Source: a virus (lineage: Duplodnaviria; Caudoviricetes). From it: DNA of 57,251 nt. Below are positions 1 through 57,251 of this stretch, one piece after another. The DNA lies in IMG/VR virus record IMGVR_UViG_3300025723_000044, positions 1-57,251 of that record; one strand, given 5' to 3'. Numbering within the stretch: position 1 is the stretch's first letter; each line of letters begins with the position of its first letter. Below the pieces are notes generated by a model that was not told the origin of the DNA, searched no databases, and saw only the letters and a list, made by a program, of their open reading frames with translations. Made by a program: the position numbers and the translations under genes.

Positions 1-239
1 GCTCGGATTGCACCAGCACATTCGCTTGCTCCCTCACCCATGAATTCATATCTACCTTGTATGTCTATCCATGATAAGTAAAAACCATCACAAATTTCAG
101 CACACGCCTCACGTTCTTTTTCTGCTACTAGTTTGGCAAATCGTTCAAACACGGGAAACAAATCTCTTTCTACCCATGTTATATGGTCAAACATTGCACC
201 TGAATGTATAGCCATCTTAATGATTTCATCTTGTGTCAT
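1..239 (-). CDS. Small phage protein of the EREACA...AIRA(RG) type, truncated by window edge (not in ORF track)
   Basis: Manual translation from ATG 239: MTQDEIIKMAIHSG...FERFAKLVAEKEREACAEIC...ECAGAIRA; ATGA overlap with the upstream stop. Confidence 0.7.
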   Translation of the reverse strand, partial: MTQDEIIKMAIHSGAMFDHITWVERDLFPVFERFAKLVAEKEREACAEICDGFYLSWIDIQGRYEFMGEGASECAGAIR

Positions 240-418
240 TCTTGTTTCCTTTCACGTTTATCTACATAACCACACCAACATTTTTGGTTTGGCATAAGAA
301 TTTTTGGTTGTGCTTTTGGCAACTTGATTGTGCAATCAGGGCATGGCATACCAAGCCTTTGCCTGCGTTCTTTTTTGTATTCTTTCCATTCATTAAATAT
401 TTCAGCCATATCACCCAT
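236..418 (-). CDS. Small zinc-ribbon-like hypothetical protein
   Basis: CPDC...CWCG motifs; overlaps neighbours in operon fashion. Confidence 0.65.
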   Translation of the reverse strand: MGDMAEIFNEWKEYKKERRQRLGMPCPDCTIKLPKAQPKILMPNQKCWCGYVDKRERKQE

Positions 419-629
419 TACTTTTTCCCCTTGCTCGGATTAGTTCTGCTATTGCTTTAGGACTGCCTTGCCACGGTTCTTCTGCAATCTTTGCACACTC
501 TTCACGCTCGGCTTCAATTGCACTGTTAACTAACCGCAAAACTTCTTCATCGCAATCCATCAAACGCTTGAACGCAACAAGGTTTAATTGTTCTTTGTGA
601 AATAATTTGATGTATTCTTCATTTGTCAT
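411..629 (-). CDS. EREECA...IRARG-type small protein (start moved to MTNEE)
   Basis: AEREECAKIAE...AELIRARG; ATG 629 preceded by CAGGAG. Confidence 0.7.
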   Translation of the reverse strand: MTNEEYIKLFHKEQLNLVAFKRLMDCDEEVLRLVNSAIEAEREECAKIAEEPWQGSPKAIAELIRARGKSNG

Positions 630-729
630 CTTTAAACTCCTGTATGCACGCCCATCCAATAGCGCAAGCAACAATAAATACAGCAACAGCTCCACCCAAG
701 GCAAGCATCCATATTAATGCGTCAGTCAT
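619..729 (-). CDS. 36-aa single-TM peptide (not in ORF track)
   Basis: MTDALIWMLALGGAVAVFIVACAIGWACIQEFKDDK; GGAG upstream; fills the gap between neighbours. Confidence 0.5.
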   Translation of the reverse strand: MTDALIWMLALGGAVAVFIVACAIGWACIQEFKDDK

Positions 730-731
730 GT

Positions 732-1241
732 TTATGCTCCAAAGATTTGTTTAAGCTCAAGATACAAAGCCTTGGCCTCGCCAATGCCAATGTTATCCAC
801 GATGTATTTGGCCGTCAGTTTCGTGGTAGCTACCGCCTTGGGCTCGTCCAAGACTGGCTTGGGTGCTTGGGGTTCTTTTTTGACCTTTTCTTTCGGTACG
901 CTTATGACTGTGGTATTGCGCTTTTGTTTGATGGGCGTGTAATCGTGCACAATTGCAGCCAACTTACCATCAGCGCCCCGTATGATCATGCTGTTCTTGA
1001 GCATCTGCGTGAGGAGAGAGTCGATTGAGGACTCCTTGAATCCTTTTGCCAGTAAAGCCTCGATGACTTGTTTGCGTGTGCACCCGTAGTGGGTCTTCAC
1101 AAAGGTGAATGTCTCGCGTGAGACGTTGTTCGTGGGCTTGAATAGGTGTACTTCTTTTTTAGTTTCCATTTGTTTCTCTTCTTTAGTTGGTGTTTCCCAT
1201 TGCTCTATTGCTTCTTTGAGCGCGGTTTGTAAGTCAGGCAT
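732..1241 (-). CDS. Hypothetical protein with possible winged-HTH domain
   Basis: Helix pattern TRKQVIEALLAKGFKESSIDSLLTQMLKNSMIIR; GAGGAGG RBS. Confidence 0.65.
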   Translation of the reverse strand: MPDLQTALKEAIEQWETPTKEEKQMETKKEVHLFKPTNNVSRETFTFVKTHYGCTRKQVIEALLAKGFKESSIDSLLTQMLKNSMIIRGADGKLAAIVHDYTPIKQKRNTTVISVPKEKVKKEPQAPKPVLDEPKAVATTKLTAKYIVDNIGIGEAKALYLELKQIFGA

Positions 1242-1500
1242 TTGGTGTTCCTCCTCTTGCCCAAGTCCAAAATAAAATAAAGCAAAGCATCGCTATTGCT
1301 GATGCGCAATACAGCAATACATTGCGGATGATGGTGTGTTTCCAAGGGCGGATGCCGAGCAAGACTTCTTGTATCTGCTCATCGAACTCATCCATCCTAG
1401 GTGGTGGCGGTTTATACAACAAGCCTATTTTTACTTTACCCGTGTCATAGGGTACGCGTTGGGATTGTGTGCTTTTGTTTTCAATCAGTTGTATTTGCAT
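1234..1500 (-). CDS. Hypothetical protein with C-terminal TM helix
   Basis: YDTGKVKIGLLYKPP N-region, hydrophobic VLLYCASAIAMLCFILFW; downstream of a promoter. Confidence 0.7.
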   Translation of the reverse strand: MQIQLIENKSTQSQRVPYDTGKVKIGLLYKPPPPRMDEFDEQIQEVLLGIRPWKHTIIRNVLLYCASAIAMLCFILFWTWARGGTPNA

Positions 1501-1529
1501 TTGCTTCTCTCTTTAAAAGTTTTTTGTTG

Positions 1530-1558
1530 AGTGTGTCATAGAAATATACCCTTGTCAA
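1530..1558 (-). promoter_or_regulatory. Sigma70-type promoter
   Basis: Minus strand TTGACA-17 bp-CACACT with TG-n extension. Confidence 0.55.
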
Positions 1559-1575
1559 TAGTTAGACAAGGGTAT
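1546..1575. repeat. 11-bp inverted repeat (terminator/cruciform) containing 18-bp operator-like site 1552-1569
   Basis: ATACCCTTGTC-AATAGTTA-GACAAGGGTAT just after the 1582 stop. Confidence 0.7.
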
Positions 1576-1581
1576 TTTCCC

Positions 1582-1779
1582 TTAAGCATTCTCTTCTAAT
1601 TTGAATGACACGGGCGCGTCTTGCACATACCCCATCTCGATCTCGTTGAGCTTGCGTTTGCACTCCTCGTAAAATTCTTTTTTACTGGCGTACCCTATCG
1701 CTTGGTACGAATATCCGTAGGACAAGTCGCAGATGTCAAAATAAATCTCTTGAATGAGCGTTAATGTTTTCGTAGTCAT
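1582..1779 (-). CDS. Hypothetical protein
   Basis: AAGGA RBS, ATGA overlap with upstream gene. Confidence 0.65.
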   Translation of the reverse strand: MTTKTLTLIQEIYFDICDLSYGYSYQAIGYASKKEFYEECKRKLNEIEMGYVQDAPVSFKLEENA

Positions 1780-2036
1780 GCTGTTTCCTTTAATGCAAAT
1801 TTAAGAACGTGAAAGAAGTTATCGTTTTCCCTATCGTATGTGCCATTAACATAATAGGCCGTGATGAAGAACGTATCCCCATCGCTGTAAAAATTGATGT
1901 CATAGTATTGGCCATCTACCTCGACCGCATCCCACTCATCAAAGTCTGTGTACTCCCCATCGGGGCAGTAGTGCATGGGCACAAGACTAATCTTACGCTT
2001 GATTAACTCTTTAATAATTTGTTGTCTCAGTTCCAT
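1776..2036 (-). CDS. Hypothetical acidic/aromatic protein
   Basis: Co-oriented ORF overlapping both neighbours. Confidence 0.65.
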   Translation of the reverse strand: MELRQQIIKELIKRKISLVPMHYCPDGEYTDFDEWDAVEVDGQYYDINFYSDGDTFFITAYYVNGTYDRENDNFFHVLKFALKETA

Positions 2037-2217
2037 CTTCGATCTCCCAAGTCCTGTAATTAAACTCCTCGATCAAACCCTCATCGTGCATCTTGTTGTA
2101 GCCTATGCCGTCCTCCAAGATAAATTGAAGATAGTCAAAATCATTCTTTTGCATTGCGTCTCGAACGGTCTCGATGTCATCCTCAACCAAACGCTTGATC
2201 ATTGCTTTTCTATCCAT
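2011..2217 (-). CDS. Hypothetical protein
   Basis: TAGGAG RBS directly downstream of palindrome copy 1. Confidence 0.7.
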   Translation of the reverse strand: MDRKAMIKRLVEDDIETVRDAMQKNDFDYLQFILEDGIGYNKMHDEGLIEEFNYRTWEIEDGTETTNY

Positions 2218-2236
2218 TTCTTTCTCCTAAAAATAA

Positions 2237-2253
2237 GGGGACAACTTGTCCCC
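2237..2253. repeat. Early-region palindrome copy 1
   Basis: GGGGACA-ACT-TGTCCCC. Confidence 0.9.
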
Positions 2254-2285
2254 GTTCCAAACTGCATGGGGGGAATTCCCCATGC

Positions 2286-2304
2286 AAAACACTGGTCGCC
2301 CTCA
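2286..2304. repeat. 19-bp direct repeat copy A
   Basis: AAAACACTGGTCGCCCTCA, identical to 4842-4860; includes the TGA of the adjacent gene. Confidence 0.9.
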
Positions 2305-3417
2305 CGCTATCATGTACGCACTGTCAAATAGCGTGGCCAATACCTGAGACGGATCGGCCGACCACGAATCATTGAGCGCATCTTGCAGCACATCGACAGT
2401 CAGTCGGCGTTTGTCAATGAACCGAACCGCCATGTCAACGTCCTCGGGGTACACACTCTCGGCCATCATCTCGATCAGCCACTCACTGTGCCCCTCGATG
2501 GCATCCGTGATCGCATCCTGTAAGTCAACCGCACCGATCTCCTCATCCCAACGCATATAGTCCTGATACGCTGATGTGCTGTTGCTAGCCTTGCCATAGC
2601 TTGCCCACCCGCCGTAGTATCCGACAGATGCGTAGTCATCCCACTTGCTCTCGACAACGGATGGATCGCGCTCGGTCGGCAGAGAGTCCCAGTCGATCTT
2701 CACGACTTGCTCGGCAAGCGTCTGGAAGTGCACGATGTCAAGCGACTCGGTGAGTGTGTGCTCGGCGTAATACCCCACGCTCACATTGGTGCACTCGGGG
2801 ATGATGGTCGTGAACTCCGCAGTATCGGTGTACACCCCTGTGTCGTCAGTCGAGTACATCAAGCGGTCATCCTCATTGAGTGCCTGGGCAAGCGCCGTCC
2901 CAAACTCATCGGAGCAACACCGACCATAGCCTTGATGCGTGATCACACTGTCGATGTTCTTTCGGTCGAACGCAATGGCACGATCAAAAGAGCCAAGCTC
3001 CTCGCTGTAATGCGTTGCGACATAGGTCGCCCCAATACCCCCGCGCTCCTCGCCCTGAGTAAAGATGTAGTAGGCAGGGATACCCGCATGGATCAAGTGC
3101 ATGAGCATGGCCACACCCGCCCCATCATCCGCACCCAACTGCGCGCCGTCAGCGTGCCAGTGGGTAGTAGTCTTCCTGATCTTGTTGACACCCTCGTCTT
3201 TGTGCACAGTATCCACATGGGCTACGAACAGTGTGCGGTTTAGCTTCGAGATGCGTGTGTCGATGTGCAAGTTATTGCACCCGTCAATGAATGCTCGCTC
3301 ACACACATCAGGCGGTAGCATCTCGGCAAGCCACAGCGTGAAGTCTTCATTGGTTACGGAAGTGTGCGGTCGCTTCAAAGACAGCGCGTGATTCAAGGTT
3401 TGCATTAGTACGTTCAT
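2302..3417 (-). CDS. M28/M20-clan dinuclear zinc peptidase
   Basis: AHVDTVH, LGADDGAG, GEERGGIG, AFDR, and later YYAEHT metal-ligand pattern. Confidence 0.85.
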   Translation of the reverse strand: MNVLMQTLNHALSLKRPHTSVTNEDFTLWLAEMLPPDVCERAFIDGCNNLHIDTRISKLNRTLFVAHVDTVHKDEGVNKIRKTTTHWHADGAQLGADDGAGVAMLMHLIHAGIPAYYIFTQGEERGGIGATYVATHYSEELGSFDRAIAFDRKNIDSVITHQGYGRCCSDEFGTALAQALNEDDRLMYSTDDTGVYTDTAEFTTIIPECTNVSVGYYAEHTLTESLDIVHFQTLAEQVVKIDWDSLPTERDPSVVESKWDDYASVGYYGGWASYGKASNSTSAYQDYMRWDEEIGAVDLQDAITDAIEGHSEWLIEMMAESVYPEDVDMAVRFIDKRRLTVDVLQDALNDSWSADPSQVLATLFDSAYMIA

Positions 3418-4739
3418 TCTGATTCTCCTTTGGTTGTTTCGTTTGTCTCGGGTGCACAGTCAGGGTGAAACTTATCACCATTGATCTCTACATAGTCAGT
3501 CTCATTGGTGTAGTACTTATCGGTGTGGGTACACATCCAGCAGTTGTCGCGCAACTCATATTGCTCGGTGTCCTCGGCGTAGCAGATGCGGTCGTCATCA
3601 TCGGGGTAGTGCTCGGACTCGCTCTCGATGTAGACCACATCATCAAGATGGCGGTGCTCGCCGTCCACATCACACACGATGTCGTTGTCGGACAGATAGT
3701 CCTCGTCATAGTGCTCGCCGTCAACCTCGACCGAGTAACGATCCCTGATGTAGTACTGATTACCTCTGCGTCCGTAGACATACTGGTAGTCGTTGTCACA
3801 ACAACTCTGGCAGATGTATGTGTCCTCGCTGTAACCGACCCAGTAGCCGTCACCATCATCGAACCCGTCCCCGCAGTCCTCGCAGGTGTGATCGTACTGG
3901 CTACGCTCCTCGGCAAACCCGCCCGTGCTCTCCATGCGGTACTCGCCATCACCATCACAGATCGTGAACGTTTTCTTGTCTGCGCTGTACTTGCAGTCAC
4001 GATCATGACCATCAATGTATGGCCCGATAACATTGCCCTTGTTCTCGATGGCTTTGATCTTGGCGCCGTCCCAACCGCTCACCTTGGCGATGCCCTGATT
4101 CTGCATCCACGCTTCGAGTTGCGTGTCGCTGTGCGAGTACCCGCCGTTCGGGTCTTTGTTGTACGAACGCACAAACGTCTTGTTGCCCGCCGCATCGGTG
4201 TAGACCAAAGCCCGCGCCTTGGTATCGTCCCCTTCCTCACGCACCGCCATCGACCACCCAAGCGCAGGGTCATAGACCTCATAAGGATGCGTGTTCCAGT
4301 TGCTTTCTTTCATACATGATTGTGGCCCCCGCATCAGGTGATGCAGCATCTCGGCCATCGTGTGCACGATCTTGACCCCAGTCACCACATGGAGCGCGGT
4401 GATGTCCCTGATCTGATGGTCACCGAGGGTTGGGAAGTGTCGGCGTAGATACTTGCCGATGGATGTCTTGACTTGGCGATCCGCTTCCCCGCTCTTGTCG
4501 TCACGGGTAAAAGCGATCATGGTCTGATCCGCGATGGCTCGGTGCGGATGCTCAAGCACCAACTGATGCCAGTCATAAGGCCGTGCCAGTATGAGCGCGT
4601 CCGCAATAGCGGGGTGCATCGGGTACTTGTAAAACTCTCGGTGATACCAAGGGCGGGAGCACTTGAGTATCTTTTGGAGCATACGGATGCTATCCTGCAT
4701 TGCCCAACTGTCTTCCATTGTGTATGCGAATGCGTACAT
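3414..4739 (-). CDS. Unknown protein with acidic, Cys-rich (Zn-finger-like) C-terminal half; start 4739 or 4757
   Basis: Long ORF; HPYEVY, ARALVY, FVRSY, GPYID motifs; TCEDC, CQSCC; GAGG RBS before ATG 4739; ATGA coupling to the peptidase. Confidence 0.8.
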   Translation of the reverse strand: MYAFAYTMEDSWAMQDSIRMLQKILKCSRPWYHREFYKYPMHPAIADALILARPYDWHQLVLEHPHRAIADQTMIAFTRDDKSGEADRQVKTSIGKYLRRHFPTLGDHQIRDITALHVVTGVKIVHTMAEMLHHLMRGPQSCMKESNWNTHPYEVYDPALGWSMAVREEGDDTKARALVYTDAAGNKTFVRSYNKDPNGGYSHSDTQLEAWMQNQGIAKVSGWDGAKIKAIENKGNVIGPYIDGHDRDCKYSADKKTFTICDGDGEYRMESTGGFAEERSQYDHTCEDCGDGFDDGDGYWVGYSEDTYICQSCCDNDYQYVYGRRGNQYYIRDRYSVEVDGEHYDEDYLSDNDIVCDVDGEHRHLDDVVYIESESEHYPDDDDRICYAEDTEQYELRDNCWMCTHTDKYYTNETDYVEINGDKFHPDCAPETNETTKGESE

Positions 4740-4813
4740 TTGATTTACCTCTTTCATTTGTTGTAGCTACTACCCTCAAGTGGATCGGCGTAGCTGGAAA
4801 CCGATCCACCATA

Positions 4814-4832
4814 CGGGGACAACTTGTCCCCG
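4814..4832. repeat. Early-region palindrome copy 2
   Basis: CGGGGACA-ACT-TGTCCCCG. Confidence 0.9.
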
Positions 4833-4841
4833 AATCAAAAG

Positions 4842-4860
4842 AAAACACTGGTCGCCCTCA
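4842..4860. repeat. 19-bp direct repeat copy B
   Basis: AAAACACTGGTCGCCCTCA. Confidence 0.9.
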
Positions 4861-5562
4861 ATCGCCTTGGTTCATGGCGCTTTGCCATGTGTAGGGAACG
4901 GGCGCGGTCAGCGGTAGGCTGGCCACACGATCCATCGCTTCAAGCATCAGCTTGGCTTTGTCTTGGCGGTCTTGATCGTTGGAGATGTTTAACTCCTGAC
5001 ATACCCGCTCATACTCGGCCTCGGTGCGGCGCATGAATCTGTCCTTGAGTTTGGTGTGCAAGTGCGCGGGCACAGCACGCACGAATGGTTCTTTGCGCTT
5101 TGCCCTCGCTTTGTGGGGGATGTCCGTGAACATGGCGTAGACTCTATCCTTGATCTTTGGCGGAACCCAGTCCGTCCAATGGATGCCATCGTTGGGCAGA
5201 TTCTTTTCCTTGGCCAGTTTGACGGGCGACAATTGGCGTTGCTCATACGCGGTAAAATCTCCACGCAAGCGGTCGATCACATAGGCGTAGGCTTCCAAGG
5301 CGTTGACCCTCGGATCGTCTGTGTGCTTGAGTTTGTAGGCGAGCATTGCTCGGATGATCTTGCGCTCAACGATGAGCGGTTCTTTTAACTCAGCCCAGTA
5401 GTCATGCAGTCGCCTGCCTTTGGCTTTGTCGCGGAGTATTTCCGCTTGTTGCTCGGCAACGATGCGCTTGATGATCTCGCGCTCGCCGTCCGTCATACGG
5501 CGTTTCATGAGCACATTGTGTAGCTCGTTCGGTGTGTATTCCATATAATGCTGGTACTTCAT
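4858..5562 (-). CDS. Hypothetical basic helical protein, 234 aa (start moved to MKYQHY)
   Basis: CAGGAG RBS before ATG 5562; upstream in-frame extension crosses an AT-rich non-coding-looking element. Confidence 0.75.
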   Translation of the reverse strand: MKYQHYMEYTPNELHNVLMKRRMTDGEREIIKRIVAEQQAEILRDKAKGRRLHDYWAELKEPLIVERKIIRAMLAYKLKHTDDPRVNALEAYAYVIDRLRGDFTAYEQRQLSPVKLAKEKNLPNDGIHWTDWVPPKIKDRVYAMFTDIPHKARAKRKEPFVRAVPAHLHTKLKDRFMRRTEAEYERVCQELNISNDQDRQDKAKLMLEAMDRVASLPLTAPVPYTWQSAMNQGD

Positions 5563-5574
5563 GGGTAAAATCTC

Positions 5575-5936
5575 CTGTAGTGTCCGACATTTTATCATAA
5601 AAGCACGGAACTGTCCAACATCTTGCCAAGTATCTACAAGCTCCGACACACTAAAACCCGCATAAACATTGGGCTGTGCTGTGTCCGTGTCTCGAATATA
5701 GCCACAAAATAATAATGACATAACCATTAAGTACAAGACCAAAGAACCAAGGACTTGAAAGCGTGGAAATATGCGGACGTATAGAGAGATACTCCTATAT
5801 ATATAAAAGACTTTTTTAAATAGATATATATATGCCAGAGAAACTCGGAGCGCTAGCATTGGCGCCACTTTTTTTGTGACGCAGATGCTTGGATAGTTGG
5901 CAAGATGACGGACAAATCGCGGGTGGTGTTTTTCAA
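5575..5936. other. Putative replication origin-like element
   Basis: ~28-bp imperfect inverted repeats 5612-5641 / 5887-5914 around a TATATATA-rich core; bounded by a 14-bp direct repeat (5561-5574, 5937-5950). Confidence 0.5.
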
Positions 5937-5948
5937 ATGGGTAAAATC

Positions 5949-6122
5949 TCAAGTTGAGGATACGGGGACATCTTGTCCCTGTTTCGACCACCAAATGTCG
6001 CGGACGTTGCGGTCTTTGGATAGGCGGGTGAGGGTGGCTTGCAGTTGCTTGATGGTGCAGTCTATGGTGCGGCGCTCGTGATGGTCGCCGTGTGTGCGGA
6101 GGAGGAAGTTGATGGTGTACAT
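5949..6122 (-). CDS. Hypothetical protein, 57 aa (start MYTINF)
   Basis: AAGGA RBS; follows the 6125 stop. Confidence 0.6.
   Translation of the reverse strand: MYTINFLLRTHGDHHERRTIDCTIKQLQATLTRLSKDRNVRDIWWSKQGQDVPVSST
5963..5981. repeat. Early-region palindrome copy 3
   Basis: CGGGGACA-TCT-TGTCCCTG. Confidence 0.85.
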
Positions 6123-6124
6123 GG

Positions 6125-6304
6125 TTAGTCCTTGTAGGTGTGGATGATGCGGGATACTTGAAGGCCGAGGATGAAGGACGCGATGATGGGTGTGACGACC
6201 CAGACCCAGCCCGATGAGAACGATAGTATCTGCGAGCACAGTACGATCAAGTGGGTGATGACAACGGCGAGGAGGATTTCGCTGAGTATTTGAAGTGCTG
6301 ACAT
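6125..6304 (-). CDS. 59-aa two-TM membrane protein (not in ORF track)
   Basis: MSALQILSEILLAVVITHLIVLCSQILSFSSGWVWVVTPIIASFILGLQVSRIIHTYKD; GGAG RBS; fills the gap exactly. Confidence 0.65.
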   Translation of the reverse strand: MSALQILSEILLAVVITHLIVLCSQILSFSSGWVWVVTPIIASFILGLQVSRIIHTYKD

Positions 6305-6307
6305 GGT

Positions 6308-6541
6308 TTACTCTCCGAAAGTTACAAAGACAACGTGGCAGATACCACGGGGATAAATGGCGATCATGTCACCAAATTTTTCAACACGGCAACGCAGACC
6401 CGTAAGGTCTGCCCACGCCTTTGCTTTTCGCACAATGGCGCGGTCTGTTGCAGTATCGGGTAGGTCGAGTGTGTGACGGCGAACCCATGAGTAGTTGGAT
6501 TCCCCGCCGAAAGTATCAGTGTGCTCTAGATTAACTTGCAT
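6308..6541 (-). CDS. Phage hypothetical protein (TDTFGGESNYSWVRR type)
   Basis: GAAAGG RBS before MQVNLE; motif recalled from phage early genes. Confidence 0.75.
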   Translation of the reverse strand: MQVNLEHTDTFGGESNYSWVRRHTLDLPDTATDRAIVRKAKAWADLTGLRCRVEKFGDMIAIYPRGICHVVFVTFGE

Positions 6542-6558
6542 GGTTTTACCTTTCGTTG

Positions 6559-6583
6559 ATACGGGGACAACGTGTCCCCGTAT
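6559..6583. repeat. Early-region palindrome copy 4
   Basis: ATACGGGGACA-ACG-TGTCCCCGTAT (11-bp arms). Confidence 0.9.
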
Positions 6584-6632
6584 GGTGCAACAGCGCACCC
6601 CAATGCTCTTGCGAGCATTAGGCTGAGTTGTC

Positions 6633-6845
6633 TTAGGCTCGCAACGTCACGCCAAGGTATTTGTTGACATTGTTGGTGGTGATGTAATCGTTATCTTCGT
6701 TGGACATACGCAAGACATAACCGCCTGTTATTTCACATGAGCGGTAAAGATCAACTTCTACTTTTGCATCGTTGATGCCGAGGTTGCTGAAGATATTGCC
6801 GATGAATACACACGAGTCGCAGTCGTGTTTGAATTGTGGTTTCAT
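6633..6845 (-). CDS. Hypothetical protein, 70 aa (start MKPQFKHDCDSC)
   Basis: AAAGGA RBS; HDCxxC motif. Confidence 0.7.
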   Translation of the reverse strand: MKPQFKHDCDSCVFIGNIFSNLGINDAKVEVDLYRSCEITGGYVLRMSNEDNDYITTNNVNKYLGVTLRA

Positions 6846-6920
6846 GATTAAAGTCCTTTCGTTAGACAAAGAATGAAACACCACACAAGCCGATCTCGCG
6901 TGGTGTACTGGGGAAACAAA

Positions 6921-6939
6921 CAGGGACATCGTGTCCCCG
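6921..6939. repeat. Early-region palindrome copy 5
   Basis: CAGGGACA-TCG-TGTCCCCG. Confidence 0.85.
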
Positions 6940-6945
6940 TATCGA

Positions 6946-7359
6946 TTACTTGGCAGTGCGAGCATTCCAAGCCTTCTCAAATGCTTTCAAAGCCTGCGCT
7001 TTCGTGCCATCGAACTTTTTAACCGCGTTCAAGAAGGGATTCACGGGCTCAGTGCTCGCGGATGTGCTCGCTGGTGCTGTACCCATCACATCGTGAACAA
7101 GACGTCCTAGAGCCTTCCTAGAGGCTTCGTAGGTTGCGTGCTCTTTGTCGAGCACTTTCGTGCCCAATGCTTTCTTCTGGCCATCGAGTAAAGGCGTGCC
7201 GTAGTATGTGGCAACGTGTGGCAGTAGTGCCGCTCTCGCTTCGGCGTGCGTGCCTTTGCTCAAGTGTGCCCTAAGCCCATCGACACCCGTGTTATAGGTG
7301 GCAACAGCATCAAGAGCGAGTTTGACTAGAGATGAAATGGAATTGATTTTTGTTGACAT
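6946..7359 (-). CDS. First early gene, hypothetical Ala/Lys-rich protein (start MSTKIN)
   Basis: ATG 7359 downstream of palindrome 6 and a TACAAT -10 box. Confidence 0.7.
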   Translation of the reverse strand: MSTKINSISSLVKLALDAVATYNTGVDGLRAHLSKGTHAEARAALLPHVATYYGTPLLDGQKKALGTKVLDKEHATYEASRKALGRLVHDVMGTAPASTSASTEPVNPFLNAVKKFDGTKAQALKAFEKAWNARTAK

Positions 7360-7375
7360 GATTTTCTTTCTATAT

Positions 7376-7392
7376 GGGGACACCATGTCCCC
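7376..7392. repeat. Early-region palindrome copy 6
   Basis: GGGGACA-CCA-TGTCCCC. Confidence 0.9.
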
Positions 7393-7428
7393 GTATCGGT
7401 TGCGAGGAATTTCTCAACCGATGCCTCT

Positions 7429-7456
7429 ATTGTACGGAGAGGGGAGGAAACGGCTA
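7429..7456 (-). promoter_or_regulatory. Possible early leftward promoter
   Basis: Minus-strand TACAAT at 7434-7429; no well-spaced consensus -35. Confidence 0.4.
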
Positions 7457-7644
7457 GGTCAAAGGTTCGCCTATCCGAACCCAAAAATCGAAATTCGAGA
7501 ACTAAAGACCCCACCTACCCCCCACAACCCATATATGGAGAGCCTACCATCCGGCCCATGAACACTGTTCCATAACCATTCCCATTATTTCTGTAATACT
7601 TTAGTATACCCCCTATATTATTTTAAAAAAATTATAAAATCTCA

Positions 7645-7662
7645 TTGTCTAATGTTAGACAA
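7645..7662. promoter_or_regulatory. 18-bp operator-like palindrome
   Basis: TTGTCTAA-TG-TTAGACAA; variants at 1552 and 53031. Confidence 0.65.
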
Positions 7663-7670
7663 ACACCCAT

Positions 7671-7696
7671 AAAAAAACCCCGCGCTATGGCGGGGT
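7671..7696 (-). terminator. Intrinsic terminator, leftward
   Basis: Minus strand ACCCCGC-CATAGC-GCGGGGT followed by T-run. Confidence 0.65.
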
Positions 7697-7739
7697 GAAG
7701 GTTTCTTTGCAAAAACCAAGAGAAGCAAACGGCAACTGC

Positions 7740-7769
7740 TTGCACATTTACTGATATGTAGTGTACACT
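7740..7769 (+). promoter_or_regulatory. Putative promoter for the packaging/structural operon
   Basis: TTGCAC-18 bp-TACACT upstream of ATG 7801; TAGTGTAYAYT shared with the 16949 promoter. Confidence 0.5.
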
Positions 7770-7800
7770 AAAGCCAACGAGGTTTCAATAAGGCCTACGC

Positions 7801-8418
7801 ATGTTAGATCATTTAATTGATTTCGATCCAGAAGTAAGTGATGACTTACAAGATTTTACGCCGTTGGATAAGGCAGGGATAACCGCCACTGTTGACGCTA
7901 AAATCAATACCAGCAACTGGCTTAAAAAACACGGCAGTGTTGATAGCGAGCATATTGCAACTGCGCTAGATACCAAAGCGGCGCGTATATCATTTGCCAA
8001 TATCGTATCCGCTGCGCCTGAAGAGATTACGCACACAGCACTTGCAGAAGTTAAAACACCCGCCGCAGTTCAGCACCTTGTAGGAATGCTGACAGCATAT
8101 GACTGGGAATTTGTACAGCAGGCCAAAGAACTCCGTGGTTATGCGGTTGCAAAGATTCTTGAAGAAGTCGAAAACCCCAGCGCCAATATCCGCCTCAAGG
8201 CATTGGCTTTGCTTGGCAAGGTAACAGAAGTTGGGCTCTTCACTGAAAAGATTGAAGTGCAGAAAACGGAGATGAGCAACACTGAACTTGACCAACGCAT
8301 CAAGGACAAGCTCAATAAATTCATGGAAGTGGTGGACGTTCTTGCTAATAAAGATGCGGACATCGTTGACTTAGAGATCAATGGATCTAACCCAGATCAC
8401 GAGCCTGACGCCGCTTGA
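7801..8418 (+). CDS. Putative terminase small subunit
   Basis: Directly upstream of and overlapping TerL; RLKALALLGK...GLFTEKIEV C-terminal pattern. Confidence 0.65.
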   Translation: MLDHLIDFDPEVSDDLQDFTPLDKAGITATVDAKINTSNWLKKHGSVDSEHIATALDTKAARISFANIVSAAPEEITHTALAEVKTPAAVQHLVGMLTAYDWEFVQQAKELRGYAVAKILEEVENPSANIRLKALALLGKVTEVGLFTEKIEVQKTEMSNTELDQRIKDKLNKFMEVVDVLANKDADIVDLEINGSNPDHEPDAA

Positions 8419-9907
8419 GGCCAAGCTCATCCAACAAAATCTGCCCCACATGACCAAGGCAGAGAAGCTAGAGCTGTTTGCAGATTTAGATGAACGAGAG
8501 AAACGCGCCAGTCTAACGGCCGCACAAAGCAGTATCTTGGGGTTTGCCAACTACATTTATCCAGGCTTTAAGACAGGCCCCCACCACAGGAAGTTGGCCA
8601 AGATATTTGAAGAGGTGATTGCGGGAACCAAGAAGCGGGTCATTATTAATATTGCCCCGCGCCACGGCAAGTCGGAGTTCAGTTCTTATTTGTTCCCTGC
8701 ATACTTCCTTGGCAAGTTCCCTGACAAGAAGATTATCATGGGCACGCACACTGCGGGTCTATCAGAAGACTTTGGACGACGTGTCCGTAATTTAATTGAT
8801 TCGGAGGAATACCGTGACATTTTTCCCCAAACCCTCGTTGCGGAGGATCAGAAGGCGGCTGGTAAATGGAGTACTTCGGCAGGTGGTCAGTATTACGCCG
8901 CAGGTGTCGGCGGGGCTTTGGCTGGCCGTGGGGCTGATCTCTTTGTTATTGATGATCCACATTCTGAACAAGATGTAAAGACCAACAGCAGACTGGCATT
9001 TGATACAGCATGGTCTTGGTTTCAAACGGGCCCGTTGCAACGTCTGATGCCCAACGGCGCTATTATTGTCATCATGACGCGGTGGTCGCTCTTGGATTTG
9101 ACGGGGAAGTTGCTGGACTACCAGACCAAGAACCCTGAGTCGGTTCCTTGGGAGATTGTTGAACTGCCTGCCATTCTTCCTTCGGGTAAATCCCTATGGC
9201 CAGAGCAATGGCCGATTGAAGCGTTGGAAAAAACAAAAGCGTCACTCGACCCCAAGTACTGGAATGCCCAGTACATGCAACAACCAACGAGTGACAATTC
9301 CGCCATCATTTCTAGAAAGCACTGGCGCATATGGACGGCGGATGATCCCCCCGTTTGTGATTACGTGATTCAGTCTTGGGATACGGCATTTGAGACCAAG
9401 AATAATTCTGACTATAGCGCGTGTACAACGTGGGGGGTTTTCTACAATGAGGAAGAGAACAATAGCCCGCAAGTCATATTACTTGATGCGTTCAAAGACA
9501 GAATGGCTTTTCCAGAGTTAAAAGAAATTGCATTAAAGCACTGGAAAGAATGGCAACCCGATGCGTTCATTGTGGAGAAAAAGGCCGCAGGCGCGCCCTT
9601 GATCCAAGAGTTGCGCAACATGGGAATCCCTGTTCAGGAGTTCTCGCCAAGCCGTGGAAATGATAAGATGGTCAGGTTAAATGCTGTGGCTGACCTTTTC
9701 TCTTCTGGAAAAATCTGGGCCCCTGACACAAGGTGGGCGCGAGAAGTAATTGAAGAAGTAGCCGCATTCCCTGTTGGCGAGCACGATGACTATGTGGATA
9801 CAACGTCCCAAGCATTGCTACGCTATAGGCAAGGGGGATTTATCACGCTAGACTCTGACGAACGGGAAGATAAAGTCTTTCGTCGTCGGCAAGCCGCATA
9901 TTATTAA
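8381..9907 (+). CDS. terL: Terminase large subunit
   Basis: Walker A APRHGKS, Walker B FVIDD, MTRW coupling motif, RNase H-like SWDTA and HDDYVD. Confidence 0.95.
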   Translation: MDLTQITSLTPLEAKLIQQNLPHMTKAEKLELFADLDEREKRASLTAAQSSILGFANYIYPGFKTGPHHRKLAKIFEEVIAGTKKRVIINIAPRHGKSEFSSYLFPAYFLGKFPDKKIIMGTHTAGLSEDFGRRVRNLIDSEEYRDIFPQTLVAEDQKAAGKWSTSAGGQYYAAGVGGALAGRGADLFVIDDPHSEQDVKTNSRLAFDTAWSWFQTGPLQRLMPNGAIIVIMTRWSLLDLTGKLLDYQTKNPESVPWEIVELPAILPSGKSLWPEQWPIEALEKTKASLDPKYWNAQYMQQPTSDNSAIISRKHWRIWTADDPPVCDYVIQSWDTAFETKNNSDYSACTTWGVFYNEEENNSPQVILLDAFKDRMAFPELKEIALKHWKEWQPDAFIVEKKAAGAPLIQELRNMGIPVQEFSPSRGNDKMVRLNAVADLFSSGKIWAPDTRWAREVIEEVAAFPVGEHDDYVDTTSQALLRYRQGGFITLDSDEREDKVFRRRQAAYY

Positions 9908-9915
9908 GGATCATC

Positions 9916-12441
9916 ATGGCAACAAGTAGTTTTGACAAATCGTTATATCAAGCCCCTGAAGGACTGGATGCCTTGGGCGCGGGCGAAGAACCGTTAGAGA
10001 TAGAGATTGAAGACCCAGAGGCAGTACATATTAAAGCGGGGGACATGGAGATCGAGATTCACCCCAAAGACTCCACCCAAGGAGATGAAGAGTTTGACGA
10101 CAACTTGGCCGAGTATATTAGTGATTCAAGGCTACAAACGGTTGCAGGTGATCTTGAGTATGACATTGACCAAGACCGGGCATCACGCAAAGATTGGGAG
10201 AAAGCTTACACCGAAGGCTTGAAGCTATTGGGTCTGCACATGGAGGAGCGTACCGAGCCTTGGGACGGCGCTTGTGGCGTATTCCATCCCATGATCACAG
10301 AAGCCGTGGTACGGTTCCAAGCGGAGATGATTACCGAGACATTCCCAGCCCAAGGGCCTGTTCTTAGTAAGATCATTGGTAAAGAAACGCCTGAGACACG
10401 CGAGATATCTGTGAATGTTCAAGCAGATATGAACCATGAGTTGACGGACGTGATGAAAGAGTACCGACCCGAGCACGAGCGGATGCTTTGGTCGCTACCT
10501 GCCACAGGTTCGGCTTTTAAGAAAGTGTACTTTGATCCCAACTTGGGACGGCAAGTCAGTATGTTTGTGCCAGCCGAAGACATCATCCTGCCCTATGGGG
10601 CGACGGATATGGACACTTGCCACCGCATTACCCATGTGATGCGCAAGACCAAGAACGATATCTTAAAACTGCAAGCTGCCGGCTTTTATGTGGACTGTGA
10701 GTTGCCGGATCCTCCACGGATGCGCGATGATATTAAACAAGCCAAAGACCACGAGACTGGCTTTAGTGACTTGAATGACGACCGTTACACGTTGTATGAG
10801 TGCCACGTTGACTTGGACTTGGATGGGTTCCAAGACGTTGATGAAGACGGAGAAGAGACTGGCATCGCACATCCTTACGTTGTGACCCTCATTAGAGGCA
10901 CAAACACCATTCTCTCAATCAGACGAAACTGGAAGGAAGGCGATGTACTCAAACTCAAACGACAGCACTTTGTCCACTACCAATACATCCCCGGCTTCGG
11001 TGCCTATGGATTTGGTTTATTCCATCTCATCGGGGGTTTTGCAAAGTCGGCCACGAGTATCATGCGACAACTTGTTGACGCAGGAACTCTCTCCAATTTA
11101 CCGGGCGGCCTCAAGTCCAGAGGACTACGCATTAAAGGCGATGACACACCAATTGCTCCGGGGGAATTTAGGGATGTCGATGTCGCTTCAGGAAACATAA
11201 GAGACTCCATCCTACCGCTACCTTACAAAGAACCCAGCAACGTCTTGTTCAATTTGCTGGGACAAATTGTGGACGAAGGACGTCGGTTTGCTGCAACAGC
11301 CGACATGCAAGTGTCTGACATGAACTCCCAAGCTCCTGTGGGCACAACACTGGCGTTACTTGAGCGTCAGCTTAAAGTGTTGACAGCGGTGCAGGCTCGT
11401 GTGCACTTTGCACTCAAGCAAGAGTTAAAACTCATAAAAGATTTGATTCGTGACTACACGGATCCGGACTATACCTACGATCCAGAATATGGTGGCCGCA
11501 AGTCCAAGCAAGAAGACTACGACAAGGTTGACATTATCCCAGTGTCAGACCCCAATGCCGCAACACTGTCTCAACGGGTGGTGCAGTATCAAGCGGTCAT
11601 GCAGATGGCGCAGATGGCGCCTCAAATCTATGACTTGCCACAGTTGCACAGGTCAATGCTCGATGTCTTGGGAATAAAGAACGCTGAGAAACTAGTACCC
11701 CTACCTGATGACCAAAAACCTGTCGATCCAGTGTCTGAGAACCAAGCCGTGCTTAAGGGTAAACCCTTAAAAGCGTTTGAATACCAAGACCATCAGGCGC
11801 ATATGGCGGTGCATAACTCTTTAATTAACGATCCCATGATTATGGCCATGATTGGGCAGAACCCACAGATGCAGGCCATTATGGGCTCGCTACAGGCACA
11901 TATTGCCGAGCACGTAGGGTTTATGTACAGAAACATGGTGTCTCAGCAGCTTGGCATGGCGCTGCCTCCAGAAGACGAGAAGTTGCCTCCAGAAGCAGAA
12001 AAAGCCTTGTCTACGCTCTTGGCGCAAGCGGCCAATCAAGTTATGCAACAAGGTCAAGCAGCGGCTGCCCAACAGCAGGCACAACAGCAACAGCAAGACC
12101 CGCTTATACAAATGCAGCAAGCCCAGTTGCAATTGCAACAACAAGAAGTCCAAATCAAAGGACAAAAAGCTCAAATAGATGGGCAAATTGCGCAAGCCAA
12201 GTTACAGCTGGAACAGCAAAAAATCAACAACGCAAAAGAACTTGATGCCATGAAAGTGGGAATCGACTCGGCCAAACATCAAGCGCAGTTGGCACAGCAA
12301 GCAAAACAAGCAAGCATAAATACACTCACAGACATTGGCAAACACAAAGCAGAATTGGATTTGCAACGCCGAGAAAATATGATGCAACATCTCCAACAAT
12401 TTAAACGGGATGAAAAACCGCCAAAGGAACCTAAAGCATGA
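9916..12441 (+). CDS. Portal protein with long Gln-rich C-terminal tail
   Basis: 841 aa after TerL; GSAFKKVYFD, YGFGL motifs; Q-rich coiled coil as in P22-like portals. Confidence 0.88.
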   Translation: MATSSFDKSLYQAPEGLDALGAGEEPLEIEIEDPEAVHIKAGDMEIEIHPKDSTQGDEEFDDNLAEYISDSRLQTVAGDLEYDIDQDRASRKDWEKAYTEGLKLLGLHMEERTEPWDGACGVFHPMITEAVVRFQAEMITETFPAQGPVLSKIIGKETPETREISVNVQADMNHELTDVMKEYRPEHERMLWSLPATGSAFKKVYFDPNLGRQVSMFVPAEDIILPYGATDMDTCHRITHVMRKTKNDILKLQAAGFYVDCELPDPPRMRDDIKQAKDHETGFSDLNDDRYTLYECHVDLDLDGFQDVDEDGEETGIAHPYVVTLIRGTNTILSIRRNWKEGDVLKLKRQHFVHYQYIPGFGAYGFGLFHLIGGFAKSATSIMRQLVDAGTLSNLPGGLKSRGLRIKGDDTPIAPGEFRDVDVASGNIRDSILPLPYKEPSNVLFNLLGQIVDEGRRFAATADMQVSDMNSQAPVGTTLALLERQLKVLTAVQARVHFALKQELKLIKDLIRDYTDPDYTYDPEYGGRKSKQEDYDKVDIIPVSDPNAATLSQRVVQYQAVMQMAQMAPQIYDLPQLHRSMLDVLGIKNAEKLVPLPDDQKPVDPVSENQAVLKGKPLKAFEYQDHQAHMAVHNSLINDPMIMAMIGQNPQMQAIMGSLQAHIAEHVGFMYRNMVSQQLGMALPPEDEKLPPEAEKALSTLLAQAANQVMQQGQAAAAQQQAQQQQQDPLIQMQQAQLQLQQQEVQIKGQKAQIDGQIAQAKLQLEQQKINNAKELDAMKVGIDSAKHQAQLAQQAKQASINTLTDIGKHKAELDLQRRENMMQHLQQFKRDEKPPKEPKA

Positions 12442-12632
12442 TAGACCAATTCGCACGCGTATTGCGCGACAAATTACGCCACGACATGAACAACTACGCC
12501 GATGACTTGGCGGGGGGTGTCTGTCGCAACTTTGAAGAATACCAAAAACTCTGCGGGCTTATTTCGGGTCTGGCCATTGCAGAGCGTTATCTCCTAGACC
12601 TGCTAAAAGAAAGTGAAGAAGACGATGAGTGA
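12438..12632 (+). CDS. Small hypothetical head-module protein
   Basis: ATGA overlap with portal; NFEEYQKLCGLISGL motif. Confidence 0.75.
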   Translation: MIDQFARVLRDKLRHDMNNYADDLAGGVCRNFEEYQKLCGLISGLAIAERYLLDLLKESEEDDE

Positions 12633-13059
12633 TTTGATTTTGCCCCCCGGCGTTGACATGCCACCCCCGATCCAACCCGTGGAAACCCCACCCGAGGATG
12701 CAACGGCCGAAGAAAAAGCAACAGTTCTACCAGAACCAAGCGGTTACCACATCCTCTGCGGTGTGCCTGACATCTCTGACAAGATTGACGGAACTAACCT
12801 TGACTTGGTACGACCTTCTCAATATGCAGCGCAAGAACAACATGCAACCACTGTTTTATTTGTGTTGAAGTTGGGCCCAGCGGCTTATACCGATGCAAGC
12901 AAAACTCCCGGAGGCCCTTGGTGTAAACCCGGAGACTTCGTGCTCACCCGCACGTACGCAGGTACGCGTGTAAAGATTTTTGGTAAAGAGTTTCGTATCA
13001 TCAACGACGATCAAGTTGATGCTGTTGTGCAAGACCCTCGTGGAATAACCCGAGCATAA
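12625..13059 (+). CDS. groES: GroES/Cpn10-like co-chaperonin
   Basis: VLKLGPAAY...WCKPGDFVLTRTYAGTRVKIFGKEFRIINDDQVDAVV matches the Cpn10 pattern. Confidence 0.8.
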   Translation: MSDLILPPGVDMPPPIQPVETPPEDATAEEKATVLPEPSGYHILCGVPDISDKIDGTNLDLVRPSQYAAQEQHATTVLFVLKLGPAAYTDASKTPGGPWCKPGDFVLTRTYAGTRVKIFGKEFRIINDDQVDAVVQDPRGITRA

Positions 13060-13069
13060 GGAGTAAGAA

Positions 13070-14017
13070 ATGGCAAATGAACCGTACAAGTTCCCTGATG
13101 AAATAGAAGGCGAACAAACAATTGATATCAAGGCGGATGCGCCTGAAATTGAAATTGAAGTTATAGACGACACGCCTATTGAAGATCGTGGCCGTTGGCC
13201 CTTAAACAAGGAAGTCGAAGACCCTACGGATGAAGAAATTGAAAACTACTCCGATAAAGTCAAACACAGGATCAAAGAACTAACGCATGCTAGACATGAC
13301 GAACGTAGATCTAAAGAAGCCGTACTCCGAGAGAAACAAGAGCTTGAGCGTCTTGCACAGCATCTGATTGAAGAGAATAAAAGTCTTAAAAAGAGCGTTA
13401 ACGTCGGCCAGGAAGCGTTCATCTCCTCTTCCAAGGAGAAAGCGGAGGCAGACGTTGCGATGGCTAGACGTCAGTATAAAGAGGCTCAAGAGGCATTTGA
13501 CACTGACGCTATCATTGCGGCGCAAGAAGCCTTGACTGAAGCCAAGTGGAATCTCGAAAAAGTAAAAAATTATCGAGCAACCCCTTTACAAGAGCAAGAA
13601 AATACGGTACAAACTCAACCTAGACAGACTCAATCTGTACAACCAGACGAAAAGTCCCTGCGCTGGCAGGCAAAAAACCAGTGGTTTGGTTCACAGGGGT
13701 TTGAGGAAGTTACCAGCTTTTCACTAGGGCTGCATCAAAAACTAGTGAACTCGGGGATTGATCCTCGCTCTGACGAATATTACGAGCAAATAGATGCTCG
13801 CGTTCGTTCTACGTTCCCAGAAATGTTTGGGGGCGGAGAACAAAAAAGATCTGAGGCCAAACGGCCTTCCAGTGTTGTTGCGCCTGCGTCGCGTTCAACG
13901 ACCGCAGGAAAAGTTAAACTTACAACAACCCAACTTGGGTTGGCAAAAAAGTTTGGATTAACACCACAACAATACGCTATGCAAGTAGCAAAACTGGAGG
14001 CTCAACAAAATGGCTGA
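13070..14017 (+). CDS. Capsid scaffolding protein
   Basis: Acidic N-terminus, long coiled coil, basic C-terminal helix; AAGGAG RBS; position before capsid genes. Confidence 0.7.
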   Translation: MANEPYKFPDEIEGEQTIDIKADAPEIEIEVIDDTPIEDRGRWPLNKEVEDPTDEEIENYSDKVKHRIKELTHARHDERRSKEAVLREKQELERLAQHLIEENKSLKKSVNVGQEAFISSSKEKAEADVAMARRQYKEAQEAFDTDAIIAAQEALTEAKWNLEKVKNYRATPLQEQENTVQTQPRQTQSVQPDEKSLRWQAKNQWFGSQGFEEVTSFSLGLHQKLVNSGIDPRSDEYYEQIDARVRSTFPEMFGGGEQKRSEAKRPSSVVAPASRSTTAGKVKLTTTQLGLAKKFGLTPQQYAMQVAKLEAQQNG

Positions 14018-14453
14018 TAACAGAACACCCCGTGACGTAATAACACGCGAAAAATCTGCTCGTGCGGTTTATACCCCATCGAGTGCTTTACCCGATCCTA
14101 CACCCCAACCCGGTGTTGAGTTTCGTTATGTCATGACACACATTTTAGGTAAAGCGGATCACACCAGATTGTCTCGTATGAGACGTGAAGGTTGGGAACC
14201 AGTCAAAGCAGCAGATCACCCTGAGCTTATGATTGAGGGCGATGTCAATGGAAACGTAGAAATTGGTGGGTTGATACTCTGTAAAAACTCTACTGAGAAT
14301 GTGCGTGCCTATAACGACTATTACGCCAAACAAGCACAAGATCAGATGGATTCTGTTGATAACAGCTTCATGAAAGACAGTGATCCAAGGATGCGCAAGT
14401 TTGCAGAGCGAAGCTCTACAGTCTCACGCGGATTTGGTGCAGGTTCAAAGTAA
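14010..14453 (+). CDS. Head-module hypothetical protein
   Basis: REGWEPV...IGGLILCK motif; overlaps scaffold gene. Confidence 0.8.
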   Translation: MADNRTPRDVITREKSARAVYTPSSALPDPTPQPGVEFRYVMTHILGKADHTRLSRMRREGWEPVKAADHPELMIEGDVNGNVEIGGLILCKNSTENVRAYNDYYAKQAQDQMDSVDNSFMKDSDPRMRKFAERSSTVSRGFGAGSK

Positions 14454-14473
14454 ACTTAATCAGGAGTCCTTAA

Positions 14474-15343
14474 ATGGCATATCCCATTATTCCCGCTCCA
14501 TACGGGTTTAAAGCGGTCAGTGAGTTCGGCGGATTACCCTATTCTGGGTCAACTCGCATGTATCCCATTGCTACTGCTTATGGTACATCGTTGTTCTATG
14601 GCGACATTGTTCAACTTTCTGGCGGTACTATTGTTACCACTACCATGTCTGCGGCTTCTAGCCCCGGAACTGCGGTAGCTGGTACTTTGGGTATCTTTGT
14701 TGGCGCTGAGTACACTAACTCATCTAGTCAAATCGTTCGCGCTCAGTACTACCCAGCTAGTACAACCGCTAATGCAATGGTTGGATACGTTATTGACGAT
14801 CCTCGCGTTGTGTTCAAAGCAGTGATGGTTGCTCAAGGTACTTCCTTGTCCAACACAGCTTCTACAGTTGGCTACGCTAACGCCACCTTTATCGGTTCTA
14901 ACCTCTATGCCGTCACAGGTACAGCAGGTAACACCACGACTGGTGACTCAGCAATGGCTGTTTCTGGCGCTGTTATCAGCTCTGGTACATCTGGTAATAC
15001 TCGTATTGCTTCAGCACTACCCTTCCGTTGCGTTGGTATGGTTCAAGATACCGCTGTTACTGTGACTGCTACTGGTGGTAATGCAAATACCTCCGGTACT
15101 ACCGTGACATTGACTGCGGCTAACACTGCTATCCAACCCGGAATGCAGTTGATTGCTCAAGGCGTGAGTGGTGTTGCCCAAGGTAACTACATTTCTGTAA
15201 CCAACGTAAACGGCACAACCGTGACTTTGGCTTCCAGTATTGCAGTGCCCACAGGCACACAACTTTCTTTTGTCGGTTTCCCTGAAGTTTTGGTGACCTG
15301 GAATGCAACATTCCAAGGTATGACCAATACTGCTGGCGTTTAA
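14474..15343 (+). CDS. Capsid decoration/minor head protein with inserted beta-domain
   Basis: CAGGAG RBS; directly upstream of MCP; APYGFKAV, GIFVG, VIDDP motifs. Confidence 0.7.
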   Translation: MAYPIIPAPYGFKAVSEFGGLPYSGSTRMYPIATAYGTSLFYGDIVQLSGGTIVTTTMSAASSPGTAVAGTLGIFVGAEYTNSSSQIVRAQYYPASTTANAMVGYVIDDPRVVFKAVMVAQGTSLSNTASTVGYANATFIGSNLYAVTGTAGNTTTGDSAMAVSGAVISSGTSGNTRIASALPFRCVGMVQDTAVTVTATGGNANTSGTTVTLTAANTAIQPGMQLIAQGVSGVAQGNYISVTNVNGTTVTLASSIAVPTGTQLSFVGFPEVLVTWNATFQGMTNTAGV

Positions 15344-15358
15344 TTAAGGAGCTAAAAA

Positions 15359-16261
15359 ATGGCTATTTCACGCGCACAACTACTGAAAGAGTTGCTCCCA
15401 GGTTTGAACGCATTGTTCGGTCTTGAGTACGCTCGCTACGGCGAAGAGCACAAAGAAATCTACGAAACAGAGAAATCTGAGCGTAGCTTTGAAGAAGAGA
15501 CAAAACTGTCAGGCTTCTCAGCCGCACCAGTCAAGGCCGAGGGTACAGCCCTTAGTTATGACAATGCGCAAGAAGCTTTCACAGCTCGTTATAACCACGA
15601 AACCATTGCTTTGGGTTTCTCAATCACTGAAGAGGCGATTGAAGATAACTTGTATGACTCTTTGTCTGCACGTTATACCAAAGGTTTGGCCCGTGCTATG
15701 GCCTACACCAAACAAGTGAAAGCTGCTAACGTGTTGAATAACGCTTACAACGCCGCTTATCCCGGTGGTGATGGCGTGTCTTTGTTGAATACTGCTCACC
15801 CCTTGGTGAACGGTGGCACAAACTCCAACACTGCATCCACTCCTGCTGACTTGAACGAGACTTCTCTTGAGAATGCCGTCATTCAAATCGCAGCTTGGAC
15901 AGACGAGCGTGGTCTTTTGATCGCCGCTAGACCCAAGAAGTTGATTGTTCCACCAGCACTAATGTTCGTTGCAACCCGTTTGCTCGACACAGAATTGCGC
16001 GTTGGTACAAACAACAACGACATTAATGCTCTCAAGAACAACGGTTCAATCCCTGAAGGTTATACCGTTAACCACTTCTTGACAGCAACCAATGCTTGGT
16101 TCCTAACCACTGACGTGCCAAATGGCTTGAAACATTTCGAGCGTACACCTTTGGCTAACTCAATGGATGGAGACTTCGATACGGGTAACGTACGTTACAA
16201 GTCCCGCGAGCGTTATTCGTTTGGCTGGTCTGATCCATTGGGAATCTACGGTTCCTATTAA
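15359..16261 (+). CDS. Major capsid protein (Mu gpT-like, HK97 fold)
   Basis: MAISRAQLLKELLPGLNALFGLEY...PKKLIVPP...RERYSFGWSDP; TAAGGAG RBS; followed by terminator. Confidence 0.9.
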   Translation: MAISRAQLLKELLPGLNALFGLEYARYGEEHKEIYETEKSERSFEEETKLSGFSAAPVKAEGTALSYDNAQEAFTARYNHETIALGFSITEEAIEDNLYDSLSARYTKGLARAMAYTKQVKAANVLNNAYNAAYPGGDGVSLLNTAHPLVNGGTNSNTASTPADLNETSLENAVIQIAAWTDERGLLIAARPKKLIVPPALMFVATRLLDTELRVGTNNNDINALKNNGSIPEGYTVNHFLTATNAWFLTTDVPNGLKHFERTPLANSMDGDFDTGNVRYKSRERYSFGWSDPLGIYGSY

Positions 16262-16284
16262 AATCAAGCACTTAGCTAGATTTC

Positions 16285-16314
16285 AAGGGCCCTTCGGGGC
16301 CCTTTTCTTTTTTT
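16285..16314 (+). terminator. Intrinsic terminator after MCP
   Basis: AAGGGCCC-TTCG-GGGCCCTT plus T-tract. Confidence 0.9.
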
Positions 16315-16322
16315 AAAACTTG

Positions 16323-16354
16323 TGTTATGATTACCTGTAACTAAGTCACAGGAG
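16323..16354 (+). promoter_or_regulatory. Extended -10 promoter and RBS-occluding hairpin for the HNH gene
   Basis: TGtTATGAT 16323-16331; CCTGT 16334-38 pairs with ACAGG 16348-52, overlapping SD AGGAG. Confidence 0.5.
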
Positions 16355-16360
16355 TATTAA

Positions 16361-16951
16361 ATGGACTATCCAACCACAAGAAAAGAAGCAAAGAAAACCG
16401 GCAGTAAGTACTATTTCACTGGACAACCCTGCAAACATGGGCATGTTGCATTGCGCAAAACCAAAGGAGCGTGTGTTGAATGTTTAAAGGTTGAATGGGC
16501 TAAAGGAAATGAAACTCGCGCAGAATACTTTAGACAATATAACCAACGTGAAGATGTAAAAGACAAAAAGAATGAATGGTATGTAGAACACAAAGAGCAA
16601 GTAATTGACGCCGCAAAAACACGACCAATAGAGGTTAAACGTGTATATCAAAAAGCGTGGAAAGAACGTAATACAACATGGGTACGAGCCGATACAAAAG
16701 CACGCAGACGTAAACATAGAAATGCCACACCCAAGTGGTTAACCAAGAAAGAAAAAGCAGAAATTCGTGAGCTTTATAAAATTGCCATAACCATGTCTAA
16801 AACAACTGGGGAGCAGTACGTTGTTGATCATATTGTTCCTTTGCGGGGAGAAGATGTTTGTGGTCTCCATGTGCCTTGGAATCTACGTGTAATCACACAG
16901 GAAGAAAACTTAAAAAAGTCCAATAAACTTCTTGACACGCCCAAAGAATAG
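16361..16951 (+). CDS. Free-standing HNH (homing) endonuclease
   Basis: VDHIVPL...CGLHVPWNLRVITQEENLKKSN; N-terminal CKHGH...CVEC zinc finger. Confidence 0.9.
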   Translation: MDYPTTRKEAKKTGSKYYFTGQPCKHGHVALRKTKGACVECLKVEWAKGNETRAEYFRQYNQREDVKDKKNEWYVEHKEQVIDAAKTRPIEVKRVYQKAWKERNTTWVRADTKARRRKHRNATPKWLTKKEKAEIRELYKIAITMSKTTGEQYVVDHIVPLRGEDVCGLHVPWNLRVITQEENLKKSNKLLDTPKE

Positions 16952-16959
16952 TGTATATT
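16932..16959 (+). promoter_or_regulatory. Sigma70-type promoter
   Basis: TTGACA-16 bp-TATATT immediately upstream of the structured RNA. Confidence 0.6.
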
Positions 16960-16966
16960 GAGGGTT

Positions 16967-17044
16967 GTCTGGGACTTTTTCTCTTGTTGCCAACCCGCCC
17001 AGGGGTCACGATGCAACGATTAACAAGAGGCTTTTGCATAAGGA
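16967..17044 (+). ncRNA. Structured RNA with two pseudoknots, probably the Mu-gpT-DE motif
   Basis: CTCTTGTT/AACAAGAG stem, inner ACCC/GGGT hairpin, CTGGG/CCCAG and ATGCAA/TTGCAT crossing pairs; downstream of a gpT-like MCP. Confidence 0.6.
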
Positions 17045-17050
17045 ATTATC

Positions 17051-17755
17051 ATGGGACGTAGTACGTTTGAAGGCCCAATCATATCGGGCGACAATAGATT
17101 TGGCCCCCTGCGCAATATTGGGTATGCCCAATTGGTGCAGAACGTGGACTTGGACATCTCCAACGCAGTTGTTGGTACATCCACTTACGCTGGCGCATCA
17201 GGACAGTTTGTTGCCTCCAACGGCATTCCAAACTTAAACGCAGTTGTTTTTACACCTTCTGCCAATTCAACACCCACCGCACAGACACTTCCTGCTGATT
17301 CAGCAACGAACGTGTATCGTGGCGCAGTGTTCTATTTGCCCACAGGCGCAGATTTGGATGATATCTTTTTTGATATTGCCACTGCGTTTTCAGTAACTGG
17401 TGGCACAGCTTCTTTGACCAGCGTTCAGTTTTTGGCTTCCAATAACTACACCGCTGCCGCTGGTACAGCCGCTTATTTCCAAACAGGCGTATTAACATCC
17501 AATGCAGTTGGTCGTCAGTCTTTGGCTACCTTTACTGGTACACAGATTACCAATCAATCTTCAACATCAACAGACATTTATCAAGGCGGTACACAGCCTA
17601 ACTTGTCGCAAGTTGTGGTCACGATTGCTATGGTTGGTACGGCGCTAAATACTCGTACAAGCATGGCTGGACAGCTCAATGTAACCTTGCGTTACACACA
17701 GCCTGACAACAACATTGGCAACTTGACAACTTACCCCTACGGTAACTTCGATTAA
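17051..17755 (+). CDS. Virion structural protein (head accessory)
   Basis: MGRSTFEGPI start; TAAGGA RBS; Thr/Ser/Gly beta-rich. Confidence 0.75.
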   Translation: MGRSTFEGPIISGDNRFGPLRNIGYAQLVQNVDLDISNAVVGTSTYAGASGQFVASNGIPNLNAVVFTPSANSTPTAQTLPADSATNVYRGAVFYLPTGADLDDIFFDIATAFSVTGGTASLTSVQFLASNNYTAAAGTAAYFQTGVLTSNAVGRQSLATFTGTQITNQSSTSTDIYQGGTQPNLSQVVVTIAMVGTALNTRTSMAGQLNVTLRYTQPDNNIGNLTTYPYGNFD

Positions 17756-17794
17756 TCAAGGGGGCTCCGGCCCCTATTCTTTAGGAGATTAATC

Positions 17795-18283
17795 ATGATG
17801 CAAACAGACGTAAAGTCCACACATATTATGGTGGGGACTTCTGGTTTGGTTTTTGGTAACCGTACTCGTCTCAAGGGTGCTGTTGTATCAAATTCAGTTT
17901 CTGGAACGCCAGCCAATGTAGCTTTTGCTAATAATGTTAGCGTAAGCGGTACATACACTACTTCTACCACAACTTGCACCATAACCACGACTACTAACCA
18001 TAATCTTGGTACGGGTATGAGGGTATTGGTAGTTTTTACCAGCGGCACAAACCCAACTGGGCCTTATGCAGTCACTGTCACTAGTGGAACTACATTCACA
18101 ATCACGGTTCCTAGCAGCTCACAAACTGGAAACGTAACTGTATATCCAACCATTTTGATGGAAGTTGATATTACAAATAGCGTTCCTGTTAATGTGTTGA
18201 TACCTGGTGAAGGTATTGTTGCTGATAATGGGATTTATTGCGGCGTTCCAACCAACATTGCTGCAACGGTGTTCTATGGCTAA
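17795..18283 (+). CDS. Virion structural protein with FCCH-like beta insert
   Basis: MQTDVKS...IPGEGI...ATVFYG frame with TITTTTNHNLGTG...TFTIT insert; TAGGAG RBS. Confidence 0.75.
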   Translation: MMQTDVKSTHIMVGTSGLVFGNRTRLKGAVVSNSVSGTPANVAFANNVSVSGTYTTSTTTCTITTTTNHNLGTGMRVLVVFTSGTNPTGPYAVTVTSGTTFTITVPSSSQTGNVTVYPTILMEVDITNSVPVNVLIPGEGIVADNGIYCGVPTNIAATVFYG

Positions 18284-18566
18284 GACACCAGCATGGCAAC
18301 GCAAAGAAGGGAAGAATCCGAACGGCGGGCTAAACGCCAAGGGTCGTGCATCCGCCGCGAAGGAGGGGATGAATTTAAAGCCTCCCCAACCCGAGGGCGG
18401 ATCAAGGAAGAAGTCTTTTTGCGCAAGAATGTCAGGAATGAAAGCCAAGTTGACATCGTCAAAGACGGCCAACGACCCAAACAGTCGGATTAACAAAAGC
18501 CTACGGGCTTGGCATTGTGCGGATGGATGTGCAATAAGAGGGCACACAAAAGGAAGGATGGTCTGA
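18276..18566 (+). CDS. Small basic protein (start MAKTPAWQRKEGK)
   Basis: GGLNAKGRAS...SFCARMSG...SRINKSLRAWHC; overlaps the upstream stop. Confidence 0.8.
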   Translation: MAKTPAWQRKEGKNPNGGLNAKGRASAAKEGMNLKPPQPEGGSRKKSFCARMSGMKAKLTSSKTANDPNSRINKSLRAWHCADGCAIRGHTKGRMV

Positions 18567-18567
18567 C

Positions 18568-19050
18568 ATGCCAAGCACCAGTAAGAAACAACACAATTTT
18601 ATGGAAGCAATTGCCCATAACAAGGCGTTTGCAAAGAAGGTGGGGATCCCACAAAAAGTGGGACAGGATTTTAGCAACGCCGACAAAGGCAAAACTTTTA
18701 AAGAAGGTGGAAATATGGAAAAGCATGAAATGCACTCACATCACATGAAGATGGCGCATCATCACTTGAAAGAAGCGATGAAGCATGGCGGGCACGTCAA
18801 GAAGATGGCTTCTGGTGGCATGACCACTGGTATGCACGGTGATGACGAGAAAAAAGGCATGACCACTGCTAAGATGGGCAAAGTCAAAGAAGGCGGCAAC
18901 AAGCGTTTTGGTGAGCACTCTGTTCAAGAGCGTGGGCATACCCGCGCATTGCAAGAGAAAATGAAGGGTAATACCATTGGTAATGGCCCCTTGGTTAATG
19001 TTAAAGGCCCAGCCATGAAACGTGGCGGCAAAACCCACCACAAGAAGTGA
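18568..19050 (+). CDS. Basic Lys/Met/His-rich protein with five xxGG motifs
   Basis: MPSTSKKQHNFM...; FKEGG, MKHGG, MASGG, VKEGG, MKRGG. Confidence 0.8.
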   Translation: MPSTSKKQHNFMEAIAHNKAFAKKVGIPQKVGQDFSNADKGKTFKEGGNMEKHEMHSHHMKMAHHHLKEAMKHGGHVKKMASGGMTTGMHGDDEKKGMTTAKMGKVKEGGNKRFGEHSVQERGHTRALQEKMKGNTIGNGPLVNVKGPAMKRGGKTHHKK

Positions 19051-19057
19051 GATCAAT

Positions 19058-19267
19058 ATGAAACATCATCATCCAGAACACCACGAGCACGTTCATCCTG
19101 CGGGGCACGAGCATCCCCATGAGCACAAACACCATGTGCATCACATGAAGGAACACCATGATGGTGGCCATACGCACCATTCAGAGCACTACAAAGAGCA
19201 CGCGGCTGGGCACAAGTTGCACCACCACGAGATCGAGCATTTGCACAAACATCAAAAACACGCCTAG
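19058..19267 (+). CDS. Extremely His-rich peptide (30 His in 69 aa)
   Basis: MKHHHPEHHEHVHPAGHEHPHEHKHHVHHMKEHHDGGH...; fits between stop 19050 and RBS of 19277. Confidence 0.7.
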   Translation: MKHHHPEHHEHVHPAGHEHPHEHKHHVHHMKEHHDGGHTHHSEHYKEHAAGHKLHHHEIEHLHKHQKHA

Positions 19268-19276
19268 GAGAACACT

Positions 19277-19483
19277 ATGCCTATGATGCCAATGGCTAGA
19301 CCAATGACACGCCCAGTGGGCGCTCGTATGCCTGTAGCTCCTATGATGGCTGCAGCTCGTCCCGGTGGTATGAAAAAAGGCGGCACTGCGCATCGCGCGA
19401 GTGAACGTGCTGACGGTTGTTGCGAAAAAGGACACACCAAAGGCAAGATCGTAATGTGTGGCGGCGGGATGTACAAAAAATGA
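19277..19483 (+). CDS. Small Met/Lys-rich protein
   Basis: TAGGAG RBS; MKKGG and RADGCCEKGHTKG motifs. Confidence 0.75.
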   Translation: MPMMPMARPMTRPVGARMPVAPMMAAARPGGMKKGGTAHRASERADGCCEKGHTKGKIVMCGGGMYKK

Positions 19484-19734
19484 TGGCCAGTCGTGGCATG
19501 GGTGATATTAATCCATCCAAAATGCCAGGTAAAAAGACAATACATCGCAAGGATAATCCAAACGATGTATCAGTCTACAAAAAGGGCGGTGAAGTTTGGG
19601 ATAAGCCTAGACCAAAAAGTTTAGGCAAACCCAAAAAACTAAGCCCCGCTAAAAAAGCCGCTGCTAAAGCTATGGCTAAAAAAGCAGGTCGGCCATACCC
19701 AAATCTTGTAGATAACATAAGAGCGGCCAAATAA
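19480..19734 (+). CDS. Small basic protein (start MMASRGMGDINPSK)
   Basis: YKKGG; AKKAGRPYPNLVDN; ATGA and TAATG coupling. Confidence 0.75.
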   Translation: MMASRGMGDINPSKMPGKKTIHRKDNPNDVSVYKKGGEVWDKPRPKSLGKPKKLSPAKKAAAKAMAKKAGRPYPNLVDNIRAAK

Positions 19735-20687
19735 TGGTTCAAACATCTGGTGTAGCAGCGTTCAATTTACAGCTTCCCGAGTTGGTCGAGGAGGCTTTTG
19801 AGCGTTGTGGGGGTGAATCCCGCACTGGATACGATATCCGTACCGCCCGCCGTTCAATGAACTTATTGTTTGCGGACTGGGCTAATCGCGGCATCAACAT
19901 GTGGACGTTTGAACAAGACGTTATCACATTGGCGCAGGGGCAACCTACGTACGTGATTCCAGACGATACAGTGGATTTGCTTGAACATGTTATCAGAACT
20001 CAGCAAAACCAACCCAGTAATCAAGCGGACTTGACCATTACGCGTATCAGTGTTTCTACTTACGCAACCATTCCCAACAAGTTGATACAAGGGCGCCCTA
20101 TCCAGTTGTGGATTCAGCGTCTGACAGCCAACACACAGCCTACAGGCGTGACTGTTTTAAATGCTGTGGGTACAACAGATACCACGATTGCCGTCAGTAC
20201 ATTGGCAGGTTTGCCCAATGCTGGCTGGATTACGCTTGATAATGAACTGATTGGTTGGAATGAGCTACAACCCGCTGCTAACGGCAACCCAGCGTACCTA
20301 TTAAATTGCACACGCGGACAAGGCAATACGATTGCGGCCACCCATAGCGCTGGAATTGCGGTACTTTTGACCCAGAAAAACAGCGTAACCGTGTGGCCTA
20401 CACCTGACGGATCTACAACTTGGCAATTGGTCTACTGGCGTATGCGTAGAGTGCAAGATGCTGGGGGTGGAACCAACATTGCAGACGTGCCTTTTAGGTT
20501 TATACCTGCTTTGGTAGCAGGTTTGTCCTATTACATGGCATTAAAAGTGCCCGGAGCGCTTGAAAGACTGCAAGTTTTGAAGGCTCAGTACGATGAAGCG
20601 TGGGAATTGGCTGCGGCAGAGGATCATGAGAAGGCGGCGGTGCGTTTTGTACCCCGCAGAATGTACATTGGTGGGGGTTATTCGTAA
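19734..20687 (+). CDS. Head-tail adaptor (P22 gp4/T7 gp11-like) with inserted domain
   Basis: EEAFERCG...ARRSMNLLFADWANRGINMW, VWPTPD, DVPFRFIPALVAGLSYY. Confidence 0.7.
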   Translation: MVQTSGVAAFNLQLPELVEEAFERCGGESRTGYDIRTARRSMNLLFADWANRGINMWTFEQDVITLAQGQPTYVIPDDTVDLLEHVIRTQQNQPSNQADLTITRISVSTYATIPNKLIQGRPIQLWIQRLTANTQPTGVTVLNAVGTTDTTIAVSTLAGLPNAGWITLDNELIGWNELQPAANGNPAYLLNCTRGQGNTIAATHSAGIAVLLTQKNSVTVWPTPDGSTTWQLVYWRMRRVQDAGGGTNIADVPFRFIPALVAGLSYYMALKVPGALERLQVLKAQYDEAWELAAAEDHEKAAVRFVPRRMYIGGGYS

Positions 20688-21076
20688 TGGGTAACCGATT
20701 TTCCTCTGGCAAGAACTCGATTGCCGAGTGTGATCGGTGTGGTTTCCAGTTTAAACTGACAGAACTCAAAAAAGAAATCATTAAAACCAAGGTTTATGAT
20801 TTAAAAGTCTGTCCAGCTTGTTGGGATCCAGATCAGCCTCAGTTGCAATTGGGTATGTACCCAGTAGATGACCCTCAAGGGGTGCGCGATCCGCGCCCTG
20901 ACACCACATATTACGCTTCTGGCACAACAGCCACAGGTAGTATTGGAGAAGGTAGCAGAGTTTTTCAGTGGGGTTGGAACCCCGTGGGTGGAGCTAGTAG
21001 TTTTGATGTCGCGTTGACTCAAAATGCCTTGATACCTACGGTACAAATTGGTACAGTTACGATAGTTACAACGTAG
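20687..21076 (+). CDS. Zinc-ribbon protein
   Basis: CDRC...CPAC; DPQGVRDPRPD. Confidence 0.8.
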   Translation: MGNRFSSGKNSIAECDRCGFQFKLTELKKEIIKTKVYDLKVCPACWDPDQPQLQLGMYPVDDPQGVRDPRPDTTYYASGTTATGSIGEGSRVFQWGWNPVGGASSFDVALTQNALIPTVQIGTVTIVTT

Positions 21077-21085
21077 GAGTTTAAA

Positions 21086-21274
21086 ATGAAAGATGACGAT
21101 CTAAAACAAGACAAAAAGCTGATTAAAAAAGCTTTTTCTATGCACGACAAACAAGAGCACAAAGGCGGCAAAGGAACTAACTTGTCCAAGCTCAAAAAAG
21201 GCGGCCCCACAGGTAAAGACATGCGCGCGCAAGGCCGTAACATGGCGCGCGCTAGAAACCAAAGAGGTGGTTAA
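21086..21274 (+). CDS. Small basic protein
   Basis: TAGGAG RBS; LKKGG; GRNMARARNQ. Confidence 0.75.
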   Translation: MKDDDLKQDKKLIKKAFSMHDKQEHKGGKGTNLSKLKKGGPTGKDMRAQGRNMARARNQRGG

Positions 21275-21610
21275 ATGAAAAACTATCCAAGTGCAGTAGC
21301 AGCATTAAAGGCTGCCGAAAAACGCGGAGATAAAGAATTTAAAGTTAAATTCATGGATAAAAAAGAGTCTGCCAAAATGGCTAAAAACAATCGTCCTGCG
21401 TCTGAGTACGCAAAGCCCCACACAATGGAAGGCAAAGCTGTTGGCCCCAAAGATGCGGGCACAGAGCCAGAGTTCCAAAAGAAAAAGAACTGGGTACCAC
21501 TCATGGGCGTATCCATCACGATGGATGACCGCGTTGAGACTGAAGGCATCAAGATTCGCGGTACAGGCGCAGCAACTAAAGGCGTGATGGCAAGAGGCCC
21601 GATGGCATGA
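21275..21610 (+). CDS. Small basic protein
   Basis: GAGGTG RBS; C-terminal IRGTGAATKGVMARGPMA. Confidence 0.75.
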   Translation: MKNYPSAVAALKAAEKRGDKEFKVKFMDKKESAKMAKNNRPASEYAKPHTMEGKAVGPKDAGTEPEFQKKKNWVPLMGVSITMDDRVETEGIKIRGTGAATKGVMARGPMA

Positions 21611-22467
21611 ACTACGCCCAGCTTAAGCAAAACATTCAGGACTACACGCAGAACTACGAAACTACTTTCGTAGCGGATATTCCTACGTTTGTTGAGCAAG
21701 CTGAGCAACGCATTTTTAACTCAGTACAGTTCCCATCATTGCGTAAAAATGTGGTAGGGTCAATTACGCCATACAATCAATATTTGGCGCTTCCTTCTGA
21801 CTTTTTGGCTCCGTACTCATTGGCTATTTATGAAAATGCTTCAACAACAGCCACAGGTACTTCAGGCGCTTATACCATCACGGTTGGATCCAGCTCAAAT
21901 ATTATCCCGGGACAGATTGCTTCTGGGACAGGTATTGCACCGGGAGCCACTGTTGTTAACGTTAATGGACTTGTTATTACTTTAAATTTGCCCAATACAG
22001 GCACCGTCTCTGGCACAGTAACATTCCAAGGTAACTATTCATTTTTACTCAACAAAGACGTTAACTTTATTCGTGAAGTTTACAGCAACCCCATTGCTTA
22101 CGGCACACCACAATACTACGCATTGTTCGGCCCAACAGTTACATCAGGTGTGGTAACAACCAATTTAACGGGCATTATGGGCCCAACACCGGATACCAAT
22201 TACTATTCCGAGCTCCATTATTACTACTACCCCGTGTCCATTTCACAAACAGCAGATGGCACAAGTTGGCTCGGAAATAATTTTGATACCGTACTTTTGT
22301 ATGGTTCTTTGGTTGAGGCTTACACATTCATGAAGGGTGAGACCGACATGATGACGCTGTATAACCAAAAGTACGTCGAAGCACTTGCTTTGGCCAAACG
22401 TCTTGGAGATGGTATGGAACGTCAAGATGCGTACCGTACGCCTCAATTTAGAGAGGCGGTTACATGA
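21607..22467 (+). CDS. Second head-tail adaptor-like protein with inserted beta-domain
   Basis: MNYAQLKQNIQDY...AEQRI, GPTPD, WLGNNFDTVLLYGSLVEAY. Confidence 0.7.
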   Translation: MNYAQLKQNIQDYTQNYETTFVADIPTFVEQAEQRIFNSVQFPSLRKNVVGSITPYNQYLALPSDFLAPYSLAIYENASTTATGTSGAYTITVGSSSNIIPGQIASGTGIAPGATVVNVNGLVITLNLPNTGTVSGTVTFQGNYSFLLNKDVNFIREVYSNPIAYGTPQYYALFGPTVTSGVVTTNLTGIMGPTPDTNYYSELHYYYYPVSISQTADGTSWLGNNFDTVLLYGSLVEAYTFMKGETDMMTLYNQKYVEALALAKRLGDGMERQDAYRTPQFREAVT

Positions 22468-22907
22468 GCATAGTCCAAACGGCTACGACCAGCTTTAAAG
22501 TCCAGCTCGCGCAGGGCGTGCATAACTTTGGGCCAACCAGCCCCAATACGTTTTATATTGCGTTGTTTACGTCATTGGCCACAATTAATGCGTCCACAAC
22601 ACAGTATTCCAGTCAACTTGTTGGGGAAATTACAGGAACAGGGTACACGGCAGGCGGTATTCCATTGACTATTGTGCAAGCGCCTACATCAGGTTCTACA
22701 GGCGGTACGGTGGCCTATTGGTCGTTTGACAACGCGGTATGGAATCCAGCGGCCTTTACAGCTCGGGGCGCCCTGATTTACAATCAAAGTCAAAGCAATG
22801 CTTCTGTAGCTATTCTTGATTTTGGTGCAGACAAGACTTGCGCTACTTCATTCACTATTCAATTCCCCGCTGTTAACAGCACCAACGCAATACTGAGGAT
22901 AGCATGA
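22464..22907 (+). CDS. Tail structural protein, paralogue of 23106
   Basis: TSFK..L..G.HNF...FYIALFT...GTGYTAGG..LT...LDFGADK. Confidence 0.8.
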   Translation: MSIVQTATTSFKVQLAQGVHNFGPTSPNTFYIALFTSLATINASTTQYSSQLVGEITGTGYTAGGIPLTIVQAPTSGSTGGTVAYWSFDNAVWNPAAFTARGALIYNQSQSNASVAILDFGADKTCATSFTIQFPAVNSTNAILRIA

Positions 22908-23095
22908 TCATCACGACTACCAAAGGTGATATGGACGAGTCTCTTCTTGAAAAGAAAGAAGGTTCTGTCGACAACGAAAACGAGTACACAACATGGGATG
23001 AGTATTGGTTAGATGGAGAGCTTGTACATCGTTCAGTTCACGTTACTTTAAAAAAATCCCCTTTTTCAGATTTATTTGCTGCCTCTTTAGGCTAA
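22904..23095 (+). CDS. Small acidic hypothetical protein
   Basis: GAGGA RBS, ATGA overlap; EYWLDGELVHRSVHV. Confidence 0.75.
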   Translation: MIITTTKGDMDESLLEKKEGSVDNENEYTTWDEYWLDGELVHRSVHVTLKKSPFSDLFAASLG

Positions 23096-23105
23096 AGGAA
23101 ATATC

Positions 23106-23585
23106 ATGGCCAATACCCAATCAATGTGTACTTCTTTCTTGGGCGAGTTGTTAAGCGCAACGCACAACTTTAGCTCTGCTAATCCTGCTCACACAGCTAG
23201 TACTGCTGATACATTCAAGGCGGCTTTGTATGTTACGACTGCGACCATCAATGCAGCTACAACAGCATACTCAGCAACCAATGAAGTGTCTGGTACAGGT
23301 TATACGGCGGGTGGCATCACAGTAACAAATGCAACCAATCCATCTTCTACAAACAGTTCTTCAACGGCTGGTGTAGGTTATTGGACTCCGTCAGGCAATT
23401 TGGTTTATTCATCTGTTACGTTGGCAACAGCGTTTGATACTGTTTTGATTTACAACTCAACACAAGCAAACAAAGCTGTATCAGTTCACACATTTGGTTC
23501 ACAGACCATCACGGCTGGTACATTTACTTTGACCATGCCTTCAAATACCACGACAACTGCTTTATTGCGTTTGTCAACCACCTAA
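23106..23585 (+). CDS. Tail structural protein, paralogue of 22464
   Basis: CTSFLGELL..THNF...TFKAALY...GTGYTAGGIT. Confidence 0.8.
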   Translation: MANTQSMCTSFLGELLSATHNFSSANPAHTASTADTFKAALYVTTATINAATTAYSATNEVSGTGYTAGGITVTNATNPSSTNSSSTAGVGYWTPSGNLVYSSVTLATAFDTVLIYNSTQANKAVSVHTFGSQTITAGTFTLTMPSNTTTTALLRLSTT

Positions 23586-23595
23586 TAGGTGAGTT

Positions 23596-24540
23596 ATGGC
23601 TGGGTGGGGCAGTAATAACTGGGGTGATGGCCCGTGGGGGCAGGGATTAACGTCACTTACAGGAAATGCTGCTTCAGGTAATGTAGGAACTCAAACGCCT
23701 AGCATTACGATTGCCTTAACAGGTGTTGGAGCATCAGGTTTAGTTGGAAATGTTAGCGAAGCCGATACTGGTAATATAAGCGGTGTCGTTGCTTCAGGTA
23801 CTGTCGGGTCTGTATCTGGTAATGTTACGGTTTCTCTAACCGGGGTAGGTGCATCAGGGTCAGTTCAAGCGCCCACAGTCAATATCACGATAGCCCTATC
23901 TGGTGTAGGAGCAAGTGGTAGCGTAGGGTCAGTACTAATAAGCAATGCAGTGGCGTTGTCTGGTGTTCTAGCAAGTGGGTTTACAGGTACTGTATCGGGC
24001 GGTAAATCATTTAGCATTACAGGCGTCAATGCCTTTGGTGCTGTTGGTACGCTAACTGATAGTGAAACGGATGGTGTTTCTGGGGACGGCGCAACAGGTT
24101 CTGTTGGTACGGTTGGAGCTAATCTAACACTTGCAATCACAGGTGTTGGCGCATCTGGTGCAGTCGGGTCAGTTAGTGCAAACCCTAGTCAAGCACTTTC
24201 TGGTGTTGATGGATTTGGTGCGGTAGGCGTTTTATCAGTCCCGTTAGGTTCTGTTGTAGCCACAGGCGATGTTGGGGCGGTTGGCGCTAATATCACTTTG
24301 GCTTTGACAGGGGTTGGGTCAACTGGCGCGGTTGGAAGGGTGTCAGTAACCGGTAGAGGAGCTACACTTACGGGAGTAGCCGCGGTTGGGCAAATTGGAA
24401 CATTGACAGCAATTTATTGGAGTTTAATTGATGACAGCCAGACTGCTTCGTGGCAAAATATAGCTGACGCTCAAACACCGGGCTGGTCAACAATTGATGA
24501 TACTGAATCAGCAAATTGGACGTTGATACCTACAGAATGA
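23596..24540 (+). CDS. Gly/Val/Ser-rich repeat fibre-like protein
   Basis: GWG..WG..PWG start; ~19-aa LTGVGASGxVG repeats; Trp-repeat C-terminus. Confidence 0.8.
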   Translation: MAGWGSNNWGDGPWGQGLTSLTGNAASGNVGTQTPSITIALTGVGASGLVGNVSEADTGNISGVVASGTVGSVSGNVTVSLTGVGASGSVQAPTVNITIALSGVGASGSVGSVLISNAVALSGVLASGFTGTVSGGKSFSITGVNAFGAVGTLTDSETDGVSGDGATGSVGTVGANLTLAITGVGASGAVGSVSANPSQALSGVDGFGAVGVLSVPLGSVVATGDVGAVGANITLALTGVGSTGAVGRVSVTGRGATLTGVAAVGQIGTLTAIYWSLIDDSQTASWQNIADAQTPGWSTIDDTESANWTLIPTE

Positions 24541-24547
24541 GGAACAA

Positions 24548-26338
24548 ATGACAATTACACCAACAACATTATTAGCTTTACCAATCATTACAACGGGTAC
24601 TGAGTCAGGTCTTTGGGGGGATGAAGTAAACAACGGCTTAACACAATATCTTGATGTTTCTATTGCAGGCACACAAACCATTAGCGGTAGCCAAACAGCC
24701 GTTACATTATCTTTAACTGCCGGAACAAGCAGCGTAACTAATCTTGCACAAGCTGGCGCTGGGGCTACTGGATCGGCGCAGTATCAAATCATTAATTGTA
24801 CTGGTAACCCCGCAAGTCTTTTAACAATTACTGTACCCGCATCAAGCAAAACTTACATTATCATCAACGCTACAACGACTAGCCAGTCTGTAAAAATTGT
24901 AGGAGCAGGGCCAACATCAGGCGTTACCGTAGCTAGTGGGCAAAGAGCTTTGGTTGCATGGAACGGTTCTGATTTTGTCCAAGTAGGCGCATCGGCTGGT
25001 GGATCAACCACGCAAGTTCAATTTAATAGTTCTGGCGCATTGGCAGGGTCATCATCTCTTACATGGGATGGTACATCTTTATCCGCTAGTAATTTTGTAG
25101 CCACCGCCACTACTTCTGGATCTTCAAATAAAGGTGCTTATTCTTACGGAACGCTGGGTTATTCAGATGTAAACCACATCTTGACAATGCAGGCTAGCCA
25201 AAATAATTATATCCAAATGGAGATCCAGAACACCAGCAGTGGTGCGTCAGCTTCTGCCGACGTGGTAGTAGGAAATAGCAATACGACCGCCAGTACATAT
25301 TACGGTGACTTTGGTATGAACTCATCTGGGTTCAGCGGTACTGGAGCTTTGGGCGCCGCAAACAATGTTTATTTAACATCAACGACTGCGGATTTGGCAA
25401 TAGGTACAACCACATCAAACCCAATTCACTTTGTAATTGGTGGTAGCGCTACAGATGCGATGACAATCAATACGTCAGGCGCTATTGCTGTTAATGGTTC
25501 TTACGGTACGGCTGGTTATTATTTACAAACGAATGGTTCAGGTAGTGCGCCCACATGGACAGCAGTTAATTCTGCAAGTTCAACCTACACACGCACTAGC
25601 TTTACAGCCACAGCATCCCAAACCACATTTACTGTTACCTATACTGTTGGTTATGTAGCCGTTTATTTAAATGGTGTGCTTTTAAATGGCGCTGATTACA
25701 CGGCCACTAACGGAACTTCTATTGTTCTAGCCGTTGGCGCTAACTCTGGTGATATTGTTGAAACAATTGCATACTCCATTAACGCAGTTGGTACAATCAA
25801 CGCAAGCAATATTACTGGTATATTGGCAATAGCAAATGGTGGAACAGGCGCAACGACATTGTCAGGAGCCAATATTCCTACAACAAATGCATCCAATACA
25901 TTTACAGCAACACAAATATTTAACGGTTCTTCAAGCACCTTTGCTACAACCCTATTAGATGCCAATGAAACTGTTAATGTGGTGGCAGCGGCTCCATCGG
26001 CGACAACCAACTTTTACATCCAATCGGGTGGTGTTCAGTATTACACATCCAATGCCGCAAACAATTGGACATTAAATATTGCGTTTTCTAGTGGCACATC
26101 ATTAAACACAGCATTGTCAACAGGACAGTCTGTGACTTTTACTTTGATTACAACTCAAGGTTCTACTGCTTACTACAATAACGCAGTTACGATTGACGGC
26201 ACATCAGTAACACCTAAATGGATTGGTGGTGCGCCTACTGCTGGTAATGCTAGTGGACTTGATGTTTATAGATTTGCCGTGGTAAAGACTGCAAGTGCAA
26301 CTTATACGGTTTTAGCATCATTAACTCAATATAAATAA
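24548..26338 (+). CDS. Tail fibre protein
   Basis: GTESGLWGDEVNNGLT anchor; VQFNSSGAL, LAIANGGTGATT fibre motifs. Confidence 0.8.
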   Translation: MTITPTTLLALPIITTGTESGLWGDEVNNGLTQYLDVSIAGTQTISGSQTAVTLSLTAGTSSVTNLAQAGAGATGSAQYQIINCTGNPASLLTITVPASSKTYIIINATTTSQSVKIVGAGPTSGVTVASGQRALVAWNGSDFVQVGASAGGSTTQVQFNSSGALAGSSSLTWDGTSLSASNFVATATTSGSSNKGAYSYGTLGYSDVNHILTMQASQNNYIQMEIQNTSSGASASADVVVGNSNTTASTYYGDFGMNSSGFSGTGALGAANNVYLTSTTADLAIGTTTSNPIHFVIGGSATDAMTINTSGAIAVNGSYGTAGYYLQTNGSGSAPTWTAVNSASSTYTRTSFTATASQTTFTVTYTVGYVAVYLNGVLLNGADYTATNGTSIVLAVGANSGDIVETIAYSINAVGTINASNITGILAIANGGTGATTLSGANIPTTNASNTFTATQIFNGSSSTFATTLLDANETVNVVAAAPSATTNFYIQSGGVQYYTSNAANNWTLNIAFSSGTSLNTALSTGQSVTFTLITTQGSTAYYNNAVTIDGTSVTPKWIGGAPTAGNASGLDVYRFAVVKTASATYTVLASLTQYK

Positions 26339-26340
26339 TC

Positions 26341-28308
26341 ATGCCTTTACAACAAACTTCAGGTAATGTTACGCAAGATGCGTATGGTGGTGGTGCTGCA
26401 TCTTTGCCTGTTTATGTAGAAAATGTATTTAGCACTTATTTGTATACAGGAAATGCAACTACCTCTTCTATTTCTACAAAAAATATTGTAAATAATTTAA
26501 ATATATTAACAAATGGTGGATTGGTTTGGATTAAAGATAGAAGTGGTGCAAATAATAATTTTTTATTTGATACTGCAAGAGGAAGTACTCAAAGTTTAAG
26601 AAGTAATCAAACAAATGGAAATACAGTTCTCCCATCTTCAAGCGCAAGTATGGCATTCAACACAAACGGGTTTACTGTTGGTGATTCCACACCTTTTGGG
26701 GCATTAAACGCTTTTCCAGACACTTATGTTTCATGGTCTTTTGTAAAACAACCTAAGTTTTTTGATATTGTTACTTATACAGGAACAGGTTCAGCGCATA
26801 CGATTGCTCATAATTTGGGTGTAGCACCTGGTTGTATTATTGTTAAACGTACGGATACAACAGGAAATTGGCAGGTTTACCATAGTGGATTAACATCTGC
26901 TGCTTATTCTATTCAACTTAATTTATCAAATGCACAAGCATCTGCTACAACTGTTTGGAATAGCACAGCACCCACATCAACTGTATTTAGCGTAGGAACT
27001 GATGCAACAGTAAATGCTTCTGGTGGAACTTATGTCGCTTACATCTACGCATCCAACGCAGGAGGTTTTGGATTAACTGGTACGGATAATGTGATTAGTT
27101 GTGGGTCGTTTACAACCAATAGTAGTGGTGCGGTAACAGTAAGTCTTGGATATGAACCTCAATTTGTAATTATCAAAGCATATAGCAATGCTGATGATTG
27201 GTATACAGTTGATAATATGCGTGGTTGGTCACAAACTCAATTTAATAGTTTGAATCCTGATAACACAACTATAGAACAAGCATATAGTCCCGGCATTTAC
27301 CCAACTGCAACTGGTTTTCAATCAATAACTGGTGGCTCGGCATTAACTCCTAGTTGGTCTTACATCTACATAGCCATACGCAGAGGCCCTATGGCAGTTC
27401 CTACTACTGGGACTAGTGTGTTTAGCCCAGTTGCTCAAACAAGTGCAGGAACAGTAACAACAAATTTTCCTGTTGATTTATCAATTAGTAATAGAAGGGT
27501 TGGATCTTCTGCAAATTCACAAGTTATTGATAGATTGAGAGGAAGTAGTACAACAAGTAGTGCAACTTTAAAAACAACTGCTACAGATGCTGAAACAATC
27601 AATACAGTTGGTTTAGGTTTTGATAGCAATACAGGATATATTGATAATTTTTGGTCACCATCTAATAGTATTGTTTATTGGAATTTTGAACGTGCACCAT
27701 CATTTTTTGATGTAGTTTGTTATACAGGAACTGGAAGCGCCACAACGATAAATCATAATTTGGGTGTTGTTCCACAAATGATTATTGTTAAAGGTAGAAG
27801 TACTGCAACAAATTGGAACACTTACAATGCTACTTTAGGTAATACAGGATATATTAGAATAGATAGCAACGCTGCATCAGGGACTTCAACTGCTTTTTGG
27901 AATAGCACAACACCAACTTCAAGTGTTTTTTCATTGGGGGCAGCTGGTGGTGTAAATGGTTCTGGTACTACTTATGTAGCCTATTTATTTGCAACTTGCC
28001 CTGGTGTTTCTTATGTAGGTTCATACACAGGAAATGGTACTACTCAAGCCATAGCTTGTGGATTTACAGGTGGTGCAAGATTTGTTTTGATTAAGCGTAC
28101 TGATTCAACAGGTGATTGGTATGTTTATGACACAGCACGCGGAATGACATCGGTAACAGACCCATATTTGTTATTAGATTCAACAGCCGCAGAAACAGCA
28201 ACTTTAGGCTCTGTAACAAGCACTACTGGTGGTTTTACAGTAAATGCCGCCATATTAGCCGCAATCAACACAAGCTCAGCAACTTACATTTTCCTCGCAA
28301 TTGCATAA
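26341..28308 (+). CDS. Receptor-binding/tail fibre tip protein with internal duplication
   Basis: Repeated FFD(I/V)V.YTGTGSA.TI.HNLGV.P..IIVK modules; ends YIFLAIA. Confidence 0.8.
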   Translation: MPLQQTSGNVTQDAYGGGAASLPVYVENVFSTYLYTGNATTSSISTKNIVNNLNILTNGGLVWIKDRSGANNNFLFDTARGSTQSLRSNQTNGNTVLPSSSASMAFNTNGFTVGDSTPFGALNAFPDTYVSWSFVKQPKFFDIVTYTGTGSAHTIAHNLGVAPGCIIVKRTDTTGNWQVYHSGLTSAAYSIQLNLSNAQASATTVWNSTAPTSTVFSVGTDATVNASGGTYVAYIYASNAGGFGLTGTDNVISCGSFTTNSSGAVTVSLGYEPQFVIIKAYSNADDWYTVDNMRGWSQTQFNSLNPDNTTIEQAYSPGIYPTATGFQSITGGSALTPSWSYIYIAIRRGPMAVPTTGTSVFSPVAQTSAGTVTTNFPVDLSISNRRVGSSANSQVIDRLRGSSTTSSATLKTTATDAETINTVGLGFDSNTGYIDNFWSPSNSIVYWNFERAPSFFDVVCYTGTGSATTINHNLGVVPQMIIVKGRSTATNWNTYNATLGNTGYIRIDSNAASGTSTAFWNSTTPTSSVFSLGAAGGVNGSGTTYVAYLFATCPGVSYVGSYTGNGTTQAIACGFTGGARFVLIKRTDSTGDWYVYDTARGMTSVTDPYLLLDSTAAETATLGSVTSTTGGFTVNAAILAAINTSSATYIFLAIA

Positions 28309-28317
28309 GGATAAATC

Positions 28318-28770
28318 ATGGAAATTAGAACACAAAATGGTCAAGTAATGTTTGAATCAGAATTCAGACAACACATCAAACAAAACGGTGGGGGTACATG
28401 GGACATCACAACGCCTGAAATTATTGCTGAACTTGGTGCAAATGTAGTATTTGAAGGCCCACAAGCCCAACCCACACGCTACCAAACCGCATTTAGAGAC
28501 GGCGTTCAAGAGATTGACGGGCAATGGTATACAAAATATTCTGTTGCTGACTTAGATGCTGATGCTATAACTGCGAAAGACGCAGAACAAGCCAAGTCTG
28601 TTCGTCAACAAAGGGATGACAAGCTCAAAGCAACAGATTGGACGCAAGTATCTGATGCACCTGTTGACAAAACAGTATGGGCAACATACAGACAAGCACT
28701 GCGTGATTTGACCAAAGAACAAGGTTTTCCTTGGGAAATAACTTGGCCTACTGAACCAAAAGGAGTTTAA
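28318..28770 (+). CDS. Tail fibre assembly chaperone
   Basis: VRQQRDDKLKATDWTQVSDAP...WATYRQALRDL...WP. Confidence 0.85.
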   Translation: MEIRTQNGQVMFESEFRQHIKQNGGGTWDITTPEIIAELGANVVFEGPQAQPTRYQTAFRDGVQEIDGQWYTKYSVADLDADAITAKDAEQAKSVRQQRDDKLKATDWTQVSDAPVDKTVWATYRQALRDLTKEQGFPWEITWPTEPKGV

Positions 28771-28772
28771 CA

Positions 28773-29699
28773 ATGACAATCCCTCGTAATCTTGGCACAT
28801 TTGCCGATAATTTAAATTCATCAGGTCAAGCATCATTGACGACTGGTGTGAGTGGTACTTTGCCAGTGGCAAACGGTGGTACAGGTAGCACTTCTACTAC
28901 GTTTGTTAATCTTGCAAGTAACGTAACAGGCACTTTACCCATAGCTAACGGTGGAACGGGAAGCACGTCTACTACATTTGTAAGCCTAACTACAAACGTT
29001 TCTGGCACTCTACCGATTGCAAACGGCGGAACAAACTCCACTGCTACTGCAACTGCGGGTGGTGTTGGATATGGAACAGGCACTGCTCATGCGTATACAG
29101 CCGTAGGAACTTCAGGTCAAGTATTAACAAGTGCAGGCGCAGGGACGCCAACATGGTCTACACCTAGCGCTGGTGCTATTACATTAATTAGCACGTTGAC
29201 TGCATCTGGTTCGGCTTCTTTATCGTGGACAGGATTAAGTGGCTACGATAAGTATTATTTGGTATTTGAGAATTTGCTTCCTGTCACAGGAAGTGGTTAT
29301 TTGGCAATGCGGCTTGGTACTGGCGCTGGGCCAACTTACGCAACAAGCGGTTATTATGCCGCAGGTACATTGTCTTTTAGTGATACTGCCACAGTTACTG
29401 GAAATGTTAGGCAGGCAAACACTGCTTATGCGGCAATAGCAAGCAATTATGGAAATATTAGCGCTTCGGGTGAAGGTGCCAGTGGTTTTATAAATATTTT
29501 TAATTTTTCATCTGCTACCACAAATAGCGCATACTTCAATTCTATGACGGGGGCTTTAACCAATACTCCAAATTATTCAGCAGAATTTATTGCTGGGTTT
29601 TTAACAGGAAACTCAACTGCAAAAACAGCTATACAAATTTATTTTACTTCCGGAAATATAGCATCAGGTAAAGTTTCTCTTTATGGAATTTCATCTTAA
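28773..29699 (+). CDS. Second tail fibre protein
   Basis: GTLP(V/I)ANGGTG repeats, GQVLTS.G.G.PTW, C-terminal GKVSLYGI. Confidence 0.8.
   Translation: MTIPRNLGTFADNLNSSGQASLTTGVSGTLPVANGGTGSTSTTFVNLASNVTGTLPIANGGTGSTSTTFVSLTTNVSGTLPIANGGTNSTATATAGGVGYGTGTAHAYTAVGTSGQVLTSAGAGTPTWSTPSAGAITLISTLTASGSASLSWTGLSGYDKYYLVFENLLPVTGSGYLAMRLGTGAGPTYATSGYYAAGTLSFSDTATVTGNVRQANTAYAAIASNYGNISASGEGASGFINIFNFSSATTNSAYFNSMTGALTNTPNYSAEFIAGFLTGNSTAKTAIQIYFTSGNIASGKVSLYGISS
28851..29042 (+). repeat. About 2.5 tandem 75-nt (25-aa) coding repeats
   Basis: SGTLPVANGGTGSTSTTFVNLASNV / TGTLPIANGGTGSTSTTFVSLTTNV / SGTLPIANGGTNST. Confidence 0.85.
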
Positions 29700-29708
29700 G
29701 GATTTATA

Positions 29709-30002
29709 ATGTTATTAAACGAAAAAATTAAAGCGTATTTAGCAGTCAATAACATTATTTATAATGTTGGTGATTATGAAACTGGCGAGACTGAGGGCAA
29801 TCCTGAAGAAATCTTAGTTTGGAATGAAGCCAATCTTGGCGCTCGTCCTACGCAAGAACAATTGGATTCTGCTTACACAACACAACAAGCAAACATCACT
29901 GCGGCACAAAATGCGGCAACAGCAACAAAAGCATCAGCACTTGCAAAGTTAACTGCGCTTGGTTTAACTGTTGACGAGATCAAAGCTATAACTGGAGCAT
30001 AA
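29709..30002 (+). CDS. XkdW-like fibre chaperone
   Basis: ILVWN...RPTQEQL...ALAKLTALGLTVDEI; follows a fibre gene. Confidence 0.65.
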   Translation: MLLNEKIKAYLAVNNIIYNVGDYETGETEGNPEEILVWNEANLGARPTQEQLDSAYTTQQANITAAQNAATATKASALAKLTALGLTVDEIKAITGA

Positions 30003-30003
30003 G

Positions 30004-30180
30004 ATGGCAACTAAGTTCATTCAAAAAGCTATCAAACACCCCGGAGCTTTGCGTAAAGAATTGGGCGTTAAAGAAGGCAAAACGATTCCTGCAAAGAAGC
30101 TAGCCGCCGCTGCAAAAAAACCCGGGAAACTGGGGCAGCGTGCGCGGTTGGCCGAAACGCTCAAGGGCTTTAAGAAATGA
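30004..30180 (+). CDS. 58-aa basic protein (not in ORF track)
   Basis: MATKFIQKAIKHPGALRKELGVKEGKTIPAKKLAAAAKKPGKLGQRARLAETLKGFKK; GGAG RBS; ATGA overlap with 30177. Confidence 0.8.
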   Translation: MATKFIQKAIKHPGALRKELGVKEGKTIPAKKLAAAAKKPGKLGQRARLAETLKGFKK

Positions 30181-30371
30181 GCGATACTGAAAAAGACTTA
30201 GCCGTCCACGTTGCCGTATGTGACCAACGCTATCAGCAGATTTCCCAATCCTTAAAAGAAGGGGAGAGGCGCATGACTAAGATCGAGTATTTGATCTATG
30301 CGGTGATGGCAATGGTCATGTTTGGCCCCGGTGTAGCGGCAACGTTTTTTCACAAAGTCTTTGGAATCTAA
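30177..30371 (+). CDS. Small coiled-coil + TM protein (holin/XhlA-like)
   Basis: HVAVCDQRY coiled coil, C-terminal hydrophobic helix; in lysis cassette. Confidence 0.65.
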   Translation: MSDTEKDLAVHVAVCDQRYQQISQSLKEGERRMTKIEYLIYAVMAMVMFGPGVAATFFHKVFGI

Positions 30372-30915
30372 TGGATCCGATCACCATCTTTGCGGCGTGT
30401 AAAGCGGCTCATGCAGGGATTCGTGAGTGCATTGATCTCTACCAAGATTTCAAGAAAGACGGCAAAGAGGTTGGTGATATTGTCAACGATATTGGCAGTC
30501 ACCTTGGTGCGTTCTTTACCCATCAAGAGTCGTTCAAGGAGGCTGAGAAAGAAGCCAAGAAGAACCCTCTACCCAAGAACATCAGCATCAATGAAGAGGC
30601 AATGAACAGAATTCTGCGCCAACAACAGATTGAACAGATGGAGACTGAACTTCGTGAGATGATTATTTATCAGGTTGGGATGCCGGGTCTGTGGTCAAAA
30701 TTCACAGAAATGCGAGAAGTTGTCCGAAAAGAGCGCGAAAAAGTCGAGCGTGAACAAAAAAAGCCCGTGAAGACGCCGATAGAAAAAGGCGTCAATTCAT
30801 TGCAAAGTGGGAGCTTCGGGGCGCGATTTGTGCAGGAATCATTGCGTGGCTCTTGGTCTTTGGCTCGCTTATGTACGGTATCCATCTAGATTACCAAAAG
30901 TCGAAAGGACAATAA
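30371..30915 (+). CDS. Lysis-cassette coiled-coil protein: 172 aa in 0 frame (stop 30889), 181-aa TM-anchored form by -1 frameshift (stop 30915)
   Basis: A_AAA_AAG at 30757-30763 in frame; -1 frame gives AREDADRKRRQFIAKWELRGAICAGIIAWLLVFGSLMYGIHLDYQKSKGQ* abutting the holin ATG. Confidence 0.75.
30757..30799 (+). promoter_or_regulatory. -1 ribosomal frameshift signal (slippery heptamer plus 3' hairpin)
   Basis: AAAAAAG then TGAA-GACGCC...GGCGTC-AA-TTCA stem starting 4-8 nt downstream. Confidence 0.65.
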
Positions 30916-31416
30916 ATGGATTGGCTTAAATCAATTGCACCTACGATAGCTACAGCGCTCGGTGGCCCCCTTGCAGGCATGGCTGTTGAGGCCGTTTCCA
31001 AAGCCATAGGGGTTGACCCTAGTGAAGTTCAAAATGTTATCAGTTCAGGCAAGATGACCGCTGACCAGATTGCCTCGCTCCAAACCGCTGAGATTGCCTT
31101 AAAAGCTCGGGCGCAAGAGATGGGGCTTGACTTTGAAAAGCTGGCCGTTGCAGACCGAGCAAGCGCTCGTCAAATGCAGATGACCACAGGCAGTTTTATA
31201 CCCCCTGCCTTGTCCATTATGATTGTGCTGGCTTGGGCGGCGGTGCAGTTTTTCTTGTTGACCCATGTGATTGAGCCGACCATGCGCGAGCTAATTGCCC
31301 GTGTACTGGGTACGCTTGATGGGGCTTTAATGTTAGTTCTTTCGTTTTACTTTGGCTCATCCAGTGGTTCACAAGCCAAGGACACAATGATCCACAACTC
31401 GACACCCACAAAATGA
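30916..31416 (+). CDS. Holin (3TM GTA-holin-like)
   Basis: APTIATALGGPLAG, DRASAR, two TM helices, SFYFGSS; adjacent to endolysin. Confidence 0.75.
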   Translation: MDWLKSIAPTIATALGGPLAGMAVEAVSKAIGVDPSEVQNVISSGKMTADQIASLQTAEIALKARAQEMGLDFEKLAVADRASARQMQMTTGSFIPPALSIMIVLAWAAVQFFLLTHVIEPTMRELIARVLGTLDGALMLVLSFYFGSSSGSQAKDTMIHNSTPTK

Positions 31417-31847
31417 CTACACTACTCAGCCCCCATTTTTCGCTTGAAGAGCTTACAATTACAGACCACAGGGAGTTTTCAAATGAACCTAATGAATCTG
31501 AAAGACAAAATCTTGTCCGGCTCGCAAACTTTTTGGAACAAGTTAAGTTCGTATTGGGCGGCGTTCCGATCATGGTTAATTCGGCCTATCGATCCGCCCA
31601 AGTGAATCAGGCGGTTGGTTCAAAAGACTCGAGCCAGCATCGAGTGGGGTGCGCGGCTGACCTCCGAGTCCCCGGCATGACCCCAGACCAAGTGGTGCAA
31701 GCCATCATCGGGTCACAGTTAGAATTTGATCAAGTTATTCGGGAGTTCGACCGCTGGACGCATATTTCTGTGCCAAACCACGAAGGCGAAAAGCCTAGAC
31801 GCCAAGCGCTTATCATTGATAAAATGGGCACAAGGAAGTACGCCTAA
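31413..31847 (+). CDS. Endolysin, peptidase M15A family
   Basis: LSPHFSLEEL, VNSAYRS..VN.AVG, SQH..G.AAD, FDQVI.E...WTHIS. Confidence 0.9.
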   Translation: MTTLLSPHFSLEELTITDHREFSNEPNESERQNLVRLANFLEQVKFVLGGVPIMVNSAYRSAQVNQAVGSKDSSQHRVGCAADLRVPGMTPDQVVQAIIGSQLEFDQVIREFDRWTHISVPNHEGEKPRRQALIIDKMGTRKYA

Positions 31848-33940
31848 TGCCTTTATTTAAACCCACGTTCAGACCCGGAGTCAACCGCGAGAACACCCGT
31901 TATAAGAACGAAGGTGGGTGGTACGAGTCCGACAAAGTAAGGTTTCGCCAAGGCAGTCCCGAGAAGATTGGCGGCTGGACACAATATTCAACAAGCAAAT
32001 TTTTAGGTGTTTGTCGTTCACTTTGGAATTGGATTACTTTAGCTTCTCAAAATATTGTAGGTGTTGGCACTAGTTTAAAATACTATTTAACCATAGGTGA
32101 TATTTATTACGATATCACCCCTATCAGACTTACGCAAACACTTACAAATCCGTTTACAGCTTCGGCAGGTTTAGCAACAATTACAGTATCAGCTACCGCA
32201 CACGGGGCTATTATTAATGATTTTGTAACGTTTAGTGGCGCTACAGGGCTTGGTGGTAATATCACAGCCGCAGTACTAAACCAACAGTACCAAGTTACAA
32301 GCGTACCTAACGCAAATTCTTTTACTTTTGTTGCAACAGCTACTGCCAATTCAACAGATGCGGCCGGGTCTCCGGGTGGTGGTACGGTTACAGCAGCATA
32401 CCAAGTAAATACTGGCCCCTCTGTTCAAACGCCATTTACAGGTTGGGGCGCTGGTAATTGGGGTTATGGTAATTGGGGTAATGGGCAAGTTGTTAAAAAC
32501 AATCTTCAAATTTGGAATGCCTATAACTTTGGACAAAATTTGCTATTTGGGCCTGCTGGCGGCGGTATTTATTATTGGGCTGCGCCTACGTTAACTAATC
32601 CGGGAGTTTTGCTTAGTAGTACGGGTGGGACAGTTACTATTACTATTGCGTCTCCTGCGGTAGTTACCTCATCGGTTAATTTGCCCAATAACAGTTCTAT
32701 TCAACTGGGCACAACTGGCGCGCTGCCAACTGGCTTAGCAACGAATACCACATATTATGTTGTCAATGTTTCAGGCACTACGTTTAATCTTGCCGCCACA
32801 GCCAATGGCGCGCCAATAAATACAAGCGGGTCACAGTCTGGCGTGCAATCTATTTCTGATTTAGTGGACGTACCCTTGTTTCAAAACTACTTGCAAGTCT
32901 CAGATGCGTCTAACTTTGTTCTTGTTTTTGGTACAAACGCGTTGGGTACAACAACTATAGATCCCATGCTCATTAGATGGTCGGATCAACAAAATCCTTT
33001 GGTATGGTATCCCGATATTACCAACCAAGCAGGTGATGTGCGCCTGTCTCACGGGTCTAAAATTGTAACGGCAATTCAAACTCGCCAAGAGATATTTGTA
33101 ATGACAGATCAGGCGGTTTATTCGCTTCAATACCTTGGGCCACCCTATGTTTGGGGAGTGCAATTGCTCAGTGAAAACATATCTATTATTGGCCCCAACG
33201 CCGCCGTGCTTGCGTCTGGCATTGTATATTGGATGGGCATAGATAAGTTTTATATGTATAGCGGCGGTGCGGTAGCTACATTGAATTGCGATCTACGACG
33301 CTATGTATTTCAAAATATTAATTATTACCAAAACGAGCAAGTGTATTGCTCAACTGTAGAAGGTTTTAATGAAGTTTGGTGGTTCTATGTGTCAGGAACA
33401 GGCACACAAGTTAACAGTTATGTTGTGTATAACTACCTCGAAAAAACATGGTGCTATGGCACAATGGGTCGCACAGCTTGGTTGGACACAACGCTTCAGT
33501 CTAATCCTATTGCGGCCACTTATAACGGGTATTTGTGCAATCAAGAAAGTGGTCTTGATGATAATGAGACTGGAACCCCTGCCCCAATAGACGCCTACAT
33601 CTCTTCTTCTGAGTTTGATATTTCAGACCCAACAGGAGATCATTTTGCTTTTATTACCAAAGTTTTGCCTGACTTGACGTTTGAAAATTCAACGGCCACC
33701 AATCCCGTTACCACAATGACAATTCAGTCTTTGACCAACTCAGGGTCTGGCGTTACGCAGGCCGTGCCCAATTCGGTATATAGCGTCAACATTAACGGCA
33801 ACCCTGAGACATTTACGGGGTATGTGTACACCCGAATCAGAGGACGCCAATTTATATTTAAGATGGAGTCCAATCAACTGGGTACATCGTGGCAATTGGG
33901 CGCTCCGAGGTTTGACGCCAGAGCAGATGGGCGCAGATAA
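31847..33940 (+). CDS. Tail nozzle / DNA stabilisation protein (P22 gp10-like) with beta inserts
   Basis: F.PGVNRENT...VRFRQG.PEKIGGW; IRWSDQ, VYWMG, EVWWFY; ends DGRR. Confidence 0.75.
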   Translation: MPLFKPTFRPGVNRENTRYKNEGGWYESDKVRFRQGSPEKIGGWTQYSTSKFLGVCRSLWNWITLASQNIVGVGTSLKYYLTIGDIYYDITPIRLTQTLTNPFTASAGLATITVSATAHGAIINDFVTFSGATGLGGNITAAVLNQQYQVTSVPNANSFTFVATATANSTDAAGSPGGGTVTAAYQVNTGPSVQTPFTGWGAGNWGYGNWGNGQVVKNNLQIWNAYNFGQNLLFGPAGGGIYYWAAPTLTNPGVLLSSTGGTVTITIASPAVVTSSVNLPNNSSIQLGTTGALPTGLATNTTYYVVNVSGTTFNLAATANGAPINTSGSQSGVQSISDLVDVPLFQNYLQVSDASNFVLVFGTNALGTTTIDPMLIRWSDQQNPLVWYPDITNQAGDVRLSHGSKIVTAIQTRQEIFVMTDQAVYSLQYLGPPYVWGVQLLSENISIIGPNAAVLASGIVYWMGIDKFYMYSGGAVATLNCDLRRYVFQNINYYQNEQVYCSTVEGFNEVWWFYVSGTGTQVNSYVVYNYLEKTWCYGTMGRTAWLDTTLQSNPIAATYNGYLCNQESGLDDNETGTPAPIDAYISSSEFDISDPTGDHFAFITKVLPDLTFENSTATNPVTTMTIQSLTNSGSGVTQAVPNSVYSVNINGNPETFTGYVYTRIRGRQFIFKMESNQLGTSWQLGAPRFDARADGRR

Positions 33941-34266
33941 TGGCAATTAAACCCATCAACCCAACACCGCCAAATCTTCCGTTGGCTCCTTTACAGTACG
34001 ACCAAGCCATTTCAAATCAATTGGCCAACGTTTTGCGTTTGTATTTTAATCAAACAAATGATGTTTTAAATACACTGGTTGCCGCGTTCATCACCAACAC
34101 ATCCATAACCACAGTAGCTAAACTGCCTACAGCTTCTATGGCAAATGCTGGAAGTAGGACTTTTGTATCAGACGCAACAGTTACAACATTTGGCACTACG
34201 GTGGTTGGCGGCGGATCAAATACTGTGCCAATCTACTCCACCGGCACTAGCTGGAACATTGGTTAA
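33940..34266 (+). CDS. Tail-associated structural protein
   Basis: PNLPLAPLQYD...VLRLYFNQ; TVAKLP...VPIYSTGTSW. Confidence 0.75.
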   Translation: MAIKPINPTPPNLPLAPLQYDQAISNQLANVLRLYFNQTNDVLNTLVAAFITNTSITTVAKLPTASMANAGSRTFVSDATVTTFGTTVVGGGSNTVPIYSTGTSWNIG

Positions 34267-34298
34267 ATGGTAAACTTCAACTTATTCATGGAGCAAAC

Positions 34299-36962
34299 AT
34301 GAGCTTCTTAGCAGACCCCATAGGCAACATATCCGGCGCTATCCACGATGTGGGTAAAAGTACCATTGGCAAAATGGCCGAAACGGCGGCGCTTGCATAT
34401 TTTCTTGGCCCTGCTGGCGCTGGATTGTTGGGTAGCACAGCCGCTTTGGGTGTGGGCGGTGGGCTTACGACCTTGCTAAATGGCGGCAATCTGCAAGATT
34501 CCCTTAAAAGTGGTTTGTTAAGTGCAGGCATTGGCTCATTAACTGGCGTTGGTGATACCATTGGCGCTACGGCAATTCCGGGCGGAGCGCCCGTTGGAGA
34601 GGGTGCATTTACTCCCGTAGAAGCCCCTCTTCCACAATCCGCGGGTATTGGCGCTGGTGAAGAAATAATACCTAATACACCGCAGACGCCGCCCGTAAAT
34701 AGTGCGCCTCCCGTACCCGAAGCAGTAAGTCAGCAAGTATCTAACCTATCAAAAACTCCCCTCACTGATCCAAATGCGGGCAGAGCTTTCTATGACCAAC
34801 TTGGCCCTGATGGTAAACCTCTCAGCGTAACCAAGAGCCTATTGCAAAGCTACGGCAATGCAGGCTTACCCACACAACTTGGAATTGCGGCACTGGCCGC
34901 CGCAGGGTTGAAAGCCGCTACTGCCCCACAAAAACTCAATGCCCCCAATATGCCAGACACAAGGTATGTTAAATACTACAACTACGCGCCAATGGGCGGT
35001 TACAGTTACCAAGGTCAAACCCCTGCTTTGAAAGCCGCCACAGGCGGTATTGTGGCTTTGGCTCAAGGCGGTGGTGTGCACCACTACGATGATGGCGGTA
35101 ATGTTAATACAACTTATACGCCTGAACAAATAAACAGCTATATTGCGCAAAATAATTTATCTGGTGCGGCTTTAACAGCCGCTGAACAGCAGTTTGGCGT
35201 TTCCCCTGCACAAGTCAATTACGCACAAAGTCTAGCTCAAGGGAACACAGCCACACCGGGCTTATATGTTAATGGAAGCAATGCCGCAGACACTGCTCAA
35301 GGCATTGCCCCACCTTCAGGCGCACCAGCCCCCGCATATAACACTTATACGCCCAACCAAATTGCGCAATACATTCAAACAAGTGGTATTAATTTAAATG
35401 ATCCTGCCGCTATTGCTGCGGCTGAAAAACAATCTAATATTGATCCTGCGGCATATAACGCGTTTTTTACTTCCAGTGCAAATCCATTTTCAGCAGACTA
35501 TTTAAATAACCCCGCAAATGCAACTGCTGCAAATGTAAGTAATTTTGACAAGCAGTTGGGCACTGCTGGCGCAAATATGGACATCAACAACGCAGTAATG
35601 ACTGCGTACAAAAATACAGGCGCTACTGAAAATATTGCGGGCAATATAACAGGCAATACTCAGATTGCTAAAGAGATGGATACGTGGAGCGTACCACCTG
35701 CACAAATGGCAAAAACTCTTGGTTCGTCTGAAGCAACAATTCAAGCGCTCTACAATCAAGTTAACCCCACCGGTAAATATTCAACTGTACCAAAAACGCC
35801 CACCCCCACCCCCACTCCTAGTCCAACCACAATTTCCGGTTTAGGCACAACCACTACACAAAACGGCACAGTACTAAACACATACACACCACCCGGATCA
35901 ACAACACCAATCACGCTCAACCCAGTTAACCGCACAACCCAGAATGTGAGCACCCCAACTGATATTGCTACTGCGCCTGCTGGTGCTCTGCCTTCAGGTG
36001 TTAGCGGTAACAATGCGGCGGTTAATCCCAATGGAACGATTAGCCAAAACCCTAACTTGCCCAATAGACCCGCAGGTGGTTATACCTCTGTACAACAAAT
36101 GGTGGACGCTGTTACCGCAGGTGGGGGTAGTACGGGTTTTGTACCCAACCAACCTAAAACATTGACAGAGTTTAACGCGCAAAATAACAAGTTGACGGGT
36201 CAATCTAAAGCCAACTATGATTATCTGATGGGTTTAAGTAGCGTAAATCCCGCCTTAAACCCCGTAACACCCACAGGCGAGATATCCAAACCATACCAAA
36301 GTTCGGTGATGGGTATGCCAATGAGTGAGGTATACAACGTATCTCAACCGTTGATATACGACCAAGCATCGCACACATACAAAGCCAATCCAAAGTACGA
36401 TGCCGCTTTCAGTGCAACCAAAGATTATTTGGGAACGCCACAAACAGGCTTAACAAATCAAAAAGCCATTGATGCGTTGGGGTATGCGCTTATACCCAAC
36501 AGTCAAATTTACGGAAAGAAAAACCCTGATGGTACATATACAGGCTTAGACGGCATAAATTATGATGCAGACGGCAAAGCAATTGCTAGTACCGACACCA
36601 CAAGCACCAATTCTGGGGCGGCTAAAGAAGGTGGTTTAATGGGTCTTGCCGCAGGTGGTATGTCCGTTGGCCATTTAGGAGGGTATTCAGATGGTGGTCG
36701 TCTATTGCGAGGCCCAGGCGATGGCGTGTCGGATTCGATACCTGCTACTATTGGTAGCACTGATCCTGAGCCTGCTCGGCTTGCTGACGGTGAGTTTGTG
36801 GTTCCTGCTCGGATCGTCTCCGAACTTGGCAATGGCTCTACTGAGGCTGGTGCAAGACAGCTTTACAAAATGATGGATCGCATTCAAAAAGCCCGATCAA
36901 AAACAGTTGGTAAAGATCGCGTGGCGGCCAATACCAACGCACACCAATATTTACCTGCATAA
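34299..36962 (+). CDS. Internal virion/ejection protein
   Basis: Gly/Ala hydrophobic N-terminus, low-complexity middle, C-terminal GPGDGVSDSIPA...ARLADGEFVVPA. Confidence 0.75.
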   Translation: MSFLADPIGNISGAIHDVGKSTIGKMAETAALAYFLGPAGAGLLGSTAALGVGGGLTTLLNGGNLQDSLKSGLLSAGIGSLTGVGDTIGATAIPGGAPVGEGAFTPVEAPLPQSAGIGAGEEIIPNTPQTPPVNSAPPVPEAVSQQVSNLSKTPLTDPNAGRAFYDQLGPDGKPLSVTKSLLQSYGNAGLPTQLGIAALAAAGLKAATAPQKLNAPNMPDTRYVKYYNYAPMGGYSYQGQTPALKAATGGIVALAQGGGVHHYDDGGNVNTTYTPEQINSYIAQNNLSGAALTAAEQQFGVSPAQVNYAQSLAQGNTATPGLYVNGSNAADTAQGIAPPSGAPAPAYNTYTPNQIAQYIQTSGINLNDPAAIAAAEKQSNIDPAAYNAFFTSSANPFSADYLNNPANATAANVSNFDKQLGTAGANMDINNAVMTAYKNTGATENIAGNITGNTQIAKEMDTWSVPPAQMAKTLGSSEATIQALYNQVNPTGKYSTVPKTPTPTPTPSPTTISGLGTTTTQNGTVLNTYTPPGSTTPITLNPVNRTTQNVSTPTDIATAPAGALPSGVSGNNAAVNPNGTISQNPNLPNRPAGGYTSVQQMVDAVTAGGGSTGFVPNQPKTLTEFNAQNNKLTGQSKANYDYLMGLSSVNPALNPVTPTGEISKPYQSSVMGMPMSEVYNVSQPLIYDQASHTYKANPKYDAAFSATKDYLGTPQTGLTNQKAIDALGYALIPNSQIYGKKNPDGTYTGLDGINYDADGKAIASTDTTSTNSGAAKEGGLMGLAAGGMSVGHLGGYSDGGRLLRGPGDGVSDSIPATIGSTDPEPARLADGEFVVPARIVSELGNGSTEAGARQLYKMMDRIQKARSKTVGKDRVAANTNAHQYLPA

Positions 36963-36971
36963 GGAACGGTC

Positions 36972-38009
36972 ATGGCAGATACCACAACACCAACAAGTAT
37001 AACGCAGTACCAAACAGGCTTTGCGCCTGAACTTGCTCCGTATGGTCAAGCAATGCTTGGACAAGCCGCGGCATTAACCAATGTAAACACAAACCCTTAC
37101 CAACAGTATCAAGGCGAGACGACTGCGCAATTTAGTCCGTTACAACAGCAAGCGTTCAATAACGCGGCTACGATGCAGACTAATCCCGCTTTGGGGCAAG
37201 CCACTGCCGCCTCGCAAGCCGCTACGCTTGGGGGGCTTAACACCCAGTACACATACAACCCGTACCAGACGCAGAGTTTTACAAGTCCGGGAATGGCTCA
37301 AAGCTACATGAACCCGTATTTGCAAGCATCCCTTGCACCGCAGTTGGCAATTCAACAACAGCAACAAGGCGCGGCACAACAAACTCAAAATGCACAAGCC
37401 GCCCAAGCCGGGGCTTTTGGCGGTTCACGCGCTGGTGTACAGGCGGCGGCTACGGGCCTAAGTAATCAACTTGCCAATCAAAATTTAATTGGCCAAGGCT
37501 ACAACACCGCCTATAACCAAGGCGCACAACAGTTCAATACCGAACAAGGGGCGGGCCAACAAGCGGCTAACCTCAATGCTCAACAAGGCCAGTTTGGTGC
37601 TAATCTTGGACTGCAAGGCTTAAATACAGCGCTTCAGGGAGCTAATACAACTGGCACGCTGGCCAATAATCAGTACAATCAAAACATGGGGATCAATGCC
37701 TTGCAAGCTCAGTACGGTGGCGTACAACAACAGCAGATGCAAAACATTGATAATACCGCACAGCAGAATTTTCTTAACGCTCAGAACTATCCATACCAGC
37801 AGTTGAACTTCATGTCCAACTTGGTTCGTGGTTTACCAATGACTCAGCAATCTGCATCTGTGTATCAAGCACCTCCAAGTACGTTGTCTCAAGTGGCAGG
37901 CGCGGGTTTGACTGCCGCAGCTTTGTTAAAAGCCAAAGGCGGGGCAATTAAAAAATCAAATGGCCTGATGGACTTGGCACTAAAAAAAATGGAGCCTGAG
38001 AATGTTTAA
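36972..38009 (+). CDS. Gln/Ala-rich DNA-transfer (pilot/ejection) protein
   Basis: YMNPY, AGAFGGSR, QNYPYQQL motifs. Confidence 0.75.
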   Translation: MADTTTPTSITQYQTGFAPELAPYGQAMLGQAAALTNVNTNPYQQYQGETTAQFSPLQQQAFNNAATMQTNPALGQATAASQAATLGGLNTQYTYNPYQTQSFTSPGMAQSYMNPYLQASLAPQLAIQQQQQGAAQQTQNAQAAQAGAFGGSRAGVQAAATGLSNQLANQNLIGQGYNTAYNQGAQQFNTEQGAGQQAANLNAQQGQFGANLGLQGLNTALQGANTTGTLANNQYNQNMGINALQAQYGGVQQQQMQNIDNTAQQNFLNAQNYPYQQLNFMSNLVRGLPMTQQSASVYQAPPSTLSQVAGAGLTAAALLKAKGGAIKKSNGLMDLALKKMEPENV

Positions 38010-39969
38010 TGTTCCTCAAATCCAAGCCCGCTTAAAGGGCATGAATCAGCAACAGCTTTTTCAAGAAGGCCAAGCCAATCAGAATGACGCTTTAATGTTT
38101 TCGTTGGTCAACAATGAGAATATGAACCGCCAAAAAGCCAAACAAGCAATGATGGCACAACAAGCAGGCCAGCAGCAGCCACCTGTCAAACAACAAGATT
38201 TGATGGCAATGGCTCCTACTCCTGCGCCTAACATGGGCGCTGGTATCCCTTTGCAAGGTGCTGGTTCTCCGCAACAAATGGGGCAGAACCAACTGCCTGA
38301 AGAACAAGGTATTGGCGCCTTGCCTGCACCAAATTTAACCAAACTGGCGGGTGGCGGTATTACTGGGTATGCGGACGAGGGTCTGGTTAATAAAGATCCT
38401 AAACAAGTGTTTGCTCAGCAATACCAAGGACTTGCTACGCAAGTTGCGCAACAATTGGGTGTTAGTCCCGGCGTTGTTATTGCGCACTGGGGTCAAGAAT
38501 CTGCATGGGGTAAAAAACCTGTTGGCCAGTACAACTTTGGAAACATCAAAGACTTTTCAGGCAAAGGCACTAAAGCGTTTGATAAATCTGAAAAAAGCAC
38601 ATCTGCTTATCGTAACTACGATGATCCACAGGATTTTGCCAATGACTATGTGGATCAAATTAAACGGAATTTTCCAAAAGCTGTTGGCGCGGGTTCGGAC
38701 ATTCGTGCTTTTTCATCGGGCCTACAAAACGGAAGACTCGGACAGTACGCATCTGATGCTAACTACGGCAAACACTTGACAAGTACGTTTAATAGCATCC
38801 TGCCCTTTAGCCCTGCACAAGCGGAAACAGTACCCGGTGCACAACCAAAAGCAACCGCACCTGTTTCTTCAGCATCCATGATACCCGGACAAAGTGTGAA
38901 AGCTCCGGCATATGTGGCGCCACAAAAAGGTTTCTTTGGAAACATGGCGGACAAAATGGGTATTTCTGAAGATACCCAAATGAATCTTGGCAATTTAGCC
39001 AATGCGGCGGCGGGTGCTACGGGCGCTACTTTTATTCCAAGTTATTTGCCTAGAGTAGGGTTAGGTCTTGCCGGATTGGGTGAAAAAATATACAGCAAGT
39101 TTGCGCCTGAAGCAGGTGCAGTTGGTCAAAAAGGTATAGCTGAATTACAAGCGGCAAACAAAGCGGCGCAAGTAGAAAAAGGTGTGCAAGGCGCACAAGA
39201 GGCGGGCTCAACGCTAGAAGAACAAGATTACATCCGTAAAATGATGGAAGCTAATCAGCAAGCACAATTACCCAGCAAGGCGCTTGAACTTCAAAACGCA
39301 TCTACTGTAAGACAGGCTACTGAAGCCGCGCGTATGCTTGAAGGTGCTAATGCCGCTAGAGCCACCGCCGCTGGAACAGCAGGGGTTGCTGATCTTTCAA
39401 ATGCAATGGCGCAACCATCGACACCCACCACCGCACCCGTTGCTTCCACCACAACGCCAAACTACGATGCAATGACGGAAGAAGCCGACAGAGAGTTTGG
39501 GCCTAAACTACAAGGCACGCCTACAGTACCTTCTATAAGTGATATAACCAAAACAGTCACCAAGCCCGAAGGCGGTAGGGACTGGAACGATATGCTGTTG
39601 AATCTTGGCCTTGGGTTGATGGCAGGGCAGTCTCCATATGCTTTACAGAACCTTGGTACCGCCGGTTTGGGCGCTTTGAAAGCAGACCGCGAACAGAAAA
39701 ATCAAGCCATGCAAGACGCGTATTTAAAAGCCAAAACATTGGAGACTATGAACGCCTCTGATCCTGAATGGCTTAAACAAATGGCTGAACTTAAACGTGA
39801 GAAATTTGATCCACTTTCTGCGTACAATCAGTACATTCTTTCTCATCAAAAGCTTGCAGCCACCCCTGGCGCAGAAGTTGGCGCATTAATGAATTACCCT
39901 GATTTTGTTAGGCAGTTTCCAATGGCCACTTCTGCTCCTCCCCAAGGCGCTAACTTACGGGCAAAATAA
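38002..39969 (+). CDS. Ejection protein with GH73 glucosaminidase (FlgJ-like) domain
   Basis: IAHWGQESAWG...YNFGNIK...YRNYDD...YASDANY. Confidence 0.8.
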   Translation: MFNVPQIQARLKGMNQQQLFQEGQANQNDALMFSLVNNENMNRQKAKQAMMAQQAGQQQPPVKQQDLMAMAPTPAPNMGAGIPLQGAGSPQQMGQNQLPEEQGIGALPAPNLTKLAGGGITGYADEGLVNKDPKQVFAQQYQGLATQVAQQLGVSPGVVIAHWGQESAWGKKPVGQYNFGNIKDFSGKGTKAFDKSEKSTSAYRNYDDPQDFANDYVDQIKRNFPKAVGAGSDIRAFSSGLQNGRLGQYASDANYGKHLTSTFNSILPFSPAQAETVPGAQPKATAPVSSASMIPGQSVKAPAYVAPQKGFFGNMADKMGISEDTQMNLGNLANAAAGATGATFIPSYLPRVGLGLAGLGEKIYSKFAPEAGAVGQKGIAELQAANKAAQVEKGVQGAQEAGSTLEEQDYIRKMMEANQQAQLPSKALELQNASTVRQATEAARMLEGANAARATAAGTAGVADLSNAMAQPSTPTTAPVASTTTPNYDAMTEEADREFGPKLQGTPTVPSISDITKTVTKPEGGRDWNDMLLNLGLGLMAGQSPYALQNLGTAGLGALKADREQKNQAMQDAYLKAKTLETMNASDPEWLKQMAELKREKFDPLSAYNQYILSHQKLAATPGAEVGALMNYPDFVRQFPMATSAPPQGANLRAK

Positions 39970-39971
39970 TT

Positions 39972-42900
39972 ATGGCTGAACAACAGTACGTCCAACTACC
40001 CGATAATTCATATTACCCTCTCAGCAAAGGGGAAAGTGCGGCGCAAGCGTATGCAGTGGCTATGCAAAAATACCCCGAAGCGTTTGCCACAAAAGCTGTT
40101 GAAGCTGAAAAACCAAAAGCAGACACTGGTCTTCTGTCTGAACTTGGCGCAGGGTTTAGGGGCGGTGCAGGGTCAGCATTGTCGGGTTTGGGCGAACTGA
40201 CAGGGCTGGAAGGGCTACGCGCCTATGGTGAAAAGCAAAAAGCCAAAGCCGCTGAAACGCCCGAAGCTGAAGGTATTTTGGGCGATGTCGCTCGTGGTGC
40301 GGGTAGTATGGCTGGGCGGTTTGGGGCTCCGGTACTAGCAGGTATTGGGGCTACGGCCTTGTTGCCTGAAGCAATAGCATCCGCGCCTATCGTTGGTGCG
40401 TTAACCGCAGGGCGTCTTGCGGGAGCCGCAGGCTTTGCCGCGGTAGATGCGCCTACTAACATTGGTGAACATTTACAAGCTCAAAAAGCGGCGGGTCAAG
40501 AACCCAACATAGCCAAAGCCATTGCCGTGGGCGTTGGCCAGACTGCGCTTAATTTGTTGGGTGGTGAAGTCATTTCTAGCCCAATGCGGAGCATCTTGGG
40601 TAAGACCGCCGCAGAACAAGCATCCGCTTTTGTGCCTGATATTCTTGCAGGCAAGATGACTGCGGAAGAAGCATCCAAGCAAGTGGGCGGATTTTTACGT
40701 AACTTTCTCCAAGGCACAGCGCAGAACGCGGCTGTAGGTACAGGTTTGATGGCAGGCAGTGAGGCTATGACCCGTGCAGGGCTCGGCCAAGATGTGACTT
40801 CTCCTCAAGCCATTGAGCAGTATATGGGCGCAGGCAAGTCTGCATTGGAGATGGCGCCGTTATTTGGTGCATTCCACGCTTACGGCGCTCGGGGTCAAGC
40901 CAGAGGTATTTTGGGTCAAGCGGAAGAAGCTCGCCAAGTGGGCGAGTCACAGAAAGCTGCACAGGCAGCATCTCTTGAAGCACAAAGAGTAGCTGATGAA
41001 GAAGCAAAAGCCGAAGCCCATAGACAAACGCCTGCATACGCTATAGATATTGGTAAACAATACGATGAAGCGTTGGCTAAACGTGATGAAATGCTTGCGG
41101 GTTTGGTTAAGCCTGAGAAAAGTGCTGACCCTGCCACTAGAGCGCAGTATGTGGCTGACCTCCAAGCTGTTAGAGAACATACTAAAAACACGTTGATGCC
41201 TTTGGTTCCTGAGTACAACCGTACTCGGGCATTGCGCAAACAAGAATTAGACAAACAACAAGCCGAAGCAGAAGCGCAGAAACAAGCTGATGCGCTTAAA
41301 GAACAGCAACGTCAAGCGGCTATTGAACAGCAAGCGGCGGGTATGCCCCAAGATGCACAAACTCTTGCATACCACCAAGAAACTCAAGGCACATTGCCCG
41401 GCATCGAGCCTGCGCCGAAAGCACCTGCACCCCCTAAAGCAGGCCCAACACCTGCGGAACTGTACGCACACTTGCAGTACTTGCAACGTCTTAAAGATGA
41501 CCATCAAGCACAAGAACGTGAGATTGGCGTTAGTGGGGATTTAGATGCTTTTGAAGAATTTTCCAAACAGACCAATGCCGTTAATAAAGCATACGCTGAT
41601 ACAGAGAAAGCATTGAAAGATGCGGGTGGTTTTAACGAAAACGAACCCCACCCCGCTCTTGCCGCACACGATGCTTACAATAAAGCGTACGACGAGTTCC
41701 ATGCAAAGAGCAACATGGGCAGTGAAGAGGGCTACGACCGAGATAAAGCCCTGAAACTTTTGCCTAAAGTTAAGGCCGCAAAGGCGCATTTAGATGCAAT
41801 CGTTGCCGAGCATGGCGAAGCGCCTGAAGCCGTACAACAACGCTTTGACTTTGGCCCTGAAGACAGAACGAACTACTTAGAGCCAAGAGCGGAATTTGCC
41901 GCACGCGTCTACAAGCCCGGTGCTCCTGAAGCAGAAGCCCAAGAGCAGGCTTTTATTGAAGAAGCTCGCCGTAGAGACGACGAAGAAAACGCACGCCTTG
42001 CCAAAGTTAATCCAGAAATTAGTGCCTTGGGCGCTATGGGGCTTAGGAAAAACCCTGAGTTACGTGCGGCAAATGAACTTGAGAATGCACGCATTCTTAA
42101 AGGTATGCCCGAAAGACAAGCCAAATTGGCGGGGGCAGAACAACAAGATTTGTTTGGCACAGGTAATGTTTTAAACGAACCTAAAGAATTGCCCAAAAAG
42201 ACACGCCCTGAAGATCGGTTGTATCGTCAGTTGGAAAGGGCATTTGCCGAAGACCCCAGCAGATGGTTACCTGAACAGCGCAGACTTCTTGAGCGCGTAT
42301 CCGAAAACTTGGATGTCATTGAACTAAGTCCCAAGCGCATGGAAATGGTGTCGGATTGGCTATACCACATTGACCATAATCGGTCGATGGAAAAGCTGGC
42401 TACCAAAGAAGGATTAAAGTACGTTAAGCGTGAAGACTTCCGCGCCAAAGAACTGACGGCAGAACTTGATCGCATGGAAGAGGGCAAGCGCTCGGAGACC
42501 GAGGGCGGTAAGACTGCGGTGCAAGGCGAACTTAAACTTGGCGAAACTACCGAAGCCAAAGGCCGACTGTTCAATACTCCCCAAGAATTCCAAGCGTATT
42601 TGGCAGGAGATGCGCTCAATGATATGCGCCGTTCAATGGGGCTTGTTCACCAAACAATGTCTAGGATCAGCCAACGTGTTGCGCCTATGCAGGCCAGAGC
42701 CGAAAGTCTTTTAAAGCAAGTAACGGGTTTACAAACGCAGTACGAGAAACTGAAAGAAGCTAAAGGCACAGAGATTGCCGACGCCAATAAGATGGTGCTT
42801 GACGCCAAGAAACGCCAGTCAGCGTTGACTCAGCGTTTGGATGAAGAGTTAAAAGATTTGCAAGCGGCGTACATCAAAGCCAAGACTGAGTTTGACTTTG

Positions 42901-45900
42901 CTGTTCAAACATCCCACGATATCAGCAAGAATTTTGCCGCCAATGAAATTGGCGAGTTGGCCGATAAGGTAGTTGCCGCTAAAGCGGCAATGATGCAGGC
43001 AATGAAAAAGCCCGCCACCAAAAGCAACTGGGATGCAATGCGAGCCGAACAAGCCAAGGTGGTTGCCGCTGTTCGTGAACACCGCAACTACTTAAATAGA
43101 ATGCACCGTGACCCAGAAGGGTTCTTGAACCGTGACTTGGATTTCCAATTGCAGTTACAGCATGAGCTTGACTCAATGGGCGCGCTACAACACAATTTGA
43201 CCGCCGCTAAGTTTGACTTGGACATGGCTGTTGAGAAGCAACAACGTAGCCGCAAAAACAAAGCAGAAGCCAAAGCATCTGCAACAGAACTTGAAACAGC
43301 AGAAAAAATTAAAGCTGAAGCGGTAGCCGCCAATGAAGCGCGAGACAAAGAAGCCGCTGAAATAATTGAACAAATTAAATCTTTAGACGACCGCCGTAGA
43401 AACCTACAACGAGTTGTTGATGAGCATTTGGGTCGTAGCAAAGCAGTTGCAAGCGAGCGTGCTGGCCCTGCTTTGGTGGAGTCTCAAGCGGAACGCGAGC
43501 TTAAAGATGGCGCGGCGCGCATTAAAGAACAGCAAAGTTTGGAAAGACTTGAAGCATTGCCGGGTGAAGAAATTTCTTTTGAGCCTCGCCGCAAAGTCTT
43601 GGATAAACTTAATATTACGCCTGACCATTTGGAAGCGCTTGATGAAAGTATTAAAGATGCCGATCAAGTAGTTAAGCACATTGAGGCGCTTAATGTTAAA
43701 CGCCGAGTTGAGATTGAAGAAAAACAAAAACAAAAAGCCGGTACAAAAGATACAACGGTAAAAGAAGAAATTGAAAAAGACATTGCTAAGCGTCAAGAAG
43801 GTATTGTCAAGGGCAATGAAGACATTCAAAAAATTGAAAAGATTAAAGAGGATTTGCACGCTGAGATTGTAAACAAGACCGCAGATGTAACAAAGTACAA
43901 CGAGTTGCTTTCTAATGATCCCGAGATTGCCAATGCGGCGCTTAAAATAGTGCATGATCGCATACCCAAAGTACTGAAGTTGATTGAAACGGTTCAAAGT
44001 CGTTTAAAAGAAACTGACGTCAAGCCTTCCGTTAAAGCTAGCCGTGTTCGGGATTTGCGCAATTACAAAAAAGAACTTGCAGAATTGGAAGCCAAAGCCA
44101 ATTTAATGCGCGGTATTGAGCGCAGGCCAGTTGGCGGTAGTAAAGAAATGCTGAAGACCGAGGCGGTGGAAGCGGGTACTAGATTGCCTTCAAGGGTTAT
44201 TGGCCCCGTGGTCAAGCCTGTTGTAACTGCGGGTAATATCCGCACTGGGGAAGGCACAACTGTATCCGAGCGCAAACTACCTCCTAAAAATAAAGCCACA
44301 CAAGCTGGTGAAAAACGTGGCCTGACATCTACGCAAGCACAACGCGGCGCTAATAAAGACATTGAAAAAGGCTTGTTTAAAAACGTTGAGAAAACGCCTC
44401 AAGAACCCGTCAGTGGCAAGTACACTGCCGAGCAACGTCCCAAAATTGCACCAAAGAAAAAAACCAACAATGATCTTTTGTTGGAACACGATGCTTTAAC
44501 AGACGAAATTGCAGAGAACGAACGGAAACTCCATCAAGCGGAAATGGATGACGACAATGAAGCGGCGACCAAATATGAAGCGCTAGGCGTTGAGTTGGAG
44601 AAAAAGCTCGAACAAGTTGAAGAGCAAATGGATCAGCACAAGCCCACAGTATTGCGCACTTCCACCAAGCAAGGCGCTGGCATGAAAGCGGAAACCATTA
44701 AAAATATGGTTGACCGCATGACCCATGAGTGGGAGAAAATGCCTGATGTTGAGATCGTAGACACTGAGAAAGATTTGCCAGAGCACATTCGGAACCAGTT
44801 AACGAAAGACGAGAAAACAGGTTTAGTTCCCGGCTTATACGACCCGACTACCAAGAAAGTGTATCTTATTGCATCAAACTTGCACGACCAACAAGATGTA
44901 GTGCTGACTGTCTTGCACGAGATTGCAGGACACCACGGACTGCGTGAACTGCTTGGTGATACGTACGAGAGTACGATGAACAAAATGTACGAAGGCAACA
45001 AAGCGCTACGTGAAAAAGTAGACGCTCGCATGAAAGCAGAGCCTAAGTTGTCTCGTGAGATAGCGGTTGAAGAGACACTTGCTGACATGGCAGAAGAAGC
45101 CCCAAGAGCCAACGAACGTGGGCAAAATGTCTTTCGCAGAATTGGCTATGCAATTAAACAATGGATTGCCAAGATGTTTGGCATCACCCACGTATCAGAT
45201 GAAGAAGTTCTACAACTCGTTGCAAACGCACGACGCTATGTCAAAAAAGGCTTGGGCGCGGCAGGAGGTGAGTCTGGGTTCCGTCATTTTTTATATAGGA
45301 CAACTCCAGAGTACGGCGCTAAAACGCCCCTTACTGAATTTACAAACAAGGTAGTTGCGCAACCGAAGACTTGGCGTGAGAAGTTGGGAAACTTTGCGTG
45401 GCTCCAAGCTGAGATGAACAACGTGGACATGCGGGCAGGTGTGCGGGAAGCTCTGCGCCTTGGCGCTAAAGCTACGGGGGATAGCCGTTCCTACGAGCAA
45501 GCCATGTACAACATTACCAAGGCCGACCAAAAGAGCTCGTTCACTAGATCGGTTCTTTTGAATGGTGGCCCCATTTTGTACACCGATGAAAAAGGTTTCC
45601 GTGGTGTTAAGGCTGCTGGCGGTGTGACTTACATGGATATCATGAAGCCTATATCCGACATCCCAGGCGGCAATGCCAGAGGCAAGATAGATCAAGCTAC
45701 CGCTTATTTTATTGCGGTGCGCGCAGGCAATAAAGGTTTGGCTAAATTAGATCTTGGCGCTTTGGGCGTGACGGAAGCTGAGTTAAAAGCTGTTAAAGAT
45801 ACTGTTGATGCCGACCCAAGACTTAAAGCTGCATTGGAAAAGTCACGCTCGGCTTACAATGAGTACAACAAAAACTTAATTAACTGGCTTGCGTCTACTG

Positions 45901-47993
45901 GCGCTATACCCAAGGGCGTTGCTGAACAGTTGCTTAAAGAAGGCGATTACGTTCCGTTTTACCGCATTAAAGAAAACGGCCAAGCCGATCTAGTGTTTAG
46001 CTCTGCTGTGACCATCAACATTGGGGACATCCGTCATCAGCCTTATTTGCATGAACTCAAAGGCGGTGAGACCAAAATCATGCCGCTTGATGAATCCATT
46101 CAGCGCAACACCACATTAATTGTAGACAAAGGCTTAACCAACTTGGCGGTCAAGAACACCGCATATGCCATGCAAAAGTTTGGTGAAGGCCACGGGCCAG
46201 TGAACCCCATCACAGGCAAGCGCGAGAATCTGATGCCAATTCACAGGGGTCATGGCCCTGCTGATCCCAATATTATTCGCTTTAATCAAGAACCTGATCC
46301 TGCTGTCAAAGACGACACAGGCGAGCGTTGGTTAAAGATTAAGACTGACGGCACTGTGCTTGGCGGTATTCCTGCGGAGATTGTTATCCAAAGTTTGGAA
46401 GGCGCGCATTTAACTTTGCCCGCATTTCTAAAACTAGGCGGTCTTTTTGGGGATGTGTTGCGCTCTGGCGTGACGCGCTCACCGTTGTATGCTTTGCGCC
46501 AGTTGATTAAAGATCCGATGTCTATGGCCTTTACTGGCGGGTTGGACTACGGCCCACTGCGAGCTGTGCTCAAAGCAGGTACAGCGTTCATTGACATGAG
46601 TCGTGGAGACAGCAAAACAGAAGCCAAACTAATTGAAAAAGGTTTGATTCAAAGTGGAATCTTTACGGGCGATCAAAGCGATATGGCCAAGTTTGCTTTG
46701 CAATTGGCAAGCGGTAAGGATGCGAACGCGATAACCCGACTGTTTGCTATGGCCGACAGAGTGGCAATGCGCGCTGACTCTGCAACCCGTGTATTGGTTT
46801 ATGAGAATGCCATTAAGAGAGGGCTGTCCGAGACGCAAGCGGATATGTTCACAATGGAATCCATGAACTACTACAAGCGCGGTTTGTCTCCCACGTTGCA
46901 GTACGCCAACCGCATGATACCTTTCTTTAACTCGCAGATTCAGGGCTTGAACGTACTGTACAAGGCAGCGCGTGGTCAGATGCCTTACGAAGAGCAGTTA
47001 AAGATTAAACAAAAATTCATGAACAATGCCATGATGCTGATGGGCGCGGGCTTGGTTTATGGTATGGCCATGCAAGACGACGAGTACTACATGAACGCCA
47101 AGCCGAAGGATCGCTACAGCAACTTCTTCTTACACTTGCCCGGCCTTGATGAGCCAATGAAATTGCCTTTGCCTTATGAAGCAGGCTATTTCTTCTCAGC
47201 CGCAGTTGCCGCAGTGGATGCAATGGTTGGTAAAACCGATACCAAGCAACAACTCAAGGCGCTTAAAGATATGTTCTTGAACTCTGTGCCGGGCTACACT
47301 TCGGACTTTATACCGCAGATAGCCAAGCCTGCTTTTGAAGTTGCGTTCAACCACGACTTTTATACGGGCGACAATATCGAGTCCAACAGTATGCAACGCA
47401 AGAGCATCGATGAGCGCTACAACAATGCGACTACTGAGTGGGCTAAAGCCATGTCCAAAGCGATCCCTGTGTTGTCACCAATTCAAACTGACTACATAGT
47501 CAAGGGTTACTTAGGCCAGTTGCCTATTGCCGCCCTGAAAGCGGCGGATGGCTTGTTCAAACCCGCAGAGACAGGCGAGAAACCTGCTATGCGCGCGTCA
47601 GACTTGCCTATCATTGGCGGGCAGTTCCAACGCAAATATGGCGGTGCAGAGACCGATGTCGTATATGGGCTGGCCAAACAAGCTACTGAAGCGTCTGACT
47701 CCTACAAGAGTCTACTAAAACAAGGCCGAAGAGATGACGCCAAAGAGTATCTTGAAAATCATCGCGGGGAGATTTACGCGGCGGGCGCTTCAAGAAGGTT
47801 TGAAAAAGTCATGGGCGCATTGCGTCTTCAAGAAGATATTGCTCGCTCCAATAAAAACATGACGCCTGATGAGAAGCGTGCAAAGCTCGATAGCTTGGAT
47901 GCGTTAAAGCAAAAAGAAGCAAACTTGTTTATGAAAGCTATTAAGGACGCAGAGGCCCGCGGTGAAAAAGCACCCCAATTAGCCCTGCCCTAA
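39972..47993 (+). CDS. Large polyvalent virion protein (2673 aa): coiled coil, zincin-like MPTase motif, C-terminal LPD38-like domain
   Basis: GLYDP...VYLIA...VLHEIAGHHGL at ~44916; IPFFNSQIQG, LPLPYE, KPAFEVAFNHDFYTG. Confidence 0.85.
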   Translation: MAEQQYVQLPDNSYYPLSKGESAAQAYAVAMQKYPEAFATKAVEAEKPKADTGLLSELGAGFRGGAGSALSGLGELTGLEGLRAYGEKQKAKAAETPEAEGILGDVARGAGSMAGRFGAPVLAGIGATALLPEAIASAPIVGALTAGRLAGAAGFAAVDAPTNIGEHLQAQKAAGQEPNIAKAIAVGVGQTALNLLGGEVISSPMRSILGKTAAEQASAFVPDILAGKMTAEEASKQVGGFLRNFLQGTAQNAAVGTGLMAGSEAMTRAGLGQDVTSPQAIEQYMGAGKSALEMAPLFGAFHAYGARGQARGILGQAEEARQVGESQKAAQAASLEAQRVADEEAKAEAHRQTPAYAIDIGKQYDEALAKRDEMLAGLVKPEKSADPATRAQYVADLQAVREHTKNTLMPLVPEYNRTRALRKQELDKQQAEAEAQKQADALKEQQRQAAIEQQAAGMPQDAQTLAYHQETQGTLPGIEPAPKAPAPPKAGPTPAELYAHLQYLQRLKDDHQAQEREIGVSGDLDAFEEFSKQTNAVNKAYADTEKALKDAGGFNENEPHPALAAHDAYNKAYDEFHAKSNMGSEEGYDRDKALKLLPKVKAAKAHLDAIVAEHGEAPEAVQQRFDFGPEDRTNYLEPRAEFAARVYKPGAPEAEAQEQAFIEEARRRDDEENARLAKVNPEISALGAMGLRKNPELRAANELENARILKGMPERQAKLAGAEQQDLFGTGNVLNEPKELPKKTRPEDRLYRQLERAFAEDPSRWLPEQRRLLERVSENLDVIELSPKRMEMVSDWLYHIDHNRSMEKLATKEGLKYVKREDFRAKELTAELDRMEEGKRSETEGGKTAVQGELKLGETTEAKGRLFNTPQEFQAYLAGDALNDMRRSMGLVHQTMSRISQRVAPMQARAESLLKQVTGLQTQYEKLKEAKGTEIADANKMVLDAKKRQSALTQRLDEELKDLQAAYIKAKTEFDFAVQTSHDISKNFAANEIGELADKVVAAKAAMMQAMKKPATKSNWDAMRAEQAKVVAAVREHRNYLNRMHRDPEGFLNRDLDFQLQLQHELDSMGALQHNLTAAKFDLDMAVEKQQRSRKNKAEAKASATELETAEKIKAEAVAANEARDKEAAEIIEQIKSLDDRRRNLQRVVDEHLGRSKAVASERAGPALVESQAERELKDGAARIKEQQSLERLEALPGEEISFEPRRKVLDKLNITPDHLEALDESIKDADQVVKHIEALNVKRRVEIEEKQKQKAGTKDTTVKEEIEKDIAKRQEGIVKGNEDIQKIEKIKEDLHAEIVNKTADVTKYNELLSNDPEIANAALKIVHDRIPKVLKLIETVQSRLKETDVKPSVKASRVRDLRNYKKELAELEAKANLMRGIERRPVGGSKEMLKTEAVEAGTRLPSRVIGPVVKPVVTAGNIRTGEGTTVSERKLPPKNKATQAGEKRGLTSTQAQRGANKDIEKGLFKNVEKTPQEPVSGKYTAEQRPKIAPKKKTNNDLLLEHDALTDEIAENERKLHQAEMDDDNEAATKYEALGVELEKKLEQVEEQMDQHKPTVLRTSTKQGAGMKAETIKNMVDRMTHEWEKMPDVEIVDTEKDLPEHIRNQLTKDEKTGLVPGLYDPTTKKVYLIASNLHDQQDVVLTVLHEIAGHHGLRELLGDTYESTMNKMYEGNKALREKVDARMKAEPKLSREIAVEETLADMAEEAPRANERGQNVFRRIGYAIKQWIAKMFGITHVSDEEVLQLVANARRYVKKGLGAAGGESGFRHFLYRTTPEYGAKTPLTEFTNKVVAQPKTWREKLGNFAWLQAEMNNVDMRAGVREALRLGAKATGDSRSYEQAMYNITKADQKSSFTRSVLLNGGPILYTDEKGFRGVKAAGGVTYMDIMKPISDIPGGNARGKIDQATAYFIAVRAGNKGLAKLDLGALGVTEAELKAVKDTVDADPRLKAALEKSRSAYNEYNKNLINWLASTGAIPKGVAEQLLKEGDYVPFYRIKENGQADLVFSSAVTINIGDIRHQPYLHELKGGETKIMPLDESIQRNTTLIVDKGLTNLAVKNTAYAMQKFGEGHGPVNPITGKRENLMPIHRGHGPADPNIIRFNQEPDPAVKDDTGERWLKIKTDGTVLGGIPAEIVIQSLEGAHLTLPAFLKLGGLFGDVLRSGVTRSPLYALRQLIKDPMSMAFTGGLDYGPLRAVLKAGTAFIDMSRGDSKTEAKLIEKGLIQSGIFTGDQSDMAKFALQLASGKDANAITRLFAMADRVAMRADSATRVLVYENAIKRGLSETQADMFTMESMNYYKRGLSPTLQYANRMIPFFNSQIQGLNVLYKAARGQMPYEEQLKIKQKFMNNAMMLMGAGLVYGMAMQDDEYYMNAKPKDRYSNFFLHLPGLDEPMKLPLPYEAGYFFSAAVAAVDAMVGKTDTKQQLKALKDMFLNSVPGYTSDFIPQIAKPAFEVAFNHDFYTGDNIESNSMQRKSIDERYNNATTEWAKAMSKAIPVLSPIQTDYIVKGYLGQLPIAALKAADGLFKPAETGEKPAMRASDLPIIGGQFQRKYGGAETDVVYGLAKQATEASDSYKSLLKQGRRDDAKEYLENHRGEIYAAGASRRFEKVMGALRLQEDIARSNKNMTPDEKRAKLDSLDALKQKEANLFMKAIKDAEARGEKAPQLALP

Positions 47994-48129
47994 TACCGAC
48001 AGTGGCCTTGGCATCGAACAGCCTGTAGTGCAAAGCGGATTGGAGACCGTTAGTTTTAACGGTCTCCACATCTAGGCAAGGGATAAAAAATCCCTGCCCT
48101 TTCTTAAGATGCTTCCACGGAAGGCGCAT
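47941..48129 (-). CDS. Small hypothetical, possibly DNA-binding, protein
   Basis: LPWKHLKKGQGFFIPC motif; overlaps the primase 3' end. Confidence 0.65.
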   Translation of the reverse strand: MRLPWKHLKKGQGFFIPCLDVETVKTNGLQSALHYRLFDAKATVGIRAGLIGVLFHRGPLRP

Positions 48130-51040
48130 CGTCTTCTTCTCTTCTTGAGATTTTCATAACTGCCACACGCATTTGCGGGCCATTGGTCTTGGACATCAAG
48201 TCCTTCTTGGGGAGATACGCCACAGAGTACTGGCGCTCCATCTGCTTCTTAAAGTCCGCGTAACCAAAGCTCATGGAAGAACAGAATGATCGGAGCAAGC
48301 GCTCTTCAATATAGAAGTCCTTGCACCCTGCGGTAATGCCGTTTTCCACACGCCCCATCACGCTAGACTTGGTGGTTGATCTGTCGATTGCAGAACCATC
48401 CCCCATATACGATGCGGCTTTCTCTCCATAGTTAACAACCACAAACTTACCCCAAAACTCCCTGATGAAGCCGTTGAGCACATCCTCGGCTGTTCGCTTA
48501 TTGCCTTTGATGTTAGCGCGCATATATTCAATGCGCTTGTGTAAAGAGTTGATGATCGCATCCATTGGAAACTCTGCGATGCCCGCGTGCTTAGTGTTCA
48601 TAGTAATACCCGCCGCAATGATTGTCCCAATACCCGCCATCCAAAAGCGCTCGTCGTTTGATGCTTTGAACTCCACGTACATATTACGCACACACTCTGG
48701 TACCAGCTTGGCTAAATAGGGCGTATTGTCCACCATGTACTGCACAAGCGCATCCCCTGCCACAGCGTAATTGTTGGCTAAAGACTTAAGTATCTCGATC
48801 TCTGACGGCTCCCAAGTCAGCTCTTCATCCATCACAAACTCGATTAAACGCCGTAATTCACCTTCAGCCGAGTGTTTTCTCTCGCCCGTCAGCTTGTCCA
48901 CAATGTGCGTGTTTGAGGACATGATCGCATTGGTCATCCATGTGGACAAGTTGATGCGCTCTTTATTCGAGCCCGACTCCATGCGCTCTTTACCACGGCC
49001 TTCAGTCATGTCCAATAAAAACTCAGGAAACCATTCAAAGTCATTTCTGTTCTTGGAAGTAATCTCGTCTGTTATCAATGGGCAATTGTTGAGTAGTCCA
49101 AGTCGCTGTTGCATGGCCACGGGAGAAGTCCCTTTACCTGTACGATAGTGCACAGGGTGACCCCAAATAGAAGCCGCGCCTTCAAGAGCAAGTGACTTAC
49201 CTGTCCCCGACTCAGTGCTTCCGCAATGATACGTAAGACCATAAAACCCCGTAAACCGCATGAGGGGAGCGCCTGCACCCGCAAGAATGACCGCAAGGTG
49301 GTCATACATTTTCTTTCGTATAAAGAGGTTAATAACTTCACGCCAGTTCTCTAGCGTGCCTGTGGGTTGTGTATTGGCTACGATATTCTCTAAGCCGGGC
49401 ATGGGCACGGGTACTGGCTCGCTGTCCTTAGAATATATCTTACCTGCAAACACAAAACTTTCATCAGCTTGCCAACCATAGCTTGATGGAACATCGATGG
49501 GGGATTTTTCTGTACTCATTTTTTCTACGCACGCCCTTATGTAAGCCGCTAAATTGTTATCGTTACCTGCACCAAAAGCGGCCACAATGTTTTGGCTCGC
49601 CAATGATTTGACTGTCTCATCCTTGCTTACCACCGCCTTCTGCGGTAGTGTGACTGTCTGCGCGCCATTGGTACGCAAGGCAAGCATATGGACTGTGTGT
49701 TCGCCTGCGTTATGCAAGATGTCTACGGGAAACAAGTCGTACGGCAGTATCATCACTTGTCTCACCATTTTGTTGCCGTGTGCATCTTCGTCTTCTTTTT
49801 CCATGAACACGCCACCCCTAACGCCATACGCGTAGCCTCTTGGGGTTTCGGGTCTCTGTACTTTGGTTGTCTCCTCTTTACCATTTGTTACCGCGGTGAG
49901 TTCAATTGTTTTCTCAGTGGTGGTCACCGCTGTGGATCGCCCCAAGATTAAGGGGTTGGTGATCTTACCCCAGTGAATACAACTTGGACATACCCCCGGG
50001 TTTTCACCATCTAACTTAGTGCATGGATATGGGCCTTTGATTTGGCTTAACTTCTCGTGCATTCTGTCGTGTGAGTACGGGTGCATATCACTCAACCAGA
50101 TTGCTGCCCTTGCGCCATCATCACACTTCTGTGCAAGACTTAACAAACCACGCCACAAAGGTTCCATGCCATCATCACTAGCGTTGTTAACATAATGGTC
50201 GAGTTGATTACACCCGCCACCCTGCGCAGTCAGCTTAATGATTTTGCCAAACTTAGTGCTTGAGTTCTCAAAGAGTTTGACACTGGTCGCCCCCACGGGA
50301 GCAACGCCAGGCAGTACCAACGAGGTGCTCGGCTTTGTCTTGGGCAAAGTTTCATACGCCGTGCCTACTAGCTTTTGGGTTATCAGCGCCCTGAAGTCTT
50401 CAAAGTCAAAGAAGTCGCCCTCGTTCTTGAAACGCACGTTAGTCACCTCTCGTACGCGCTTGTCACCCTTGACGCCGTTGTTGAGCGTATCAGGCACACG
50501 CAGTACACGAGACGCATCTCCCGTCACCGTTGGATCAATGGCTAGCTTGTGTTGAAAGCACAAGCGCTTGAAGCCTTGGGCTACGGGTTCCCACTCTGAT
50601 TTGGGCACAGCTTCTTTCAAAGGCCAGTAAGCGTGAACGCCACCGCCCGATGCCACTAGCCAAGGGCTACCCATGTCACTCAGCCCAATCACATCGCAAA
50701 AATCAATGATTGCTTTAGCCGCCGCTTGCGCATTGGGGTAAGCCTTCTCTTTGATAATGCCCTGCTCGTTGGGCAAGTCCTTGGGATGATTACAGTCTAC
50801 GTCAATGGCAACACACTTGACCATTTGTACATTAGTTTGAACGCGTTTCTTCTCGCTACCAAATGTACCAAGGGCAAAGTAAATGTCGTAGTTGCGGTTT
50901 TTCCATGTGTCCAGTTTTTCTTGCGCTTCTTCTAATGTGTCAACATAGAAGTGTTCTTTTTTCTTGGTGAGTTCTACCACGCAATAGCGTCCGTTACCCG
51001 GTGGCGGTAGAACCGCCGCCATAAACTCTAGCGGTTCCAT
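48104..51040 (-). CDS. Primase-helicase (AEP/RepB-like primase, PriCT-like region, DUF927, P-loop helicase)
   Basis: AIDVD, SGGGVHAYW, DASRVLRVP; CxxC cluster; Walker A ESGTGKS; LITDE. Confidence 0.85.
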   Translation of the reverse strand: MEPLEFMAAVLPPPGNGRYCVVELTKKKEHFYVDTLEEAQEKLDTWKNRNYDIYFALGTFGSEKKRVQTNVQMVKCVAIDVDCNHPKDLPNEQGIIKEKAYPNAQAAAKAIIDFCDVIGLSDMGSPWLVASGGGVHAYWPLKEAVPKSEWEPVAQGFKRLCFQHKLAIDPTVTGDASRVLRVPDTLNNGVKGDKRVREVTNVRFKNEGDFFDFEDFRALITQKLVGTAYETLPKTKPSTSLVLPGVAPVGATSVKLFENSSTKFGKIIKLTAQGGGCNQLDHYVNNASDDGMEPLWRGLLSLAQKCDDGARAAIWLSDMHPYSHDRMHEKLSQIKGPYPCTKLDGENPGVCPSCIHWGKITNPLILGRSTAVTTTEKTIELTAVTNGKEETTKVQRPETPRGYAYGVRGGVFMEKEDEDAHGNKMVRQVMILPYDLFPVDILHNAGEHTVHMLALRTNGAQTVTLPQKAVVSKDETVKSLASQNIVAAFGAGNDNNLAAYIRACVEKMSTEKSPIDVPSSYGWQADESFVFAGKIYSKDSEPVPVPMPGLENIVANTQPTGTLENWREVINLFIRKKMYDHLAVILAGAGAPLMRFTGFYGLTYHCGSTESGTGKSLALEGAASIWGHPVHYRTGKGTSPVAMQQRLGLLNNCPLITDEITSKNRNDFEWFPEFLLDMTEGRGKERMESGSNKERINLSTWMTNAIMSSNTHIVDKLTGERKHSAEGELRRLIEFVMDEELTWEPSEIEILKSLANNYAVAGDALVQYMVDNTPYLAKLVPECVRNMYVEFKASNDERFWMAGIGTIIAAGITMNTKHAGIAEFPMDAIINSLHKRIEYMRANIKGNKRTAEDVLNGFIREFWGKFVVVNYGEKAASYMGDGSAIDRSTTKSSVMGRVENGITAGCKDFYIEERLLRSFCSSMSFGYADFKKQMERQYSVAYLPKKDLMSKTNGPQMRVAVMKISRREEDDAPSVEAS

Positions 51041-51055
51041 TCATTTCCTTTGGGG

Positions 51056-51241
51056 TTATTTGAAAAGGTCTAGCTGACCTTCTTGGGGATAAGGCACTGC
51101 TTGCTGTACATCCGCTTGAATAAAGCGTTTGAGTAGCTCTTCTTGGTAGTTGACGGGCATACCATTGGGCGAGTGCAACAGGCTTTCTCCGTGCCTGATT
51201 AGTTCTTGGTTACTGAGGGATCGAGGTTGTATTCCTGACAT
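51056..51241 (-). CDS. Small hypothetical protein (start MSGIQPRSL)
   Basis: GGAG RBS; C-terminal QLDLF resembles a beta-clamp-binding motif. Confidence 0.65.
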   Translation of the reverse strand: MSGIQPRSLSNQELIRHGESLLHSPNGMPVNYQEELLKRFIQADVQQAVPYPQEGQLDLFK

Positions 51242-51492
51242 ATTCTTCTCCATGCTTCGTCTGCTGTTTTTGAGCTAGACATAATTTTTGTTAAAAGTTC
51301 TACCCTGTTTTGATACGCAACAAAGACATCCTTACCTTCAAACCAGTTGTACACAGTTTGTCGGGTGACTCCAAGCACATATGCAATTTTTGTAACAGGA
51401 AAGTCCAAATGAATAGCCCAACGCCCAAGAGTACTCCCAAGAGTTTTAGGCGACTGGGCTACAAGATTTACAATTTTGTCTGAGTACGGCAT
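51199..51492 (-). CDS. Cro/XRE-like HTH regulator
   Basis: VTKIAYVLGVTRQTVYNWFEG. Confidence 0.8.
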   Translation of the reverse strand: MPYSDKIVNLVAQSPKTLGSTLGRWAIHLDFPVTKIAYVLGVTRQTVYNWFEGKDVFVAYQNRVELLTKIMSSSKTADEAWRRICQEYNLDPSVTKN

Positions 51493-51509
51493 TGTTCTAC
51501 TTTAAAGGC

Positions 51510-51635
51510 GGGGGTAACGTGGTCATCAAACCAGAGGAAACGCAATCGTGGATGTGTGAGCGAAAGGTTAACGAGATGCAAAAATTCAAAGAAAAACACC
51601 CCGACCCACGCATTGCGACCGCTCCTGTTACCCCC
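51510..51635. ncRNA. Candidate structured intergenic RNA
   Basis: Nested stems GGGGGTAAC/GTTACCCCC and CGCAATCGTGG/CCACG-C-ATTGCG. Confidence 0.4.
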
Positions 51636-51644
51636 TAAACTTAT

Positions 51645-52589
51645 TTACTCATCGTCCCAATCAGACACGATGTCCGCGAGCTTGCTCTTCTTTGCAGGCA
51701 CAGCGCTTGGCTTGGCCGTTTCCTTGCGGACTTCAGGCTCTTCGTCAGCTTCAGCAGTGGGCTCAACACGGGGTTTCTTCGCGGCCTTGGGCACGGGTAG
51801 TTCCTCGGCTTCAGCTTCAACGACAAGCGGTGTACCTGCAAGCGCTAGAGGTTTGCCCTTCACGCCATCAGCTTGGGCAACAGTCATGTTGACTGCGGCT
51901 TCAGCTTCCTTGGTGTTGCCCTTGGCTTTGCCCAACTCATACTCAACCTGAGTCAACCAACGCGTTGGGGAGAACAACAACTTGGGACTCTCGGCTTTGG
52001 TGTCGAACTTCATGCGAGTGACAACCATCTCCACGTTGACGGGTGGGGATGCCAATGCCAAGTGGCGAACATACGCTTGGAGCGCACGCTTGTCGCCGTC
52101 TTCCTTACCGAAGATCGATGTGGCGGGCAGAGTTAACTGCAACACATCATCGGGATTATCGGCAAGCACTACAGCCAAGCGCTGTTGGTAACGGCAAGCA
52201 CGGCTATTACCCTGCCCCGATCCGGCTACGTTGTTCTTACAAGTCATGCAAGACACGGCTTGCTTTGCGCTTGCTGTTGCGTCAGGTGTCTCACCATCGT
52301 TAGACCAACAATCGGGGCCTGTGATATTTTCCGCATCGTAAGACTTGGCATAGTACACACGGCTCACCTTTGGGGCGGCTTTGATAATGATGACATCGAG
52401 GTGGCGCTCATCGATAGAGGCCATCTCCTTACCACCTGCAACTAAGCGAAAGACTCCACCCTTGATCGAGATGCGCTTCGTGGTATTACCCAAAGCACCG
52501 CCCAGTAGGGCGCGTGAAGTTTCAGATAGCTCGCCTGATTGAGCGAACGCGGGGGCTTGGGAGGGGTTGAAAAGAGCTACATTGCTCAT
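51645..52589 (-). CDS. Putative ssDNA-binding/recombination protein
   Basis: RISIKGGVF, PDCWSNDG, C..C, RACR; acidic tail ending DWDDE. Confidence 0.7.
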   Translation of the reverse strand: MSNVALFNPSQAPAFAQSGELSETSRALLGGALGNTTKRISIKGGVFRLVAGGKEMASIDERHLDVIIIKAAPKVSRVYYAKSYDAENITGPDCWSNDGETPDATASAKQAVSCMTCKNNVAGSGQGNSRACRYQQRLAVVLADNPDDVLQLTLPATSIFGKEDGDKRALQAYVRHLALASPPVNVEMVVTRMKFDTKAESPKLLFSPTRWLTQVEYELGKAKGNTKEAEAAVNMTVAQADGVKGKPLALAGTPLVVEAEAEELPVPKAAKKPRVEPTAEADEEPEVRKETAKPSAVPAKKSKLADIVSDWDDE

Positions 52590-52598
52590 GGTGTTTCC

Positions 52599-53009
52599 TT
52601 AGTTGGTGGGTTTAGTTACGCGTATCTCAAACTCTGACATAGAGTTCAAGCCCGGGGGAACGAGACCCGGGTTCTCGTCGATAAACTTGGCCATGTTAGC
52701 CTGTGCGATGCGCTTCTCAAGCAAGTCCACGACTTCATGCTCAACGACAAAGCGTTTGAATGAGTCCCAGTCCTGTGTTGAATAGCGCGTCTTGGTCACA
52801 AGGCTTACTGTACCAAAGCTCGTCTTAACAGATGTCTGCCCGTTGGCTTTCATCTGATCCTTTAGCGCAAACTTGATTTGCTCTTGCTGTGCTTTGAGTT
52901 CTTCAAGTTGCGTATCATACGCCTGTGTAAGCGTATCCATGTGTTCTTTTATCTTGCGATAAATCTTGGTCAGTTTGTCGAAAGGTACTTCACTTAAATC
53001 AGTTTCCAT
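52599..53009 (-). CDS. Coiled-coil replication-module protein (Gam/gp157-like architecture)
   Basis: N-terminal coiled coil, SVKTSFGTV, DWDSF, VPPGL. Confidence 0.7.
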   Translation of the reverse strand: METDLSEVPFDKLTKIYRKIKEHMDTLTQAYDTQLEELKAQQEQIKFALKDQMKANGQTSVKTSFGTVSLVTKTRYSTQDWDSFKRFVVEHEVVDLLEKRIAQANMAKFIDENPGLVPPGLNSMSEFEIRVTKPTN

Positions 53010-53030
53010 TTACTTCTCCGTTTGTTGTTA

Positions 53031-53076
53031 TTGTCAAGTGTTAGACATTGTATATTAAATTTTTGCTACATGGCAA
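53031..53076 (-). promoter_or_regulatory. Promoter with overlapping 18-bp operator-like site
   Basis: Minus TTGCCA-18 bp-TACAAT; TTGTCAAGTGTTAGACAT (53031-53048) over the start site. Confidence 0.65.
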
Positions 53077-53083
53077 CCCCTTT

Positions 53084-54643
53084 TTAATATTTAATTTCGT
53101 TCTCGAACATCTGGGTGATAAGTAAGTTATCACTCACCTTGGCACTCAAAGCCTTGAACATCTTCTTCTCAATGGGCGAGCCCTCGATGTGGATCACCGT
53201 GACCTTATCCGAGTCTTGCCCCTTGCGATCAGCCCGCGCTATGGCCTGTGTGTACTGCTCCACGCTCATCAATGGGCCATAGAACACCACTGTATCCGCT
53301 CTCGTTAATGTGATCCCGTGTGCCGTGGCTTGGGGTTGCATAACAAGTACCCTAGGGTTTTCCTCATTCTGGAATCTCCTAATGATGTCCGAGCGTTTAG
53401 GTGGGGATACCGCGCCATTGATGAACTCTGCGGCAATACCGCGCTTGAGCAAGTGCGCATGGATTGTGGATATCGTTGAGCGGAACATGGCAAACACAAT
53501 GACTTTGCGATCCGTCTCTTCGAGTATCTCTTCCAACACACCGAGCCTTGGCGCAGAGTCAAACTCCACCACTTCGTTGTCATCGGTATAAGCCGCACCG
53601 CAACTGATCTGCAAGAGCTTACTCACAGCAACCGCCGCATTGACTGCGCTGATCGTCTCGCCTGCGGCTTGCACAAGCATCTGCTCTTTAAGCAGGTTGT
53701 AGTACTTGGCTTGCTGTGGGGTGAGCGGTACTTCGCGGGTCATGGTGAGCACTGGCGGTAAGTCCAAGCATTGATCCTTGGTGAACCTGATTGCAGGTTG
53801 TAGCGCTTCATGCACTACGTCTTTGGCTTCGGGCTTTGGAGCCCACTTGTACATGGTCATCTTGTTCATAACCTTGTCACGCCAACCCGTATAGAACATC
53901 GGCACGCCCGTGGGATTCACGAGCTTGGCAAGTCCATACGCATCCACAGGCGACTGTGCGGCGGGTGTCCCCGTCATCATCCACAAGTGTGTGTCGGGCT
54001 TGATGATTGACTTCAATGCCTTCCACCGCTTGGTGGTCACCGTCTTGTAGGCGTTAGCCTCATCCACGATCACAAGATCAAAGCGCCCATCATTGTTAAC
54101 CTCATTGGCAATCAGATTCAAACCATCGTAGTTTGTGATGACGAACTCATAGTTCTGCTGAATCATCTCGATCCTGCGGGTAGCCTGCGCATGGTGCGCG
54201 ACAACGGCAGAGCGATGGATAACACTGTTGTTCAAGTCTGATAACCATGCAGCTTGCATGATGGATAGGGGGCAGAGAATCAAGCAACGCCTGACATCCC
54301 CACGATTCATCAAGTAGTCAGCCGCCCATAGTGCGGATAGCGTCTTGCCTGTGCCCGGCTCGGAGAATACAAACGCACGTTTGTGCATGGTCAAGAACGC
54401 AGAGGTTTCAACCTGATGCGCCATTGGTTTGAATCGACCCGGCCATGTGTAGCGCCTAGTGATGGGCGAGGGTACGTCTTTGACACCTAAGTTTCTTAGA
54501 ACGCGACACTCATCCAACCCCCAGTACACCGCCACCTCGTACCCATCATCTAGCTCAAAGACCTTGTGTTTTGGAATGATGCTGTATTTGGCTGGGTTTC
54601 TTGTGCGGAACACCAGAGCTTTATCTTCCACAATTTGCATCAT
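53084..54643 (-). CDS. SNF2-family SF2 helicase
   Basis: EPGTGKT, VIVDEA, MTGTP, HGITLT, QAIARADRKGQ. Confidence 0.92.
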   Translation of the reverse strand: MMQIVEDKALVFRTRNPAKYSIIPKHKVFELDDGYEVAVYWGLDECRVLRNLGVKDVPSPITRRYTWPGRFKPMAHQVETSAFLTMHKRAFVFSEPGTGKTLSALWAADYLMNRGDVRRCLILCPLSIMQAAWLSDLNNSVIHRSAVVAHHAQATRRIEMIQQNYEFVITNYDGLNLIANEVNNDGRFDLVIVDEANAYKTVTTKRWKALKSIIKPDTHLWMMTGTPAAQSPVDAYGLAKLVNPTGVPMFYTGWRDKVMNKMTMYKWAPKPEAKDVVHEALQPAIRFTKDQCLDLPPVLTMTREVPLTPQQAKYYNLLKEQMLVQAAGETISAVNAAVAVSKLLQISCGAAYTDDNEVVEFDSAPRLGVLEEILEETDRKVIVFAMFRSTISTIHAHLLKRGIAAEFINGAVSPPKRSDIIRRFQNEENPRVLVMQPQATAHGITLTRADTVVFYGPLMSVEQYTQAIARADRKGQDSDKVTVIHIEGSPIEKKMFKALSAKVSDNLLITQMFENEIKY

Positions 54644-54876
54644 TTATTGTCGCCCTGATTGGCGCTCTTGGCTCTTAGTCTCAAGTTGCCAGGCACAGTC
54701 TTACCACCTGCGCGCAGGGGTTTGATGTGGTCAATGTCTTTGCCCTTGCGGTCAATCTTCTCCTTGTCGTAGAGTTGTCTTGCTTTTTGGCGCTCGATCT
54801 GATCGGCTGTCTCGCCACTTTTCTTTTGCAATTTGTATGCGTGCTTGTAGTCACGCTTGCCGTTAACTTGCGTCAT
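54640..54876 (-). CDS. Small HNH-type protein
   Basis: GKDIDHIKPLRAGG...NLRL...AN. Confidence 0.75.
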   Translation of the reverse strand: MTQVNGKRDYKHAYKLQKKSGETADQIERQKARQLYDKEKIDRKGKDIDHIKPLRAGGKTVPGNLRLRAKSANQGDNK

Positions 54877-54885
54877 TTTATTTCC

Positions 54886-55548
54886 TTAATGTTTTGGATG
54901 ATGCTCACACGTTGTCACAGGACACCACGGGCACAGGGGCGTGGGCTTTGCGTTCCATACTCCTGTAGCGTGGGCTTGTTCGATCCGTGCAACTCGTTGG
55001 CGGTACTGCCACCACTCTCCTTCGGCTTGCTCCACCGTCATGCTGTGCTTGACCATATCTTCTTTGACTACAAACAGCAGGGCTGAGTTGACCTTTCTAA
55101 TGTGGGGCATATGTGCAAAGACCATGATGGACATGAGCTTTAACTGCTCACGATCAGGGTACTTGTTATTGCCCGTCTTATAGTCCACGACCCACGCCGT
55201 CAAGTTGTCGTCATCGATGATCAGCAAGTCAGCAATCCCCCGCACCCACACATCCTTGCTAGTCCATGTGGTAGGCTTGAGGTCGGCTGTCAAGGCCATC
55301 TGATACTCACACAGCTTGCGCCCGGGCTTCTTGATCAAAGCATCCAACGTACCTTGGCTGTAACTAAACTTCTCAGGTATTGCTGTGCCGTCTTTGATAA
55401 AGTCCTCCGCCGCTTTGTGAAACTCTGTGCCGTACCGCGTAGCGTCATTCTCAACGAACGGGAAGTTCTTCAAGACTTTGACTTCGTGATACCTGCGTGA
55501 GCACCCCTCATAGTCTTTGAGGGAGCTGTGTGACCATGTGACTTTCAT
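54886..55548 (-). CDS. PD-(D/E)XK (Cas4/RecB-like) exonuclease
   Basis: WSHSSL, G..FH, RGIADL, VDYKTG, QL..; Cys cluster C...CPWCP..TC. Confidence 0.88.
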   Translation of the reverse strand: MKVTWSHSSLKDYEGCSRRYHEVKVLKNFPFVENDATRYGTEFHKAAEDFIKDGTAIPEKFSYSQGTLDALIKKPGRKLCEYQMALTADLKPTTWTSKDVWVRGIADLLIIDDDNLTAWVVDYKTGNNKYPDREQLKLMSIMVFAHMPHIRKVNSALLFVVKEDMVKHSMTVEQAEGEWWQYRQRVARIEQAHATGVWNAKPTPLCPWCPVTTCEHHPKH

Positions 55549-55865
55549 TAGAACCTCGCTGATTTAATTGCTTTGGTGAGTTGCTTGGCAAACTCTGACA
55601 CAAACTTCTCGTCCTTGTTCAATGATGACTGACCCATATTGTTGAGTATGGCGTGAACCAACTCGTGCCAAAATGTCTCAGTCATCATTGCTTGGCTGTA
55701 GTTATGTCCCGTGACATTGCTCTTACGACCAAGTGTGATCCGTTGTGTTGAGTAGTCAATCATACCCATACGCCTTCGTTGTAGCATGGTTTCTACAATC
55801 TCGATGGAGTATTTCTTGTTACCAACTCTTATTGTTTTTGGTATTGGTGTTTTAGTTACTGCCAT
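55548..55865 (-). CDS. Small zincin-like HEXXH protein
   Basis: TFWHELVHAIL...DEKFV. Confidence 0.75.
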   Translation of the reverse strand: MAVTKTPIPKTIRVGNKKYSIEIVETMLQRRRMGMIDYSTQRITLGRKSNVTGHNYSQAMMTETFWHELVHAILNNMGQSSLNKDEKFVSEFAKQLTKAIKSARF

Positions 55866-55873
55866 GCTTCTCC

Positions 55874-57251
55874 TTAGTTTTTAGCTTCACCGTATCGTCT
55901 ATGTGCGCCACCCTCTGCGTCAAGCGGTATGCCCGGCATATACAGCGGCTCCATAGTCATTTGATCCAAGACCCAAGTCTTGGCTTCTTCCACCTCGGCA
56001 TCTGGCACGACGGCGATTAGCTCGTCGTGTACTGTGCCTGCTATGAAGTATCTTTTGGATACTCTGAGCATTCCGTCTGTCATCACAATGCGTGCGAGCG
56101 CCTGTGTGACGTTGTTCGTTATCTTTCCTGAGTACAGCTTGGTAGCGTCTGGCCCGTATACATACTGGCTCCTACCCTTGTCATCCTTCTCAATCCTCAA
56201 ATTGGGATAAAGAAGTTTCATTCCATTGGGCAATTCTATTTCTTCTTTGCGGAATGTCAAGCATTTATATTTGTACTCTTTTCCGTGGTACAGACTGTCC
56301 GTCATCAACCCCGCGCACATATCCCAAAATGAGACCACCTGAGACGCGGTGCTACGATAGATATCGATAATCTTCTTGGATGCCACAGCGTGCACCAATA
56401 GCTCCGGATCGCTACAGGTGTGTGGGATTTCCTCCAAGCGGATGACGTTATCATCCCAATCAAGAAAGCGGTTGATGTACTCGGCATCAACTTTCAACGT
56501 CTTAGCAAAGGCTTTCTCATACCTGATCGGCGGCGCCCCGAGAAACCCTGTGAGTAATTGCGAGGCAAACGATGCCCACCCGAGACCATACCCACAGCCA
56601 AGTAATGCGCTTTTTGCAGACTGCCTAAGCTCAGGGTGTGTTTCTTTACTAAGGCCGGGAATGTTAAACATCTGTGCGCCAAACGCGGCGTAAGGGTCAC
56701 GACCGCTCCGGAAGATGTTAAGCATATCTTCGTAGTCACTAAGCCATGCGAGGACACGCGGTTCAATCTGCGATAAGTCTCCGACAACCAATTGGTAGTT
56801 TTCGGGAGCCATAATTGCTTGTCGTAGGAATGACTTTCGTTTGAGGTTTTGCATATTGATGGCCGAGCCTTTTGCCGCCGACCAGCGACCCGATTTCGCG
56901 CCATAGTACGAGAGCGGAACTGGTAGACTACCTCGCTGACTGATGTCCAAGAACCTCTGCGCCCTTGTGCGTTCCGTGGTTGATTTAACCCGTAGACGCG
57001 CTTCACATAAAAGGGCAACGTCTTCACGTTCACCGTTGAGGAGCGCTTGAAAAAGAGCATCATTCTTGGCGAGAGCGAGGGTTTCTTTCCCTGTTGTTTT
57101 GCTGATCTTTGTAGGTGGAACCACCCCGAGTTTTTGTAGCTGTTCAGCAAACTTTGGATTCGACGCGAGCTCAGCTTCTTCCACGCCGAGGGTCTGTAGT
57201 AGTTTCTCACGGCTGTTCCTTTCTTCATCAATTGCATTGGATAACATGAGC
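55874..57251 (-). CDS. polA: DNA polymerase family A (N-terminus beyond window)
   Basis: SGRWS, NMQNL, motif A DLSQIEPR, motif B RQSAKSALLGCGYG, motif C TVHDE. Confidence 0.93.
   Translation of the reverse strand, partial: LMLSNAIDEERNSREKLLQTLGVEEAELASNPKFAEQLQKLGVVPPTKISKTTGKETLALAKNDALFQALLNGEREDVALLCEARLRVKSTTERTRAQRFLDISQRGSLPVPLSYYGAKSGRWSAAKGSAINMQNLKRKSFLRQAIMAPENYQLVVGDLSQIEPRVLAWLSDYEDMLNIFRSGRDPYAAFGAQMFNIPGLSKETHPELRQSAKSALLGCGYGLGWASFASQLLTGFLGAPPIRYEKAFAKTLKVDAEYINRFLDWDDNVIRLEEIPHTCSDPELLVHAVASKKIIDIYRSTASQVVSFWDMCAGLMTDSLYHGKEYKYKCLTFRKEEIELPNGMKLLYPNLRIEKDDKGRSQYVYGPDATKLYSGKITNNVTQALARIVMTDGMLRVSKRYFIAGTVHDELIAVVPDAEVEEAKTWVLDQMTMEPLYMPGIPLDAEGGAHRRYGEAKN

Follow-up and report, generated by a model that had tools for sequence, protein, structure and literature searches.

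A conserved -1 slip site in a lysis-type cassette of uncultured phages, and a membrane anchor that recoding would add

To our knowledge, programmed frameshifts in tailed phages are described almost only in tail chaperones and in capsid or tail proteins. The lambda G/GT and T7 capsid 10A/10B genes both have conserved -1 slippery sites, with the two products made in a set ratio. In Escherichia coli dnaX the -1 shift ends the protein one codon later, with help from a Shine-Dalgarno-like element about 10 nt 5' of the slip site. The best known lysis gene with two products, the holin-antiholin gene of lambda, makes S105 and S107 from dual starts, the products being two N-terminal residues apart. A published account of dnaX gives 14-16% shifting for the bare site in vitro, and one of phage P2 describes sites of the P2 type as usually being without a hairpin. 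No frameshift in a membrane protein of a phage lysis cassette was found in a literature search lying mostly outside subscription journals, which took in passages of PMC10885494, PMC5009743, PMC3091744 and bioRxiv 10.1101/2025.10.02.679949. Here a gene of this kind is described from an uncultured tailed phage, the window being the whole 57,251-nucleotide stretch of IMG/VR record IMGVR_UViG_3300025723_000044; all features are on the + strand.

The split gene, its slip site and its neighbours

The 0 frame of the gene runs from 30371 to 30889, an ORF of 172 aa that ends with TAG at 30887-89. Its first 131 codons (30371-30763) encode a helical domain and would be common to both products, being read in the 0 frame in each, after which the 0 frame continues into an unconserved tail of 41 codons plus TAG (30764-30889) that is without a transmembrane (TM) helix. 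The -1 frame is closed upstream by a TGA at 30751-53 and is then open for 50 codons up to a TAA (extension 30763-30915). It reads AREDADRKRRQ... after the slip site, a charged helix, followed by a hydrophobic stretch of 21 residues and a short tail. This stretch is a TM helix (30820-30882) encoded in the -1 frame only, with a maximum Kyte-Doolittle 19-mer hydropathy of 2.12 against 0.89 for the 0-frame product. As seven K/R residues precede the helix and two come after it, the N-terminal domain is predicted to be cytoplasmic. The TAA at 30913-15 directly adjoins the ATG of the next gene at 30916. The coordinates, the phase of the slip site, the 41-residue tail, the -1-frame helix and its stop, all of them part of the original prediction, were reproduced on recomputation. 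A small independent ORF that would encode the anchor was considered and rejected: no start codon (ATG, GTG or TTG) occurs in the -1 frame upstream of the middle of the TM helix, and a standalone start cannot account for the conservation of this frame; the ORF list of the window gives nothing of 30 aa or longer in the -1 frame.

The slippery heptamer A_AAA_AAG lies at 30757-30763 across the codons CAA (30755-57), AAA (30758-60) and AAG (30761-63), which is the X_XXY_YYZ phase, (30757-30371) mod 3 being 2. The heptamer alone is not above chance, with AAAAAAG counted 24 times in the window for 19.7 expected, and five in-phase A_AAA_AAR heptamers occur within ORFs of at least 100 aa in the window. 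What goes beyond chance is not the heptamer by itself but how it is conserved, the switch of frame and the local RNA structure. The heptamer is found in the same phase in 80/80 IMG/VR relatives, and an identical [C/G]AAAAAAAG is present at all 80 of these loci, which have 69-92% identity. Directly 5' of it, GAGCGTGA plus 3 nt (30746-30756) is invariant or nearly so with wobble positions included, is kept in 80/80 loci and holds the -1-frame TGA; wobble entropy is 0 in its GAG and CGT, compared to about 1.0 further upstream. Contig depth is highest at 30721-30755. A dnaX-like Shine-Dalgarno element about 10 nt 5' of the heptamer is absent, with no AGGAGG-like run and only a GAG at 30746-48, 8 nt upstream. 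Shine-Dalgarno stimulation of a -1 shift follows a spacing rule that GAGCGTGA does not fit, and because of this wrong spacing, and because CGT is not kept in a related clade with A6, the reading of GAGCGTGA as a Shine-Dalgarno element was dropped.

On the 3' side a hairpin of 11 bp with a 2-nt bulge occupies 30767-30800, with 30767-30777 pairing to 30788-30793 and 30796-30800 and a GC core of 30772-77 paired with 30788-93. Its minimum free energy is -13.1 kcal/mol (z -4.35; 0/200 shuffles fold as well), so that folding bears out the GACGCC/GGCGTC stem with its TGAA/TTCA extension that had been picked out by eye. Among 36 unique relatives the interval +1 to +45 has a mean z of -2.15, and 22 other intervals range from -0.89 to +0.53. 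RNAalifold found no consensus hairpin in the relatives, and when registers were set by hand the one of the window was paired in 55% of cells and an alternative in 73%, with weak covariation in both; it is for this reason that local stability is claimed here, and not a conserved helix. Of the features that the original prediction had asked to be checked in homologues, the heptamer and the split frames are kept in the clade, and the hairpin is kept as local structure but not in its register.

The gene is part of what appears to be a lysis-type cassette. It is preceded by a gene for a 64-aa protein with one C-terminal hydrophobic helix (30177-30371), the TAA of which overlaps the ATG of the recoded gene; this protein had no family match, and in L093, L149, L082 and Limnohabitans phage DC31 a comparable small gene with one TM helix comes before the family gene. 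It is followed by a gene for a 166-aa membrane protein (30916-31416) with hydrophobic segments near residues 91-121 and 126-144, which matches phrog_1544 (unknown function; E 2.5e-16) and has no Pfam or NCBIfam match above cut-off. With no family match behind the label, it is its position that would make it a candidate holin. Its TGA overlaps the ATG of an endolysin (Peptidase_M15_3, 31413-31847; PF08291, E 1.8e-16, 60.6 bits for a cut-off of 23.2; phrog_894, E 1.2e-32). The same order of small TM protein, family gene, TM protein and endolysin is found in L092, L093, L149 and Limnohabitans phage DC31, and the family was always met in a cassette of small membrane proteins with an endolysin after them.

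Residues 1-130 of the recoded protein match phrog_32327 (unknown function), and neither it nor its two membrane neighbours matched a characterised lysis family, holin and antiholin families included, in Pfam, NCBIfam or PHROGs; by position an endolysin does lie downstream of the recoded gene, one gene away. Foldseek searches of PDB and BFVD and a search of the ESM Atlas returned only uncharacterised viral proteins or non-significant matches. Two known types of gene do not fit. An i-spanin is anchored by a TM segment at its N-terminus and has a periplasmic coiled coil, whereas here the TM helix is C-terminal and the helical domain is predicted to be cytoplasmic; a tail assembly chaperone gene of the G/GT type lies between the major tail and tape-measure genes, whereas here tail-fibre-like genes lie upstream and an endolysin downstream.

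Selection in the close clade and the gene in distant relatives

Upstream of the heptamer the 0 frame has 89% amino-acid identity (45 unique sequences), and mean column identity in the N-domain alignment is also 89%. Downstream of it, in the same 45 sequences, the -1 frame is the best conserved at 62%, ahead of the 0 frame (36%) and the +1 frame (30%), the 0-frame tail thus resembling a frame that is not used. Entropy by 0-frame codon position is 0.40/0.11/1.04 upstream, with its peak at position 3, and 0.51/1.35/0.79 downstream, with its peak at position 2, so the wobble periodicity is displaced by one base. It is apparent from this comparison that the heptamer is the exact point at which purifying selection changes frame. 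In 81/81 rows the -1 frame stays open over 50-55 codons, and the 0-frame tail varies in length from 26 to 41 codons. Across all 120 protein clusters listed, which come from many assemblies, similarity ends after ...KK when judged by eye. Contigs from 4 runs have no inserted or deleted letters at the site, and the A7 run is crossed with 0 differences by the 806-nt contig X1 and the 293-nt contig X6, these being contigs that cannot reveal rare length variants or transcripts. A check of A7 versus A8, which the original prediction had called for in raw reads, found no error in these contigs. As about a hundred related uncultured phages retain the slip site, comparison marks it as a genuine programmed signal rather than an error of sequencing.

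The site is not confined to the close clade. Lineages with only 28-44% N-domain identity have an in-phase A_AAA_AAR in the equivalent position, the run being A6, A7 or A9. The P0130 clade (41% identical) has GAA GAA AAA AAG in 4/4 loci, the P0128 clade (42-44% identical) has GCA AAA AAG in 10/10 loci, with A6 only and the heptamer still in phase, and three further lineages (28-31% identical) have a run of A9. In P0130, P0128 and the three A9 lineages alike it is the -1 frame that encodes the TM helix. The RNA structure is less uniform: the A6 clade also has 3' structure, with z of -2.0 to -3.4 in 4/5 folded sequences, the hairpin is absent from the A9 lineages when these are folded (z -0.74, +0.61 and +0.85), and the A7 P0130 clade has z -0.34 at the hairpin position. 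The hairpin-free A9 lineages together with the P0130 value suggest that in parts of the family the mechanism differs or is mixed.

The majority of distant relatives have an unsplit gene, and the TM helix is in frame in 99 of the 120 representative clusters with N-domain coverage. The unsplit P0127 and L091 have the same ...KW..TM..LMYG.HLDYQ motifs in a single frame and without an A-run; as far as sequence can establish it, the -1 product is the equivalent of the unsplit relatives. These unsplit forms were located by an N-domain profile search. The alignment of the -1 peptide, when searched against longer proteins, found no unsplit form, short queries being crowded out. In a rough tree the split and unsplit representatives are intermixed, from which it follows that the state changed several times in evolution, and as most of the family is unsplit the soluble isoform does not appear to be needed for the core function. 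For the P0126 and P0157 clusters, DNA was not found in the viral-contig scans and the split state is known from protein alone. The sole cultured relative found was Limnohabitans phage DC31 (30% identity), which is unsplit, and a search of the N-domain alignment against genomes of 185,579 species found no relative. No tRNA genes were found in the window.

Proposed mechanism and its alternatives

Taken as a whole, the likely explanation is that the gene encodes a tail-anchored inner-membrane protein of a lysis-type cassette, which in this lineage would be obtained at full length only by programmed -1 recoding. Ribosomes would read 131 codons in the 0 frame, and some of them would slip back one base on A_AAA_AAG whilst the hairpin at 30767-30800 resists unwinding. 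The shifted ribosomes would then read 50 codons of the -1 frame, giving a 181-residue protein with a cytoplasmic N-terminal helical domain, one TM helix and a short periplasmic tail, and would stop against the start of the next gene. Those that do not shift would make a soluble protein of 172 residues with the same N-domain and an unselected tail of 41 residues. By comparison the recoding is real, and in the clade of the window it is probably ribosomal. The site, the switch of selected frame and the match of the -1 product to unsplit proteins are the firm part of this explanation within the sequences compared; slippage by the ribosome rather than by RNA polymerase, any importance of the soluble product and an action of the two on lysis, for example on a membrane step that precedes endolysin release, are inferred. 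A role in lysis timing of a holin/antiholin-like kind, played by two functional isoforms in a fixed ratio, as was originally proposed, would have gene context as its one link to lysis.

The shift may mainly throttle or couple expression, with the soluble 0-frame product being a by-product, which is compatible with the ribosomal slip and of the alternatives the least doubtful, although still not a probable one. Only shifted ribosomes end at the TAA beside the ATG at 30916, so that the slip rate would set the amount of the anchored protein and also, via termination-reinitiation, that of the next membrane protein. The -1 stop touches or overlaps the following start codon (TAAATG or ATGA) in the majority of the 81 rows and likewise in L149 and L092, and the 0-frame stop varies in position from 26 to 41 codons, its tail being unselected. 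A parallel is provided by MS2, where a frameshift is reported to bring ribosomes to the start of the lysis gene. However, an AAGGA 6 nt before the ATG at 30916 makes independent initiation possible, in 25/81 rows the -1 frame extends about 14 nt into the next gene, and tight gene junctions are ordinary in phage operons.

Programmed transcriptional slippage, in which RNA polymerase adds one A and the A8 transcripts give an identical anchored protein, is unlikely. Typical polymerase slippage sites are runs of about 9 or more A or T, and the three related lineages with A9 at the same place and without a downstream hairpin would fit this; it is also, according to a published review, the way in which Ebola virus makes its soluble and transmembrane glycoproteins. 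Against this, the clade of the window has A7 only, a homopolymer below about 9, in every one of its 80 relatives, and the sister clade keeps the in-phase heptamer with A6 only (10/10), A6 being short for efficient polymerase slippage. Polymerase slippage needs neither structure nor codon phase, yet the structure sits exactly at the position of a ribosomal stimulator. The original prediction of a programmed -1 event that adds a C-terminal anchor in a lysis-type cassette is strongly supported by comparison, with the reservation that the mechanism may not be purely ribosomal.

A more elaborate form of the ribosomal explanation, a lysis clock driven by recoding, is to be regarded as speculative and rather improbable. 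The anchored form would act with the neighbouring membrane proteins at the inner membrane and the soluble form, sharing the N-domain, would compete with it, with slip efficiency as the coupling. If lysyl-tRNA decoding and the ribosome load on the hairpin set slip efficiency, the moment of lysis would be coupled to the translational state of the host. Were this true, A6 with a hairpin, A7 with a hairpin, A9 without a hairpin and the unsplit gene would be evolutionary settings of the clock.

Variation at the level of DNA, where the length of the A-run changes in replication to give mixed ON (fused) and OFF (split) genomes with no recoding, is very improbable. The interspersal of split and unsplit forms in the rough tree would be expected of it, but run length is uniform in each split clade (80/80 A7, 10/10 A6 and 4/4 A7), contigs have no variant length, though they drop rare variants, unsplit relatives are without any A-run, and the supposed OFF genotype keeps its -1 frame intact over long divergence. 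Homopolymers are error-prone and one extra A would join the frames, but a mistake of sequencing or assembly (a true A8 given as A7), or a pseudogene left by a recent inactivating deletion, can be dismissed almost entirely, as A7 is found in 80/80 independent IMG/VR contigs, the contigs of the 4 runs have no indel, similarity breaks at one and the same point in all 120 listed protein clusters and the -1 frame is under purifying selection across lineages that share 28-44% identity.

Significance and comparison with known systems

The gene would be a widespread, deeply conserved case in a non-structural membrane protein of a lysis region, in which recoding would decide whether the protein is anchored. 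It matters for annotation, as in every relative examined the gene is cut short by gene callers and the 120 listed database proteins are without exception of the 0-frame form. The natural series of slip sites (A6, A7 and A9), with a hairpin or lacking one, together with the fused gene may be useful for studying the evolution of frameshift signals, and an uncharacterised family of lysis-cassette proteins is flagged in abundant freshwater phages.

For the shape of the full-length product there is a predicted model of the unsplit P0127, with three helices and then one long helix running into the C-terminal TM segment. This is reminiscent of syntaxin, with its Habc-type three helices, long helix and C-terminal anchor, and the top PDB matches to the model are syntaxin Habc domains, although these are not significant (E 0.28-0.73, TM-score 0.28-0.50). 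The likeness of the model is one of shape only and is no evidence of kinship or function.

Amongst recoded genes the locus resembles dnaX, where tau and gamma have a common N-terminal part, the heptamer A_AAA_AAG sits in identical codon phase and a stem-loop follows within a few bases on the 3' side. It differs in that a shift here would lengthen the protein by 50 codons, TM helix included, where that of dnaX truncates, and in having GAGCGTGA as its conserved 5' stretch in place of a Shine-Dalgarno-like element. With lambda G/GT and T7 10A/10B it would have in common two proteins from one start by way of a -1 slippery site. The same is true of E/E+E' of phage P2, which is described as a conserved slippery site of a dsDNA phage with a set ratio of products. 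Those are structural genes, lying between the tail-tube and tape-measure genes or encoding the capsid, whereas the gene described here is beside an endolysin and would gain a membrane anchor.

By analogy, lambda S105/S107 is also one gene of a lysis cassette with two products of different membrane behaviour, the ratio of which could set timing. There the difference comes from two start codons and two N-terminal residues, here it would come from a recoded C-terminus, and no homology was found. In deciding the presence of a transmembrane region the recoding would resemble that reported for Ebola virus GP, by polymerase slippage, and for arterivirus nsp2TF, by a -2 frameshift, although both come from RNA viruses of eukaryotes, and neither their proteins nor their signals are related to those described here.

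The slip site and its reading frames

The window, 57,251 bases long, is an entire IMG/VR virus record with an estimated completeness of 96%; among its genes are those for terminase, portal, tail fibres and replication. The features on which the original prediction of a -1 frameshift was based are confirmed within it. The recoded gene has a 0-frame ORF of 172 aa (30371..30889), in which a slippery heptamer, A_AAA_AAG at 30757-30763, is set in X_XXY_YYZ phase by the codons CAA AAA AAG. The -1 frame is closed 5' of the heptamer by a TGA at 30751-53, and after it provides a 50-codon extension to a TAA at 30913-15, which starts AREDADRKRRQ, includes a 21-residue hydrophobic helix and is followed directly by the ATG of the next gene at 30916. 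The 0-frame tail of 41 codons has no hydrophobic segment, the maximum 19-mer hydropathy being 0.89.

Taken alone the heptamer is ordinary, with AAAAAAG found 24 times in the window (19.7 expected) and five in-phase A_AAA_AAR heptamers in its ORFs of at least 100 aa. A second in-phase A_AAA_AAG, at 13945-13951, is near the 3' end of ORF 13070-14017 in the head region (phrog_28737, unknown function). From there 21 codons are left in the 0 frame, against 29 open ones in the -1 frame; this may be chance, or a C-terminal extension of the capsid type.

An assembly error, with A7 in place of A8, is contradicted by relatives and contigs alike. A protein search gave 242 relatives among 275 candidates, and the 120 of them listed are all 131-173 aa long; in every printed row, judged by eye, similarity reaches ...KK and is then lost, with tails that vary in sequence and length. 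From IMG/VR a scan retrieved 122 relatives, and the best 80 of these (69-92% identity) all have [C/G]AAAAAAAG at the same position. Contigs from four coded runs, one of which is possibly the source sample and in which rare variants are invisible, have no inserted or deleted letters against 30371-31420, the A-run itself being crossed with 0 differences by contigs of 806 nt (X1) and 293 nt (X6). The recoding is almost certainly real and not an artefact.

Frames kept by close and distant relatives

Across 81 rows, the 80 IMG/VR loci and the window, the -1 frame is always open for 50-55 codons and the 0-frame tail stops after 26-41. In the 120 nt 3' of the site the 45 unique sequences have a DNA identity of 64%; their amino-acid identity there is 62% when frame -1 is translated, 36% for frame 0 and 30% for frame +1. 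The 0-frame identity in the 120 nt 5' of the site is 89%. Column entropy at 0-frame codon positions 1/2/3 is 0.40/0.11/1.04 upstream and 0.51/1.35/0.79 downstream, the peak moving from position 3 to position 2, and therefore the wobble position goes back one base exactly at the site. The conserved -1 peptide is made up of A.E.AA.KRRQFI.KW..R, the TM helix and LMYGIHLDYQKSK, in that order. Judged from this alignment, selection changes frame at the heptamer. A separate start for the -1 peptide is ruled out, the frame being without a start codon until mid-helix.

When a profile of the shared N-terminal domain was searched against 1.84 billion representatives, 147 matches were found (E <=0.001). 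The 120 with good N-domain coverage and a length of at most 300 aa include 99 with an in-frame hydrophobic helix after the N-domain and 21 without; nine of the latter match up to ...KK and then have a helix-free continuation, the others being fragment-like. In the unsplit cluster P0127 and locus L091 the motifs ...KW, TM and LMYG.HLDYQ lie in a single frame with no A-run, followed by a short Cys-containing tail, which on sequence comparison makes the -1 product orthologous to the usual full-length protein.

The -1 frame also supplies the TM helix in more distant clades: P0130 (N-domain 41% identical; GAG CGT GAA GAA AAA AAG in 4/4 loci), P0128 (42-44%; GCA AAA AAG in 10/10 loci, an in-phase heptamer with a run of six A) and L092, L149/L150 and L152 (28-31%; A9). 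Thus heptamer and split frames are kept in 80/80 loci and, at 28-44% identity, in clades with A6, A7 and A9. Unsplit neighbours (the 179-aa clade L093-L148 and L165) have no such heptamer. In a rough FastTree phylogeny based on the 120 N-domain sequences, split and unsplit clusters are interspersed in one half of the tree.

The anchored form has an extra periplasmic tail of ~50 residues in other clades (L082:1889-2173, L149:3399-3668, L092:3387-3656, P0127), with two Cys in a DP..I.CW ... LP..C pattern, and the clade of the window is without it. The unsplit 179-aa clade has a 93-aa ORF (L093:3405-3686), encoding a single hydrophobic helix, that overlaps the family gene at its 3' end in a different frame.

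Ribosome or RNA polymerase

The hairpin 3' of the heptamer pairs 30767-30777 with 30788-30800 in a stem of 11 bp that includes a 2-nt bulge, at -13.1 kcal/mol and a z of -4.35, and none of 200 shuffles was as stable. When 23 windows of 45 nt from -315 to +315 were folded for 36 unique sequences, which are related so that their z-scores are not independent, only that just 3' of the heptamer was unusually stable (mean z -2.15; others -0.89 to +0.53). What this supports is local stability, not one conserved helix: registers differ among relatives, RNAalifold found no consensus structure in them, and of the two registers counted one has 73% of its cells paired and the other 55%, covariation being weak. 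In the A6 clade four of five folds have a z of -2.0 to -3.4 and the fifth -1.35; L082, an A7 locus of the P0130 clade, has -0.34.

Directly 5' of the heptamer is a stretch, 30746-30756, made up of GAGCGTGA and 3 nt more, invariant or nearly so in 80/80 loci, two wobble positions included. The stretch contains the -1-frame TGA and is common to the P0130 clade (41% identical protein), but the A6 clade does not retain it; depth of mixed-strain contigs is highest at 30721-30755.

Slippage by RNA polymerase would yield the same protein, and it suits the A9 lineages, whose folds gave no structure (z -0.74, +0.61, +0.85). In the clade of the window, however, the run is only A7, and in the sister clade A6, and polymerase slippage is considered unlikely here. 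Slippage by the ribosome is the likely mechanism in this clade, given these short runs with an in-phase heptamer in the A6 clade, the unusual stability solely just 3' of the heptamer, and the stable folds 3' of the site in the A6 clade. Both may possibly act together.

The protein, its cassette and known systems

Family, fold and language-model searches gave no match of the recoded protein to a characterised family. AlphaFold, given 90 unsplit relatives, modelled P0127 with high confidence (mean pLDDT 92.2): helices at 4-34, 39-72 and 81-109 are followed by a long helix, 115-190, that takes in the charged segment and goes on into the TM region. In the model the slip site lies within this long helix, some 18 residues ahead of the membrane segment. 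A PDB fold search gave no significant match, the best being to syntaxin Habc-like bundles (E 0.28), and BFVD returned uncharacterised phage proteins only. There are seven K/R before the TM helix and two after it, which predicts a cytoplasmic N-domain.

The order small one-TM protein, recoded gene, 135-170-aa membrane protein (phrog_1544, unknown function) and endolysin recurs in the window, L092, L093, L149 and Limnohabitans phage DC31, where all but the endolysin are annotated as hypothetical. The neighbourhood is that of a lysis-type cassette; from position, a role in lysis is suggested, as is the name holin for the gene at 30916. In the cassette of the window (30177-31847) no spanin-like gene pair was evident beside the endolysin. 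In the locus of a distant relative, lipoprotein-like small ORFs, with a Cys after a hydrophobic leader, follow the family gene at L152:3577-3786 and 4304-4543. In the virion-protein block a 655-aa protein (38002-39969) matches phrog_3513, an endolysin-type PHROG, over residues 132-280 (E 1.6e-19), probably a virion-borne wall-degrading domain distinct from the cassette endolysin.

It may be that part of the ribosomes shift and produce an anchored form of 181 residues, the unshifted ones producing a soluble form of 172 residues with an identical N-domain. Taken whole, a ribosomal mechanism with two isoforms in a lysis cassette appears quite likely. Because most of the family is unsplit, the soluble form would come on top of the core function and not constitute it. 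The shift might instead, or as well, mainly limit the anchored protein and bring ribosomes to the start of the following gene; in most relatives the -1 stop codon touches or overlaps that start.

No description of a comparable case was found in the literature searched, of which coverage was incomplete. The gene shares with dnaX the same heptamer and a 3' stem-loop, yet lacks the upstream Shine-Dalgarno-like element of dnaX, and the shift extends the protein here whereas it truncates that of dnaX. Frameshifts in tail chaperones and capsid proteins belong to another gene class. The dual-start holin/antiholin of lambda and the soluble/transmembrane switch of Ebola GP are alike in logic, not in mechanism or homology.
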